A program made the translations under genes and the position numbers. 64,000 nucleotides of DNA from Epithemia pelagica (lineage: Eukaryota; Protista; Bacillariophyta). Position 1 is the stretch's first letter. Each line of letters opens with the position of its first letter. Under the pieces are notes generated by a model that was given only the letters and a program-made list of their open reading frames with translations, did no database searches and was not told where the DNA came from. The stretch is taken from positions 620,001 through 684,000 of the forward strand of contig OX337234.1 in NCBI GenBank assembly GCA_946965045.2, read 5' to 3'. Below are positions 1-64,000 of this stretch, piece by piece.

Positions 1-560
1 TGCTGCACATCCACGTCCGAAACGTGACGAATTATCTCTTTGCCAAAGGCACGGCAAAGAGCCAAACTACATTCGAAGAAATCATCTCCGGCAAAGCATT
101 GAATTGCTTGAGTTGAAGGCACTTGGTTGCTGTTGATGGCTTGAGCACAGCCAGAGACAAAATCAAAATAAGTTTCGACGTGAACAAAAGCGTTTTCGTA
201 GAGTTGTTGCGGAAGAATCTCGGAGTCGTATTTTCGCTTCCTTTCTAGGATTTCAGGCGTCGAGATGTCCAATGAGGATGCCGTCGTTTCGCATACATTC
301 GGAGGAGCCACTACGTAGTTGGGTTCGGGGCGGGTGTTGATATTTTTTTGTCGTTCAAGCTCACGTCCAACTCGTATCCCAGTTTGCATCGCATTTTGTG
401 TGCGGATAAACATTTTCCTAATGATCTCCTTCGGCAAGCCGACAAGGTAGGGTTCTTCTGCAACAAACAAAACGAGCTTTTGATGTCGCTCAGGAGGAAC
501 CTTTTCAGACCAACTGTCATATCCAGTCCTGCCGGCGCACCAGTTTCTCGGCTGGCGACC
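1..560 (-). CDS. Possible coding exon of unknown function, running off the left edge
   Basis: Hand translation gives a stop-free frame of ~186 codons from 560 to the window edge (...LVLFVAEEPYLVGLPKEIIRKMFIRTQ...YENAFVHVETYFDF...), with an ATG at 413. No family recognised. Confidence 0.3.
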
Positions 561-1304
561 TTAAACAAATAGAAACTACGACATACACAACCCCGGTTCA
601 CACTTAACGAAAAACTATCTTTTTCCTTAATCCATGTCCTGTTTCTATCCGGCACTCACAAACTTTTGGTCGCAGAACGGGGGGGGGTCGTTTTCTATTA
701 CAAATACGAAAGCAATAGAAGACTAGAAACTCTCAGGAAACGACGCATTCGTATGTTTCATGAAGATATGTTGGGAACTTGGTCCTGAGTCCTGAGAGAT
801 TTGGTCTTTTATTCCTGGAGATATGAGCGTTCAAAGTTAGACAGTCGGTTTTCAGGTCTTATATTTAACATGTAGGTTGTGTACAGTTTGGATCATAGTT
901 GATGAAATAGTTTCGGGACGGCTGAGGATAGCGCGCGGGCCCGTTCGGTAACAAAAGCTCGTATTGCAACCTCTTTGTGTCACTGTCAGTGAAGGAGACA
1001 TCAGCATTTGAAGATCCGTCACTCGCAGCAGCGACAGAACGGTTCTTTGGGGGTCTATCGTCCATGGTTCTTGTTCTTTGCGCTTCGGCCCGTCAAAATA
1101 CAAAAGAACAGCAACTTCCGGTAATGGACTCAAAACGTACGAAATCTTCCTACTTCTCAGAGTATCGTCACGATAAAACAACCGTTTTCATATTGCGTTA
1201 TCACACACCAATAGCTCTGATATGATCATATTAGATACAGATTCTTTCGATATGAGGCAAGCATCCCGAGTCACGGATGTCGGGGGACATTGTAGATGTC
1301 TTTT

Positions 1305-1749
1305 GTAGAGGTGGCTCCAGCGCTCAGCGCTGGAGAAACTCCAGCAGAGATTTTCTGTTGCGAGAAAAGAGCACTACATTGGTCTTGGTCGCCGTTCTCT
1401 GTGACTGTTGCCCAACATTTGGCGCCTAGCAAGAAAATATCTTGCGTTGCCTGCGACTGCTGCCTCTTCTGAACGGGCATTCAGTATTGCAGGACTGATC
1501 ATATCTGCGAAACAAGCATCACTGGACCCTTCCACCGTTACAGATTTACATTTTTTACGTGAGAATTGGGAACATGTGTTCTCACCATAAGATAGATTCA
1601 CTCTAGGAGTAGCTTCTAGCTAGGCATTTTCATCCTGGTAGCATAGGTAGTCTTTTCTCCAGCTGGAGGCGCTCACCTAGCTCCAGCAGAGACGTCTCCA
1701 GCGCTTACCTAGCTCCAGCAGAGATGAGCTGTTGCTGGAGCCACCTCTA
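1305..1749 (+). mobile_element. Non-autonomous, internally deleted hAT DNA transposon (445 bp)
   Basis: Perfect 16-bp TIRs TAGAGGTGGCTCCAGC (1305-1320) and GCTGGAGCCACCTCTA (1734-1749). Perfect 8-bp TSD GTCTTTTG (1297-1304, 1750-1757). Subterminal CTCCAGCAGAGA repeats. An 8-bp TSD is diagnostic of hAT. Confidence 0.93.
1408..1590 (+). pseudogene. hAT transposase C-terminal dimerisation domain remnant
   Basis: LARKYLALPATAASSERAFSIAGLIISAKQASLDPSTVTDLHFLREN matches the hAT dimerisation consensus. In-frame TGA just upstream (1402-1404); lies inside the TIR element. Confidence 0.88.
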
Positions 1750-1801
1750 GTCTTTTGATGTCGTTTGATGTCTTTTGATGTCGTTTGATGTCGTTTGATG
1801 T
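1750..1801. repeat. Left decamer tandem array (TTTGATGTCG / TTTGATGTCT)n
   Basis: About five 10-bp units; one further unit lies left of the hAT insertion (1295-1304). Confidence 0.9.
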
Positions 1802-1947
1802 TTTTATCGCCAAAGAAGCTCTACTCTCCAGCAGTTGGTATTCTTCAACAGAAAACACACGACTTGTTGACGATAGGCCCATTGCTGAATCAACTGAATG
1901 AGCACCGCTGGATTTTGACTCAAACCATGTTTCCGCACGAGCCCGAA

Positions 1948-2063
1948 ACCAGATCTCAAAACCAGCGGCATGTGGTGCGCCTGCGGCGCCGTTATCCACA
2001 CGCCTATATTCCAATCAGCCTGACACAGACCGTGTCGGGGCCCCCTGAAATTTGACGTTGGGC
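1948..2063 (+). other. attC site, 5'-truncated member of the long family
   Basis: Aligns with the 3' two-thirds of the sites at 3767 and 4384 (CGGCATGTGGTGCGCC...CCTGACACAGAC.GTGTCGGGGCCCCCTGAAA..TGACGTTGGGC). The GCCCAAC arm is missing. Confidence 0.8.
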
Positions 2064-2095
2064 GACATAGTAACCACTGACAAAACGGAGAACTA

Positions 2096-2641
2096 ATGAA
2101 AGACAGAATTTTCTTTGAAAATAATCCTTGGCCGGAAGGTCATACCATTAATGAATTTAAATGGACTGCTCGGCTCAAGGATGGATATGTTTGGTTTGAT
2201 ATGCACCTCGAAACAGACGAATACTATGCTGAACGCGACATTGAAGATGATGAAGAAAATGAACCAGAAAGTGATTGGGAAGCCGCAGGAACCTGGAGCA
2301 ACTACCACGCCTGCAGATTATCATCAAACTTCTGGCATGAAGGCGGGTTCAAGGTTTGCCCAGCCGACGATTATTCTGCAGATTTCCTTGATGGATTAGA
2401 ATTATCCATTGACCCAAATCCCGAAGATTGCGAGGATTTTGAAGATTTAGCCTTTCACATTTATCTACTCGGCCACGATGCAGTTGGTCATCACAAAATA
2501 AAATTTGAAAGAATTGATGATTCCGATAATTTCAAAATCAAATGGGATGGCAAGATTGCATTGGCATATATAGGTGAAGACACCTTTGAACACCCCTTCA
2601 AACTCACTATTACCAGCGCAACAATGCCAAAGGCATTATAG
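2096..2641 (+). CDS. Cassette 1: acidic bacterial hypothetical protein (181 aa)
   Basis: Intronless ORF 33 nt after the core site, GGAG RBS ~7 nt upstream, stop 22 nt before the next attC. Confidence 0.85.
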   Translation: MKDRIFFENNPWPEGHTINEFKWTARLKDGYVWFDMHLETDEYYAERDIEDDEENEPESDWEAAGTWSNYHACRLSSNFWHEGGFKVCPADDYSADFLDGLELSIDPNPEDCEDFEDLAFHIYLLGHDAVGHHKIKFERIDDSDNFKIKWDGKIALAYIGEDTFEHPFKLTITSATMPKAL

Positions 2642-2662
2642 ACACGATATGGCAGATAAAAC

Positions 2663-2834
2663 GCCCAACAATGTGTTCAAGAAAACAGGAGCCGCTAGCG
2701 GTGCTTTTCAACTTATATCTCAATGACTTCAGACCGTCGGTGGTGATGCCGCCTACGGCGCCATTATCTCACCACCTATTCGCGATCAGTCGTCCGGCGA
2801 CTTCATCGCGCCCCTCTTAACTTTGACGTTGGGC
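2663..2834 (+). other. attC site (172 bp)
   Basis: GCCCAAC (2663-2669) ... GTTGGGC (2828-2834). L boxes GTT(C)AAGA / TCTTAAC with one extrahelical base. Internal CGCCTACGGCG hairpin. Confidence 0.85.
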
Positions 2835-3195
2835 GCCATACATTTCCTCGAAAATTACCAATTAAACTCGAATCAAATATAACTGGTTTACTGTGTCCTG
2901 GTCATCTCCTTCAAACGCAGTACGTGCCTTCATGGTCACATCACTATGCCCATGAACTTGATCATCAACCGGCCACTCTTTGCCCACTCCAACATTTAGC
3001 GATTCGGATACATGGTGCACTGGCTAAGGTTGTTACCCAATCGACCATCAACTTTCAATCATTTGGTGATTCGCAAACGCCGTTTCCTGGCTAAAATTGA
3101 TTGCAACCTGTTGGATGCCTCCGAAGGTAAACATATGATTCGTGATTGCCGATTTATGAAAACACTGCCAATGGTTGCATGCGCATTCAATGTGC
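2835..3195. other. Cassette 2: no convincing ORF (non-coding or decayed cassette)
   Basis: About 360 bp between two complete attC sites; only short or start-less frames on either strand. Confidence 0.55.
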
Positions 3196-3254
3196 GCCCA
3201 ACAAGTGACCGAATGGGAGCGCCTAGCGGCGCCCCCTTGGTGTGAACGTTGGGC
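3196..3254 (+). other. attC site, classical 59-base element
   Basis: Exactly 59 bp: GCCCAAC-AAGTG-ACC(G)AA(T)G...GGAGCGCC TAGC GGCGCCCC...CTTGGT-GTGAAC-GTTGGGC, with two extrahelical bases. Confidence 0.92.
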
Positions 3255-3282
3255 ATGCCGGTTATCGAAAATAAGGAATAAA

Positions 3283-3756
3283 ATGAAATTAACTTGGAAC
3301 GAATTGACCATAAACATTGCTGAATTAGATTTCGAAAAATTGTTAAACGATTGGACCTGGTTGTTGAAAAGGGATATGAAACCTCTCTTAGTAAGCGCAT
3401 TAGGTGACGTGTTCCTAGAAGACTTAGATGGGTCGATTCATTGGCTTGACACAAATTTCGGTTCACTTACGTGCATCGCAAAATCAGCAGTTGAATTCAA
3501 AGAAATGATCACTGTACCCGAAAATGTCAGTGAATGGTTTCTTCCACAACTAATTGGTGACCTCATTCAAACACTTACCGCTGGACAATGTTACAGCGCC
3601 GATCACCCACCTGGCCTTGGTGGTGAATTCATACTTTCTAACTTAAAGCCAACCGATATTTATATTCACTACTCAATATTTGGCAAGATATTCAGTCAAA
3701 TTCAGAATCTACCAGTTGGTACAAAGTTAAATGACATTAAGTTCGTCACTGAATAA
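3283..3756 (+). CDS. Cassette 3: DUF1851 / Tdi1-like toxin-immunity family protein (157 aa)
   Basis: AAGGA RBS. Motifs W.WL, S.LGDVFL, I.WLD...G.L..IA, EWFLP.LI, GQCYS..HPP.LGGEF..SNL resemble the DUF1851 family (recognised by eye). Confidence 0.65.
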   Translation: MKLTWNELTINIAELDFEKLLNDWTWLLKRDMKPLLVSALGDVFLEDLDGSIHWLDTNFGSLTCIAKSAVEFKEMITVPENVSEWFLPQLIGDLIQTLTAGQCYSADHPPGLGGEFILSNLKPTDIYIHYSIFGKIFSQIQNLPVGTKLNDIKFVTE

Positions 3757-3766
3757 GACAGATCGT

Positions 3767-3940
3767 GCCCAACAAGCGGTTTACATAAAACGGGAGCCCC
3801 TAGCGATGCTTTGCAACTCTGGTTTCCAGACCTTCAGACCAACGGCATGTGGTGCGCCTACGGCGCCATTATCCACATACCTATTTTCCAATCATCCTGA
3901 CACAGACTGTGTCGGGGCCCCCTGAAACTGAACGTTGGGC
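3767..3940 (+). other. attC site (174 bp)
   Basis: GCCCAAC (3767-3773) ... GTTGGGC (3934-3940). GTTT(A)CA / TGAAAC L boxes, GGGAGCCCC / GGGGCCCCC stem, two internal hairpins. Confidence 0.88.
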
Positions 3941-3958
3941 GATCACAGTAATACTTAA

Positions 3959-4255
3959 ATGACCGAGCTTAAAAAAATATCCACAGTAATTCTCATGACG
4001 ATATTAGGGATTATTTTCGGCATTATCATATATGTCATCTCCGCGTTTACACTAGGCGGAATCATCTCTTCTATTCCGGATAATACTGAAACACCAGGCT
4101 GGGTAGAACTTCCATTCGTCATATTGTTCACATTTGGCATTATTGTTTTGCCTGCGGTTTTTGGTGGATTGGGTTATCTGGTTGGAAGAAAAATGACAAT
4201 AAACGAGAAACTAGAAAACTCTGGGGATGCCATCGCAAGTTTCCCAAAAATGTGA
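3959..4255 (+). CDS. Cassette 4: small two-TM membrane protein (98 aa)
   Basis: ORF 18 nt after the core site, with two long hydrophobic segments. Confidence 0.75.
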   Translation: MTELKKISTVILMTILGIIFGIIIYVISAFTLGGIISSIPDNTETPGWVELPFVILFTFGIIVLPAVFGGLGYLVGRKMTINEKLENSGDAIASFPKM

Positions 4256-4383
4256 TTCGTGTATCTGGCATACTCGCTAAAATCGATTGCAAACCGTAGG
4301 ACATAGACGAAGGTAAACAGACACTTCGAAATTGCGGACAATTGGCAACATCTGGCCGATGGTTCCAAACGCAATCCAGCTAC

Positions 4384-4557
4384 GCCCAACAAGGGGTTTA
4401 CAGAAAACGGGAGCCCCTAGCGATGCTTTGTGACTACGATTTCCCAAGCTGCGAACCACCGGCATGTGGGCCGCCTTCGGCGCCATTATCCACACGCCTA
4501 TCTTCCAATCAGCCTGACACATACTGTGTCGGGGCCCCCTGAAACTGAACGTTGGGC
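4384..4557 (+). other. attC site (174 bp)
   Basis: Same length as, and highly similar to, 3767-3940. GCCCAAC 4384-4390, GTTGGGC 4551-4557. Confidence 0.88.
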
Positions 4558-4563
4558 GTCAAG

Positions 4564-4800
4564 ATGAACGTACTCAAAATATCAACTGCAATGTCGATAT
4601 GCATGCTCGTACTCTTGTCATGCAGAAGCAATACAACAAATAATTACACCTTCAATTACGACGATATACTCAAAAAGGTGAAAAAATACAATTCACAACC
4701 ATACAATGTTAACTTTAAAATATCTACTCTATGCCGTTCAATTGGCCACACAGCCAACACAGATTGGAAACAATTCCCAAATACAATCCCCCCACATGGC
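4564..4800 (+). pseudogene. Cassette 5: truncated bacterial lipoprotein
   Basis: ATG 7 nt after the core site; signal peptide with an LLSC lipobox. The AT-rich frame runs into unrelated GC-richer DNA at ~4700-4800 with no closing attC. Confidence 0.65.
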
Positions 4801-5044
4801 GATTGGCGTTTGCCTCGGCCGCTTCAGTTGCCTCAGTTGCCTCAGCAACGTTTGTTTTGGCCGCCTCAGTTGCCTCAGCAACGCTTGCTTCCGCTTGCTC
4901 AGTCGCCTGTTGAGTTGCATCCTGTGCTGCTTCTTGCTCAGAGGCTGCATCGGCTTGTTTGGGTGCTTCTTCGGCAGCTGTCGCTGCTGCACTTAGTGCT
5001 AAACCCATTAAGAGTGCTGCATGCATATGCTTTATGTAGGCCAT
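4724..5044 (-). CDS. Bacterial secreted Ala/Glu-rich protein, 3' end possibly chimeric
   Basis: Signal peptide (LLMGLALSAAATA) followed by EA-rich repeats; divergent from apt. Confidence 0.55.
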   Translation of the reverse strand: MAYIKHMHAALLMGLALSAAATAAEEAPKQADAASEQEAAQDATQQATEQAEASVAEATEAAKTNVAEATEATEAAEANANRHVGGLYLGIVSNLCWLCGQLNGIE

Positions 5045-5204
5045 TCGATTCTATACCTCTCCTGAATTCACCGGTAGGGCTTCATTTCAGGGCGCGAATC
5101 GTGGTCTGCACTTTGCCAGGGCAAGGCCAATCAGGTAGCCAATGCAGACTTCCAAACGATCAATTCCCCCTTTTCGAACTGCCTGCCCACAGCAGACTTC
5201 CGTC

Positions 5205-5732
5205 ATGAGCACAACCAGCATAGATTTAGCCGCGCACATCCGCGATGTACCCGATTTCCCGAAGCCCGGAATTGTTTTCAAAGACATTTCACCCCTGGTC
5301 GGCAATCCAGAGGCCCTGCAATACGCCATCAAGGCCTTGGCTGCTCGGGTGGAAAACGCTGGCATCACAGCAGTCGCCGGTATCGAAAGTCGAGGATTCT
5401 GGTTTGCACCCGGTGTCGCCTTGGCACTCGGTGCTCGCTTCATCCCAATCCGCAAGCCGGGCAAATTACCATGGAAAGTACATCGCCTCGAATACGACCT
5501 GGAATATGGCTCTGACGCCATCGAAATGCACCAAGACGCAGTGACGTCTGACGATACTGTTTTTGTCATCGATGATGTCTTAGCAACTGGTGGCACCCTT
5601 CGGGCAGCCTGTCAATTGATCCAGCAATGTGGCGCCACTGTGCACGCTGCCGGAGTAGTCGTCGATTTGGCCTTCTTGGGCGGCACACCAACGATTCCGA
5701 GCACAGTACATAGCCTCTTGGAGTACACTTAA
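5205..5732 (+). CDS. apt: Adenine phosphoribosyltransferase, bacterial type (175 aa)
   Basis: IRDVPDFPKPGIVFKDISP, GIESRGF, IRKPGKLP, YDLEYG and PRPP-binding VIDDVLATGGT. The stop overlaps the next ATG (TAATG), as in an operon. Confidence 0.95.
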   Translation: MSTTSIDLAAHIRDVPDFPKPGIVFKDISPLVGNPEALQYAIKALAARVENAGITAVAGIESRGFWFAPGVALALGARFIPIRKPGKLPWKVHRLEYDLEYGSDAIEMHQDAVTSDDTVFVIDDVLATGGTLRAACQLIQQCGATVHAAGVVVDLAFLGGTPTIPSTVHSLLEYT

Positions 5733-5920
5733 TGGCAGCGTTTGAACTTTTTGGCTACAAGGCCTGCGGGACCTGTCGTAAAGCACAAAAATGGTTGGTG
5801 GCACACGGGCAACCCGACGACATGCAACCAATCCGCGAAACACCCCCATCAGTTGAACAACTGCGACGAGCCCTGCATGAGGCCGTGGCAGGCCAGCGCA
5901 AAAAACTCTGCAACTCGGCC
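5732..5920 (+). pseudogene. ArsC/Spx/MgsR-family protein, N-terminal half only
   Basis: GYKACGTCRKAQKWL (CxxC), PPSVEQL, KKLCNS. Similarity stops after ~62 codons, where the DNA switches to an opposite-strand permease. Confidence 0.8.
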
Positions 5921-6200
5921 CAACCAACTGGTGACATTTTCTCGAAAAGCCTGCACCATAATCGTTACACCCAAACTAGCGGCCAAGGCCAAACACAAAG
6001 CAGCCGACGCCGGCCCCAATCGCCCCAAGGCGCGCAAAGGCCACGTCAACCGTTGGGCCAAGGCGTCGCGCCACCACTGGACGAGCGACAGCAATAAGCC
6101 AGAACGTCGCGGCAGGAATCATCGCCGTTAAGCCAAGCACCAAGACCAGGGCGCCGAGCCACCCCCCCAGTAAGCTCGCACTAATTTGCATAATTAACAC
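5918..6200 (-). pseudogene. Internal fragment of an FtsX-like ABC transporter permease, frameshifted
   Basis: One frame gives GALVLVLGLTAMIPAATFWLIAVA; the next frame gives ASAALCLALAASLGVTIMVQAFRENVTSWL (AAL...GV.IMV.SFR..V..WL motif). The shift is near 6040. Confidence 0.6.
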
Positions 6201-6209
6201 GGCCAGCAC

Positions 6210-6280
6210 ACGACATCAAACGACATCAAACAACATCAAACGACATCCCTCACGACATCAAACGACATCCCTCACGACAT
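6210..6280. repeat. Right decamer tandem array (CGACATCAAA)n with CGACATCCCTCA variants
   Basis: The unit is the reverse complement of the left-array unit. Confidence 0.9.
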
Positions 6281-6991
6281 TCCCGTTTGTTCCATACTAG
6301 AGAGATTGGGAAACCATACTCTATGGCTTCATTATACGTATTTTGTATTAATATCGATCCTTTGTCGAAGAAGTTCTTGGTCTTGTACTCTGGGTATTGC
6401 TAGCGGATATGGGAAGTTGCAGAGATGTTGCTGTTTGCTGATAAGTTCAGATTTTTGTGCGTTGCAATGATCGACGATGAGCGACGGACCTACCTACCAG
6501 ATCTTCGGGTAAGTAGCTAGGAGTAGCTACCTAGCTACCTCACACCACCCTTGAGTTTGTCCAATGCAGGCCAGATGTTCCTTGTCCAACATAATATTAT
6601 GAAGATTTAAACCTCCCAAATCCAATAATAAACCACGTAACGAAAGAGCGAACGACATGACTGGCATCTATCGGATAACACCATTGCTCGTGAGGAGTCT
6701 CGGCGACGGTTCTGCATTGCTCCAACTCCTCTAACCGTAAGCCAACAAGTTCCGCAGAGATAGGGCTGGATCCGGCCGCCCGTCTGGACCCATCCTTCTT
6801 GGCTGGCACAACCCTTGCACGAAACAATGCAACCACTACAAAGAGCCACACTTGTCGACGCCCAGACGAGAGTGTACTACTGCGTTCCATCATCCGGTGC
6901 ACAACAAGAGGCTTGGAACCAATCCTGTCCAATTGCTGGGGTTGGAACACCCGATTGGATGGATGGAATATCGGTCCATCCAAACCTATTA

Positions 6992-8230
6992 CTACTTGGA
7001 AAAGCGTCCTGTTTGCAAGAGGGCCAAGTCCTGCAAACTTTCGGGCATGCCTTGGGCTTTCAAAAAATAGGGCATGAACCAGGCGGCCATGGCTTGCAAG
7101 GCGACCAAACTGGTTCCATGATACAAGAGTCGTCGTTGGAACCGCCCCACAGTGTCCATACGACGGGTGTCGTCGTCTGGTTGTTGTTTGTCGTTGTTGG
7201 AACGCTGAAACAAGGGAATCAAGACATGCTTGTCCAAGGCCAAGCCGAGTGCGGGTGCCACGAGCAACACCCACATGTACTCCCAGGCCCAGGTTCCTGC
7301 ACTCACTTGGCCCCACCATGCCACATGCAACAGACAATTGAGACCAAAGGTGGCCATGGTATTGCGCCATTGCAACCAAATGGCGGATGATCTCGTACTA
7401 TTAGTAGGACGACCCCCCAGGGGCTCGTAAATGGCCCATCGCAAATGAAAGCCCGGGGATTTGCTCCATCGGTGCCAAAAATACCGAGGGACCGTCGATG
7501 CCACGGGCAAATTTGAAGGTTCCACCACATAAAACGAAGAACCGGATTGTTGTGGTTGTTGAGGCAGCAAACTGCCCACCACGGCCCAAGTCGGGGCCGT
7601 CATGGCGATATCCGATACCATGCCTTGCGACAATTGAATTTGATAAAAGGCCACAATATTTTGCATCCAACCGGGGAATCGGTCGTACCAACGATAGTCC
7701 AAAATGGCCTGAGCAATCGTTCCCATGAGCACAGCCTGGATCACGCCACGACACGTATAATACAGAATCTTCCAATAATAATTTACTACTGGAACCGTTT
7801 TCTTGTGTGGTGGTGTTGTTCCAGTGGCATGTCGTGGCTGGTGGTGTTCGGGCACGCCTCCTTCAAAGACAATGGTCGCTGGACAATAGCAAAAGAGGAC
7901 TATGCGACCAAAGTTGGTCAAACCCAATTGACTCGCAAACTGCGGCGACAATACGGCATGGACGTACTTGACGGACAGTAGGGCAAAGATCCACCAAATC
8001 AAATTCACGTTAAAGGAATAATACATGCCCAAGGCAGTGCGGAGAGAATCGGCCAGTATATACATGGTCCAAAAGTACCACGTCAAGGCCGCTACTCGAC
8101 GCCAGAGGGCTTGTCGAACCAAACAATAGTAAAACACCCATGGTTGACAGAGCCAAAACAAAACCATCCAACCCCCAATCCGCAAACAATTGCTCCGCAC
8201 CGGTTCTGGCAAATGATCCAATATCACCAT
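6992..8230 (-). CDS. Membrane-bound O-acyltransferase (wax-synthase-like MBOAT)
   Basis: Multiple TM segments. P.AS.VPR.FW.RWS...LR..IYEP.GG and F...CLLH motifs. First ATG at 8230. Confidence 0.75.
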   Translation of the reverse strand: MVILDHLPEPVRSNCLRIGGWMVLFWLCQPWVFYYCLVRQALWRRVAALTWYFWTMYILADSLRTALGMYYSFNVNLIWWIFALLSVKYVHAVLSPQFASQLGLTNFGRIVLFCYCPATIVFEGGVPEHHQPRHATGTTPPHKKTVPVVNYYWKILYYTCRGVIQAVLMGTIAQAILDYRWYDRFPGWMQNIVAFYQIQLSQGMVSDIAMTAPTWAVVGSLLPQQPQQSGSSFYVVEPSNLPVASTVPRYFWHRWSKSPGFHLRWAIYEPLGGRPTNSTRSSAIWLQWRNTMATFGLNCLLHVAWWGQVSAGTWAWEYMWVLLVAPALGLALDKHVLIPLFQRSNNDKQQPDDDTRRMDTVGRFQRRLLYHGTSLVALQAMAAWFMPYFLKAQGMPESLQDLALLQTGRFSK

Positions 8231-8415
8231 CCTTGTGCCTGTTTCTTTGTTTGTTTGTTCCAATCAATCAATGGAGGTGTGACAATCGCTTATTTGTATT
8301 GGTCCGTCGATGGTTTGCAACCCTGCCTCGTGTGTAACTCCTGAACCAGCGAGACGACAAGCTACGTTCTATCAATAGGGAGCTTCTCGACTCTCTCAAG
8401 AGACTTGGGTGTGCC

Positions 8416-8648
8416 TGTTGAGACAAGATAGCACGCCCAAGGAAACACAGGACCAAACCGCGACTCCCAAGAGAGTACAGTGGATGACGAACCCAAAGGA
8501 AGCCGAATGGCAAGTGGTGCAACCACGTAAGAGGTGCAGTCATTCCAAACCGGAGGAGGCGCAACAAAACGCTCATTCTTTTTAAAATAGAAGTAAATTG
8601 GTTTCCTTTTGTTGCCTGTACAGCACGATCGGTTGACTAGTTTCAACA
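8416..8648 (+). repeat. 5' LTR of element 1
   Basis: Direct repeat of 14265-14497. Confidence 0.97.
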
Positions 8649-8662
8649 TATTTTAAAAAGAA
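8649..8662 (+). promoter_or_regulatory. Primer-binding site complementary to the element's own LTR (putative self-priming PBS)
   Basis: TATTTTAAAAAGAA is the reverse complement of TTCTTTTTAAAATA (8576-8589). No TGG tRNA-type PBS. Confidence 0.75.
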
Positions 8663-8696
8663 AATAACACTGTTGTTCACCTCAAAGCCTGAGTGC

Positions 8697-9356
8697 ATGT
8701 CGGATCAAAATCAAAACTCCCTACCTACTGACGAAACGCCTGTACTCGTATTAATCCGTGAGTTCGTGCGGTTGAACCTTCAACACGAAGGGCAAGCCAG
8801 CCGACTCAACGAAGATCACGAAACCAGACTCAGAGCTATTGACCGACAGTATTGGGCCGATACAGCAGAACTGGAACAACGATATCAACGAGCACAAGGT
8901 GAAGAACACGAACGACATCAAAGGGCCCTCCAGGAACATCGTAATCAACGAGAAGCCGATCGCGATAGGGCATATCGGATTGCACAAGAGGCAGAAGAAA
9001 CACAAGCACAGGGCGAAGGGAACCCTCAAGTTGTGGAACTGGAAGCGGTTGAAGAACCTCAAGTTGTGATCGAAGACCCTCGAAATCTCGAGATAGTGAA
9101 CGAACCAAGAGCCATACAAGTGCAAGCCCCAGCCGTTCAGAATCAACAAGGCATTATCTTTCCACCTATTGGAGCACGAGTCCGAGTGGAAACCCCTGTT
9201 CGCCTCGCACGTCATCGACACCCTTTACACAACGCAACAGGAACAGTGCTTAGACACACTGATACCTACACGTGGATCCAAGTCTGGAACCCTATCACCA
9301 GACGCAACGAAGAATTTAAGCGAAAGCCCGTCAATCTCATCATCCTACAAGAATGA
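8697..9356 (+). CDS. Element 1 extra upstream ORF0 (219 aa): coiled coil plus C-terminal KOW/SH3-like domain
   Basis: The stop overlaps the gag ATG (ATGA at 9353-9356). A homologous ORF is present in element 2. Confidence 0.85.
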   Translation: MSDQNQNSLPTDETPVLVLIREFVRLNLQHEGQASRLNEDHETRLRAIDRQYWADTAELEQRYQRAQGEEHERHQRALQEHRNQREADRDRAYRIAQEAEETQAQGEGNPQVVELEAVEEPQVVIEDPRNLEIVNEPRAIQVQAPAVQNQQGIIFPPIGARVRVETPVRLARHRHPLHNATGTVLRHTDTYTWIQVWNPITRRNEEFKRKPVNLIILQE

Positions 9357-12300
9357 GTCAGTCACCAGACAATGTTAATTCCGGTGGTGGCAGAGGAGGA
9401 CGAGGCAATAATCGTGGTCGAGGTCGTGGGGGACGTGGAGGTAGAAACAACAATGGCCAAAGCAAGTTTGAAGGGCAGGAACCCTTGTTGAAGGGATGCG
9501 TGTTTGATTATACACAAGACGCCCAAGCCAAAAAATACATTCGGAACGTGGAACTGCTGATTGGATATATCGGCATCAAGTTCCCGAAGTACAATATGGA
9601 CTTCCAGCGTGCCGTTGAAAATCTATCTTTGCCTACACCTCCTCGTCCACCACGTCCATCCGACACTGCTAGTCCTATTGAAATAAAAGAATGGGAGTTT
9701 CAGTACAAAGCAATTGACGAGAAGCGCGTGGCTACTGAAGGATTCCGCTCATCACTCTATAGTGTTCTTCTTGGTCAGTCAACGGACCTAATGAAGGACA
9801 AGCTCAAGGCCCATAGTTCCTTCCCCTCCATACAAGCTCATCGAGACGGCATCGAGTTGTTGAAGTTGATCAAGGCTACTACATTTACTTTCGATAGCGA
9901 CAGGGTCTACACTGGAATGGCGATGGATAAGATCCGTGCCGATTTCTATGGGATGAAACGACACCCCGGACAGTCTGTCCATAGTTTCTATGAGGCATTT
10001 CGGGCGAAGGTCAAGGTAATCAATGAGGTAGGAATTCTCCTCTTCGATCAGGCATATGTCCAAGAAATTGCCGCAAAGAATGGCCGACCAGGTGCACCGT
10101 CTATGGCTGATAACGAGGAAGCGCAGGACCGCATGATAGCGAATCGATTTATTCGTGCTTGCGGCCAAAAAGACTACGAAGTGCATCTACACAACAACTT
10201 CTTGGATGGGCACATCATCTACCCATCAAATCTCGCTGATGCCCGTGCAATTATCGATGCACGCATGGGGCGTCGTGAGCTCAATAGCAACAACAACAAC
10301 AACCAGAATGAATCAAACAGTGGCTCTCAAGCGCAAGGCTCAGACAATACAGGTCTTGCTTATCCAACTGCTGGCGAAACAGCCAACGAGTCACAGAATA
10401 GTGATACCAACCGAGGTTCGAACTCCGCTGATTGTTGTGTATCTGAAAATGCCTCAGACTCACTTTGTCTTTCTATTGCCACGCTTTCACAGACTAACAT
10501 TCCACCAACATGGGTCCTCCTGGATAACCAGGCCACCATTCACATCTTTTCCAACACATCATTACTCGTCAGTCCACCGAAGCCTAGCCAAGAAACCATG
10601 AGAATCAAGGGGCATGGTGGAACAATTACCACATCACAAACAGCCCAAGTCCGAGATTATGGAGCCGTATGGTTCTATGAGAGCGGCTGGGTCAACATAC
10701 TATCATTCCATCAAGTCAAGCAACAGTACAGCATCTCATACCAAGCCAACAACGATGAATTTCATGTTCGATCCCGCACAGGCGCACTCATTGACATATT
10801 CCGCGCAAGTCCCCAAGGTCTCTATTACTCTGATTGGTCCTCCCGATCTGCTGCGACTGAATTTGGACTGGTCACTACTGTAGCTACAAATAAAGCTAAG
10901 TACACAGCAAATGACGTCGCTAGAGCACAAGGAGTTAGATCATTGCAGATTAAAATAGGTCGACCAAGTGACAGAGAATTCAGCTCAATCCTGGACAAGC
11001 GGTTGCTACCCAATTGTCCTTTCACTAGCAAGGATGTCAAATTAGCCGCAAAGATGCTGGGACCCAACATAGGTACCTTGAAAGGCAAGACGGTTCGAAA
11101 GCGTCCCATGCAAGTTGACGCCTCTCTCATGATCGATGTCCCAATCCCAAAGAAATATCACGATGTTGTCCTTTGCATGGACGTACTTCATGTCAACGGG
11201 ATCCCATTCCTAGCGACGATCTCTCGCTACATCAAGTTCGGGACGATTACCGCATTGAAGGCACTCAATGGACCGACACTTTTCACGGCAATCAAACAAG
11301 TAGTATCGATCTATCGTCGTGGCAACTTGCGCCCTCGAATTCTTCTCGCCGACGGGGCATTTGATAATGAACCCATGAATGAATTTCTCCATGGGATTGG
11401 CATGAGCCTGAACCCGACATCCCGAGATGAACATGTCGGCGACATCGAACGGTACATTCGTACCATAAAGGAAAGAATGAGGTGCATGTATAATACGCTC
11501 CCATTTAAACACATGCCAAAAGTGTTGGTGATTGAAATGGCAAAAGCCGCCGTCTATTGGCTGAATGCCTTCCCAGCTGCCAATGGAATATCGGACGAGC
11601 AGAGCCCAAAGACCCTCGTCACCGGCCAACAACTGGATTATAACCGTCACTGCAAGTATGAGTTTGGACAATATGTCCAGACCCATGAGCCACACGACAA
11701 TTCCATGGAGCCAAGAACCCAAGGAGCACTGGCCCTTCGCCCAACTGGCAACCAACAGGGTGGCCATTATTTCTTGAACTTGTTATCCGGTCGTGTCATC
11801 AATCGGAACCATGCCACGATTGTTCCTATGCCTGATATTGCCCTCCAGCGAGTGCACCAATTGGCTGTTGCCCAGGAGGCATATCCGAATCTTGCTTTTG
11901 GGGATAGGGATAACCGCATCTTGGCTTTGGAATACGATGATTTTGACGAAGGAAATGATGAAGATTATGAGTATGATGTGGACGACGAGGATGATGTATT
12001 GAGGTATGATGAGGATATCGTCGATAATGAGTTGGCGACGGTGAACGAGGACCCGGTGGAGGAGTTGGTCATGGAAGAAGTGGGAAATGAGAACGATTAC
12101 GATCTTAATGATCAAGCGATAGGAGAGGATCAGGGGTTGGATGGTCCCGAGGTAGGAGAGGATCAGGAGTTGGATGGTCCCGAGGATGGTCCCGAGGATG
12201 GAGATAACGTGGGCCTTGGTTTGGATCTTAATGGTCCAGTGGATGGAGTCGTAGAAGGAGGTGGAAACGATGATGGAGTACAGGAAGGAATCGACATTGA

Positions 12301-14434
12301 TGCTCATGAGGAACAACTACATGCTGACTATGTGGAGCAGGCTGTTGCAGATCAAGAACTACTCGAGGCAAATCAAGGAGTGGAGGCAAATCAAGGAGTG
12401 GAACCCGTGCCAAATCAAGGAGTGGGCCCACAACCCGAGCAACCACCCATGCAACAACCCAACATCCATGGTGTTGGCGGTGGAATTGTTGGCGGCGGCG
12501 GTGATGCTGTGGCAGCACCCATTCACCCTAGATATAATCTACGGACGAATCGAGAACGGAACTATGCCCATCGATACAACAATGACATTTATGTTACTGC
12601 TGAAGTGGCGCAAGACGTGTCAACGCCCCAAATGGGGATGAAACAAGGAGTGCGATTGTTTGGTGATGCAGGCGTGGCCGCAGTGAAAAAGGAAGTCCTG
12701 CAGTTGCATGACCGAGAAGTAATGCGAGCCATTATGAAAAGCTCATTGACCAAACAACAAATCCGACAAGCGCTTGGATACTTGATGTTCTTGAAGAGAA
12801 AGAGAACTGGCAAAATTAAAGGACGAGGCTGCGCAGATGGCCGTAAACAACGCGAATACATAAACAAAGAAGATGCATCTTCTCCCACAGTCGCAACAGA
12901 GGCCGTCTTCCTAAGTGCAATCATTGATGCAATGGAACGAAGGGCTGTGGCAGTAGTGGATATTCCAGGGGCCTTTATGCAGGCCATGATGGACCCTGGG
13001 GTGCACATGAGAATCACCGGGCTCATGGTTGAATTGTTGCTTGAAATTGATGAAAAAATGTACCGACCATTCGTTGTGGTCGAGAAAGGCGAACCCGTCA
13101 TCTACGTTGAATTGCTTCGTGCCCTGTACGGCACCCTGCGAGCGGCAAGACTGTTTTGGGAGAAGTTAACTGCCGTCATCAAGGAGTGGGGTTTCATTGT
13201 GAACCCATACGACAGTTGTGTGGCTAACAAAACAATCAATGGGTCGCAATGCACCATCACATGGCACATTGACGACCTCAAAATATCACACAAGGAAGAA
13301 AGCGTGGTCAGCAGCATCATAGAACAAATACAAGCCACATTCGGTCAACAAGGTGAACTTTCGATTTCAAGAGGGAAACGCCATGACTATTTGGGCATGT
13401 ACCTTGACTATAGCGAACCAGGGCAGTTGATTGTTGACATGAGGACCGCCATACAGAGTATCATCGATGATGTACCAAAGGAGTTCAAAGGGGTGGCACA
13501 AACCCCAGCAGCCTCCCATCTTTTCCATCTGCAAGATGGAGCCGAGCAGTTGGATAGCGACCAGGCAGACCAGTTTCACAGTTTCACCATGAGACTGATG
13601 TATATTGCCCAACGTGGACGACCTGACATCCGAGCGGCCGTAGCTTTCCTCAGTACACGAGTGAAAGAACCAACCAAGGATGATTGGCGTAAGTTGTCGC
13701 GTGTGATGAAATACCTCCAAACAACACCCGACTTGCTTCTTCGGTTAAATTGTGATGGGACCGGAATTCTTCGATGGTGGGTGGACGCATCCTATGCCGT
13801 CCATCCTAACATGCGTGGGCATACCGGGGGTGTAATGATGATGGGAAAAGGAGCTGCGATGAGCATCTCATCAAAACAGAAGCTGGTAGCTCGTAGTTCC
13901 ACCGAGAGCGAGCTCATCGGTGTTCATGATGCCATGCCAAATATGCTTTGGTGTCGGCAATTCCTGATCGCACAAGGTTATCAAGTCAAGGAGATGAAAT
14001 TATTCCAAGATAACATGAGTGCAATGTTGTTGGAGAAGAACGGACGAGCCTCCAGCAGCAAACGTACCAAACATATCGACATTCGATATTTCTTCATTAA
14101 AGATCGAGTCGATAACAAGGAACTGACAATCGAACATTGTCCTACGGAAGAAATGATCGCCGATTTCCATACGAAACCGCTTCAGGGTAACTTGTTTTAC
14201 AAGTTCCGTGATCTTATCATGAATATCCCGAGCACTGATATCTATCATTCCTCGCGAAGGAGTGTGTTGAGACAAGATAGCACGCCCAAGGAAACACAGG
14301 ACCAAACCGCGACTCCCAAGAGAGTACAGTGGATGACGAACCCAAAGGAAGCCGAATGGCAAGTGGTGCAACCACGTAAGAGGTGCAGTCATTCCAAACC
14401 GGAGGAGGCGCAACAAAACGCTCATTCTTTTTAA
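9353..14434 (+). CDS. Gag-Pol polyprotein (1693 aa), copia order
   Basis: Protease WVLLDNQATIH; integrase MDVLHVNG...ERYIRTIKER; RT KGRGCADGRKQ / VDIPGAF / LYGTLRAARLFW / HIDDL; RNase H VDASYAVH / SSTESE / TKHIDIRYFF. Confidence 0.97.
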   Translation: MSQSPDNVNSGGGRGGRGNNRGRGRGGRGGRNNNGQSKFEGQEPLLKGCVFDYTQDAQAKKYIRNVELLIGYIGIKFPKYNMDFQRAVENLSLPTPPRPPRPSDTASPIEIKEWEFQYKAIDEKRVATEGFRSSLYSVLLGQSTDLMKDKLKAHSSFPSIQAHRDGIELLKLIKATTFTFDSDRVYTGMAMDKIRADFYGMKRHPGQSVHSFYEAFRAKVKVINEVGILLFDQAYVQEIAAKNGRPGAPSMADNEEAQDRMIANRFIRACGQKDYEVHLHNNFLDGHIIYPSNLADARAIIDARMGRRELNSNNNNNQNESNSGSQAQGSDNTGLAYPTAGETANESQNSDTNRGSNSADCCVSENASDSLCLSIATLSQTNIPPTWVLLDNQATIHIFSNTSLLVSPPKPSQETMRIKGHGGTITTSQTAQVRDYGAVWFYESGWVNILSFHQVKQQYSISYQANNDEFHVRSRTGALIDIFRASPQGLYYSDWSSRSAATEFGLVTTVATNKAKYTANDVARAQGVRSLQIKIGRPSDREFSSILDKRLLPNCPFTSKDVKLAAKMLGPNIGTLKGKTVRKRPMQVDASLMIDVPIPKKYHDVVLCMDVLHVNGIPFLATISRYIKFGTITALKALNGPTLFTAIKQVVSIYRRGNLRPRILLADGAFDNEPMNEFLHGIGMSLNPTSRDEHVGDIERYIRTIKERMRCMYNTLPFKHMPKVLVIEMAKAAVYWLNAFPAANGISDEQSPKTLVTGQQLDYNRHCKYEFGQYVQTHEPHDNSMEPRTQGALALRPTGNQQGGHYFLNLLSGRVINRNHATIVPMPDIALQRVHQLAVAQEAYPNLAFGDRDNRILALEYDDFDEGNDEDYEYDVDDEDDVLRYDEDIVDNELATVNEDPVEELVMEEVGNENDYDLNDQAIGEDQGLDGPEVGEDQELDGPEDGPEDGDNVGLGLDLNGPVDGVVEGGGNDDGVQEGIDIDAHEEQLHADYVEQAVADQELLEANQGVEANQGVEPVPNQGVGPQPEQPPMQQPNIHGVGGGIVGGGGDAVAAPIHPRYNLRTNRERNYAHRYNNDIYVTAEVAQDVSTPQMGMKQGVRLFGDAGVAAVKKEVLQLHDREVMRAIMKSSLTKQQIRQALGYLMFLKRKRTGKIKGRGCADGRKQREYINKEDASSPTVATEAVFLSAIIDAMERRAVAVVDIPGAFMQAMMDPGVHMRITGLMVELLLEIDEKMYRPFVVVEKGEPVIYVELLRALYGTLRAARLFWEKLTAVIKEWGFIVNPYDSCVANKTINGSQCTITWHIDDLKISHKEESVVSSIIEQIQATFGQQGELSISRGKRHDYLGMYLDYSEPGQLIVDMRTAIQSIIDDVPKEFKGVAQTPAASHLFHLQDGAEQLDSDQADQFHSFTMRLMYIAQRGRPDIRAAVAFLSTRVKEPTKDDWRKLSRVMKYLQTTPDLLLRLNCDGTGILRWWVDASYAVHPNMRGHTGGVMMMGKGAAMSISSKQKLVARSSTESELIGVHDAMPNMLWCRQFLIAQGYQVKEMKLFQDNMSAMLLEKNGRASSSKRTKHIDIRYFFIKDRVDNKELTIEHCPTEEMIADFHTKPLQGNLFYKFRDLIMNIPSTDIYHSSRRSVLRQDSTPKETQDQTATPKRVQWMTNPKEAEWQVVQPRKRCSHSKPEEAQQNAHSF

Positions 14435-14497
14435 AATAGAAGTAAATTGGTTTCCTTTTGTTGCCTGTACAGCACGATCGGTTGACTAGTTTCAACA
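14265..14497 (+). repeat. 3' LTR of element 1
   Basis: Direct repeat of 8416-8648; contains the pol stop codon. Confidence 0.97.
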
Positions 14498-14832
14498 GCC
14501 TGGCCCTCGTTTGATCCGTGAACGTTGAACCCTCCAGTGCATGTCCAAAATGTGACCCACCGGCGACCTTCGAGATCTCAGTGCCGGGGCTGCCACGTGG
14601 AAGAGAGGAACATGTCGTTTCGATAAGCGCCAGATTTCGTGGAGAGGCAGGCGCGCGCCAGCTCTGGTCGGCCCACGTGTCGTGTAGCCTTACTCGTACT
14701 CGTACCTCTTACCTTACTTATCACAGTACACTTGGCAAGACAGCACGACCAAACTGGGCAGGGTCGAAGTTCCCCCAGCGGCCTCATTTTTTAGTTCTTC
14801 TTGGAACAAAAGTGTGGACCGTCCCCAACACC

Positions 14833-15555
14833 ATGGCAGCCAACAACAACAACAACAACAACGAGAACCAGGCTCCGCAATACGCCGATCCCGACTTCAA
14901 TTCCTCCCTCCCTTCCATGGATGGAATGGATGATGATGATACCAATCTTGGGAAAAGCGTCCAACGCCTTGCCCTCGTGACAAACGCTCTCATGACGACG
15001 ACGACGACGACAAGTGGCACGAGTTGTCCCGTGACTCTAGAAGAAGCAGGTCGTGAGCTCCAGTATCAGCACCAGCTGGTCCAAAGGGCTACTGCTGCGG
15101 ATACTCCTCCAGCTTGGTTTGCTCCCGCGATAGCACCGCTCCTAGCACCTCTCCGTTCCGATATTGCAGACTTGCGAGCCGATATTACAGGCATGCAAGC
15201 CAATATTACAGGCATGCAAGCCAATATTACAGGCATGCAAGCCAATATGAATGTCATGCGAGCCGAGCAAATCCGAAAGTCAAACTTTGATAATCTCTAT
15301 CGTGGTTCCCGTTTCCGCTTCCCTGTGGTATTGATCGAAGGTGGATCGATTCCAGTGGGTTCAGTCCCCACTCTGAACGACCTGGGCCTCCCTGAAGACT
15401 TTGTTTGCAAACGGAAGAGTCTGGACACTCTGGATAGCCCCCAACTGACAAACATCTATCAGGTGTACCGCGAACCTGGGCTTCAATCGAGACGTCCAAA
15501 TACTCTGGCCTCGCGTCGTCATGCCCTTGTGGTACTCCTCTATGGCAACATCTAA
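14833..15555 (+). CDS. Coiled-coil protein, tentatively Mug135-like family (240 aa)
   Basis: ATG after a CAACACC leader. PPAWFAPAIAPL motif; three 21-bp repeats encoding ITGMQAN heptads (15181-15248). Confidence 0.55.
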   Translation: MAANNNNNNNENQAPQYADPDFNSSLPSMDGMDDDDTNLGKSVQRLALVTNALMTTTTTTSGTSCPVTLEEAGRELQYQHQLVQRATAADTPPAWFAPAIAPLLAPLRSDIADLRADITGMQANITGMQANITGMQANMNVMRAEQIRKSNFDNLYRGSRFRFPVVLIEGGSIPVGSVPTLNDLGLPEDFVCKRKSLDTLDSPQLTNIYQVYREPGLQSRRPNTLASRRHALVVLLYGNI

Positions 15556-15879
15556 AGTCGTTGTCCAGGAAGGGGAGAGAATCAACTCCTGTTCGTTGCT
15601 TCCAATTTTCATAAATTGTTCTGTCCCTCATAATGAAGCCAATGCTCGATCGTAGAGTAGAATATCATATATATAGAACGTTCCATGTTGCATACCAGTA
15701 TTTTTGTCAGTGTGGACGGCATATCACGCCTTCTACAAAACGAGTCATAGGTCTCTTTTGGTGGAGCGTACGAATCGTTCGGAGTTGAGACGATGCTACT
15801 CTATTCGCGAATACTCCGGGACTTCTCTTCTCGCCCCTGCAGGAAAGCACAAAAGTCAGTCCGTCAAACTTGTGTCGTC

Positions 15880-16190
15880 TCGATCGAGATTTCCTTTTCC
15901 GTTTCCCAGTGGTGATGATGGAAGGTGGAGATGTTCCAGTCGGTTCGGTCCCTACTCTCAACGACCTGGGTCTACCAGAAGACTTTGTTTGCAAACGGGA
16001 GAATCTGGACACTTTGACAGACGTGCGCAACTGACAAACATCTTTCAGGTGTACCTCGAACCAGGGCTTTACTATCGTGGATATACTCTTGCCTCACGTC
16101 GTCGAGCCCTTGTGGAACTCCTCTATGGCAACATCTCAAGTCGTTGACTGGGAAGGGGAGAGAATCAACTCCTGTTCGTTGCTTCACAAT
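15880..16190 (+). pseudogene. Diverged tandem duplicate of the 3' part of the preceding gene
   Basis: FRFPVV..EGG..PVGSVPTLNDLGLPEDFVCKR...LASRRRALVELLYGNI with a frameshift. The 3' flank is also duplicated (~15710-15855 vs ~16277-16420). Confidence 0.8.
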
Positions 16191-16807
16191 ACTAGTTTTC
16201 TGTCTCTTATAGCGAAGCCAAGGCTCGATAATAAAGTATATATACGTTTCATCTATTATGCACAACTAATGCTGTAGTGGACGGCATATCAAACATCAAG
16301 CCTTCTACGAAAAAAGTCATAGGTTTGAGTTAGGGTTGCGCTTTGAGATCAGTCTGAGTTTACACGATGCTACCCCGTTCACGAATACTCCGTTCTCGCC
16401 CATGCAGGATAGCACACAAGAACTCTCTATGCGTAGGTTCCGTGTGGCAAGAGCAACCAACGAGTGCCGAAATGTATACTCCCATGTCTCTTTTATTGAA
16501 GTGGTCTCTTTACTCGGACCATGGCGCTGAGGGAGATAATGAATACGTAGGCTATCGTGCAATAGGACAACGTTTGAATCCACATAGCGTCTATATATAA
16601 TTTATTATGAGTCTTTCGGGTTTCTATCAAAGCGGCGGTATCCACCACTGGCATCATCTATCATTCGCAACGTAGCGCATTTCATTCATTCATCATTTTG
16701 TGAAACGTTTGTTTTTTGTTTGTTTGCACACACACATAGTCTATTTGTCGTTTTTGTTTGTTTGTTTGTTCATCGGTATAGCATCCCTGGCGTAGTAGTT
16801 CCCCGTC

Positions 16808-17635
16808 TTACGCCGAGACTCCCCCCGAAGAGAGAAGCACCATTCGGACGCGTGAAGCCAGGGTCGACAAGACTCCTAGCAACAAGACGGCCATGTGCCA
16901 GCCTCCACTCCAGCGGAGAAGAAACAGAGGAAGTTCGGGAATTCGTTTCCACGCCAAAGTTTTCATCGAGCCTTGTGCGAACACCTGTTGAATCACGGCG
17001 GCTTGGAGGAGCTTGGTCTTTTGTTGTTGGACAAGGGCTTTCACAGTAGCGCGAGCCGGCAAGGGTTGTTGTTTCCAGAGCATCCAACCCAGGACCACCG
17101 CCCATACCGAACGCTTGGAGGAACTGCTGGTGGATTCCAAAGACGAGGATTCTTGTTTGACAATCGCTTTCGGAGGCGTCGTGGCTGGTAGTGGCTCTGC
17201 CACGGATCGACGATCAAGCTTGGTAGGTTGCGCAGGTACAGACACGGCCGGTTCGCTTTCGTGGATTTGATGGTATCGCTTGTCCAGGAATTTCAAGTAT
17301 TCATCGACGCGTTGCGAAATTTCCTCGCTGGCTGCATCCACACTGGTAGCACTGTAGTGCGAATGGCCAGGAAACAGACCCTTCCACCAACGGCTGTTGG
17401 TACTACTGCTAATGGTGGCTTCCTCCTGTAAACTCAATCGTTGCACATATTCTTCCACATCGCCATTGCGATATTGCAATCGGGGATTGGTCGACTCCGA
17501 CGAACGGCGACTCCCGTAGGCGGTCGTGGCAATCGAGACCTTGGGCAAGGATATGGCTTGCAGAGCCATGGTAGTTGTTGGTAAGACGGCCAGGAGAACG
17601 GCCGTTAACACTACGATAGGAACGCTCCTCCTCAT
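16808..17635 (-). CDS. Hypothetical protein with signal peptide
   Basis: Hydrophobic N-terminus (VPIVVLTAVLLAVL) and a VDEYLKFLDKRY motif. The start could be further upstream (17749). Confidence 0.65.
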   Translation of the reverse strand: MRRSVPIVVLTAVLLAVLPTTTMALQAISLPKVSIATTAYGSRRSSESTNPRLQYRNGDVEEYVQRLSLQEEATISSSTNSRWWKGLFPGHSHYSATSVDAASEEISQRVDEYLKFLDKRYHQIHESEPAVSVPAQPTKLDRRSVAEPLPATTPPKAIVKQESSSLESTSSSSKRSVWAVVLGWMLWKQQPLPARATVKALVQQQKTKLLQAAVIQQVFAQGSMKTLAWKRIPELPLFLLRWSGGWHMAVLLLGVLSTLASRVRMVLLSSGGVSA

Positions 17636-19755
17636 GGTCGAGATTCTCAATCGTTGTGATGATGTCAGTTGTGATAGCATTGCTTGATGTTCTTGTTGTT
17701 GTTGTTTTGGCGAAAGTGATGGTAAATGGTTTACTCTCAAGACAGTCATCTTATTGGTTGTGCAGAGACACTGGTTTTTTATGAAGCTTCTTCTTCCCTC
17801 TGACGGTTTTTGGTTCGCGCTCTCTGTGCATTTGTTCATTGTGTTGCCAATAAGAGTCAGGTCGTTCCCAGAATTGTTTTGTCACGGACGGTTGAGCGAG
17901 GCATCGAACAAACCCCAGCTTTGTTCTTCTGATAGAAGTATGGGACATTAATGTCTATTACTGACTCGTATTCACTAGGTTGTCAGATCGCGATGGGAGA
18001 ATTACTAGGAAACGGTACTCAGAGTATAGCGTGGAAAGTACTAGACGACGAGTCGAGACTTGGGGGAAGTTTTCGAAGAGAGGCATCGGACACCCTCGTT
18101 TCTGTCAGGAACAGAAAATACTCAGCGATGACAATATATATATTAGGAACGAAATTTAATGTATCTGAATTACAAAACGCTTAGAATATTTTTGTTCCAA
18201 TCTTCCCCCGGCATGACGTCATGATGGTCATTGGCGCCAATTGTTCAAGCCAGCCGGCGCGAGTCGATGGCGTTCTTCTTCCCCGCGAAGCAATCCTTCT
18301 CGGGACAGATATGATGCAAGATTGATCAATTTATACGAGTGTCTCATTTGGTACCGATGGGAAATACAATGAGGTGCGTCAGCAACACGAGAAGGTGACG
18401 TCATAGACATTTGAAAAGGGTCGCTCTTCAATCTTCAGAATGCCGCTGTGCAATTGCAATTTGCAATGGTTCCCCCAATCGCAATGCGTGGCGATGGTGG
18501 CTCCGACCAAGAATGACGGAGAAAGAAGGTACCTGAGAACATCGATTTCAAAACAGGGAGATTCATGATGTTCATGTGCTCCATTCCTCCACAATGATCA
18601 GAGCAATCCAACCCGTCATGGCCATGGAGCCAGAACCGACGCAATAAGGTACTCACTGCAACCTTAGCACGGCGGGATCAACTCTCTTGTTCACATGCCG
18701 AAATACAACAGTGACAATCTTCAAAACTTGCAGTTTTCATTTGTGTGGCCACTTTATTGCGTTGTCGGTGTGGATTCGTTGTGACTTGGTAGCGATTTTG
18801 TCACGGTAAAGACGAGAAAAGATGTCACTACCATAGAAAAGGGGCGTCTCCTGTCTCCTGTCATGGGAAACGTTGTGTTCACATCCTTGCGAGGTATAGT
18901 GAACTATGATATAAGTTGCTGAAGGTTTCTAACCATTTCTCAGAAGCAATTTCATCTGCTGAGCACTGTTGCCAGGGTCGGTTCTCATGAATCTCTAGGA
19001 GTACAAGGTCGCATAGGTGGTGTCGTTCCCTTTCGCCTATTGCTGTCGTCGCTGGATAGGAGTAGCTTTTCGAATCCTTCCCGAATAGGGATAGACTCTA
19101 CGGTAGGGATGAGGCTCATTTTTCTCCCCCACCACCGTCGTCCGTCTGATCGTGACAAACGCGGAATCATAATGTTGCGCGCATCTATTCGTAGAGTGGA
19201 AGAAAAATACAAAGCCATTAGAATAGGAATAGTCGTTGATAGTCTAGTAGGTAGAGGTAGAGGGTGACCGGAAAAGATCTAGAGCACGCCGTTGGTAACA
19301 ATCATCTTGTGTGCTCCACCAAGAAAAGAAAGCGGATCCATCCTGATTCAAAGTGTCCCAGGGAATAGCACTGCGGTAGATAGAGTTATGTACAAAAAAG
19401 TGCTTCCCAGGGGTATGTGTAGTAGTAGTCTTGGAAGAGAGTGAGAAATGTTCTTTGTGCAAGTGTATCCATGTCTCTCTCCCTCTCCAGAAGCGTGTGA
19501 AATTCACACATGCCATCGGGTAGTAGTGTTGGCACAGGTGCAGGATCATCCTTGTTTTCTATACAAAGGTGAAACAAGGCCCATACCCCATGGCATTCCA
19601 TCGTGATGGTGCCGTCATCCCAGGCACAACCACGGGAGTGTCAATGTATATATATATACAAAAAGAGTTGTTTTCAAGCAAAGAAAGCAAAACAGAGCAA
19701 CAATACCTTTTCGAGCATCCCCACGCTATACAAAATGTCAGGTTCGATGCCTCTT

Positions 19756-20631
19756 TCAGGCCATGGGCGCCGGTCGAATGTGTTGGGAGGCATTGAACAA
19801 GACATTGTGGGCAAAGCAAGACATTTCTTGTGGAATCCTCGTGGCCCATCCTTGCGTGGCACCAAACAAGATAAAGTGCATGCGTCGAAGACATTCGTGG
19901 ACTTGCTTGGTACTCAAAAAGTGCATGTGAATATGTCCATAATTGTTCAAGAGAGCCAGCTCCAACAAAAAGACAGAGGTCGACGAAGCAGATCCTCCGT
20001 CCGTGGTGGGGGTAGCAGGAGGATGCGTCACCAAACTGAGCAGACCCAAGGCCATTTCGTAGGCCAAACTCGCGTCTTCCAGCTTGTTTTCACTGCCCAT
20101 CGCGTGGCCTTGAATGTGCAAACAGAGACCGTAATTGTACAAAAGGACGGCCGATACCAAGTTGACATCGTACATGGCCAGATCGTGCAGATCCACGTTT
20201 TGAGAGGCTGCCGTAGGGACCAACTTCATGGCACAACGATACATGGAAAAGGGGCTAGGATCGTCCTTCATGTTGGGTGTACAGGAAGAAGAAGAAGAAG
20301 AAGAAGAAGAAGAAGAAGAAGAAGAAGAAGAAGAAGAAGAAGGGGATCCAAAAAACTCCAAGGACGGTTCGACTGCCACGACCACGCTTTGTGGCTCTTC
20401 CAGTGGCGAGACTGTTCCTTCGATCGTAGCATCGACATTCATCATTCGACAATCGCCTTCTTGACTACTACTGCTTGGTCCTTCCTCCAAGTCGCTGTCC
20501 GACTCAAAGTTGTGCTCCTTCTCCAACATTGCAATGCCTTCGTGCAACAGCCTGGCGGCCGACTTGTAGTTCATGGCGCCAATGAGAAAGGTTGCCTTTT
20601 CGTTGAGAAACAAGATCGATTCCACCACCAT
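19756..20631 (-). CDS. Helical-repeat hypothetical protein of a diatom-expanded family (291 aa)
   Basis: SAVLLYNYGL.LH...A...YEMAL...L.LALLNNYGHI...APMA pattern, with a poly-Ser insert. Confidence 0.75.
   Translation of the reverse strand: MVVESILFLNEKATFLIGAMNYKSAARLLHEGIAMLEKEHNFESDSDLEEGPSSSSQEGDCRMMNVDATIEGTVSPLEEPQSVVVAVEPSLEFFGSPSSSSSSSSSSSSSSSSSSSCTPNMKDDPSPFSMYRCAMKLVPTAASQNVDLHDLAMYDVNLVSAVLLYNYGLCLHIQGHAMGSENKLEDASLAYEMALGLLSLVTHPPATPTTDGGSASSTSVFLLELALLNNYGHIHMHFLSTKQVHECLRRMHFILFGATQGWATRIPQEMSCFAHNVLFNASQHIRPAPMA
20285..20341. repeat. (GAA)19 coding microsatellite
   Basis: Perfect triplet run encoding poly-Ser on the minus strand. Confidence 0.95.
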
Positions 20632-22354
20632 GATGTTGTTCGTTGTTGTTGTCGTTCAAGAATATGTGCAAAACGGCAAAAGAATCTGTTTTGGAATGGG
20701 GTGACCCAATCACTGTGTTTATGAACTCGTCTTCTGAAACAAGAATATGATCTTTCTCTGAAACAGGTCACCGTTGAGATATCTCGAGCAGGAGGCTGGA
20801 TTGAGTTTTTTGGATTTTGTTGTGGTTGCCTTCGATCCGCCGACCAACAACCAGGTGCAACACGCTGCACCCTGCATCATTCGCTCGGCAACCACGGCAG
20901 ATAATGTGATGCAAAGAACGTCATACTACATCAGTAATACAAACCATACTGTTATGGTACCGGTTGAATTAGACGATGGAGTTTGGCCGAAGGTTCCGAA
21001 AGTATTTGTACACTTTTCGCACCTCTCCCATCCAATGGCATTGTACCCACGATAAGGAAATTTCCCGCTAGGATTTACTATGCTTCATTCCGAGACCGCC
21101 AACTCTTCGGATTAGGCTAGGGCGTGTTGCAAAAATTCAGTGGCGTGCACTGGGACGTACTTTATGGGAGGGCTGTATCACAATCTCTAGCGTACGTGGA
21201 ACGTAAAATCAATGAACCATAATCTCACGTATAGATCAAAAATTGCTGAGTTGTTAAAAAGGAAGCATTTTCTGGCGAGCTCGGAACTCGGAAAACGACG
21301 TGGCCTCATATACTACGTGGTCCAGGCTGGAATGACTTGCGCGTCGCGTGGCTGTGTCTACTACCTAGAATTCCGATAGAAAAATAAGAGAGAAGGTGTG
21401 AAACTATGCGACGTTGTTCTTCGATGATCGACGCTGGACTGATCCGCCTTTCAGAACAGCGTGGCTACAGTTTTTCCTCTTATTCGATTCAATGTTCGGG
21501 TTCCCGAGTGGCACTTAAAAGTTAATGTATCTTGTTTATTGCTTCATGTCCTATGAACCAGATTCTAAATCCCGTTCGGCGGCTTCCCAGCCCTGACAGC
21601 TAACAGCGAGAATCATGATCTACCTAGCTAGCTAGCTGTCTAGTGATCAACCGCATTTGCTTTAAATAGCATGAGCTCCGGAGGGCACACCGTACTTTGT
21701 ACTTAGAAAATAGGAGCTCTACTCCAATAAGAATGAATTCTGACTTAGAGAAGTAGCTTTTATCTATAGATTCTACTAAGCACAAGAGAAAAGTCATGAG
21801 TAGAAGCAATAGAAAGCGCAATTTATCGCGCCATGCGTCGGCAGATCGTAGACAACCTCCTAGAACCTAGAAGCCAAGGTAGACACTTTAACCTTTAACT
21901 GGACAAATTGACAATAGTCAAGATGCGCCAACGGAACATGGAATGATCAATCATTCTGTTAAGGAATAGGTGGCATATGGCATCGAACTTCCAGCGAACT
22001 TCCAATCCAAGAGTCGTACGTGGTTCTGCGTATCAGTGAGATTTTCATCTGACGACATCTGACAATCCATGACGCATCTTTGGAGCTACTCTTAGATTCA
22101 CAAGAATGAGACTGACGAGAGAATTACGACTGCAGGAAAAGCACCTCAAGGCTCAACTTTTCTGAATTGTTTATAGCAAGTACATCATCCGTTTCTGATT
22201 GATTCAATCGTATTTCTGATTCCGTAAGACTAATATGTGCTACTCGTATGTGCTATGCGGAATGTGTCGACGGTCGAAAATATGAGATCATCTTGTTCTA
22301 ACTCTATCTCGAGCCATGAGCCCTGATTGTGATTGCACTCGCCTAGGTCGTACC

Positions 22355-22572
22355 TGTTGAAACCGATCAGTCTTTGTGCTGTACAGGCAACAAAGCTAAA
22401 GCAAATTTCGTTATAGATTACAAAGAGTGAGCACTAGATGTCTCCTTCATTCGGCGGATCTTATGACCGCTTAGGGCCACATCTTGCCACTCCTCCACGT
22501 CAGTAGGATTCTTCATTCTTTGGTCGCTCTTAGCTCTTGGTTCCTGGCTCTGCTCCTGGTTCTGCTCCAACA
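22355..22572 (-). repeat. 3' LTR of element 2
   Basis: Direct repeat of 27900-28117. Confidence 0.96.
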
Positions 22573-25500
22573 CACTCCTTCCCGAAAAATGATGCTTATC
22601 GTTCTTTGGGATATTAAACAACAGATCCCGGAATTTATAGAAGAGTGATCCTTGTAATGGCTTCGTATGAAAGTCAGCTAACATGTCACCAGTCGGACAA
22701 TGTTCGATCTGAATTTCTTTTTTATCCACCCGGTCTTTGATAAAAAAAATACCGAATGTTGATATGTTTGGTACGCTTGCTACTTGAGGCCTTTCCATGT
22801 TTCTCCAGCAGCATCGCACTCATATTGTCTTGTAACAGTTTGGTTTCTTTGACCGCATATCCTTGGGCCAGCAAAAACTCCCGACACCACAACATATTGG
22901 GCATTGCATCATGCACCCCAATCAACTCACTTTCGGTCGACGAGCGTGCTACCAGTTTCTGTTTTGCGGACATGCTCATTGCGGCTCCTTCACCAAGACT
23001 CATCACCCCACCGGTATGACCTCTCATATTAGGGTGGACTGCGTATGATGCATCTACCCACCATCGAATAATCCCTGAGCCGTCGCATCGAAGCCGAAGT
23101 AATAGATCCGTGGTGCACTGCGGATACTTCATCACGCGAGAGAGTTTCCGCCAATCGTCTTCACTTGGTGACTGCACCCTTGTACTGAGGAAAGCAATGG
23201 CCACTCTTATATCCGGCCTGCCCCTTTGTGCCACGTACATTAACTGCATAGTCAAACTATGAAAGTAATCCGCGCGTTCCTTATCCAGCTTTGGACTGTC
23301 TTCATTGACATGGAACAGATGGCTGGCCGCGGGCGTTTGTGCACGTCCTTTGATCTCCCGTGGCATTTCTTCTATCATTCCGTGAATTGACGACCGCATG
23401 TCCACGATCAACTTCTCTGGTTCAGAGAAATCGAGGTACATGCCCAAATAATCGTGCCGCTTTCCTCGTGAGATGGAAATCTCACCCAGTTGCCCAAACG
23501 TTTCCTTGATTTGCTGGATCACGCCGTCAACCACACTTTACTTCTTGTGCGAGATCTTCAGGTCATCAATGTGCCATGTGATGGTGCACTGACTTCCCTC
23601 GATCATTCTATTCGCCACACAGGCATCATACGGATTGATTGTGTAACCCCAACTTTTGATCACCGCGGTCAGTTTCTCCCAGAACAACCTGGCAGCCCTT
23701 AATGTGCCATATAACGCACGTAACAATTCAACACATAGGACTGGTTCACCTCGTTCATATACAACAAATGGTCGGTAGCCTTCGTCAATCTCTAGCAACA
23801 AGGTCACCATCAAGCCAGTGATTCTCATGTACACCCCAGGATCCATGATTGCCTGCATGAATGCTCCTGGGATGTCAATTACCGCTACTTCGCGACACTC
23901 CATGGCATCCAAGATGGCCGTCATGAACACGGCCTCCGTGGCCACGGTGGGCGATGATGCATCTTCCTTGGCTATGGTTGCCCGTTGTTTCCGACCGTCG
24001 GCACAACCTCGGCCCTTGATCTTGCCGCAACGTTGACGTTTGAGAAACATTAGATAGCCTAATGCTTGTCGGATTTGTTCCTTGGTTAAATTGCTTTTCA
24101 TCGCGGCCTTCATCACTTCTCGATCATGGAGCTGTCGCACTTCTTTTTTGACTGCGGCTACGCCTGGCTCTCCGAACATTTTCACGCCCAGTTTCATCCC
24201 CATTTGTGGTGTCGATAAATCCTCGGCGACGGTAGAAGTCACGTAGATGTCATTGTTGTATCGATGCGCGTAGTTTCGTTCTCTGTTGGTGCGCAAGTTG
24301 TATCTTGGTTGATCTGGCACGTGGTCACCACCACCACCAGCACCAAAGTTTGGTTGTTGGACCTCATTGTCAAGTGCCTGTGGCTCGGGCTGAAAGTTCA
24401 CTCCTTCATTTGCCACTCCTTCATTTGCCACTCCTTCATTTGTCACTCCTTCATTTGCCATGTTGTCCTCGTCTGCGTCTTCTGCTTCGATCTCCTCCTC
24501 AAGTAGATTGTTATCAACGACTGCTTGATCGACGAAATCCTCTAACAATGCTTGTTCATGCTCCGCCTGCGCTGCCTCTTCCAATACATCATTCTCGTTC
24601 TCTTCCTCCTCTTCGTCATGACCATTAAGGTCCTCCATTTCCTCTTCCTGACCATTAAGGTCCTCCATCTCCTCCTCGGCTCCATTCCCTTCATCCTGTG
24701 CCAATCCATCATCCATCTCCTGTTCCACTCCATCATCCAATGCATCGGCGTAATCCTGCTCCAGCTGAGCTAGGTCACCGATTTCCTCATCCACCAATGC
24801 TTCGTCATAACGCAGATCTTCATCCTGATCTATGTCAGGCACATAGTCTTCATCTTCATCTATAGCATCATCATATTCAAGTGCTAAGATGCGGTTGTCC
24901 CGGTCGCCGAATGCTAAGCCCGGGAATGCCTCTTGCGCCAGTGCTAATTGTTCGACCCGTTTCGGTATACTCTCCGGCATTGGCACAACGGTTGCATGGT
25001 TGCGACTGATTACTCGCCCGGATAACAAATTCAAAAAGTAATACCCGCCTTGTTGATTACCCGTGGGTCTCAGGGCCAGTCCACCTTGTGTTCTCAGTGT
25101 CATTGAGTTATCGTGGGGCTTGTGTGTTTGCACGTACTGCCCGAACTCAAACTTGCAGTGACGGTGGAAATCCAACTGTTGTCCTGTGACAATCGTTTTA
25201 GGGCTCACATCAGCAGAGAGACCGCTTGCCGCTGGAAATGCATTCAGCCAAAACACAGCTGCCTTTGCCATTTCAATCACGAGTACCTTAGGGATCCGAT
25301 CAAACGGTAATGTGTTGTAGATGCAACGCATCCGATCCTTTATTGTTCGAATATAACGTTCGATCTCACCCACATGTTCTTCTCGTGATGACGGATTCAG
25401 CCTCATGCCGATTGCATGTAGACCCGTGTTGATCACATCATTGTCAAAAGCGCCATCACCCATCATTGTCCTTGGGCGTAGATTCCCACGTCGATAAATT

Positions 25501-27260
25501 CCCACAACGTGTTTGATTGCTTCGATTAAAGACTTGGAAGTCAAGCTTTTCAACGCAGTGATGGTCCCAAAACGAATGTGTCGTGATACTGTCGCTAACA
25601 ACGGGACTCCGTTCACATGAAGGACGTCCATACTCATTGTTACGTCCCTGTATTGTTCAGGGACAGGGAAATCGACAAATGTGTTCTCATCCACACTAAC
25701 AGGTCGCTTTCTCACTGTCTTGCCCTTGAGGGTGCCAATATCTGGCCCGATGATTTTGGCCGCCAATAGCACATCCTTGCTGGTGTGCGGACAATTCGGA
25801 ATCATGTGCCGATCCAGGATGGTCGCTAATTGTCTGTCACTAGGCCGTCCGATTTTAATTTGCAGTGACCGTACTCCATATGCTCTATCTACATCATTGG
25901 TAGTATAACGTGCTTTATTAGATGCAATTGTCGTAACTAAACCAACAGTAGTGGCATTGTTGTGCTTGGGGTGCCATTCTGAATAATAGAGGCCTTCTTG
26001 GCTGGCACGGAAGGTGTCGATGTGTGTGCCCTTGTGTGATATGTGAAACTCATCGGATTGTGCATTGTAATTGATCTCGAACTGTTTTTTAAGTAAATGA
26101 AATGAGAGAATGTTGACCCACCCATTTGGATGGAACCAAACATCTCCGTAATCACGCACTGATGCTATTTGCGTGGTGCTTGTATGGCCTCCATGGCTGT
26201 GGATGTGCATGGTCGTGTCGGTGTCTTGTGGTGGTGTCTTGAGGATGGATGGATTACTGAATAGGTGGACCGTTGATTGGTTGTCCAATAGCACCCATGT
26301 TTTAGGAATGTGAGCCTGTGAAGGAGTAATAGAAAACGAATGTGAGGATAGTTCACTGTTGTCATTATTTGGCAAATTCAAACTCGAACCTTGTGTTTCG
26401 TCGTTGTTCTGTGTAGAGTCGTTGGATTCTCCATGTGTAGGGAAGGCTGTCCCTGTGTTCGGCTCATTCGGGTGTTGTTGTTGTTGTTGACCGCCACTTG
26501 ACATCTCTCCGCGCCCCATGCGAGCATCGATGATAGCTCTGGCATCGGCGAGTGATGTCAAGTGGCGGTCAACAACAACAACAACACCCTCATCAATCAG
26601 TTGTGCTTTCGCTCTAAACACCTCATAAAAACTCTGGACAGACTGTCCAGGGTGACGCTTGAGCGTATAAAAATCCGTTCTGATGCGGTCAAGGGCCATA
26701 CCTGTGTATACCCGACCGCTATCATAGGTAAAAGTAGTTGTCTTGATGAGTGACAGGAGTGCGATCCCATCTCTTGATGCTTGTATGGTTGGGAAGGTGG
26801 AAGTCGCCTTTAACTTGTCCTTTAGGAGCTCAGTGCACTGCCCTAGCAGAACACTGTACAGGGAGGAACGAAATCCGTCATACGCAATCTCTTTTTCTTG
26901 ATGTGCCTTGTTGTTGAATTCCCACTCCTTGGCTTCTATCAGGGTTGCAGTTGGTCCAGGTCTTGTTGGTGGTGTTGGTGGTGGCAGTTGGAGGCTTTCC
27001 ACGGCTTGTTGAAAATCACGATTGTATTTTGGCCACTTGGTTCCGATGTAACCCACCAATAACTCCACATTTTTCAAGTACTTCTTCGCCTGGGTATCTT
27101 GTGAGTAGTCAAACGTGCACCCTTTTAGGAGTGGCTCTTGTCCTTTGAATTTGGGACCATGCTGTCCTCTTCCTTGCCGACCACCACGTCCTCATCCTGA
27201 TCGACCTCGTCCTCGTCCACCTTGTTCACCCGATTGTACATTGTCCGGACGTCCACTCAT
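22418..27260 (-). pseudogene. Disrupted gag-pol of element 2
   Basis: ATG 27260; TGA at codon 23 (27192-27194); in-frame gag deletion near 26555-26590; TAA in RT (23538-23540); +1 frameshift in an A8 run near 22742-22749. Confidence 0.92.
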
Positions 27261-27261
27261 G

Positions 27262-27879
27262 TTAAAGAATGGTCAGGTTGTGTTCATTACGGCGAAATTC
27301 CTCGATCTTGTTGTTCTGGTGGTTTAGGACAGCAACTACCACAAAGTCGTTGGTAAACCGTGTTACCTCACCTTTTGCTCCGTAGATCTTGCCTTTGTGA
27401 CCCGACAAGTAGATGCCGGTCTTAATTCGCACCCGAGATCCGATTCCCAGTACCTTCACAATGGGTGGTGCCACTGCTTCAGCTTCTACTCCTTGTGGAC
27501 TTGTCGAGGTTTGTTCTTGTTCTTCCTCCACCACTTGTGGTTCCTGGTCCGGATTCGTTTGCTCTTCTTCTTGTTGTGCTTCTCGGTACACCCGTCCTAA
27601 TTCAGCCTCGTGACTGTTCTTTTGGCGTAACAACGCTTGTTGATAACGAGTTTCTTCGTTGTGTAAGGCTTGACGATACTCTTGTTCCAAATCGGCTTTA
27701 TCGGCCCAGTACTTTCGATCCAAAGCCTTCACAAGCTTCCCGTGTTCTTCAGCCAGTCGACTGGCGCGTCCTTCGGATAGAAGCTTCAACCGAATAAACT
27801 GCCCAATTAAACGTGACACTGGTGTACTGTTTTCTTCTGGGACTGCGTTGTGGACATCAGATTGTGCCGGGAAGTACAA
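27262..27879 (-). CDS. Element 2 ORF0 (coiled coil plus KOW-like domain), probably frameshifted near its start
   Basis: Aligns with element 1 ORF0 (TPV..LI..F.RL.L..EG.ASRL; DR.YWAD.A.LEQ.Y; IG.RVR..T; EEF.R...NL.IL). The likely ATG (27857) is out of frame by one base; the stop lies 1 nt before the gag ATG. Confidence 0.75.
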   Translation of the reverse strand: MYFPAQSDVHNAVPEENSTPVSRLIGQFIRLKLLSEGRASRLAEEHGKLVKALDRKYWADKADLEQEYRQALHNEETRYQQALLRQKNSHEAELGRVYREAQQEEEQTNPDQEPQVVEEEQEQTSTSPQGVEAEAVAPPIVKVLGIGSRVRIKTGIYLSGHKGKIYGAKGEVTRFTNDFVVVAVLNHQNNKIEEFRRNEHNLTIL

Positions 27880-27885
27880 TGTAAG

Positions 27886-27899
27886 CTCTTTGTAATCTA
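27886..27899 (-). promoter_or_regulatory. Putative self-priming PBS of element 2
   Basis: Sense TAGATTACAAAGAG is the reverse complement of the LTR segment CTCTTTGTAATCTA (27972-27959). Confidence 0.75.
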
Positions 27900-28117
27900 T
27901 GTTGAAACCGATCAGTCTTCGTGCTGTACAGGCAACAAAGCTAAAGCAAATTTCGTTATAGATTACAAAGAGTGAGCACTAGATGTCTCCTTCATTCGGC
28001 GGATCTTATGACCGCTTAGGGCCACATCTTGCCACTCCTCCACGTCAGTAGGATTCTTCATTCTTTGGTCGCTCTTAGCTCTTGGTTCCTGGCTCTGCTC
28101 CTGGTTCTGCTCCAACA
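27900..28117 (-). repeat. 5' LTR of element 2
   Basis: Direct repeat of 22355-22572. Confidence 0.96.
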
Positions 28118-28950
28118 GTACCTAGTTGATCCTCTTCTCTTAAAATGCACCGCCTACCTCTAGAGGAGACGCATTCAATATTATTATTTCATCTTCGATC
28201 TCCTCCTAGAACGAGGAGTATAATGGATCATGGATGGGATCTACGCGACACGGAATGCGCAGTACCCAGTTAGGAGTACCCAATATACCCATTCGTCAGA
28301 ATCGATCAGCAATCAACATTCGTATTGACCATTATTGACCTGCGCTTGATGCGGTGTGCGGGGTGCGGGGGGAATGGGGAATACCAATTGGCATTTACCA
28401 CTCGCGAAACTTCCCGAACCTTGGAAGAGAGGTCCTGGACTTTTTACAGCCACAACTTCATTCCAGTCATCAAATTGAACATTGAAGCCACTTGCTACTT
28501 GCTACATGAAGAGTTGAGAGTTGGTGATTGGTGAGCTCAATTTTCAATTTTTAGTTTAGATAGAATTTTGAATTGACCATGACCAAGTCCCAAGGGGAAA
28601 TCCATGAGCCAATTAGAAGTCTGAATTGACCCTATCCAAACATTTTTACTACCTAGAAGAACCATCACATCGGAGCGTTTATAGCGAATAGGGGTAGCTA
28701 AAGTGGCAATGGATCAAGAACATCGGTGATGAGAGAGTTATCGCCATTCGTCTTTACGAGACCTTCCTGATAGTGGACTGTGGCTTATGCGAAAGGAGGC
28801 AATTGGGTGGCAAGCGAGAAACAACTATGACCTTACATTCGAGCGTAAGTTTTTCGCCAAGTACAAGCAACTTAGAGGATCGCAACACAATGCTACTAGC
28901 TTCATGTGTTTCCAATGTTAGTGTTGACTGGTCGTCATTCGTTTCCAATA

Positions 28951-31900
28951 CTAGGATTCACTGGTACCAGTTGTGGTGGCGATATCTTCGGTCGTGGTCG
29001 TAGCAGCGACATTACTAGCTTCGGTGGTGTCTGAAAATTTACTCACACGCGTGGTCCATCCCGGAACGAACCCATTAGAGCCCTTGTCTGGCCCTTTGGC
29101 CATCATGGATTGTGCCATGATGGTACCTCCCCGATCCTTCTTAACGGTTAAGTTAAGTTTGGGACGCTCTCTTTTGTCAGTGGATGAGAAAGAGGAGGAG
29201 GTTGGTATCGTCGAGCCCAGGTACAGATCGGCCGTGCGACAGACACCAAAGGGTACACCTTGATAGAATACGGCTTCCACTGATTCCCCTTCTTTGAGGA
29301 GAGATAGCTGACATCCAACGACTTCGGACAAACTGATGTTAAAAGTGTTCTCAGGTGTGTGGGATTCTGTACTATCAGAAGACGGCTTTGAGGTTGAAGA
29401 AGGGACTGGGGTGGAGGAAACAAACTGCGCGGTTCCCTGATCCAACGATAACTTGGCCAAACTGCCGCGGACCAGTGTAGCCGCCCCTCGCGTCACAATG
29501 CGCATGTCGCGGATTTCTCCCCCTTCTTTCTTTACCTTGACGAACGACACCATATCGCCTCGCCTTGGGTGATTCGTAGAATCATCGTGTCCTCCACCTC
29601 GCAAAGCGGATGCACCAGTCCCGTGAATCGCAATAGCACCATTCCGGTAATGAAGGTGAAAAGGTAGTTCCTTCGTAAGCAACGAATCCTCATCACTGCT
29701 CTTGTTGCTTGTGAACATCCCAGTGGGATCTGCCGTGAGAAGTACACATCCTTTTTCCGTAATGACTTCCTCCTCAACCGAAGAGTCTCCGCTGTTATCC
29801 CACCGACTGCCATTGCTTTGAGCAGAAGCATTCGAGTTCGAGTGGTGCACTGACTTGGGATGATGACTATTGCTGTTGTTACTTATCGTGCTTCCTGAAG
29901 ACTTCAAATGAGTATGTGTTGGTTGTAACAAGACAATACCAGAGCAGGCGTTCTCGTCTGGTTTGAACGGAATCGTCCCTCTTGGCAAGATTGACACACG
30001 TAGCGCTGTGCGTTTGCCATTCTTTTCGGAAATCTGGAACTTGACTTCATCTCCTTTTCGAACTTTGGTCCCACCTTCAACTGCCGAGAACTGGAAGAAT
30101 AGCGATTCACGTTTAATGGCAGAGTCGTCCAACACCGAGATGAATCCAAATTTACGTGGCACCACCACCTCAGTAACAACTCCGTGAGACTCGTCCGTTC
30201 CTTGGGCCGTTGTTCCGTCAGTGGTGGCTTCCGTTGCCTCGGTTACCTTTCGTTCTACCATTTTCATGTTCGTAATGGTTAGCATCCCTGTTCGTCTCGA
30301 CTGTTTTATGTCCATAACGACCTTGTCTCCTACAGATGGTGGGACATCTTTCTTCAAGTCGTTGGATAGCCCACCCTTGTCGTATCGCAATATTTTGACA
30401 GGCACGATACTCTCTGTTCCTCGTTGTCGACTTTTGGATTTCCGAGTTTGGGGAGTGACTTGTGCCGTTGCGGAATCACCCGACGTTTCTGTGGATGGCC
30501 CATCCTCTTTGTCGTCCACCACAGCTTCACCATTTTTCCCACTTTCACCCTCTTGTGTTGCTTCCGAACGAGGTTCTGGTTGTTGTCGTGGGACTTTGGT
30601 CAAGACGAGTTTCCCTGCCGGTCGGTACAGTTCATTCTCTGCGGCTTCTGCTTCTGTCGCATGTCTCCAAGTCAAGGAACATTTGGGGGAAGATTCTTCT
30701 TTTCCTTCTTCCGTCGTCGCAGTAGTAGTATGATTGTTTCCCATTAATTGATCAATCAGCGAAAAGACAATTCGATCCTCCTTGGAGGTTTGAACATCGT
30801 GAAAGACCAACGGTTCGGTAATGAGATCGTCCTCGAGGTAGTGGCGAATCATTTTGGCCACTAGGGGATGTCGTTCTTCCAATGACATGGGTGGCAATGG
30901 CACTGTCAGTTCCACCGAACCACAAAATGGTTGTTTCGCGTCTTGTTTGGTAATGACACCTTCCACAGTGGTTCCCAAGACCTTGCTTTGCACAATGGTC
31001 CGTGGCGGCAAAAAGAGGATTCGTTGCGCCTTGAGATTTTCTCGTTCTCCCTGGGCCGCGGCAGCCGCCGCACTCCCACCACCTTTTCCACCACGCGATC
31101 GATTGGTGGGTGGTGGCGGTGTCGTACTTCGATGGTGAATCATACCATGAACCGACAAATCAAAGGCCACTTCGGTACCCACTTCCAACTTTAGGGGTCG
31201 CATTTTATTCCGTTCATCGTAGTCGTAACCCAACAGGTTGCGTCGCAAATCGCGTTGAAGGTCGTCGGGCAATACTTGAAACAATTTGAAATGAACATCG
31301 ACCGGTCGTTCGGCATAATGCAAAAAGCCATATGTATCCTTGACGGCATTCACAATGCCTTCGGCCCGCATGGGCAAGGCCAAGGATATCAGACGCACCG
31401 CCTTGTCCAATGGCGCTGCGACATCTTCCTTGGTAGGCGATGCCACGACTGGTTCATTATCTGTGGGCGTACGGGACGCGGTCGGTCCGGCATGACAGGA
31501 TCCATCGACAAAGTCTTGCACCACATCAAACAAGAGTGTGTCGCCCGTTTGGACCCACATACCGACCGAGGTACCTCCCCGAAAGGAAAAGGATCCACCC
31601 GGAGCGTCTTTAATGTTGAGATAAATTTCGGTAATAATTCGTTCGTCTCCCGTGGCATAATCTTCGACTGTCACAGGTGTGTGCAATCGTACCTTCCCAT
31701 GCTGATCCAACAAATGTCCCGAATCGTGCGGCTGAGGAGGATACAACACCACACCTGTGCGACATTTGGCCACAACGTCATGAAATTGTACACTCCCACG
31801 TGGTTGCATTTTGACTTGTCGTGCACTGATGCGACGTTGAGGTCTACTACTAGTGTTGGTGTTCGACTCCTCCACCTGTTTCTTTTCCGATCCCTCCCCA

Positions 31901-33120
31901 CCACTACTGCCAACGGCTGGATTACCACCACCACCTTCCGTGACGACCAGGAACTGCATATCTTGTCCTTCTTGCAATACCAATTCTCCTCCTTTGGTAT
32001 CAATGCTGGAATAATGGAAAAAGACTTCTTCTCGGCGTTTGTTGGATTTCAAAAACCCATATTCTCCCTTGAGACTGGTAATGACACCATGTTCGAGGGT
32101 GGCTTGGGCCAACAATTTTTGTTCGGCTGCCAATCGTTGTCGTTCCTTTTCCGATTGCAACAAGACAATCTGACGAGCATAGGAAAATCCAGTCCGACGA
32201 TCCTTGACAATTTCAAACTCGACCAAATCTCCTCGAAACAAGCGGAGACTCGATCCTCCTCCTCCACGCTGTGAAGAAGAAGAAGAAGTAGCCGCAGAGG
32301 ATGCCTTGTAATCGTCCAATGTGAAATGGACCAATGGGCCATCGGCCGACAAGTTTTTCGTCGAGGCAGCTGGTGGAGGATCGTCTGACGTCGTGTCCTT
32401 TTTGTCATTGGAGGTTGCTTCGTTGGAGGAGGTTCCTTGGTCGGCTGTTTTTTCGGGTTGTTGCTCTTGCAACAAGACTCGTATACTACCATCCGTAATC
32501 GTATTGTGACTGACTCCCGGTCGATTTCGATCATTGTTGTTGGCATTGCTTCCACCTCCCGACGAAGGCGGTGGTGTGGACGATGGTTTTTCCACCAACC
32601 CTTGAACTCGAATGGGTTGTTCCGACGAGGATGGAGGATTGGACCAGTCTTGTGGTGGTGGTTGTTGTTGTTGTTTGTCGTCTCCCGGAACCAGAATTTG
32701 GTCGGCCGAGGTAATGGGCCGCTCCCACACAAGGGTGTCGGTCGGACACGGACTCACATTGTGAGCCGCCAATTTTTGGCTGCTCTTGTTGCTGCTGGGT
32801 CCGACTTGAAATCGTACCGGTTGTTGCAAGGTCAAATCGGCCGCCTCGGTCCGATTCAATTGCGAATAATGAAAAAAGAGTTCTTCCGGTCGATCGGCAC
32901 AATAAATAAAGCCAAAGGATTCTTTCAAACTGCAGACAATGCCTTCTTCCCAGGGCAATGATGATGACGACGACGAGGCACCACCGCCATATCGTCCTCC
33001 TCCTCGATGATGGCCACTGCCGCCGCCACCTCCATATTGATTGTAACGGTTTCCACCTCCACCACCGCCTCCACGGCCACCACGTCCTTCGCTGGGTCCT
33101 CGACGATAATTGGATTGCAT
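28951..33120 (-). CDS. CSDE1: Multi-cold-shock-domain RNA-binding protein, Unr/CSDE1 homologue (~1389 aa)
   Basis: At least four CSDs (GIVCSLKESFGFI...LFFHYS; GVITSLKGEYGFL...VFFHYS; GIVNAVKDTYGFL; GVVTEV...FGFI...LFFQFS), N-terminal RGG, and C-terminal SUZ-C-like AKGPDKGSNGF. Confidence 0.85.
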   Translation of the reverse strand: MQSNYRRGPSEGRGGRGGGGGGGNRYNQYGGGGGSGHHRGGGRYGGGASSSSSSLPWEEGIVCSLKESFGFIYCADRPEELFFHYSQLNRTEAADLTLQQPVRFQVGPSSNKSSQKLAAHNVSPCPTDTLVWERPITSADQILVPGDDKQQQQPPPQDWSNPPSSSEQPIRVQGLVEKPSSTPPPSSGGGSNANNNDRNRPGVSHNTITDGSIRVLLQEQQPEKTADQGTSSNEATSNDKKDTTSDDPPPAASTKNLSADGPLVHFTLDDYKASSAATSSSSSQRGGGGSSLRLFRGDLVEFEIVKDRRTGFSYARQIVLLQSEKERQRLAAEQKLLAQATLEHGVITSLKGEYGFLKSNKRREEVFFHYSSIDTKGGELVLQEGQDMQFLVVTEGGGGNPAVGSSGGEGSEKKQVEESNTNTSSRPQRRISARQVKMQPRGSVQFHDVVAKCRTGVVLYPPQPHDSGHLLDQHGKVRLHTPVTVEDYATGDERIITEIYLNIKDAPGGSFSFRGGTSVGMWVQTGDTLLFDVVQDFVDGSCHAGPTASRTPTDNEPVVASPTKEDVAAPLDKAVRLISLALPMRAEGIVNAVKDTYGFLHYAERPVDVHFKLFQVLPDDLQRDLRRNLLGYDYDERNKMRPLKLEVGTEVAFDLSVHGMIHHRSTTPPPPTNRSRGGKGGGSAAAAAAQGERENLKAQRILFLPPRTIVQSKVLGTTVEGVITKQDAKQPFCGSVELTVPLPPMSLEERHPLVAKMIRHYLEDDLITEPLVFHDVQTSKEDRIVFSLIDQLMGNNHTTTATTEEGKEESSPKCSLTWRHATEAEAAENELYRPAGKLVLTKVPRQQPEPRSEATQEGESGKNGEAVVDDKEDGPSTETSGDSATAQVTPQTRKSKSRQRGTESIVPVKILRYDKGGLSNDLKKDVPPSVGDKVVMDIKQSRRTGMLTITNMKMVERKVTEATEATTDGTTAQGTDESHGVVTEVVVPRKFGFISVLDDSAIKRESLFFQFSAVEGGTKVRKGDEVKFQISEKNGKRTALRVSILPRGTIPFKPDENACSGIVLLQPTHTHLKSSGSTISNNSNSHHPKSVHHSNSNASAQSNGSRWDNSGDSSVEEEVITEKGCVLLTADPTGMFTSNKSSDEDSLLTKELPFHLHYRNGAIAIHGTGASALRGGGHDDSTNHPRRGDMVSFVKVKKEGGEIRDMRIVTRGAATLVRGSLAKLSLDQGTAQFVSSTPVPSSTSKPSSDSTESHTPENTFNISLSEVVGCQLSLLKEGESVEAVFYQGVPFGVCRTADLYLGSTIPTSSSFSSTDKRERPKLNLTVKKDRGGTIMAQSMMAKGPDKGSNGFVPGWTTRVSKFSDTTEASNVAATTTTEDIATTTGTSES

Positions 33121-33982
33121 CGTAAAAGACACAAAGCTGGTTTCCAAAAAGGGATGGTTGGAAACAAGTCCTTGATGAAATGTTGTTTTAAAGACAGTAA
33201 TTAGTCGTTCGTTGTGCGTTTTCGAACTCTTTTCAACAACACCAACAGCTCTTTTCAATCACTGAATCGTTTGATATGTAGCTGTCTTTGTTTCCCAGAC
33301 ACACCGAGACAACAATCGCCACAAAAGGAAAGGCTCTTCTTGTTCTCTCGCTTCACCCCTTTTGTTTCCTGGACACTCGTTCCTCGTCGTCTTGTGTCCC
33401 AGACACCCACAACACGTCTCGTCGTCCAGAAGAACAAACACACAAAAGGTGGTGCTTCTCTCCTCTTCTGTAGAGTGTCTGTTGGACAAAAGAGAGAGAT
33501 GAATCTTCCTTCTTCCTCTTTTGTGGGTGCAGGGTACAGGTGTGTGTGTCTCCGTGCTCCGTGGCGACTCGGGTTTCAACGGACGTCGGGCAGACTCCAA
33601 AAGCGATCTATACACGACCTATACTAAGGTCGGCTAGCAAGAATCGAAGAATCGTCTTCTTGCGTTGGCATAATATATTGGAAACAATCATTCGTTTCTC
33701 GACACACCACAACTCGTTTGCCAACCCCTACTCTAGGTGGTTCTTAATAGAATCTATAATATATACTCTCTCATTCCGCGATGCACATCACCGACACAGT
33801 GCCTTGCCCAGTGTTCTCCATGAGAAAGAGATTTGCCGTGTCACACACATCTACGAGCGGAAGCAGTCGTTTGCCGTTGTCGAATGATGGGTCCCTCCAC
33901 AATGGGAGTGTGTTTGTCGTTTTCAGTAGGGGTTAGTGTCGTGCCATGGTAGTATATTGTAGTAGTAGTAGTAGTAGTCTTG

Positions 33983-35317
33983 TTATTGGGACAAGGCGGC
34001 CGCGGCAGTCGGGGGCCACTCGGTCCGCCATTCCACGGCATTGGTCGTCAGCGTCGGGTCCTTGGCAAACCAGGACGCGGCCCACCCACTGGCCCCCAAC
34101 CATACGACATGATCGGGTTGGACGGGACACGTGACCAATCCGACGTGTGCGTGCAAATCTCCGGCCCACGAGGACACGGAAAGGGGAATCATGGTACTAG
34201 AGGATAATGACAATGGTTGTTGCGTCGTGTCCTCGGTATTTGCAGCTGGATCCTCCTCCTCGGTGGTCTCGGTAGTCGTGGTGGTGGTTTGTGGGGTGCG
34301 TCTTGTGGACTTGCTGCTGGTGGCGGCGGCTTGCGCCAAGACGGCCTGCAACTGTCGTGCCACCAATAGGGGTATGTGGGGTTGCGTCAACAAGCCAGTT
34401 CCGGCAAACACGAGATTTTGCACGACCGATTTGCGATCCATGCGGGGACAGGCCTTCAAGGCCTTGAGCATGGCCACGAGCAAGGAATTGGGATGGGTAT
34501 CGTCCAGATAGAGAGCGTGGTCCAAGGACGACGACGACGCTTGTGGCGTCGCCGCAAATTCGGCTCGCGTCTCTGCCAAGGAGACGGATTGGTAGGTGAA
34601 CCGCAAGGTTTCTCCCGCCGCATGAACGACCACCGAGGCTTGATCCAATCCCACGTGAACGACCAAGAGATGGGACAGCATGGGGAAACTGGAGGGAATC
34701 ATGGACCAGGCGGCACCTTGCAAGGACACGGCTGGAACCTGCAAGGTTTGAATCAACACGGCCAACAAGGCGTGTTCCACGACCCGCGGCATGGTCGTTT
34801 CCTCCCACTCCCGATAGAGAACGACAACCTTGCGATCGCCACGCGTCGTCGTCGTACTGGCTGCCACCAACAAGCCCAGCCGTTGATAGGCATATTGGAG
34901 GAGGGGAGCCAAATACCGATACCAGACGGCCGCCGAATCACGCAACGGACACGGCTCGCCCCGATTCTGAGAAGATGTGGTGGTGGTGGTGGTGGTGGAC
35001 GAATCGTGTAGAGTTGTAGTGGATGTGGCAGCAGCAAACAAGCACAGGGGAATGATATCCTTGGGCAACGCATCGCCGGCAAAGCCACACCGCAAGGTGG
35101 TTTCGGTAAATTGCAACAAGACGGGTGGTCGTTGAGTCTTGTTATTGGCCAAAGATGACGAACCGCCCAACGACGAGGACGGCCGTGAGGACGACGACGA
35201 CAACAATGCACGACGTTGCGACAAGGTCAAGGACGACGTTGATCCGGCCGAGGACGACGTTGCGGACGTGGACACGGATGTTCGGCCACTCGTGGCGCTA
35301 ATCGCTTGTGTCGACAT
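33983..35317 (-). CDS. Divergent actin-related protein (Arp10-like)
   Basis: Actin-fold motifs LRCGFAGDALP, KVVVL, LQVPAV, LKACP..RKSVVQNLVFAG, VWLGAS. Confidence 0.7.
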   Translation of the reverse strand: MSTQAISATSGRTSVSTSATSSSAGSTSSLTLSQRRALLSSSSSRPSSSLGGSSSLANNKTQRPPVLLQFTETTLRCGFAGDALPKDIIPLCLFAAATSTTTLHDSSTTTTTTTSSQNRGEPCPLRDSAAVWYRYLAPLLQYAYQRLGLLVAASTTTTRGDRKVVVLYREWEETTMPRVVEHALLAVLIQTLQVPAVSLQGAAWSMIPSSFPMLSHLLVVHVGLDQASVVVHAAGETLRFTYQSVSLAETRAEFAATPQASSSSLDHALYLDDTHPNSLLVAMLKALKACPRMDRKSVVQNLVFAGTGLLTQPHIPLLVARQLQAVLAQAAATSSKSTRRTPQTTTTTTETTEEEDPAANTEDTTQQPLSLSSSTMIPLSVSSWAGDLHAHVGLVTCPVQPDHVVWLGASGWAASWFAKDPTLTTNAVEWRTEWPPTAAAALSQ

Positions 35318-36972
35318 GATTGTTTCTACGTTTGTTGTTTGTTGGGAGTGGGTGTCGGTTTGTATCAGACAAAAGTCTACTTCTAGAATCTTGGGTGAAC
35401 TCTTCTGGCGATTTGACACTTTGTTGTGGTCTCCGCCATGGTGCGGAGGCGGAGATCTGTTTTGGATCTCTACTGACACTTCGAAACCGACAAAATCTAC
35501 AGACAACAGACAGATTGGGGCACGAACAGACGGCGAAAGCGCAATCGCTAAGCAGAGTAGGCAAGGTAGCTGGAGGAATACGGTTGGTGATGTTTGTACG
35601 CACGGCGCTTGCTCTAGCTAGCTAGTAGCGAGATGGACAGGAATGCCACATCATGGCGCGTTCGATCCAATGTCCATAAGTTGGTAGATCACTTCTTAAT
35701 GGTCGTTCTCATCCCATTTCTATCCACAGAGGTGGTGGAGGAGGAGGACTGGAGCGGGAGTGGCTTGTATTTGGCATTCACGCCCCTGATTTGGAATGAT
35801 TTTATGTTGCGGCCGTCTCCACATGACAACAAGTACATGCATGTGCCTAGGTAGGTAGATGGGGACGACCCATTCATCTAGGTAGTCCCATTTCAATGAA
35901 ACGACACTACAGGTTCTCGAAAGGGGAGACTGCGAATGGCAACAGAAGGAAGCAGGACAATTCTCTCGAGCGCAGCAAAAAAAGCCTTCTCGGCCAGAGC
36001 TCATCATGGCCCCTCCACGAGGAGAACGAGCACGCAGCAGTCCCAGTGGACCGAATGAGAGGGTCCGTGTAGGTAGTTGTTGCACCCAGTGTAGTGGACC
36101 CATGACACGAACGAGGAGGCCATAACAGTATTTTAGGTAGTAGATCTGTCTTGGTCCATGCCATCCGGGGCGTGGTGAATCTTGGTATAGTGCTTCAGTG
36201 TCTTGACTTTTTGGATGCCTGGGCATGGGCGCACCACGAGCACACGCAAAACCGAGACTGTGCATTTGCACAACCAGGCAACAGGCTTTTGCAAAACGAC
36301 TTGATCAAGTCATTGGAATTGCATAGACAGTGAACATGACACACACCTCGAAAACCAGGCCATATTGTGTTGCATGTTCCATGCTTATTCTTGAGATGCC
36401 AATGCCATCACCAGCAATGACAAGAATGACGTAACCTCACGCCATTTTGGTAAGGAGTACCCATGGTTGACGAATATGTTGAAGATGGAACTGCACCTCG
36501 GCAGTCGTGGTCGGGGTCACCGACAGTCACACGGTGGGTCATTCTTGGAGTGTGCAGAGCGTGTGGCGGAGTAAAGTACTTAGACGTGGTGGGGTGTCCG
36601 CGAGCATGGGGTGCACGGAGAAAGCGACCAATTTTGGTCGCCGAAAGACTATCGAGCGTGAAACTCTCGACATATTCATTATTAGTGAAATGGCAAGTGT
36701 CACTAATCTCACTGAGGTGTAACTTTCGAAGCACGGGAGTCCACCCTCCCCCCCAGTTTTCGACACGCGACTTGACACAAATCCAGACGCGCGACAAACA
36801 CGAACACTTTGCAACAAGCTCACACAAACAGATTCGGGTTGGTGACCTGGACCCAATCAGAACAGATTCGTTGATCTCTATTCCATATTCCAAATCACCA
36901 TAAAAGCTCATTGACATCATTTCATAAAACGCAAACGAAGCAAAAGTTAACACCAACCAAACGAGAGCAATC

Positions 36973-37584
36973 ATGGCCCGAACACTTACCCGTACTTACC
37001 ACCGCATTGCCACCAACACTCACAACAAAAAGGCCGAGACGAACAAGGACGTACCAACCGCCACCGCCACCAAGACGAATGTAGCTGTCGGAAGCAAACG
37101 TCGACTCCCCAACAACAAGGAGGACTCCAAGAACAGCAGCAACGGTCCCCACCCTCTTCTCTTGGCCATGAACTCAATTGCAGCGGGACGACATCGCCGT
37201 GCGACCAGCAGCAAACTCTTTGTGCGACGAGTCGTTCGAATTGTCGACGCGAATGAAGAAGAATCCAGTAGCAGTCACACCTATCCGGAATCCCCTGCCT
37301 CGTCCCTCGATTCCACTCGCGTTCACCAAAACAACGACAAGGTGTATTTGGAAGAACCCGCCGAGGACTTGGAAAGCGACCACAACAACAACGCCATTCT
37401 CAAGTTGTCGTATCAACGACAAGTCCAACAAGATTTGGCAGCCGCCGCCGCCTCAATGGCACGGTCCTCCTCTGCACCAAACGTGTTGGAGCCCGAAGAT
37501 GAGGTGCGCTCGGCCATGTACAAGATGCAAATGCAAGAAGACTTGAGACGTGCTACCATGCAACTTTCGGCGGTCCAAGGCTGA
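36973..37584 (+). CDS. Hypothetical low-complexity protein (203 aa)
   Basis: ATG-initiated ORF with host-like codon use; no family recognised. Confidence 0.5.
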   Translation: MARTLTRTYHRIATNTHNKKAETNKDVPTATATKTNVAVGSKRRLPNNKEDSKNSSNGPHPLLLAMNSIAAGRHRRATSSKLFVRRVVRIVDANEEESSSSHTYPESPASSLDSTRVHQNNDKVYLEEPAEDLESDHNNNAILKLSYQRQVQQDLAAAAASMARSSSAPNVLEPEDEVRSAMYKMQMQEDLRRATMQLSAVQG

Positions 37585-37752
37585 TCCACAAACAGTTTCA
37601 AAAGACAAAGATGTGAATGCAATGAATAGAGACTACGGGGCATGCCTAACGGATATTTACAGCATAGAACGTTCAACAATAAGTTTAGCAAATTGATGCC
37701 TTGACATACTACGAATATGCAGTAAACCAAATGAAAGAGAGTCACCTTCGCA

Positions 37753-38587
37753 TTACATCATCAAGTAGTTACGGTGTGATTCCGGAGAATCCACTAGTCG
37801 CTTCATGTGTTGGACTTCGGGACTTTCCTCATCGTTGGTAAATGCCACGATTGCCTCGTACGCGAGTCGAATGTATCGTTTGGCCTCTTTCAATGGCCTA
37901 TTCGGAAGTAGACTCGACGCACAGGGGACAGGTACAGGCAAACTGGTACGAGACACGCAGGTTCCAGGCCCGTTGTTCCGCGGTGGCCTTTTCACCGGTG
38001 TAGCAAAAGGTGATTTCCTCACCCTTGGCAATGGACCGTGTTGCTACCAACAACTTGACCTTCCGGTTCGGCAGATAATAGTGGCAGGAATTTCCAATAC
38101 AATCATGATTGACTTTGGACATGATCAAAAAGAGTCCTCGCTCCCCATTGTCTCCACAGGACATGTCGTTTCGCTCAGCCTTTTCATACAGGGTTCCATC
38201 GTGCGGTAACAGCTGACGGACCCTTTCACGAGCGGCATTGGTCGGCAAGGCGGCCATGGCACAACTCTCGGGTGTCGGGTAGGGTTTTTGGAGAATGGGT
38301 CGTTCCACCAGAATCTTTTCATTTTTGAAAAAGTCACGCAACGCAAAGACGCCGTAGCCTTTGTCACCTGCCTCTCGGATCTCAAAATCAATGCCCTCCT
38401 GCCCGGCCTTGCCACAATAAATCTTGTGACCCAGTTTCCAATCGAGTTTCTGACAGTCTCGAGAACAGAACACCCGGGTCTTGCACTGACCACATTTCGG
38501 AAAGACAGTCTTGACGTTGCTGTTACTACTGCTGCTGCTGCTTGCCTCTTTGTAGCAGTACGCACAATAGCATGACGCGGTGGTCAT
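37753..38587 (-). pseudogene. MYND-SET domain methyltransferase, apparently internally deleted and frameshifted
   Basis: MYND CxxC...CxxC...CSRDCQ..DW..H...C; SET KGYG, SKVNHDC, GEEITFCY; post-SET FACTCPLC. A stop follows, and a plausible C-terminus (AKRYIRLAYE...HRNYL) lies in another frame. Confidence 0.7.
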
Positions 38588-39216
38588 GATATGAGATAGA
38601 GAGTGATGATCCTTGTTTGGTTCTTCCACAGGCGTGATTCTCGTTTTGTCTTCTCTCTTGTGTGGTGAGATTTTGCGGTGATCCCAATTTGGTCCACACA
38701 AAACATGCAGCACCGCGCCGGACGAGTCGAGCGTCGCTACTCGTCGATGTAGACGAAAGACCACCATTCCAGCCAAGAATCCTCCAGCCTTTGGGGAGTT
38801 GTTGATGCAACGATGTTAAGGGCTTCTGTGTAATTTAGTATTGATACGCGTTGCTCAGGCTGCCTGCTATTCTGTTTTGCTCTAGAGGTACACTTGTAGC
38901 AGTAACGTGACACGCACTAGGTAGAACTCCGCGCACTACCTAGTCCATCTTTGCCCCTGGCCTCATTTGGACGACAAAACTCATTCTCTCGTCGCCATTT
39001 GTACCGAAACTTGTCGTTTCGTTATGTGTGGCTGGTTCTCTCCATGGCCGCCGACAATCTCCTACACAACTCTCATCCTTACGGTTCCAAACACTCACGC
39101 TACATGGCAAAGAAAAGGGTGACGGTCCATTCGCATTGTCTTGTTCTCCTTGTCCACATTGTACCGACCATTTTCCAAGTCCACCGCACTGAAACGACGA
39201 CGACATCAATTCGATT

Positions 39217-41321
39217 TTAAATGACGGGCCGGGTCGGCAACAAGGTTTCATTGTAGGATGGATTGGAAATCATGGGAATATGGTTGTTGGAGTGTCGTCC
39301 ATGGGCCGTCGTCGCCGCCACAGCTCCATTGCTATCCATACCGGTTGTGGAATCGACACTGTGGGCGGGCAAAATCACGTGGGGTGGATGCACAAATTGC
39401 GGTGGATAGGGCGGCGGTGGTGGCGGCATGCGCAAGGGTGGTCGCCGTTGTCGTCCCAGGACGGGCAGCATGCCATGCGGAATGGGCACGACTTGTCCAT
39501 TGGGCAAGGTTTTGAAATACTGATACATGCGTTGGGGTGCCGCTGCGGCAGCAGCAGCCTGTTGTTTGCCTTGTTGTTCTTCCAATCGTTTGCGACGCAA
39601 ATGATTCATCCACAACATGAGAGCAAACGTTAACAGCAAACCAGAAACGGCCATACCAAGGGCCGTCATGCCATACCACGTTTTGGTCGAATGGTCGTTA
39701 TTCCAAGCCGCTGCACCCGTCGAAGCACACCCCACAATGGATTTTTGCGCATTGGCAAACACAAACCGAATATCCGGTGTATAATGCATCGAAGCATCTT
39801 CTACGGACAAGGTAGCATCGTCATTGTCGTCATCACTCCGTGGACTGGTATAGCCCGATCCAGTCGTCCCTTCCGTGTAGCTAGGGACTTGAAAATAGAT
39901 TTGCATATAATACTTGCCCGGTGTCGGACAGGTCGTTGAGGAGCCCGTCGTGGCCGAAGTGATATCCATTTCACACAGGTGGTAGTCATGATAGAGCGTG
40001 ACAAAGCGATTGAAAAAACCCGATTGCATGGTGACATAGAGAAGCTCATTGGCATAATTGATTGTATCACTCGTCTCTCGAATCGTCACTGGAATGTACG
40101 CCGCATCGAAACGAATTGAAACCAGACAATCAAACATACGTGAGCATTTCCACCAAACAATCCAGCCGGTGATGCAAACGCCAAATCCAAGAAAACAATC
40201 ACACAAACAAACACAATCACACACACATGTGAGAATTTCAACCGCACGCACACACAGAAATGTATAGATCCAGTCCAATACGAATACCATCCTCCCATTT
40301 ACACACACGTACAGGCCAAATTGACTTGCGCCTTGTCTCCGGCGGTGCAGACATTGGAATTGCGATGCGTCGAACTGCCCGGATAATAGGCACCGGGACT
40401 GTCGCAAGTTAAATAAATCGAGGTGACTTCCAATTCCACTCCAGCCAATGGATTGACCGTACTCCCTGTATTCCCACACACGGGTTGAACATTCAAAAAG
40501 GCCTTGGGGTTAATGGTACTGGTAAAAAAGGTGGAGGTCGTGGCCGATTCAAAATCGGCTTGGTCCATGCCCATATTGTTATTGTTGAGATCATTGTTGT
40601 TGTTGTTATTATTGTTTGGATCGTTGTTGTTGTTGTTGCCATCGGGATCATCATTGTTGTTGTTGTTGTCCTGGTTGTTTTCGCCGTTGTGATTGTCCTT
40701 GTTGTTGTTATTATTATTATTATTATTGTTGTTGTAATTGGTGTTGTAGCTGTTGTAATTGGTGTTGTACTTGTAATAATTTCCGCTATAGGCGAGCGTG
40801 GGCTCGAACCGGAAGAATGCCAGCATGGTCATGATCCAGCAGCCAATGGCTCTAGATCCATTGGTCGTCCTAGTTTTGGAAGTAGTTTGCGTTTGTCGTC
40901 TCGAGAAATGCTTGTCATGATAGAGGAATTGGTGTGTCAAAGGACCTGTGTCATAGCGTGGTTCTTCCAGACCAGTGTTGTTGATTGAATGGTTTTCTTC
41001 GGAGGAAACGGAAGAAGATGGTGGTAGCCACGGCAGCACGAACGAGCAAGGTGGTTCGAGAACGTTTCTTCCTTGTTGTTGTTGTTGCTGCTGTTGCCAA
41101 GGTCGTTTCTTGCCGCTTCGCAAGGGAACCAGCAAACTACAAGATGAGGAGGAGGAGGACAACTGTCGTTGTGGAGATGCCAAAGGAGAGGAACTCAATC
41201 GAGCAGCAGCAGGACGAGGATCATCCTCGGGACATTCGGATGATGATATTCGTTGCTTCCTCCACACCAGTCGTTCTTCCTCCGGCGATGGAAACGGTGG
41301 TGTTGTTCGTTTCATAGTCAT
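39217..41321 (-). CDS. Single-pass membrane protein with poly-Asn tract; two exons (intron 40089-40312)
   Basis: A GT..CAG intron joins the two long ORFs in frame (VNLA-L-TIRE). Cys-containing ectodomain, TM segment, Pro-rich tail. The signal-peptide start may be 40832. Confidence 0.65.
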
Positions 41322-42495
41322 AGTGTCGATAGAGTGGCAGGAAGCTTTATTCTTTCAAGGTTGCTGAGGTCAATTCCTTTTGTTCCACCCACCACCATGG
41401 ATTCTTGGCCAAGCCGCAAACTACCACACACACGCAACTCCTTCAATCGTTCGAGTACCCAAGATTGCAACCACTTTGTGTAGAATGGGAGAACTAAAAG
41501 AAGATGCCTGTATTTCGAATATCTCAAGATGACACAAAGACCATCAGCAACACCACATCCAGAAGAGGAAAAGCCAATCAATATTGCTGCGGCTACTGTT
41601 GTTGTTGTCGAGTCGTCAATTAAATGTGGGAGCCACAACGCACGATCGACGGCTCGTCGGGCCACATAAAAAATTCGAGACAAACACGAATCACCATAGT
41701 CACGAGCATCGGCCGGCGAAATCAACGATTGCAGCACGCGTTCGAGCACATGCCAGCACATGCCAGACCCACGGGACGTGTCCACGTCATCGTCGCGTAT
41801 TGAACTTTCAAGCTCGTCCGGCTTGCAATGGTATCCACCAAATATTCATTTTCAACAGCCCATCCCGGCAGGCTGTATTGGAACGGAGGAGGCCAATTCA
41901 AATCTTACAAAGGCTCTATCGACAAGTCCTGCCTCAACGGCAAATCGTTAACCGCCGGCAAACGATTGGCATGTATCGCGCGAGGCGAACAATCTCCCGA
42001 GGGAGTGCTCATCTTGCTCTCGCAATTCGCAATGATCCACAACTCGGATCTCGGATCTGTAAACGACCTCAGTCTCTACAAATCACTGTAAACGACCTCA
42101 GTCTCTACAAATTGCTAATCCCTAAACAGACTTCCATCATTCTAAGAATTCGAATGGTATTCCTGTTTACATGGTGCCATGATGACGAGGCTAACGCCCC
42201 TCATAGAGTCCAGTCATTGACGAGATCTTGGACGGTCCGTGTCTCGAGAATGTGCATGCTCAAGTCCCACAACAGCTATACTCTAGGATTGCAGAAGACA
42301 AGCATCTTTGGACTCATCCAAACCACAGTCGCATCCTTTCTGGAATCAAGCACCAAATGCATGGTATGGCCTCTCGCGTTGTCTCGTTCTAGAGACACTT
42401 ACCGTGTCTCTTTCCCTGTGTGTGTGCGTGTACATGTCGCAAACACACAAACACCCATGCACAACACTACTCGTCCATTTCTATTCATCCTCATT

Positions 42496-45400
42496 TTAGT
42501 CTGCTTCATGATTGGATTCTTCCACGACACCCAAATTTGAGTGTGGATTCCGTCGCAAAAAACGGAGTCCTCGACGAGGGGAACCAAGATCGGGAGCACT
42601 CTTGCTTTTGCGAAATCGTCGTGGTCGCCAACCTCCTCCGTGAGAATGAGCATGAGAAGACGAGGAGGCATTTCTACTGGTGGTACGAGGAGGCGATTGG
42701 AGAGAGGGCGATGCCGACTCGCCTCGAGACGACGGTCGTTGCGATGGTGCTGCTGCTTGGTTGGTCGGAGGGCTACGTGCCGTGGCCGTGTCGGCTGCTA
42801 CCCGAATGGTAGGTTCCACTTCCTGTGCTTGTGTGGGTGGTGGTGGTCGTGCCTTGGAAGAATCCCGTCGGGCCCATCGCGCCGAGGCATTGAACAAGAA
42901 CAAAAAGGTCAAGAGAGGAACGGCCGAATAGGAGAAAAAGAGTCGACCTGTTTCAAAGGCATCGCGTTGCCAGGAATCCCAGGCCGTTTCCACATTCAAG
43001 AGTTGACCGCCCGTCCAATCCACCAGAGAAGCCGCCACTTCCAATTGGGCAAACCCAAAATGGACCAGAGGCAAGACCAGGCCGCGATAAAAGATCCAAA
43101 ACATCCATTGCAAGACATGAAAGCCATCCTTGGCGGCTTCCTTGGCCATTTCCGCAATGGGCATGTCGAAACTAGTGCTTTCCAGAGCTTCTGTGGCATT
43201 GGTGAAGGTGGAATGAATCCATTCCGTCACGTTGCCATTCGTCAACACGGACGGATCCAAACTGGAACCCTTTCCACCCAATACCATGCCGACAATCCAA
43301 TCATTCCAGGCCATCACAAAGACTTGCGGATGATAAATGAGCCACAAGACGGAACTCAGCGCCACTTGGGCCAAGGCCTTGCAGATGGCCAGGGCATAAA
43401 TGCCAAAGGACATGGCCGCCACCACCAAACGAACATTGTCACTGTAATATTTCTTGACTTGTCGACCGGCCTTGGATCCCACATCCAAGGCATTAAAGGC
43501 ATATACCAAGGCAATGTCACACGCAAAGAAATGCAAAATGGCACAAGAACACATGTAACACAGCAAGCCCACGCCATTCTTCAACACGCTGACAGTAACC
43601 TGCCACGAGAGGGATATTCCCGCAAACAATGCATCTAGGATCATAGTCGCCAACGAGACTTTGTCTTCTTCCAGTTCCGGTTCAGGCTCGGAATCCAAAG
43701 CAGTTTCTAGTGCTTCGTCGTTGTCGCCCTTCTCTTCGTCGAATACCTCGACCATGGCTGTATCCTCGACTGGTTCCGACGACAGTGGTTGTGTTGTAAC
43801 GTTCGTTCTCTGTCGTGTCCACGGCAAGACATTACCATACTGCCGACGGTACTCTGACGAAGACAGGAACAATTCAAAGAGTTCGGGGTTCAAGAGGATG
43901 AATAACAAGGTCAACACCAGAGACATAACCCAAAATCGCTTGCGTTTTCCATGCGCCTGTAAGCGATCGGTAATGCGTTCCGACACGGACTTTCGTTTCA
44001 CCCTGTTTGTCCTCAGGCGCTGACTTCCTCGGAGCGTATCCAACACACTGTGCATGGATATGGATTGATCGTCGTCCTCGGACGGTGGCGAGTTGAGCTG
44101 GTCTGCATCAGCCACGACGGCGGTTGCTTGCTCGTGTTCCTCCATGGCTCCTCCTCCCAATCGTTGTGCTTTGGCCTCTCGCAGTTCTACTAGTCGGTCT
44201 CGTTGTGTGGGTGATCGTGGTTTGGGAACCAACCGTTCTGCCGCCATGTTTCGAATGGCCCGAATTTCTTCTTGTTTCTTGGCGGCCTTTCGTTCTTCCC
44301 GTTTGTGGATATAGGTTCGGACCGGTTTGTCGTACCAAGACCGTCCCGACACACTGGAAATGTCCGAGACAGCGGATTGCGATCGATTGTCCTCGTCCGA
44401 ATGGTTGGTTGTACGCCGATTCCGGTCACTGGCCACGACATGAATCAAGGGTTCATTGGAATGCAAACTGTCATCCCAGTCCTGGTCGTGCGTCGCATTG
44501 TAATCGGTTGGAAATTCCACTCCTTCCGAGACCGTGCGCGTCCGCGTGCGTGAGGCACTCGTCGATGCAGTTGTTAGGGGAGTGCCTCCACCACCACCAT
44601 GAAAGGTGGCACTGCGTGCCATGGGATGTGCGGATGCAAGTGATTGAGGTTGTTGTGTCGAGGGCGAGGGAGCAGACCGTGCCATGACGGCGGCGGCAGC
44701 CGAATGATGCGTGTCCTTGATCCAATCGTCCTCTGCCACCTCAAAGGCCGTCACGGGTGGCATGGTCCATCCGCGCATTTCGCAAATGGCTTGAAATTTT
44801 GCCATGAGCCAGGCTTGATAAAAGTCGGCTTCTTGTCGCATTTTCTTGGCATGCTCATTGTTTTTGGGATGTTTCACCACTTTCTTGGCGGCCGATTGCA
44901 ATTTGGCCAACAAGACACCGGCCATGTGTTTCATGACAAATTCCAGCAGCGATTGAGGCAAGAAACGAATATTGGGATCAATGTTGGCGACAATTTTGGT
45001 CGTGGCCGAAGTGGGCGAAGTGACATGAATAATGGCATCAAAAGTTCGAATTGTCATGCGATCCGCTCCTCGTCGTGTCGGTTTGGGAGGGATGGGTAAG
45101 GTGTCAATAATGGGATCATCCGACAGGTACGTGTCAGCGGGTGGTGGCGCCTCGTCGGGAATATCGTGAAGACCTTGCCCAGCCAACAAGACACTGCCAT
45201 CTTCCATAAAATTATCGCATCCAATGGCTCGAAAACATCCATCGCGGGCCAATCCAAAGGCACTGAGACCAATCAAAAACCATCCGACGGTATCCAACTT
45301 GTCCAAATCTGCCACGGTAAAACTCGAGGAACAAAACGGGGACCATTTGTAGTACAAATCCACCTCGCGCAAGATACACAATTGTTCAAAAAGGGGCACA

Positions 45401-46244
45401 TCTGAAACTTCTCCTTGTAATTTTAGACTCAATGAACCATCTTCTTCTCTCCGATAAAAAGTTTCAATGCCAAACATGGTCGAAGCCAAGGTCCATTCTT
45501 CTTGCTCTTGCAAATTCTTTTGGGCTTTGCGAAACAGTCGACACCGATTCTACGTGGAATAAGAAAATAGCCCGATCGACAATACCGACAAACAAATGCA
45601 ACGATCGAATCAGCATAGAGACCAAAGAACTATCATGGAGCCATGCATACGCAAAAGTGCCATCCATGTCATGTAAATTCACCATGTGGCAAAGAGTACA
45701 ATAACAACAATAACACTCTTTCCAACTCACAAACATCACATACCTCGAGTTTTTCAAATCGTGCTTGATTGGCCTCCAACAAGGCCTGGACTTGGGCCAG
45801 TTCGTTCGCAACGGCGTCGTCTTTTTGCTCCACTGCACTTTCCTCGGCCGATCCCTTGCGTCGCAACTTTTGGGATCGACTCGACGATCTGGTGCTGTCC
45901 TTGGTGTTGGACAAGGAAGACGAAGCCGACGACAAAAAGGATCGCTTCTTGGTGGAGGAGGATGCGGCGGCCGTGTCGGATCGAGAAACTGATCCCTCTC
46001 GTGTCGACGACGCACTGGTTTGGTTTCCGCCATCCACTGTCAAAGACGGAGTAGCAGCAGCATTCTGGCATCGTTCTTGAACATGATGCAACAAGTCTTG
46101 GGCCGTCAAATGACGTTCGTCTTCTATCAAATCCAAGACGCGTTGGGCATCGCGCCACAAGGAATCACTGGGTTGACCATCGTCGCCGGTCGTTAACGGA
46201 GGACGAATCGTATAGGGTGTGACACCAGCTGGAAAGACGGGCAT
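42496..46244 (-). CDS. START-like lipid-binding domain protein with C-terminal TM segments; two exons (intron 45550-45743)
   Basis: A GTATGT..TAG intron joins the frames (FEKLE-NRCRLF). Motifs LFEQLCILREVDLY.KW.PF and IVANIDP..R.LPQSLLEFVMK. Confidence 0.75.
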
Positions 46245-47086
46245 ACTGATGATCTAGGTCGGTAGGATACCAGCAAACGGGGTGTGGTTTGGCACCAAGA
46301 ACGTGAGAACTGCAAGAGGCAAGCCCCCTTTGTCGACTTCACGAGAATCCGTGGCTTTTGTTTGGACAGAGAGTGTGTGGTCAACCAACCGTGTCTCTCT
46401 CGAACCACAAACTGCGCGATAGAAACAAAGCAGACCCGCACACACAAGTCTTGGATTGTCTCGTGTCCAAGAGAGGGTGTAAACTCTCAAGTCCGACGCC
46501 AAATACAAAAGCGCAGCTACCTCAAGCTGACAATCTCTCAAAAAATGGCACAAAACGTAGTGGGTGGGTTACTACTCGGTTGTGTGCTTCTCGTCGTAAA
46601 TGGGCAAAAGAGACCCAGAATGGAATTGGAATGGGGTCTGCCCAAATACGGCGAACGTGTAAACAATAGAGAGAGGGCAAGGGTAACCTTACGCGAAGAT
46701 ATGAACTTCCTTGGGGTTCATGGTCGCCGCAGTCAGTCGCCGTGCGCAGTGCGTCGTCGGGCGGAGGACTTCCGCTCACTCCCCCGAGTTTAAGATACAA
46801 CTATTTGTCTAGATGAATATTGAGATTAAAATGTTGACGCTCGGTAGTTGTCCCCGGTTCGGACAAGCGGGCGTGACATGTGACATGACGCAAATGAGAC
46901 ACTTTTTGGTGAAAATCCAACAACTCAACAACACACCATCATATGTATTACCGATTACCGCACTTGTAATCCTTGGTTGGTAACGAGGAGCCTTCCGATT
47001 AGAGCACCATGCCATGAGAATTCCAAGATTTCCAAGATCAGGGCGAGCCAAACTTCTCATTCGCGGCATCATGTGTCTACACCGCA

Positions 47087-48685
47087 GTGACTGCGGGAGT
47101 ATTGCGTGGAGAGCGTTCTCGTTTCCAATTGTTTGGTGATACCATGAACACTGCCTCTCGAATGGAGAGTACCGGTGAGGTGAATCGTGTTCAATTGTCC
47201 GAGGAGACAGCCAAGTTACTCAGTGCTGCCGGAAAGCAACATTGGATTACACCGCGCGAAAGCGGTATCGCGGCCAAGGGCAAGGGCATTTTGACCACCT
47301 ACTGGCTCACGAGCAATCAATCCGAAAGTACCCAGGACAATGGCCGCGAAAGCGCTCCCGAATGTGCTCCCATGTCGACCGCTCAGAAACAAGAAGATGA
47401 AATGCACAAGGCCAAGACGACTCGTCTGATCGGCTGGAACGTTGAAGTGTTGCTTGGATTGATTAAGCGTATTGGCAAGAAACGAGCCAGTAAACCTCAT
47501 GGTCCACAGTCCATGACGGATCGGATTGCTTACGAGTCCAAATACAACTCACTCATTTCCACCGCCATTCTCGAAGAAGTTGAGGAAGTTATTGAATTGC
47601 CTCGGGACAAACAGTCGGATGGAGAAAATCGTTCGGTTGCACAGGATCATGAGCAAATGGAAGTACCTCCAGCGGTAGTGGAAGAACTCTCCCAGTTTGT
47701 CTCTTGCATTGCTTCCATGTACAATGAGAATCCCTTCCACAACTTTGAACATGCCTCTCATGTGACCATGTCAGTGGTCAAGTTGCTTTCCCGTATTGTG
47801 GCACCATCCGAAGTGGACTATGAAAAGTCGGCCGCGGGATCCAAGACATTGCACGATCACACATATGGTATTACATCGGACCCATTTACTCGTGTCTTGT
47901 CCGCGCTCATTCACGATGTCGATCACCCCGGAGTGCCCAACGCACAACTCGTCAAGGAAGACTCGGCCTTGGCTTCCACCTACAAGGACAAGAGTGTGGC
48001 CGAACAAAACTCGGTACAGCTTTCCTGGGACCTTCTCATGAGCAGCGAGTTTGTCAACCTTCGTGGAGCCGTCTATTCCTCCGAATCGGAACTCAAACGC
48101 TTCCGTCAGTTGATTGTAAACTCTGTCATGGCCACGGATATTGTCGATAAGGAACTCAAGACTCTTCGAAATGCTCGATGGGAGAAAGCCTTTAGTATGG
48201 ATGACCAGGCGGATACCACAGCAGTCGGTCAAAACATTCAGGAAAATGTGAATCGCAAGGCCACGATTGTGATTGAGCACTTGATCCAAGCCTCGGATGT
48301 GGCCCATACCATGCAACATTGGCACATTTACCGCAAGTGGAATGAACTCTTCTTTATGGAATGCTACCAAGCCTACAAAGCGGGACGGGCTGGGGATGAC
48401 CCGTCCAAGAATTGGTACAAGGGAGAAATTGGATTCTTTGACTTTTACATTATTCCCTTGGCCAAGAAACTAAAAGAATGCGGAGTCTTTGGCGTCTCGA
48501 GTGACGAATACCTCAACTATGCCACCAAGAATCGTAAGGAATGGGAAGAACGGGGACGCGAAATCGTGGCCGAGTTATTGGAAAAGGCCATGGCGGCGGA
48601 AAGCTCGTCCTCCTCCGGTGAAGATGCCTTGCAACCTTCTTCGTCCACCCAAGAGCCAACTGTATCTACCAACGCAACCGCCTAG
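47087..48685 (+). pseudogene. 5'-truncated class III nucleotide cyclase / class I phosphodiesterase fusion gene
   Basis: Begins mid-cyclase (VTAGVLRGERSRFQLFGDTMNTASRMES). Complete PDE motifs follow: FHNFEH, IHDVDH, MATDI, ASDVAH, EIGFFDFYIIPL. No upstream exon found. Confidence 0.8.
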
Positions 48686-48966
48686 AGAGATCAGCGGCGG
48701 CCTCCAAGAATGACTATATTATCTTTTGCATGAATAAAACCGTACTGCTATTGTTAGCAACTTCTTCCAATCGAAGCTTAACCATTAGGGATAGGGCTGA
48801 AAGGTCGTGAACCGGGAACCCGGGACTCACGGATCCTTTCCAGTCGCCTTTGATAGTCGACTCACCGATGCAAGATTCAAAATTCAGAAACGGCATCTGG
48901 AAGATTCACCATTAGCAAAACAGCGGGGAATCGGTGCAATCGAGAAAAAAGACGAGGGACAACACC

Positions 48967-49347
48967 ATGGAGTCTGCAACCGTTGAAAGCACCGACATGC
49001 CGGATCACAACGACACACCAACGAGCAGCACTTTGCCGGAACCAGGCAGCAATACGAATGAGACTGAGAATCCGGGGGAGGATGCGGTCACTACCACCAC
49101 ACCAACAACGGATCCTTCCATGAATGCTGCTGCAGCAATCATGGCCAGCAACACACAAACGCGATCCACTTCCTCCGCCATGAAAAATGTGGTGAAGAAT
49201 CCTGATGATGATGGCAAACTGAAAACGAGCTCTGTGAAGCATTCCACTCGTCCCAACCGGAGCAGCGCGGAGGACCATACACCCGCTTCCGAAGATGCAC
49301 GATGTTGCTTGGATGTGTTCCCCTTGTGGTGCTGTACTATCCAATAG
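48967..49347 (+). CDS. Small disordered protein ending in CCLDVFPLWCCTIQ (CaaX-like)
   Basis: 126 aa ORF, ATG in a CACCATGG context. Confidence 0.55.
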   Translation: MESATVESTDMPDHNDTPTSSTLPEPGSNTNETENPGEDAVTTTTPTTDPSMNAAAAIMASNTQTRSTSSAMKNVVKNPDDDGKLKTSSVKHSTRPNRSSAEDHTPASEDARCCLDVFPLWCCTIQ

Positions 49348-49539
49348 AGAGGAGCGACTGGAGCAATAGGAGACCGTTGTAATGGCGAAGCAATCGTACA
49401 TGCTCCAACATGGCTTCCCATTATCTGCTGCATCATTTCCAAAAGACAATGGTTGGCTCACTTTGGTGGCAGAGTTTGGAAAACCAAAAAGGCAAGCCTT
49501 CATTCTTCTGTTAAATTTTCATTTGATTGTTCCTGTGTC

Positions 49540-51492
49540 TCATGATGGCGTGGATGGTGCTGTACAACCGTTTTGTTCTAGTTCCTTCTTGACATCTCGT
49601 ATCCGTTCCAAAAAGCCTCGTCCATAGACATCGCTCGGTTCCATGGCCATTCCTTCCGCCCATCTATTGTATGCAAACGACAATGACACGACAAGCCAGC
49701 AAACAGCATCCAGACAAGGAGAAAAAAAGACAAGTCATGGGTAAGGGGGAATTCTGCTTCGAAACGACATGGAGCAACACCTCACATCCTCTCCAGATAC
49801 TTACTCATTCCACGCATTAATCACCACCAGTTGATCGTCGCCATTGGTCAAACTAGGTTTTGTAGTAGGAGCATCGTTATTGTCCGGGGCGGCGGGTTGA
49901 CGACAACACATGGTATAATACAAGACGGCTCGCACATTTTGTTCAAACCGCTGCAAGACGTGTTCCGGTGTCCCCGCGGTATAAATGACGGAATGGTCAA
50001 ATTCGCGACGAGGTGTATTGTCAAAGGCGGTCAAGAGGCCCAAAATTTCGTGTCGATCTCCAGCCTGTTCCGGCGTCCAGGCCATGCGAGGATGATTGGT
50101 ACACCAGTCGGGTATTTCATAGGCCTGCGTGACCCATTCCAAGGGGTAGGGATACAAGAGACTTTGATTGAAGGTATCCATTTCAATCATGTTCAAGGTT
50201 TGCGTTTTAAAGTCCATGACTTGTTTCAATCGGTCCGTCAAATTGCCAGGTTGAAAGAGGTGATCGGGTGCCGCACTGCGTCCCACCAACAAATACAAGC
50301 CATCAAAGCCATCGCGTTGGGCCAGATATCGCAATCGCTGCAAAATGGGCAAGGCTCGAATATCATAATAGTACAGCAGCAAAATGGGCTGATTGTCCAT
50401 CAAAATATAATTGGGGTGATGAAAAAATTGCGACAACCACTGGTAATGTTCCTGAATTTGCTCGTGACTGGCATTAAAGTACTGCTCTTGCAAGACAATG
50501 GCCCGATTCTTGTTGGTAGGAATGGTTTGAAAGAGCGGTTTGCCCATCCACACATTGACCCACTTGGTGGCACACCAATTGAGAAAAAAGGGCACATTGG
50601 GATGTCCATCGTCCAGCATGGCCAATAGGGGGGCGGCCAAATTGGGACCGGCATGGGTGGGATCGTAAAACCAATAATGATGATAGACAAAGCCATGAAT
50701 GCCGTACTGACGCGCCAAGGATCCCTGCGCGTTTCGGACCGTCGTTTGGCGCAAATCGTAATAGCCCAATTCGGTCGGTCGAGGAATGGCATGACCCAAT
50801 CGATTGTGTGTGGGAGATTTTTGCAAGGACATCCAATCGGTGAAATTGATTCCCCAATTCTGATCATTCAAGGGATCGGGATGGTATTGCGGAAAGTAAA
50901 TCACCAAGACACGGGGCACTCGTGGTTTTGTTGTTGTTGTTGTTGTTGTTGTTGTGGTTGTGTTGTCGACTGTCCTTTGGGGTTCTAATCGATAGGTTGG
51001 AGTGTGACCCGTCGCTCGAGTCTGATCCCTGGTCCTGGGCACACCACCATTTCCTCGTTTTCGTTTGCGCATCATGTTCCGTCCTTGTTGTTGTGCTTGT
51101 GGTTGTCGTTGCTGCTGCGGCGGCTGTCGATGAGTCTGTTGTTGTAGGGATGGAAGGAGAGACCCATTTGCAGCTTGTTGTCGTTCTTGTCTCATTTTCG
51201 AGCGGGGTGGCACTGGTATCGACTGCATTCGTTGGTCTTGCATCATCATTGTTGTGGTAACCGAAGCTGTGGTGGTGGTTGCAGTCGGCAATGGCGCATG
51301 GAATACGACAAGGATCCACAAACTGGTACAGACAAACACGAGCAGGAGGCATCCAACCAATGGTTGCAAGACCAATCGTCGAGCCGCCGTGTTTCGTCCA
51401 TGTCCTCGTTGTTGTGGTTGTTGTGTCACCGAGAGTGGAGGTGTTGGCTTTTGGGGCCGCCGTGTTCGACGAGCAACATCCACCGCCATCAT
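49540..51492 (-). CDS. WbsX-like glycosyltransferase / GH99-like protein with N-terminal anchor; two exons (intron 49664-49804)
   Basis: IYFPQYH..P.ND..WG..FTDW, LGYYDL, YGI.GF.YHHYWF, FFLNW. A GTAAGT..TAG intron restores NAWNEWAEGMAMEPSDVYG. Confidence 0.85.
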
Positions 51493-51714
51493 GGTCAAGT
51501 TGTTTTGACTTGGGTGCGAGAGGATGTGACCGTTTCAGCCTTCCGCGCGGAGCCATCGACCGACGCGCGCGGCTCGCGCATGATCGATTCACGGATGATG
51601 GAGGTGTGGGACTCATTCATCACTCTCTCTCTTGGAACGCAATTTCCTTCGCATTTCCATCCGGTACCATACCATACACTCTCGTCGTTCTTTGTCGTTC
51701 ATCATCATACCCTC

Positions 51715-52369
51715 ATGTCGTATGCGTCGAACATCCCCGCGAATGATCAAGTAGAGGACGCTAGAACGGCGGAAGCTCCTGCTGCCGCACACATGACGAA
51801 CGAACCGTTCCATCTCGACCATGTCGGTGCGGCTCGCTTGAAACTCGGAAAACGCAAGTTGGCGGCACTCACTGGTGAAGAGGAGATTCATAATATGTCG
51901 ACCAGACGCCTTGTGCACGTTGCCAGTGTGCAGGGACAGGGAGTGTACGGCGGTGGGGCGGCTCCTCCATGGGCGGTTGACCTGCAGAATAGCATTCATC
52001 GCATGAACGCCCGCATCAACGCCCGCATCAACGCACACATGGACCGCATGTCGAATCAACGCTACAATGCGTCATTGTCCACGGATACCGTTCCGCTGCG
52101 TTCTTTGCACAAGATTCACTCCGGGTTGGGTCCAGGACTCCCCGGCTCTGGAGGAACTGTTGCCAACGCTCCCACGCAAGCCGCAGTGGTAGGCGCAACC
52201 TGTCCCGTACACCAAGATTACATGCCTTCGACTTTCAATGAATTGCATGGAGATGACTATGACCCGTTTGAATCGCATTGCCATGTGGTACAATGAGGAC
52301 TTTGGAATTCAACAAGGAGACAACGAAAGCACTCGTGGATTGAAATTCAGGGACTGGCTCCAATTCTGA
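51715..52369 (+). pseudogene. Second Mug135-like family gene, frameshifted near 52250
   Basis: GAAPPWA, coiled coil, RYNASL, GPGLPG. The C-terminal WYNEDFGIQQGD...KFRDWL lies in a different frame. Confidence 0.55.
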
Positions 52370-52524
52370 AACGGGGTTTGGCAGCGAAAGGGGATTGTAG
52401 TCGACAACAAAAGACTTGGGAATGCGCACGCTTTCCCTTTCATCAATTTACTTGGATAATAATAAGTAATAGCTGTCTTATGGAAACCCACATAAATCGA
52501 TCACTTCAGAATTCCAACAATGAG

Positions 52525-52830
52525 AAACGTTTCGACTGAATTCGTTGGTCTTGCATCAGTATTGTTGTGGTTACCAAAGTTGTGCTGGTGGGTGCAGTCG
52601 GTAATGGTCCATGCAAGACGACGAAGGACCCACATGCTCGTACAGACACACACGAGCAGGAGGCATCCCACCAATGGTTGCAAGACCAATCGTCGTGTTG
52701 AACACGAAGAACGACGTCGACCGTGTTCCGTCCATGTCCTCGTTGTGGTTGTTGTGTCACCGAGATTGGAGCGGTTGGCTTTCGTGGCCGCCGTGTTCGA
52801 CGAGCAGCATCCACATCCTCGGCCATGGTG
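52525..52830 (-). pseudogene. Diverged duplicate of the 5' end of the WbsX-like gene
   Basis: Direct repeat of ~51215-51500 with indels; ends just beyond the duplicated ATG. Confidence 0.8.
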
Positions 52831-52835
52831 AAGTT

Positions 52836-55800
52836 TCGACTTTGGTGTATGCCTACTCGACTAAATTACTTCGGGCCTTTCGCACCTTGGACGATACCCC
52901 CAACCGACGTTCCGGTGCTAACCAAGTGAAGATTCTCCTTGATAACATTTGTATTTCAACGGCCGAGTTCGCCGTCATCAAGAGTACCGTCCGTACGAAT
53001 TACCGTGGGGACTTGGCTGCTGCCATTGCGTATATTTCTTGTGAAGTTTCGGAAATATACCCACAGGTCATCCCAGGAACAGGTAATCGTGCCCGTCATC
53101 GTTTTATCTCCGAAACCAACACGTTTGAACATTCCCCGACCCGTGCACGTTCCTTTCCGGGGTTACAGCAGAACAACGGCATCTTTACGTTCTACGGTGT
53201 GGATGTCACCGATGTTAATCGGCGATTCTCTTCTCAAGAGATGGAAACCCTCGGGCCATCGGGACAAGCTTACGTTCATCAGGAACGCGCCCGCCTCCGG
53301 CAATACGGACATTCTGGCGGCCGTGGTCGTGGCCGTGGTGGTCGTCATGCCGGACGGGGACATTGGGGTCGCGGTGGTAACGATGGACGTGGCGACGGGC
53401 GTGGACGTGGTCGGGAAATTGGGAATGTGGACATCGATACGGCAGACACGGGGGATGTTGATCCCTCGGTGCTAACGGATCCGTCCGTGGCAGGTGCAAA
53501 CGACGCAGGAACAGGCGGAGGCACAGGTGGCACTGACCGAGGTAGCACAAATGGACGCCGGTTCGGACCTGGTGCTTATTCCGAATGACGCCAGGCGTCC
53601 ATGGTCATATGCGGCCCGAGGCAAGTGGCCATTGGGCAAGTGGAATATACGGCGGATTGTCATGTTGGCACAATCGGGAACAATGAAATGGATACTATGG
53701 CAGACACTTCGTGTGCTGGAATAAACTGGACTTTGGTCGAAACCACGGGAATGGAGTGCAAGGTTAGTGACTTCATGGGAAAGCAGGCAGCATCTCGACA
53801 CGTACCGATTGCCACATGTGCAACATGCATCAGAGACAAGGTATTGGGGGCGGAATATATACTGATTGGGCATCAAATGCTCTGGTTTGGTAGTTCTTTA
53901 AGGAAAACTTTGTTAAACCAGAATCAAATCCGGTACGCTGGTCATTCGGTTTGCGATGATCCAACTCGTCAGGAAAACGAAGGATTCGGTATTGTGGCAG
54001 AAGGATTGCACATTCCGTTTGAAATGCGGGGAACCACGATCTTTTTCGAGTCACGTGCGCCCACCAGTCATGAGATCGAGACGTTACCAGCCATTACGTT
54101 GACACGCCAGGAAATATGGGACCCGCGTTCGGTCGATCTTGCTATGCCAAGTCGTGACCCCTACGATGACGCGCATGAAGACATCGCGTTAGAAATTGGA
54201 CTGGTGTCCAGTGCGTGCGACCCGCGACTAATGGCTCAGAGACTCGCCGATGAGCGCCATGTGAGAAATATTACGACTGACCGTCATTCGTCAGTTTCCC
54301 CAGAAAATCTCAGTAAGAAATGGATGATTGGACTGGAATCCGCACGACGAACGCTCCGAGTGACCACCCAACAAGGTATCCGCACTGCTATCAACCCTAT
54401 TACGAGACGGTATCGGGTGGATAACTTGGCTTTACACAGACACCGATTGAACACTCGGTTTTATACGGACACACTATTTTCTCGAACCACCTCCTTGGCT
54501 GGAAACAAGTGCGCGCAGGTGTTCACGGATGGCCAATTTACGGCTGTATACCCGTTAACATCGAAAGCTGACGTCGGGCAGAGTCTTGCCAAGTTCATTG
54601 ATGAGGTTGGTGTACCTGATGGTCTTACTGCGGACCTTGCTGGTGAGCAGACTGGTCCCAAGACACAGTTCACGAAACTGGCACGGCTTCACCGTATCGA
54701 TCTCAAATGGGCCGAGAAGGGTACTAGCAAACAAAACCACCGCGCGGAACGTGAGATCGGCGTTTTGAAACAGCAATGGCATCGTCGCATGGTTGATTGT
54801 CGGGTTCCACGCCGTCTTTGGGACTACGGTCTCGCCCATGAATCTGGCATTCTCAGTCGCGTCGCACGGGGACAGGACAACCGTTCCGGTTTGGAGCGAC
54901 TCACTGGTGACACACCAGATATATCGGAGTGGCTCGACTTCTCCTTTTTCGACCTCGTTTGGTACCACGACAACTTTAAAGCGGATACGGCGGAGGAACA
55001 GAGGCACCTGGGCTTTTGGTTGGGAATCGCGCACAGGATCGGGAGCGACATGTGTTATTGGGTGCTTACCAAGTCTGGCAAGGTCTTGGCCAGAACTACT
55101 GTGCAACATGTAACGGCAGAGGAACAGGCCGAGCCGCGGATGGCAGAAAGAATTCGGGAATTTAGGATGATTGTTGAGAATAGACTGGACGATCGAAATT
55201 TTACGGATCGGGAAAGCGTGGGGCCAGGGTTCCTCGAAGATTTGCAGCCATTGCCCGAAGATCATGTTCAAAAGGGTGTCGTTCCAACGGACGAGGAATA
55301 TGGAAAGATGATTCAAGAGGAAAAACCTGACGTGGAAGACCTGGAGGAAGAGTATGACAACTACCTGGGAGCTCAAATTCAATTGGACGTGGGAGGGGAG
55401 AAGCTTCTTGGAACCGTGGTAAAAAGGAAGAAAGGGTTAGACGGAAAACCGATTGGTACAAAGCACAAAAATCCAATATTCGACGACAGAGCTTACGAGG
55501 TGAGCTTCCCAGGCGGTGTGGTACACGAGTACACGGCGAACGTAATAGCCGAGTCTCTGTACTCGCAGATAGATGACCAAGGGAGACAGTTTGCCATCAT
55601 GAAAGAGATCGTGGGACACAGGAAAAACGGGGACGCCGTGAATAGAGAAGACGGGTTCGTTGTGTCCAAGAATGGAAACCGAGTACCAAAAAGGACGACG
55701 AAAAGTTGGGAACTGGCAATCGAATGGAAGGACGGATCACAGTCCTGGATACCGCTGCGAGAAGCAAAGGATGGCTACCCGATAGAGGTCACGGAGTATA

Positions 55801-58160
55801 TGTTGGAGTTATGAACCACAAAAGACGGATAATAAATAAAGTGGTCGGGAAAAAGAAGAAACAGAAAAAATACTGGAAGTTAACGCACAAGTACGGGGTG
55901 CGACTGCCCCATTCCGTCGAAGAGGCTCTGCAACTGGACAAGGAAACGGGTACGACGTTCTGGCGGGACGCGATCGCGAAGGAGCTAGGCGTCGTCAAGA
56001 TTGCGTGGGAGGCACGGGACGACCTCGTGCTCGCGGAGGTGCGAGCGGGGCGACAGCTGATAGGCTACACCGAGATCAAATGCCACATGGTGTTCGACGT
56101 CAAGATGGACTTGACACAGAAAGCTAGACTAGTTGCCGGTGGGCACATGACGGATGCACCAGCAAGTTTAACATACTCCAGCGTCGTAAGCCGGGACTCA
56201 ATCCGTGTGGCGTTTCTGATCGCAGCGTTGAATGACCTAGATGTGTTGGCTTGTGACATCGGGAATGCGTACTTAAACGCACCATGTCGGGAAAAGATTT
56301 GGTTTTTGGGCGGAGCAGAAGTCGGTGCAGAGTTTCAGGGCAAAGTATGTGTTATGGTCCGGGCATTATATGGACTGAAATCGTGCGGAGCGAGTTGGCG
56401 CGCAACACTATTGAATACGCTATATGACATGGGATTTGTCGATACCAGGGCAGACCCTTGCGAATTAAGGAGAAAGAAGCAACGGGCAAGTGGTGAGCCT
56501 TACTACGAGCTTATCTTGGTCTACGTGGATGACCTACTATTGGTCAGCGACAAACCAGAGCCGGTATTCGAGGAGATAGACAAGCTTTATAAGATCAAGA
56601 AGGGAAGCATTGGTCCACCATCAACATACTTGGGCGCGCAGGTTTATCGTCACAACCTACCAGACGGTAGTATTGCCTGGGGTATGTCGAGCGAAAAGTA
56701 CGTGAACAATGCAATAAAGATAGTCGAACAATTGCTCAAGGAAGACGGGGACGGCCGGCACCTCAAGACGACCGCCCGAGTGCCAATCGAGACATCGTAC
56801 AAACCGGAACTGGATACGACAGAGGAGTTAGGAGAAACACTGAGGGCAAGGTATCAGCAGCTGATTGGCATATTTCGGTGGGCTGTGGAGCTCGGACGCG
56901 TCGATGTATACCTCGAGGTAGCTATCATGTCTCAATATCTGGCAAATCCCCGCAAGGGTCACCTCGAGGCGGTATACTCGATCTTCGCGTTCCTCAAGAA
57001 GCATGCCAAACTCAAACTCGTGTTCGATCCGAAGGAGGTGATACTGGACGAGGCATGTTTTTCGCAGGCACCGATGGATGAATGGAAGGAGTTCTACGGG
57101 GACGTAGCGGAACAAATTCCAACGGACATGCCCGAGCCACTGGGGAATCCGGTTACGATCACGTGTTTCGTGGACGCTGACCATGCTGGCAACGTCGTCA
57201 CCAGGCGGTCCCACTCGGGAATCTTGATCATGATGCAAAATGCACCGATCCTGTGGTTCTCCAAACGTCAGAACACGGTGGAAACTTCGAGCTTCGGCAG
57301 TGAATTTGTGGCAATGCGCATTGCCAAAGAGTTGATTGTTGGGATGAGGTACAAGCTTCGGATGTTTGGCGTACCAATCGTCGGGGCCTCGAACGTTCTT
57401 TGTGACAACCGCGGTGTGGTGAAGAACACTAGCGTCCTATCTTCTGTATTGAACAAGAAACACAACGCAATAAATTACCACGCTGTGCGGGAAGCGGCTG
57501 CTGCTGGCATTATTCAAGTCGGGAAGGAAGATACCGAAACTAATCTCGCCGACTTATTCACCAAGTTGTTGCCGCGTTCTCGGCGCAATGACTTGATATC
57601 GCAATTTACATACTCTTCAGCCTTCGGAAATGCGGGGCCCCCCACCACTCATCCAGATGCGGGGGAACAAAGCGAACAACAGGGGTGATTGTACACTTTG
57701 CGGGGACTGTTTCATTCGGGTCGGTGGGGTTACCCGGATGTTGGAGAGTATCTTTATCTTTGGGGGAATTACCGTTTACTGGTTTACTAACTCCATACCA
57801 GACTGTGTAGGTAGTTCGTCTCACATTTTTATACTACAGTAGGAATTTTTTGTACGACCGGGAAGTAGTTTCGTGCGAGTCGCGCGGTTTCCCTCTCGTG
57901 TGTGACACTTGTGTGACACTTGTGTGACACTTTGTGACATGGCTTCCAGGAATTTCTCACTACCTACACAGCTTGATAGGGAGTAAGTTTACTACTTCCC
58001 TGTGTCTGGCCGTCCTCTCGCGTCGGGCGCGCCCGGCTTGTCGGGAGAATGACTCGACGGGCAATTGTCTTGTCGGGCGTGCGCCCTCCTCGACCATTGC
58101 CCTCCTCGTCATTCTACCCTCCGCGCCGGGCAGTCCCTCCTTGAAAGGACTCGACACCGG
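52836..58160 (+). mobile_element. Third Ty1/copia element, a different lineage, 5'-truncated and degenerate
   Basis: Gag C-terminus to TGA 53586-53588; protease EMDTMADTSCAG; integrase YTDTLFS...ERE I; RT HMVFDVKMD..KARLVAGGH / DIGNAY / YVDDL; RNase H VDADHAG...ETSSFGSEF. Deletion and frameshift at ~55800. No 5' LTR. The right boundary is approximate. Confidence 0.88.
57708..58160 (+). repeat. Probable 3' LTR of element 3
   Basis: Starts with TGTTTC after the purine-rich GCGGGGAC, 20 nt past the pol stop; contains (GTGTGACACTT)3. The end cannot be fixed without a second LTR. Confidence 0.45.
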
Positions 58161-58170
58161 GAAGTATTAA

Positions 58171-59185
58171 CGCCAATCGTAAAGAACGGGTTTTAAGCTT
58201 ATCGGAATAGTATATAGCTGTCTCCCATAAATTTTATGGGAATCAGCCAGCTGCTCGCATAGGCTGTCTCCCGTAAGTCGGCCTTAACACAGATTGTTTT
58301 AAGCTTAAAACACAGGTCACATGGAATGACAATGGCCCCCTCCCATCATACAAGTGTCACCTAGTCCATGATGTTGGCACCTAGTCCATGATGTTGTGAC
58401 CATGATGTAGCGACCATGATGTAGTGCTACGAGAAGTCAACAAAATAACTCTTCACATTAACAAATATCTGTTCATTCCTATCTACTGTTGTTCTGATAA
58501 TCAAGAGATTTCTGTCATTTCGTCGTCCTTGCCATTGTCGTTCTTGTCTTTTGTGTTGTTCTCATCCTCTTCCATATTGCCGTCGTCGGCAGTCCTTCTC
58601 CTCTTTCTTGTGTATATCTGCCTCCTCATCATCAGCTTCCTCTGGTACTGTTGTACTGGCTTCAGGTGCAAGGTTGGTAGCACCTTGGACGGGTCGCTTG
58701 GTATCTGAGATCGATATCTTGGACAGGTTGCTCGGCATGTGGATTGATGAGCCATTGCGACGAATCCAGTTGCGCCGACTCACGGTCGTCATTTTCCACA
58801 GGGAAGGGTCGGGAGGACATTTCCTTTGGTCAAGGCCTTCTTTGCCATATAGACCTCCAGAATGGAGAGTCCTGCAACAATCGGTGCAGATGTCGCATAT
58901 ATAAAGGGTACTAAAGTTGGCGCTCAGCCGATGGAAGATGTAAATGATCAAAAAAGAGGAAAATCACCAATTTTTCAAAGCGAAATATCACGCTAATGAC
59001 TGTGTATTTACTGTAGACTATCATATATGAAGTTATTCAGAATTTCAAGATCTTTCCAACGAAGAAGTCAGATTTGATAGACTTTGGTTTTTGATGAAGT
59101 TAATGAAAGTCAAAGTTAAGGGAGTAGTGCATAGCTGTCTCCCATATATGGGAGACAGCTATACACTACTCGCTTACGATTGGCG
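58171..59185. mobile_element. Non-autonomous TIR DNA transposon, piggyBac-like (TTAA-flanked)
   Basis: TIR CGCCAATCGTAA / TTACGATTGGCG, with TTAA on both sides (58167-58170, 59186-59189). Inverted subterminal TATAGCTGTCTCCCATA motifs; internal CCATGATGT repeats (58357-58425). No transposase. Confidence 0.75.
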
Positions 59186-59368
59186 TTAATACTACTTTTG
59201 CATGATACACGTTACGTTAGGTATAATTACTAATCTTCTTGTTACGATCGGAACGAAACACATTACCGGAAGTTGCTGCAAATCGCGATTTCCCCACCTT
59301 CGTAAACACAAGTTCACCAACACAGCACAACATCCACACATTCAACAACAACGAACGCTATAACAGCC

Positions 59369-60686
59369 ATGCCGTCTCGAATCAATAAGACACCGTGGTC
59401 CGAGGCAGAAGACGATCGTCTTCTGAGGGCTCTGGGTGTCTATCAGCGAGACAACAACAACGCGCGAGTAGAGGACGTAGACTGGGACGACATTGCCCAG
59501 AGTGTGCCTGGGAGAGGGGGAATGGCCTGTGCGACCAGATTTGGAAGCCTTTACGCCCTTCACGCGCAAGGGAAATATTTTGCCACAGTCAACGAAGTTT
59601 GGCCTCAGAAGCAGGTCTCCACCAAAAAAATCAAGCTTGACAATTGGGATACTTGCCGAACAAAAGTTGTGCGTTTGCGTGCCCCGAATTTTAATCGACT
59701 TCAGCTCAGGGGAGACCACCGCGAACCGAAAGAATTCGTCCACACATACAACGGTGCGATGGACGCATCCACCAAAGTCGCTGATTCCATAACAACGGTA
59801 AACGACGATTTGATTCCAGTTGACATTTTTGGACACATATCAGTAGCAGCAGAGAAGGCGCACTTGCTTCCCAAAGCTAGAGGTGATGCGATCACCTGGA
59901 ACTATCCAGGCTGCGCCGTACTTGGATTGGATGTGGAGACAAATGTGGATACGGATGTTATAAGGAAGGCTTTGTTAGGGTGCAAAGACTCACAGAGAAA
60001 ATACCCCGGTATTCGGAACCTGCTCTGTAACATTGTAAGAATGTCCAACCAAGGCCATCTTTTCGACAGGAATCCCTATGTTTTTGTCTTCCTAATTTGT
60101 TCTCTCGATTGGGTAAAAACATGGGCCGGACAAGGCTACGATACCATTGTTCTCTGCGAGTCAGCTGGCGCTTCTCGTGAGATTGGAATGACAAGTGTGA
60201 CACTTGAAACCGCGATGACAGCAACGCTCGACGATTTGTGAGTTTCTTGGTCACAGTGTGCTTCAGAAAGAGGAGAAAAAAGTGAATCAATACCAAGACA
60301 GTCGCGGTAGTTCGGCATATCAACAATTTCGAAAGGAAAAAACGATATCCGCCCCATTTCATCTGTCTCCTTCACACCATAAACCCGTGCTCAAAATTTC
60401 TTTTGCTGGGCATGATGACAGTGATACGCAAGGCAAACATCCTGCGCCCGACCCAATGCTACTTGCTTTCAAGACATGCAACAATTGGTGCCGGAAACAT
60501 GATGGCTTTCGAATGGTAGCTGGGGCTGAACCATTGGACCTTGATGATGATCTGTCTGAGGAAGGGAAACGAAATCTACAGGAGTATCTCGTTTGGCAAG
60601 CCTCCATGCAAAAAAAGCAGCGTCACGACGAGATCATGGATTTGTTTGGCAATAGTGGAGGAGTAATCACTGGGTCCACGACGTAA
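59369..60686 (+). pseudogene. Myb/SANT domain plus HNH-like nuclease-fold gene, split into two ORFs (59369-60241, 60258-60686)
   Basis: Myb PWSEAEDDRL...DWDDIAQSVPGRGGMACATRF; then EKAHLLP, CNIVRM, FD..P, and HPAPDPMLLA in the second ORF. Confidence 0.55.
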
Positions 60687-60776
60687 AACATTAGCATGCA
60701 AGGGTTGTCGTAATGCGACAAACAAATATACACACACACAAACGAGGGAAATTCTCTGCATAAAGAAATAAATCTT

Positions 60777-61850
60777 TTACATTCCTTCATGTCTCAGAAG
60801 CCCGACCACGGTCTCATAGGCTGAAAAGCGGCTTCCCGAAACATCAAAGGCTCGCAGTATACTAGGACCCACATCGACATACAAGCCAACTATCCCTTTC
60901 TCTGCCAGTAGTTGCTGGACGATCAGGCGGTAGGATGATCGGCTACTGTAACTCAAATCTCCTTGTCCCTGCACGCGGGCTCGAATGCAGTCCAAGGGAA
61001 AACTGACGGTCCACGCAATGGAACCAGCCAAACCTCCCGCCACAGTAATGGACCAACGACTATAGTTTGCCGGTGATTGTCCCATACGACTTTGTTGTTG
61101 AGAATGGAACTGGTACCGCAGCCCTTCATAGACAAAAAAGTAGGTGGAGAGAAAGGCTGCTTCACGTGCTGTATTTACGACATGGCTAGTGTACACTCCG
61201 GATACTCCGTGATTGGCCAGTATGTACTGGAGACATTGCAGTGAATTGCGGTATCGTTGCGTATGTTGCTGATGGCTCAGTACATTGGTCAGTTGCATTT
61301 GGGTCTTGACGAGATTTTCCACCGTTGACACCACAGACGCAATGGGTCCACAGAGTCCACCAGCAATGCCATTCCACACATTCCACGACTTTCGTTTCCC
61401 TCGTCCCAGTAACGTGTGAAATCCAGAGTATGAAGCAAAATTGATGGTATTCAAAATTGACAGGGACAGTAAGGGAGGTCCAACTCCCTTGTACATACCA
61501 ATCAATCCTTAAGTATGAAGGATTTGTATACCAGTCCACAGCATTCCACCTTGTGCTCGGCGAATCACGGTATTGCTAGAGGTGGTGGCCGAGGAAAGCG
61601 GTGACGACGATGTCTGCATGCGAGTTTTGATAACATCCAAAGGATAACCAATCACTGTGTAATGTGTTGAGATAATACAGAGTGTTTCGAATTTACAGTC
61701 AGCGCGTCATTCAGTGGACGTGTCCTTTTTCCATGCGACAAAAAGTTTTGAACGATACGCACCGGTACCCAGTATCCCAGCTGAAAGGCCTCCAGCAGCC
61801 TCTTGGGTCAGAGAAAGAGGCACAGACAATCGCTGTTTGTTCTCCTCCAT
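60777..61850 (-). pseudogene. Mitochondrial carrier (SLC25) gene with premature stop; intron 61655-61762
   Basis: Three carrier repeats (YPLDVIKTRMQ, TVENLVKTQMQ, FPLDCIRARVQ). In-frame TAA at 61509-61511. Confidence 0.8.
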
Positions 61851-64000
61851 TGTGAATGTATAGATGTCGCTCTTGTTGCTCCTCGTGTGTTGTATTAATT
61901 GGCATCAACTAGGTACGCAAAAGCGACTGCAAATTTGGAGGGAGAGATAGTTTCTGGGCGAAGGGTAGCCATAAGCCATAGCCATGGCAATGGCATTGAT
62001 AGGAGTAGGAGTACTTCATAACGGTTCCAAGGACTCCTTTCCAAAACAAGATCTCTGAACTCTGATGGTATTGACTCTTCTAGGTAGGTATTTCTCTTAA
62101 CTTGAAACTCTACACTCGTTGTTCCTTTTCTGTTCGTCTTGTGTCGCCATCGTATATTCGACTGAGTTCAGAATGAACGTGTCGGGTAAGCCGGCAGGCT
62201 AAGGGTGGAAAAACATAAAACATCAAAGACCGGAAAAAAAATTCTTAGCCCAGAAGTCAAATTTCAGTACCAAACACCAAAACCCCCAACAAGAAACACA
62301 AAATCGCCGGGCCAACCCCAATTCAAAAACATTCGAGTATGTCTTCGTACTTCATAGTGTGCCTCTAGCTTGTAGTTGCGAGAGTATGCCATACAACTAG
62401 AAGTTGCCCTTTCCGTTGCGGAAACCATGCCAAAAATACAACTCTGCACTATGAAAGTAAGTGTACTTCATGACTGAAATACAACTTTTCTCACATTTTT
62501 CATTTCACGTACACCTTCGGCCCTTGTGGTGGCAATCCAAAATCCTACAACAGCAACAGCAACAACCATCCACAAGAGTCGTCGTCGTGATTGTATTCGT
62601 TGGTCTCCGACAAGGCACTGCTCCTGCATTCCCGCATCTACCAAGTCTTTATGGCGCGACAACAAGACCAAACACCAGACCAGGTGGCAGCCGAAAGAGC
62701 AACAAGGGCTCCTCCTCCTGCCCGAAAACCTGCGACTGTCGAGCGTCGGGAATACTGTTGGTCGGCGTAATGGGCCACCTTGAGCCTTGTCGCAAGAAGC
62801 ACCCATCGCCATGATGACGATGTCGACATCACAGCACCATCATCAACAAGACAACAACGACAAGTCGTTGTGCGCACGCAATTGCTCAAGGCCACAAACC
62901 AAACGAGCTTCCCGTTCAACCATGTTCTCTACACGGGACGGTTGAGATAATAACAAGCCAGGCCGCCGTACACATCACACAAAAGTGGTGGTGGTGGACT
63001 CTCCATTCAGTCATCCTTATTGGAAAGAAAGCAACAAACGAAGGAACTAGAGTATTGTTGTTGGTTGTCGTCTCAAGGTAGAATTTAATCTCACGAGCAT
63101 GTCCATAAAAAAGAATCACCAAAACACCTCCATGTTCGTCCTTAGGGGACACTTTGAATCATTCTGCACTCGGACACTGCCCGTACTACCTAGTAGGTAG
63201 GAGTAATAGGTTGGTAGAATAGACCCAAGAGATCCAAAAGAGTCATACCATCCGCCTCTTTGGTCCTTAGAGAACGGTTTTTTTGTCCAATTTCACGGTC
63301 GCACTGAAACGGAGGGTATCTAGATACCTTTCTCCCAGACGATACATTCTGTGGATGGTCGAGGGGCGAGAATTGTGGTCTTCTCTTCTACTCCTATGAA
63401 TGAACGATGGACAACACCCAGTGCAGTGAATTTGAGTGAGTGTATGTGCTACTACTACAGGAGTCTCTTAGTGGACGGATATCGGGTGGAGGAAGGGCTA
63501 TTTTGGCAAATGTTTGCTGCCATGTTGGGAGATTCAAACAACGGCTTCTCCTGTCCACGAACGTGACGGCTGGATCCTGGTGGTACGATAGATTGGTAGA
63601 GAGAAGGCGACTATGGCACCATGTTTGGGCACCTGGAGAGGCTCATACAGAATCGCCAAGGAGATTTTATTCCGCTCTACCTACAGAGGTGTTGGAGTAA
63701 ATTGGAAAAGAAGATAGATAAGGTAGCAAAGGTATCGTCTTGTGGATGCCCACCCACTATGGCGTATAAAGTATCGTAGGAATGTACCAGAAGCTACGTA
63801 GTTTCACTCACCGTTGTATTTTGTTCGGATACTACGGGAGTATCCATCGCAAATTGGATCTGAGTCTTGGCTTCAGTCATGAATGACATAGTCGTCTGCC
63901 CATCATCCGAAGCAAATGAATCGACTTTGGGCTTTGGGGGCCGGCAATTTTCAATCACGGGTATTCTACAGGCCATTTGACTGAATTCAGTCTATCTTCG

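Follow-up and report, generated by a model that had tools for sequence, protein, structure and literature searches.

A very likely young, raw bacterial insertion with integron cassettes in a chromosome of the diatom Epithemia pelagica

Clusters of attC sites that lack an integron-integrase are known as CALINs (Cury et al. 2016, PMC4889954). For bacterial DNA residing in eukaryotic chromosomes, the comparators are the transfers from Wolbachia to arthropods and nematodes and the cellular T-DNA left by Agrobacterium in plants. Diatom genomes contain ancient bacterial genes, discussed for example for Seminavis robusta (PMC7335047). When bacterial genes are claimed in a eukaryote, they are frequently put down to contamination, and the accepted algal cases are nearly all old and fully domesticated. 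Here we describe a locus in an Epithemia pelagica chromosome in which about 4.26 kb of foreign bacterial DNA, made of three pieces, occupies positions ~1950-6209 of the window (the whole 64,000-nt stretch that was analysed). Taken together, the evidence makes it very likely that this is a young, raw bacterial insertion present on both homologues, a three-piece patchwork from a probable planctomycete donor, brought in by end joining at a repeat.

Piece A comes from an integron cassette array; its left cut falls inside an attC site and its right cut inside a cassette ORF. The insert and the features of piece A are as follows.

1950-6209, + strand: whole foreign insert, pieces A, B and C
1950-2063, + strand: truncated attC at the left end of the array, only the 3' ~110 nt kept; alignment to the other long attCs starts at ~1955
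2096-2641, + strand: cassette 1 ORF, 181 aa, function unknown, full length compared with homologues
2663-2834, + strand: attC1, long type, about 172 nt
2835-3195, + strand: cassette 2 body, no convincing ORF
3196-3254, + strand: attC2, short canonical type, 59 nt; hairpin -18.1 kcal/mol, z -3.68
3283-3756, + strand: cassette 3 ORF, 157 aa, Tdi1-like immunity protein (PF08906, E 5e-8)
3767-3940, + strand: attC3, long type; a 1158-nt element with terminal inverted repeats (TIRs) splits it near 3879-3884 in the other haplotype
3959-4255, + strand: cassette 4 ORF, 98 aa, small membrane protein
4384-4557, + strand: attC4, long type, 87% identical to attC3
4564-4795, + strand: cassette 5 ORF with a lipoprotein-type signal peptide, truncated at the joint with piece B

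Five attC 3' ends are marked by the R' motif GTTGGGC (2057, 2828, 3248, 3934 and 4551), and in the four complete sites it is matched by R'' GCCCAAC (2663, 3196, 3767 and 4384); every complete attC thus has the core sites GCCCAAC/GTTGGGC, satisfying the criterion RYYYAAC ... GTTRRRY. On their bottom strands attC2 and attC3 form bulged R-box/L-box hairpins (z -3.7 and -3.5), in which the R boxes are paired, the spacer is unpaired and the L stem is bulged. The CALIN criterion of at least two clustered attC sites is satisfied (PMC4889954), and that of a complete integron failed, no integrase-like ORF or Pfam match being found in or beside 1950-6209. The ORFs at 2096-2641, 3283-3756 and 3959-4255 are intact and co-oriented, and one co-oriented ORF followed by an attC is the arrangement of cassettes 1, 3, 4 and the truncated 5, cassette 2 being the exception. 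The 181-aa protein of cassette 1 has 143 bacterial homologues of 180-186 aa, at no more than 65% identity, and no match to Pfam or NCBIfam. Part of cassette 2 (3087-3205) is 73-77% similar to 4273-4393 in cassette 4. An Rfam scan returned no families, and promoter and terminator scans were uninformative. The integron parts cannot work in the diatom, because the integrase is absent and the host is not a bacterium.

Piece B is a 1.1-kb yidC'-apt-arsC' fragment, syntenic with bacterial metagenome contigs, and piece C an orphan.

4797-5044, - strand: 5' part (about 82 codons) of a yidC-like gene at the left end of piece B; weak match to the YidC N-terminus in L002
5205-5732, + strand: apt, adenine phosphoribosyltransferase, intact, 175 aa (NF002636, 213.6 bits against a cut-off of 125)
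5732-5922, + strand: ArsC/Spx-family gene, truncated, first ~63 codons; full length in relatives 110-122 aa
5923-6209, - strand: piece C, 0.29 kb, with the 3' end of a membrane-protein-like ORF (5976-6209)

Apt exceeds the cut-off of the equivalog TIGR01090 as well. The yidC fragment has the position and strand seen in the bacterial relatives L002-L005, with which apt-arsC synteny is confined to 5196 to about 5925. Piece C has no match to L002-L005, and a search of 1.84 billion representatives returned only piece C itself. The three pieces were not neighbours in a bacterium.

The insert lies in a host repeat whose parts are listed below.

1296-1801, + strand: left array of 10-bp host repeats of the GATGTCGTTT type, split by a hAT miniature element (MITE); high copy in reads
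1306-1749, + strand: non-autonomous hAT element (MITE) with 16-nt perfect TIRs and an 8-bp target duplication, GTCTTTTG
1802-1949, + strand: 148-nt host spacer of the repeat family, at 10-80 times single-copy depth
6210-6280, - strand: right array of the 10-bp host repeat, in the opposite orientation to the left one; high copy in reads

The insert directly follows the spacer and ends where the right array begins, and 2-4 nt are shared at the joint. In empty copies of the repeat the spacer runs directly into the right decamer array (joint 1945->6218, 4 shared letters), and a loose end, AGCCCGAA, precedes 6210 in reads. Part of the hAT dimerisation domain survives in the MITE at 1408-1590 (PF05699, E 7e-13), and read joints 1300/1304 -> 1754-1778 represent left-array copies without it. 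High-copy sequence continues past the decamer arrays, at 1100-1295 and 6281-6418; inverted similarity or terminal inverted repeats of the host repeat were sought beyond the arrays and none was found. Neither a further decamer-repeat copy nor a second copy of the 1158-nt element was present in the 64,000-nt window or in the other loci compared. To the right of the insert lie host genes, a copia element and further eukaryotic genes. One observation is unexplained: X1 and X2 yield a 230-nt contig, at single-copy depth, whose match to 6420-6559 is followed by 90 letters that differ from the window.

An earlier note, made from the sequence alone, had described much of this anatomy. Its five attC sites held, with four complete and the leftmost truncated, as did the apt stop/arsC start overlap TAATG, which lies at 5730-5734 and is kept in L002-L004, and the placing of bacterial DNA between eukaryotic transposon and gene sequence, with the hAT MITE on the left and copia and host genes on the right. 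Its cassettes with ribosome-binding sites held only in part, GGAG/AAGGA motifs being found upstream of the first two cassette ORFs only. Of its span of 1800-6209, the right end stands and the left end moves to ~1950, 1802-1949 being high-copy host sequence. Its "internal decay" failed, as the truncation is at fragment joints and is not decay of ORFs. It missed the host repeat at 1802-1949, the position of the insert beside a foldback-like repeat spacer, and the presence on both haplotypes.

Does the insert reside in the diatom chromosome? A second assembler (ENA ERZ21939226) places it between host genes on two host contigs. One, ctg1302l (539 kb), is 100% identical to window 1-12641; the other, ctg1199l (177 kb), is a second haplotype with the insert, differing from the window by the 1158-nt element with 28-nt TIRs inside attC3, by indels of 20, 6, 9 and 13 nt, by a substitution at 3879, bordering the transposon site, and a T>C change at 5547, and by the absence of copia at 8418-14497. 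The 13-nt variant, a polymorphic tandem duplication after 4769 in cassette 5, and that at 5547 are present in the runs too, and a k-mer contig of X3 ends at 3878, where the other haplotype has the transposon. We considered whether the 1158-nt element might be a bacterial insertion sequence that targets attC and came in with the array, and rejected this: it was inserted after arrival, because the window haplotype has an intact attC consensus there, including 6 nt absent from the other haplotype.

Read depth over the insert is 134-152 in X1, where single-copy host sequence has 128-160, and 115-131 in X2, where it has 118-140. The right junction is crossed, by 31 nt, by a k-mer contig (4529-6239) in X1, X2 and X3; the left junction, at about 1950, falls in a region rich in repeats, and bridging by a k-mer contig is shown only for the right one. 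Among 15 billion proteins, relatives of all five insert proteins at 90% identity or more are solely on ctg1302l and ctg1199l. No bacterial contig carries the insert genes at that identity, the metagenome assembly of the same sample included; no plasmid match to the insert was found, and two attC patterns gave 0 matches in 185,579 species genomes and in JGI metagenomes. The reads come from four runs, three samples and one study, the only one found to contain the sequence, with no independent culture or population behind the confirmation of the insert, and the second assembly was probably built from the same long reads as the window. We conclude that the insert is very likely genuine, young and on both homologous chromosomes, and not an assembly error. 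The earlier note had left a real acquisition against a chimera, leaning to the former; depth, the right-junction contig and the two haplotype contigs support that leaning. Of the checks it named, depth came out at host single-copy level in X1 and X2, an identical segment on a bacterial contig was looked for and none found, and placement of apt pointed to Planctomycetota-type bacteria, as for a cassette protein.

The donor is likely a member of the Planctomycetota, an assignment that rests on the names of distant relatives, at most 59-62% identical, and on a weakly supported tree. The closest Apt proteins, 82% and 81% identical, are from uncultured bacteria; Apt has no named close relative, because the best identity in a GTDB scan is at most 59%. 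In the weakly supported Apt tree the protein groups with unnamed metagenome proteins, adjoining rows labelled Planctomycetes. For the Tdi1-like cassette protein there are only 37 relatives, and those with names are all Planctomycetota, Roseimaritima ulvae among them; around a 58% homologue (L089) the neighbouring small genes are co-oriented, and no attC of the insert's type is present. Counter to a planctomycete donor, the named relatives of the 181-aa cassette protein are mostly marine Gammaproteobacteria. A 65% homologue of this protein lies in an ordinary gammaproteobacterial chromosome, not an integron. A protein-atlas look-up of the YidC neighbouring the closest relative left the phylum unsettled, with Pseudomonadota, Verrucomicrobiota and Planctomycetota all near. 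Planctomycetota, we infer, commonly live on algae.

The insert is also apparently transcribed.

3357-3470, - strand: probable 114-nt spliceosomal-type intron, with a GTAAGT 5' site and TACTAAG 31 nt before the CAG 3' site
2015-3498, - strand: X4 contig with a splice-like joint, a probable host antisense transcript over cassettes 1-3; depth 98.5, strand inferred solely from the splice sites

The X4 contig joins 3354->3469, and the ends are CT..AC with the cut at +2. Depth in X4 is very uneven over neighbouring single-copy host stretches, as in RNA. The likely reading is that X4 is an RNA run and the 114-nt joint the splicing of an antisense transcript; the library type is not on record, and both RNA and splicing are inferred. 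It remains possible that the joint is instead a 114-bp deletion allele in sample S3. There is no evidence that the diatom uses any of the bacterial genes, and the default reading is neutral DNA that has not yet decayed.

The history we propose would begin with a break in a foldback-like host repeat, made of two inverted arrays of 10-bp units around the 148-nt spacer. Fragmented bacterial DNA would have been captured there, its three pieces end-joined to each other and to the chromosome, a step inferred from the anatomy alone; the repeat would be a fragile landing site, not a vehicle. After its arrival the insert has behaved like any other diatom DNA, gaining a host transposon, small indels and a SNP, which differ between haplotypes. 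It is apparently transcribed, with one cryptic spliceosomal intron removed from the antisense RNA.

Of the rival explanations for the whole locus, the one that survives best, although very unlikely, is that the decamer arrays are the arms of a foldback-type transposon that took up the bacterial DNA at another site and brought it here, or that can move it further. In its favour, inverted arrays of 10-bp units bracket the insert and belong to a multi-copy family, which satisfies the criterion for arms; the arms of the Drosophila Foldback element likewise consist of tandem subrepeats. Against it, the loaded version has not multiplied, since the insert is at single-copy depth; the insert is asymmetric, between the spacer and one array; the high-copy sequence past the arrays shows no inverted similarity; and no target duplication was found around the whole structure, empty copies being the norm. 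A bolder reading, in which foreign DNA entering the diatom repeatedly lands in the decamer foldback family, or is even carried by it, is unlikely. If true, this locus would be the first case in which the initial step of a eukaryote's acquisition of bacterial genes has been caught: raw DNA of a surface-dwelling planctomycete would be already transcribed and would have gained a working spliceosomal intron by chance, with an intact apt and cassette genes available for domestication.

An assembly chimera, in which reads of a co-cultured bacterium were mis-joined to a diatom repeat, is largely refuted and all but excluded. For it speak the other organisms clearly in the culture (very long k-mer contigs), the junctions in or beside high-copy repeats, where mis-joins occur, and the single study behind all data. 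Against it stand the agreement of two assemblers; two haplotype versions that differ inside and outside the insert, including by a transposon within an attC; host single-copy depth in two samples, with the k-mer contig over the right junction; the lack of any bacterial contig with the insert genes at 90% identity or more; and the splice-like joint in X4. Laboratory introduction by transformation, conjugation or similar handling is likewise all but excluded: artificial transformation typically gives mosaic, rearranged inserts, and bacteria can deliver DNA to diatoms by conjugation under laboratory conditions (PMC4411287), but the insert shows no vector, marker or plasmid similarity, its content is environmental bacterial DNA without a close relative in any database searched, and many generations, together with sex or mitotic recombination, would be needed for both haplotypes to carry it and then to differ by later mutations and a transposon insertion.

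The preferred reading, raw capture by end joining, gives a rare view of a bacterium-to-eukaryote transfer soon after the event. The insert still has its operon overlap, bacterial ribosome-binding sites, attC sites and truncated genes, yet is in both homologous chromosomes. It makes testable the route by which bacterial DNA enters a protist nucleus (end-joining capture at a fragile repeat), the speed with which transcription sets in, the immediate use of cryptic splice sites and the pace of decay or recruitment, and it points to planctomycete epibionts as donors. The literature searched contained no description of integron cassettes or attC sites within a eukaryotic nucleus.

How does the locus compare with known systems? 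Like Foldback transposons, the host repeat has inverted arrays of 10-bp units, a short spacer and a multi-copy family; unlike them, it has no termini, target duplications or transposase identified, and its membership is untested. Like CALINs and sedentary chromosomal arrays, the insert has four complete and one partial attC within 2.6 kb, RYYYAAC/GTTRRRY cores with hairpin-forming bottom strands, and promoterless, co-oriented single-ORF cassettes of unknown function; as in sedentary arrays, three of its long attCs are near-identical. These long sites (about 172-175 nt) are above the usual size and have a conserved structured centre in common. Unlike such arrays, it lies in a eukaryotic chromosome, is cut at both ends, is without integrase, attI or Pc, and cannot recombine there. 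With the Wolbachia and T-DNA insertions it shares undomesticated bacterial DNA, non-coding parts included, that is contiguous with the host and at host-level depth, with later host-type mutations and low-level transcription. It differs from them in a donor that is neither an endosymbiont nor equipped with a DNA-injection system, in a host that is a unicellular alga, and in being a small three-piece mosaic with integron recombination sites. With the ancient bacterial genes of diatoms it has in common the direction of transfer, from bacterium to diatom; those are old genes that are expressed, often contain introns and are common to several species, whereas this insert is raw and known from one strain.

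Foreign DNA at ~1950-6209 comprises three pieces, which would not adjoin one another in a bacterium: an integron cassette array, a yidC-apt-arsC fragment truncated in its outer genes, and an orphan fragment. The features of the insert and of its host flanks are as follows.

Features of the insert and its flanks (window coordinates)
1296-1801 and 6210-6280, left and right of the insert: inverted arrays of a 10-bp host unit, the decamer repeat (repeat comparison)
1306-1749, splitting the left array: hAT MITE; its 16-nt terminal inverted repeats are perfect, 8 bp are duplicated (GTCTTTTG), and a trace of the hAT dimerisation domain remains (E 7e-13)
2057, 2828, 3248, 3934, 4551, plus strand: attC 3' ends, GTTGGGC (sequence repeats)
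2663, 3196, 3767, 4384, plus strand: attC inverse starts, GCCCAAC, in four of five sites (sequence repeats)
2096-2641, plus strand: cassette ORF, 181 aa, no match in family searches
3283-3756, plus strand: cassette ORF, 157 aa, Tdi1_C immunity domain (E 5e-8)
3959-4255, plus strand: cassette ORF, 98 aa, membrane protein
From 4564, plus strand: cassette ORF, lipoprotein-type signal peptide, coding sense lost near 4795
4797-5044, minus strand: yidC-like 5' end, first ~82 codons; weak match (E 2e-4), position and strand agreeing with relatives
5205-5732, plus strand: apt, above NCBIfam equivalog cut-offs
5923-6209, minus strand: 3' end of a membrane-protein-like ORF, no relatives in the protein search

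An earlier note, made from the sequence alone, had claimed five attC sites and a TAATG overlap between apt and arsC. Both hold, but the leftmost attC is only partial, its 3' ~110 nt remaining. Three sites are of a long type of ~172-175 nt (2663-2834, 3767-3940 and 4384-4557; attC3 and attC4 are 87% identical) and one is short (59 nt, 3196-3254). Folded as its bottom strand, the short site takes the shape expected of attC: the R box pairs, the spacer stays unpaired and the L stem is bulged (-18.1 kcal/mol, z -3.68); the long-site fold is similar, built round a branched centre (z -3.51). The length of the long sites exceeds the usual range, and their centre is conserved, with two internal hairpins near GGCGCC and GACACAG..TGTGTC. 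Across all sequence collections searched, the long type had no match. The ORFs separating the sites share one orientation, the array is truncated at its left and right ends, and it contains no integrase, attI or promoter. A conserved non-coding block of ~120 nt (3087-3205 and 4273-4393, 73-77% identity) lies just 5' of attC in cassettes 2 and 4, and may have served the donor cassettes as a small RNA or a regulatory element.

The apt gene scores 213.6 bits against NF002636 (cut-off 125), and an ArsC/Spx-family gene starts inside its stop codon (TAATG), as also happens in the 82% relatives on bacterial metagenome contigs (L002-L004). The nearest Apt relatives outside Epithemia pelagica are 82% and 81% identical, and their bacterial contigs have the gene order yidC (minus strand), apt, arsC. 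Homology of the insert to these contigs is limited to 5196 to ~5925, so arsC is truncated after ~63 of 110-122 codons. The membrane-protein-like ORF end at 5923-6209 has no relatives among 1.84 billion representatives. It is from this partial homology, the gene truncations and the orphan end that the three-piece composition follows.

Using the insert proteins as a route to ENA assembly ERZ21939226, we find the locus on two host contigs. The first, ctg1302l (539 kb), matches window 1-12641 at 100% identity. The second, ctg1199l (177 kb), carries a differing version: a 1158-nt element bearing 28-nt terminal inverted repeats lies within attC3, 1930-1949 (20 nt) and 1976-1981 (6 nt) are deleted, the Tdi1-like ORF has 9 extra nt inserted in frame, 13 nt are duplicated in tandem after 4769, T>C is seen at 5547, and the 6.1-kb copia of 8418-14497 is absent. 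Public sequencing runs also show the 13-nt and 5547 variants, and a contig from run X3 ends at 3878, the site of the 1158-nt element; thus both versions coexist in the sample and represent two haplotypes. Reads are as deep over the insert as over unique host sequence (134-152 vs 128-160 in run X1, 115-131 vs 118-140 in run X2). The right junction is crossed by a contig (4529-6239) in three runs; a bridge over the left junction is not shown. This read evidence consists of k-mer contigs, every run being from one study. Among ~15 billion proteins, matches to all five insert proteins at >=90% identity are confined to the two host contigs, with no identical bacterial segment, and no plasmid matches the insert. 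At the point where the second haplotype carries the 1158-nt element and misses 6 nt, the window haplotype keeps an intact attC consensus, and therefore the element arrived after the bacterial DNA had entered the diatom.

The 1158-nt element (L001:7507-8667 on the second haplotype, window ~3879-3884; terminal inverted repeats CCCTCCGACTAG.TGTCCGCTTCTTAGC) has no long ORF; 6 nt of target are lost and a target duplication is not obvious. We presume that it is an active non-autonomous diatom transposon. The copia-type retrotransposon at 8418-14497, found only in the window haplotype, has a 1693-aa ORF with RVT_2 and is very young, since its 233-nt LTRs are 100% identical.

The insert itself is young, because its bacterial ORFs are still full length compared with homologues. 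Over the 14.6 kb that run from ~6.2 kb ahead of the window to 8417 (~-6200 to 8417; two-haplotype loci L086/L087) the haplotypes differ by 5 substitutions, two of them inside the insert; beyond 14498 divergence is 1.5%. The insertion is therefore older than the last common ancestor of both haplotypes in this near-identical block, which has the appearance of recent loss of heterozygosity or shared ancestry.

Depth at 1100 to ~1981 and at 6210-6418 is 10-80 times that of single-copy sequence, and these stretches thus belong to a host repeat family. Insert-free copies of the repeat are present: one read contig links 1945 to 6218 with 4 letters shared, and another carries AGCCCGAA immediately before 6210. 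It follows that 1802-1949 is host spacer and that, of the bacterial stretch claimed in the earlier note (1800-6209), the right edge stands while the left moves to ~1950. The insertion point lies exactly between the host spacer and the right decamer array. Inverted similarity was looked for in the flanks beyond the arrays, and none was found.

We infer that a break would have occurred at the hairpin-prone foldback host repeat and that fragmented bacterial DNA would have been captured there; end joining, using microhomology of 2-4 nt, would have linked the pieces with one another and with the chromosome, and integron function would play no part. An alternative, that the decamer repeat is a transposon with bacterial cargo, has lost ground, as the loaded form is single copy and its insert off-centre within the repeat, and as neither termini nor a target duplication were found. 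An assembly mis-join with a co-cultured bacterium, the other option the earlier note had left beside real insertion, is for practical purposes excluded by the two haplotype contigs, the variants in the runs, host-level depth, the right-junction contig, the lack of a bacterial twin and the later arrival of the 1158-nt element; the evidence supports real insertion.

The donor was probably a planctomycete. Named relatives of Apt are at most 62% identical and mostly Planctomycetota; in the Apt tree the window protein clusters with a pair of unnamed metagenome proteins (SH-aLRT 91), within a weakly supported set including Planctomycetes-labelled rows. The Tdi1-like cassette protein has just 37 relatives, the named ones all Planctomycetota, including Roseimaritima ulvae. 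Named relatives of the 181-aa protein are mostly marine Gammaproteobacteria (<=65% identity).

In run X4 (2024, another sample), depth is highly irregular across adjoining single-copy host stretches (6 to 220), a pattern from which we infer that the run is probably RNA. Its coverage is 98.5 at 2015-3354 and 10.6 at 4019-6179, and one of its contigs links 3354 directly to 3469. Moving the cut by 2 gives a missing stretch of 114 nt (3470-3357) that, on the minus strand, begins with GTAAGT, has TACTAAG at 31 nt from its end and closes with a pyrimidine-rich tract followed by CAG. This is probably a textbook spliceosomal intron, a chance product within bacterial DNA; splicing is inferred and remains probable only, not shown, because the library type of X4 is not on record.

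Upstream of the window start, an inverted duplication of ~1.35 kb (~93% identical; L086:1-1347 and 6680-8054) flanks a RIO1-like host gene. An ORF at 47087-48682 joins a guanylate/adenylate cyclase domain to a cyclic-nucleotide phosphodiesterase domain, a diatom-typical fusion. In both X1 and X2, a contig of 230 nt with single-copy depth matches 6420-6559 (placed at window 6330-6559); its other 90 letters are unlike the window and unexplained.

Neither attC sites nor integron cassettes are reported from the nucleus of a diatom or other eukaryote in the literature searched. Old, domesticated bacterial genes are well known in diatoms (e.g. PMC7335047), and conjugation into diatoms has been demonstrated in the laboratory (PMC4411287). 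In the CALIN sense of PMC4889954, the array in the window qualifies as an integron cassette array.
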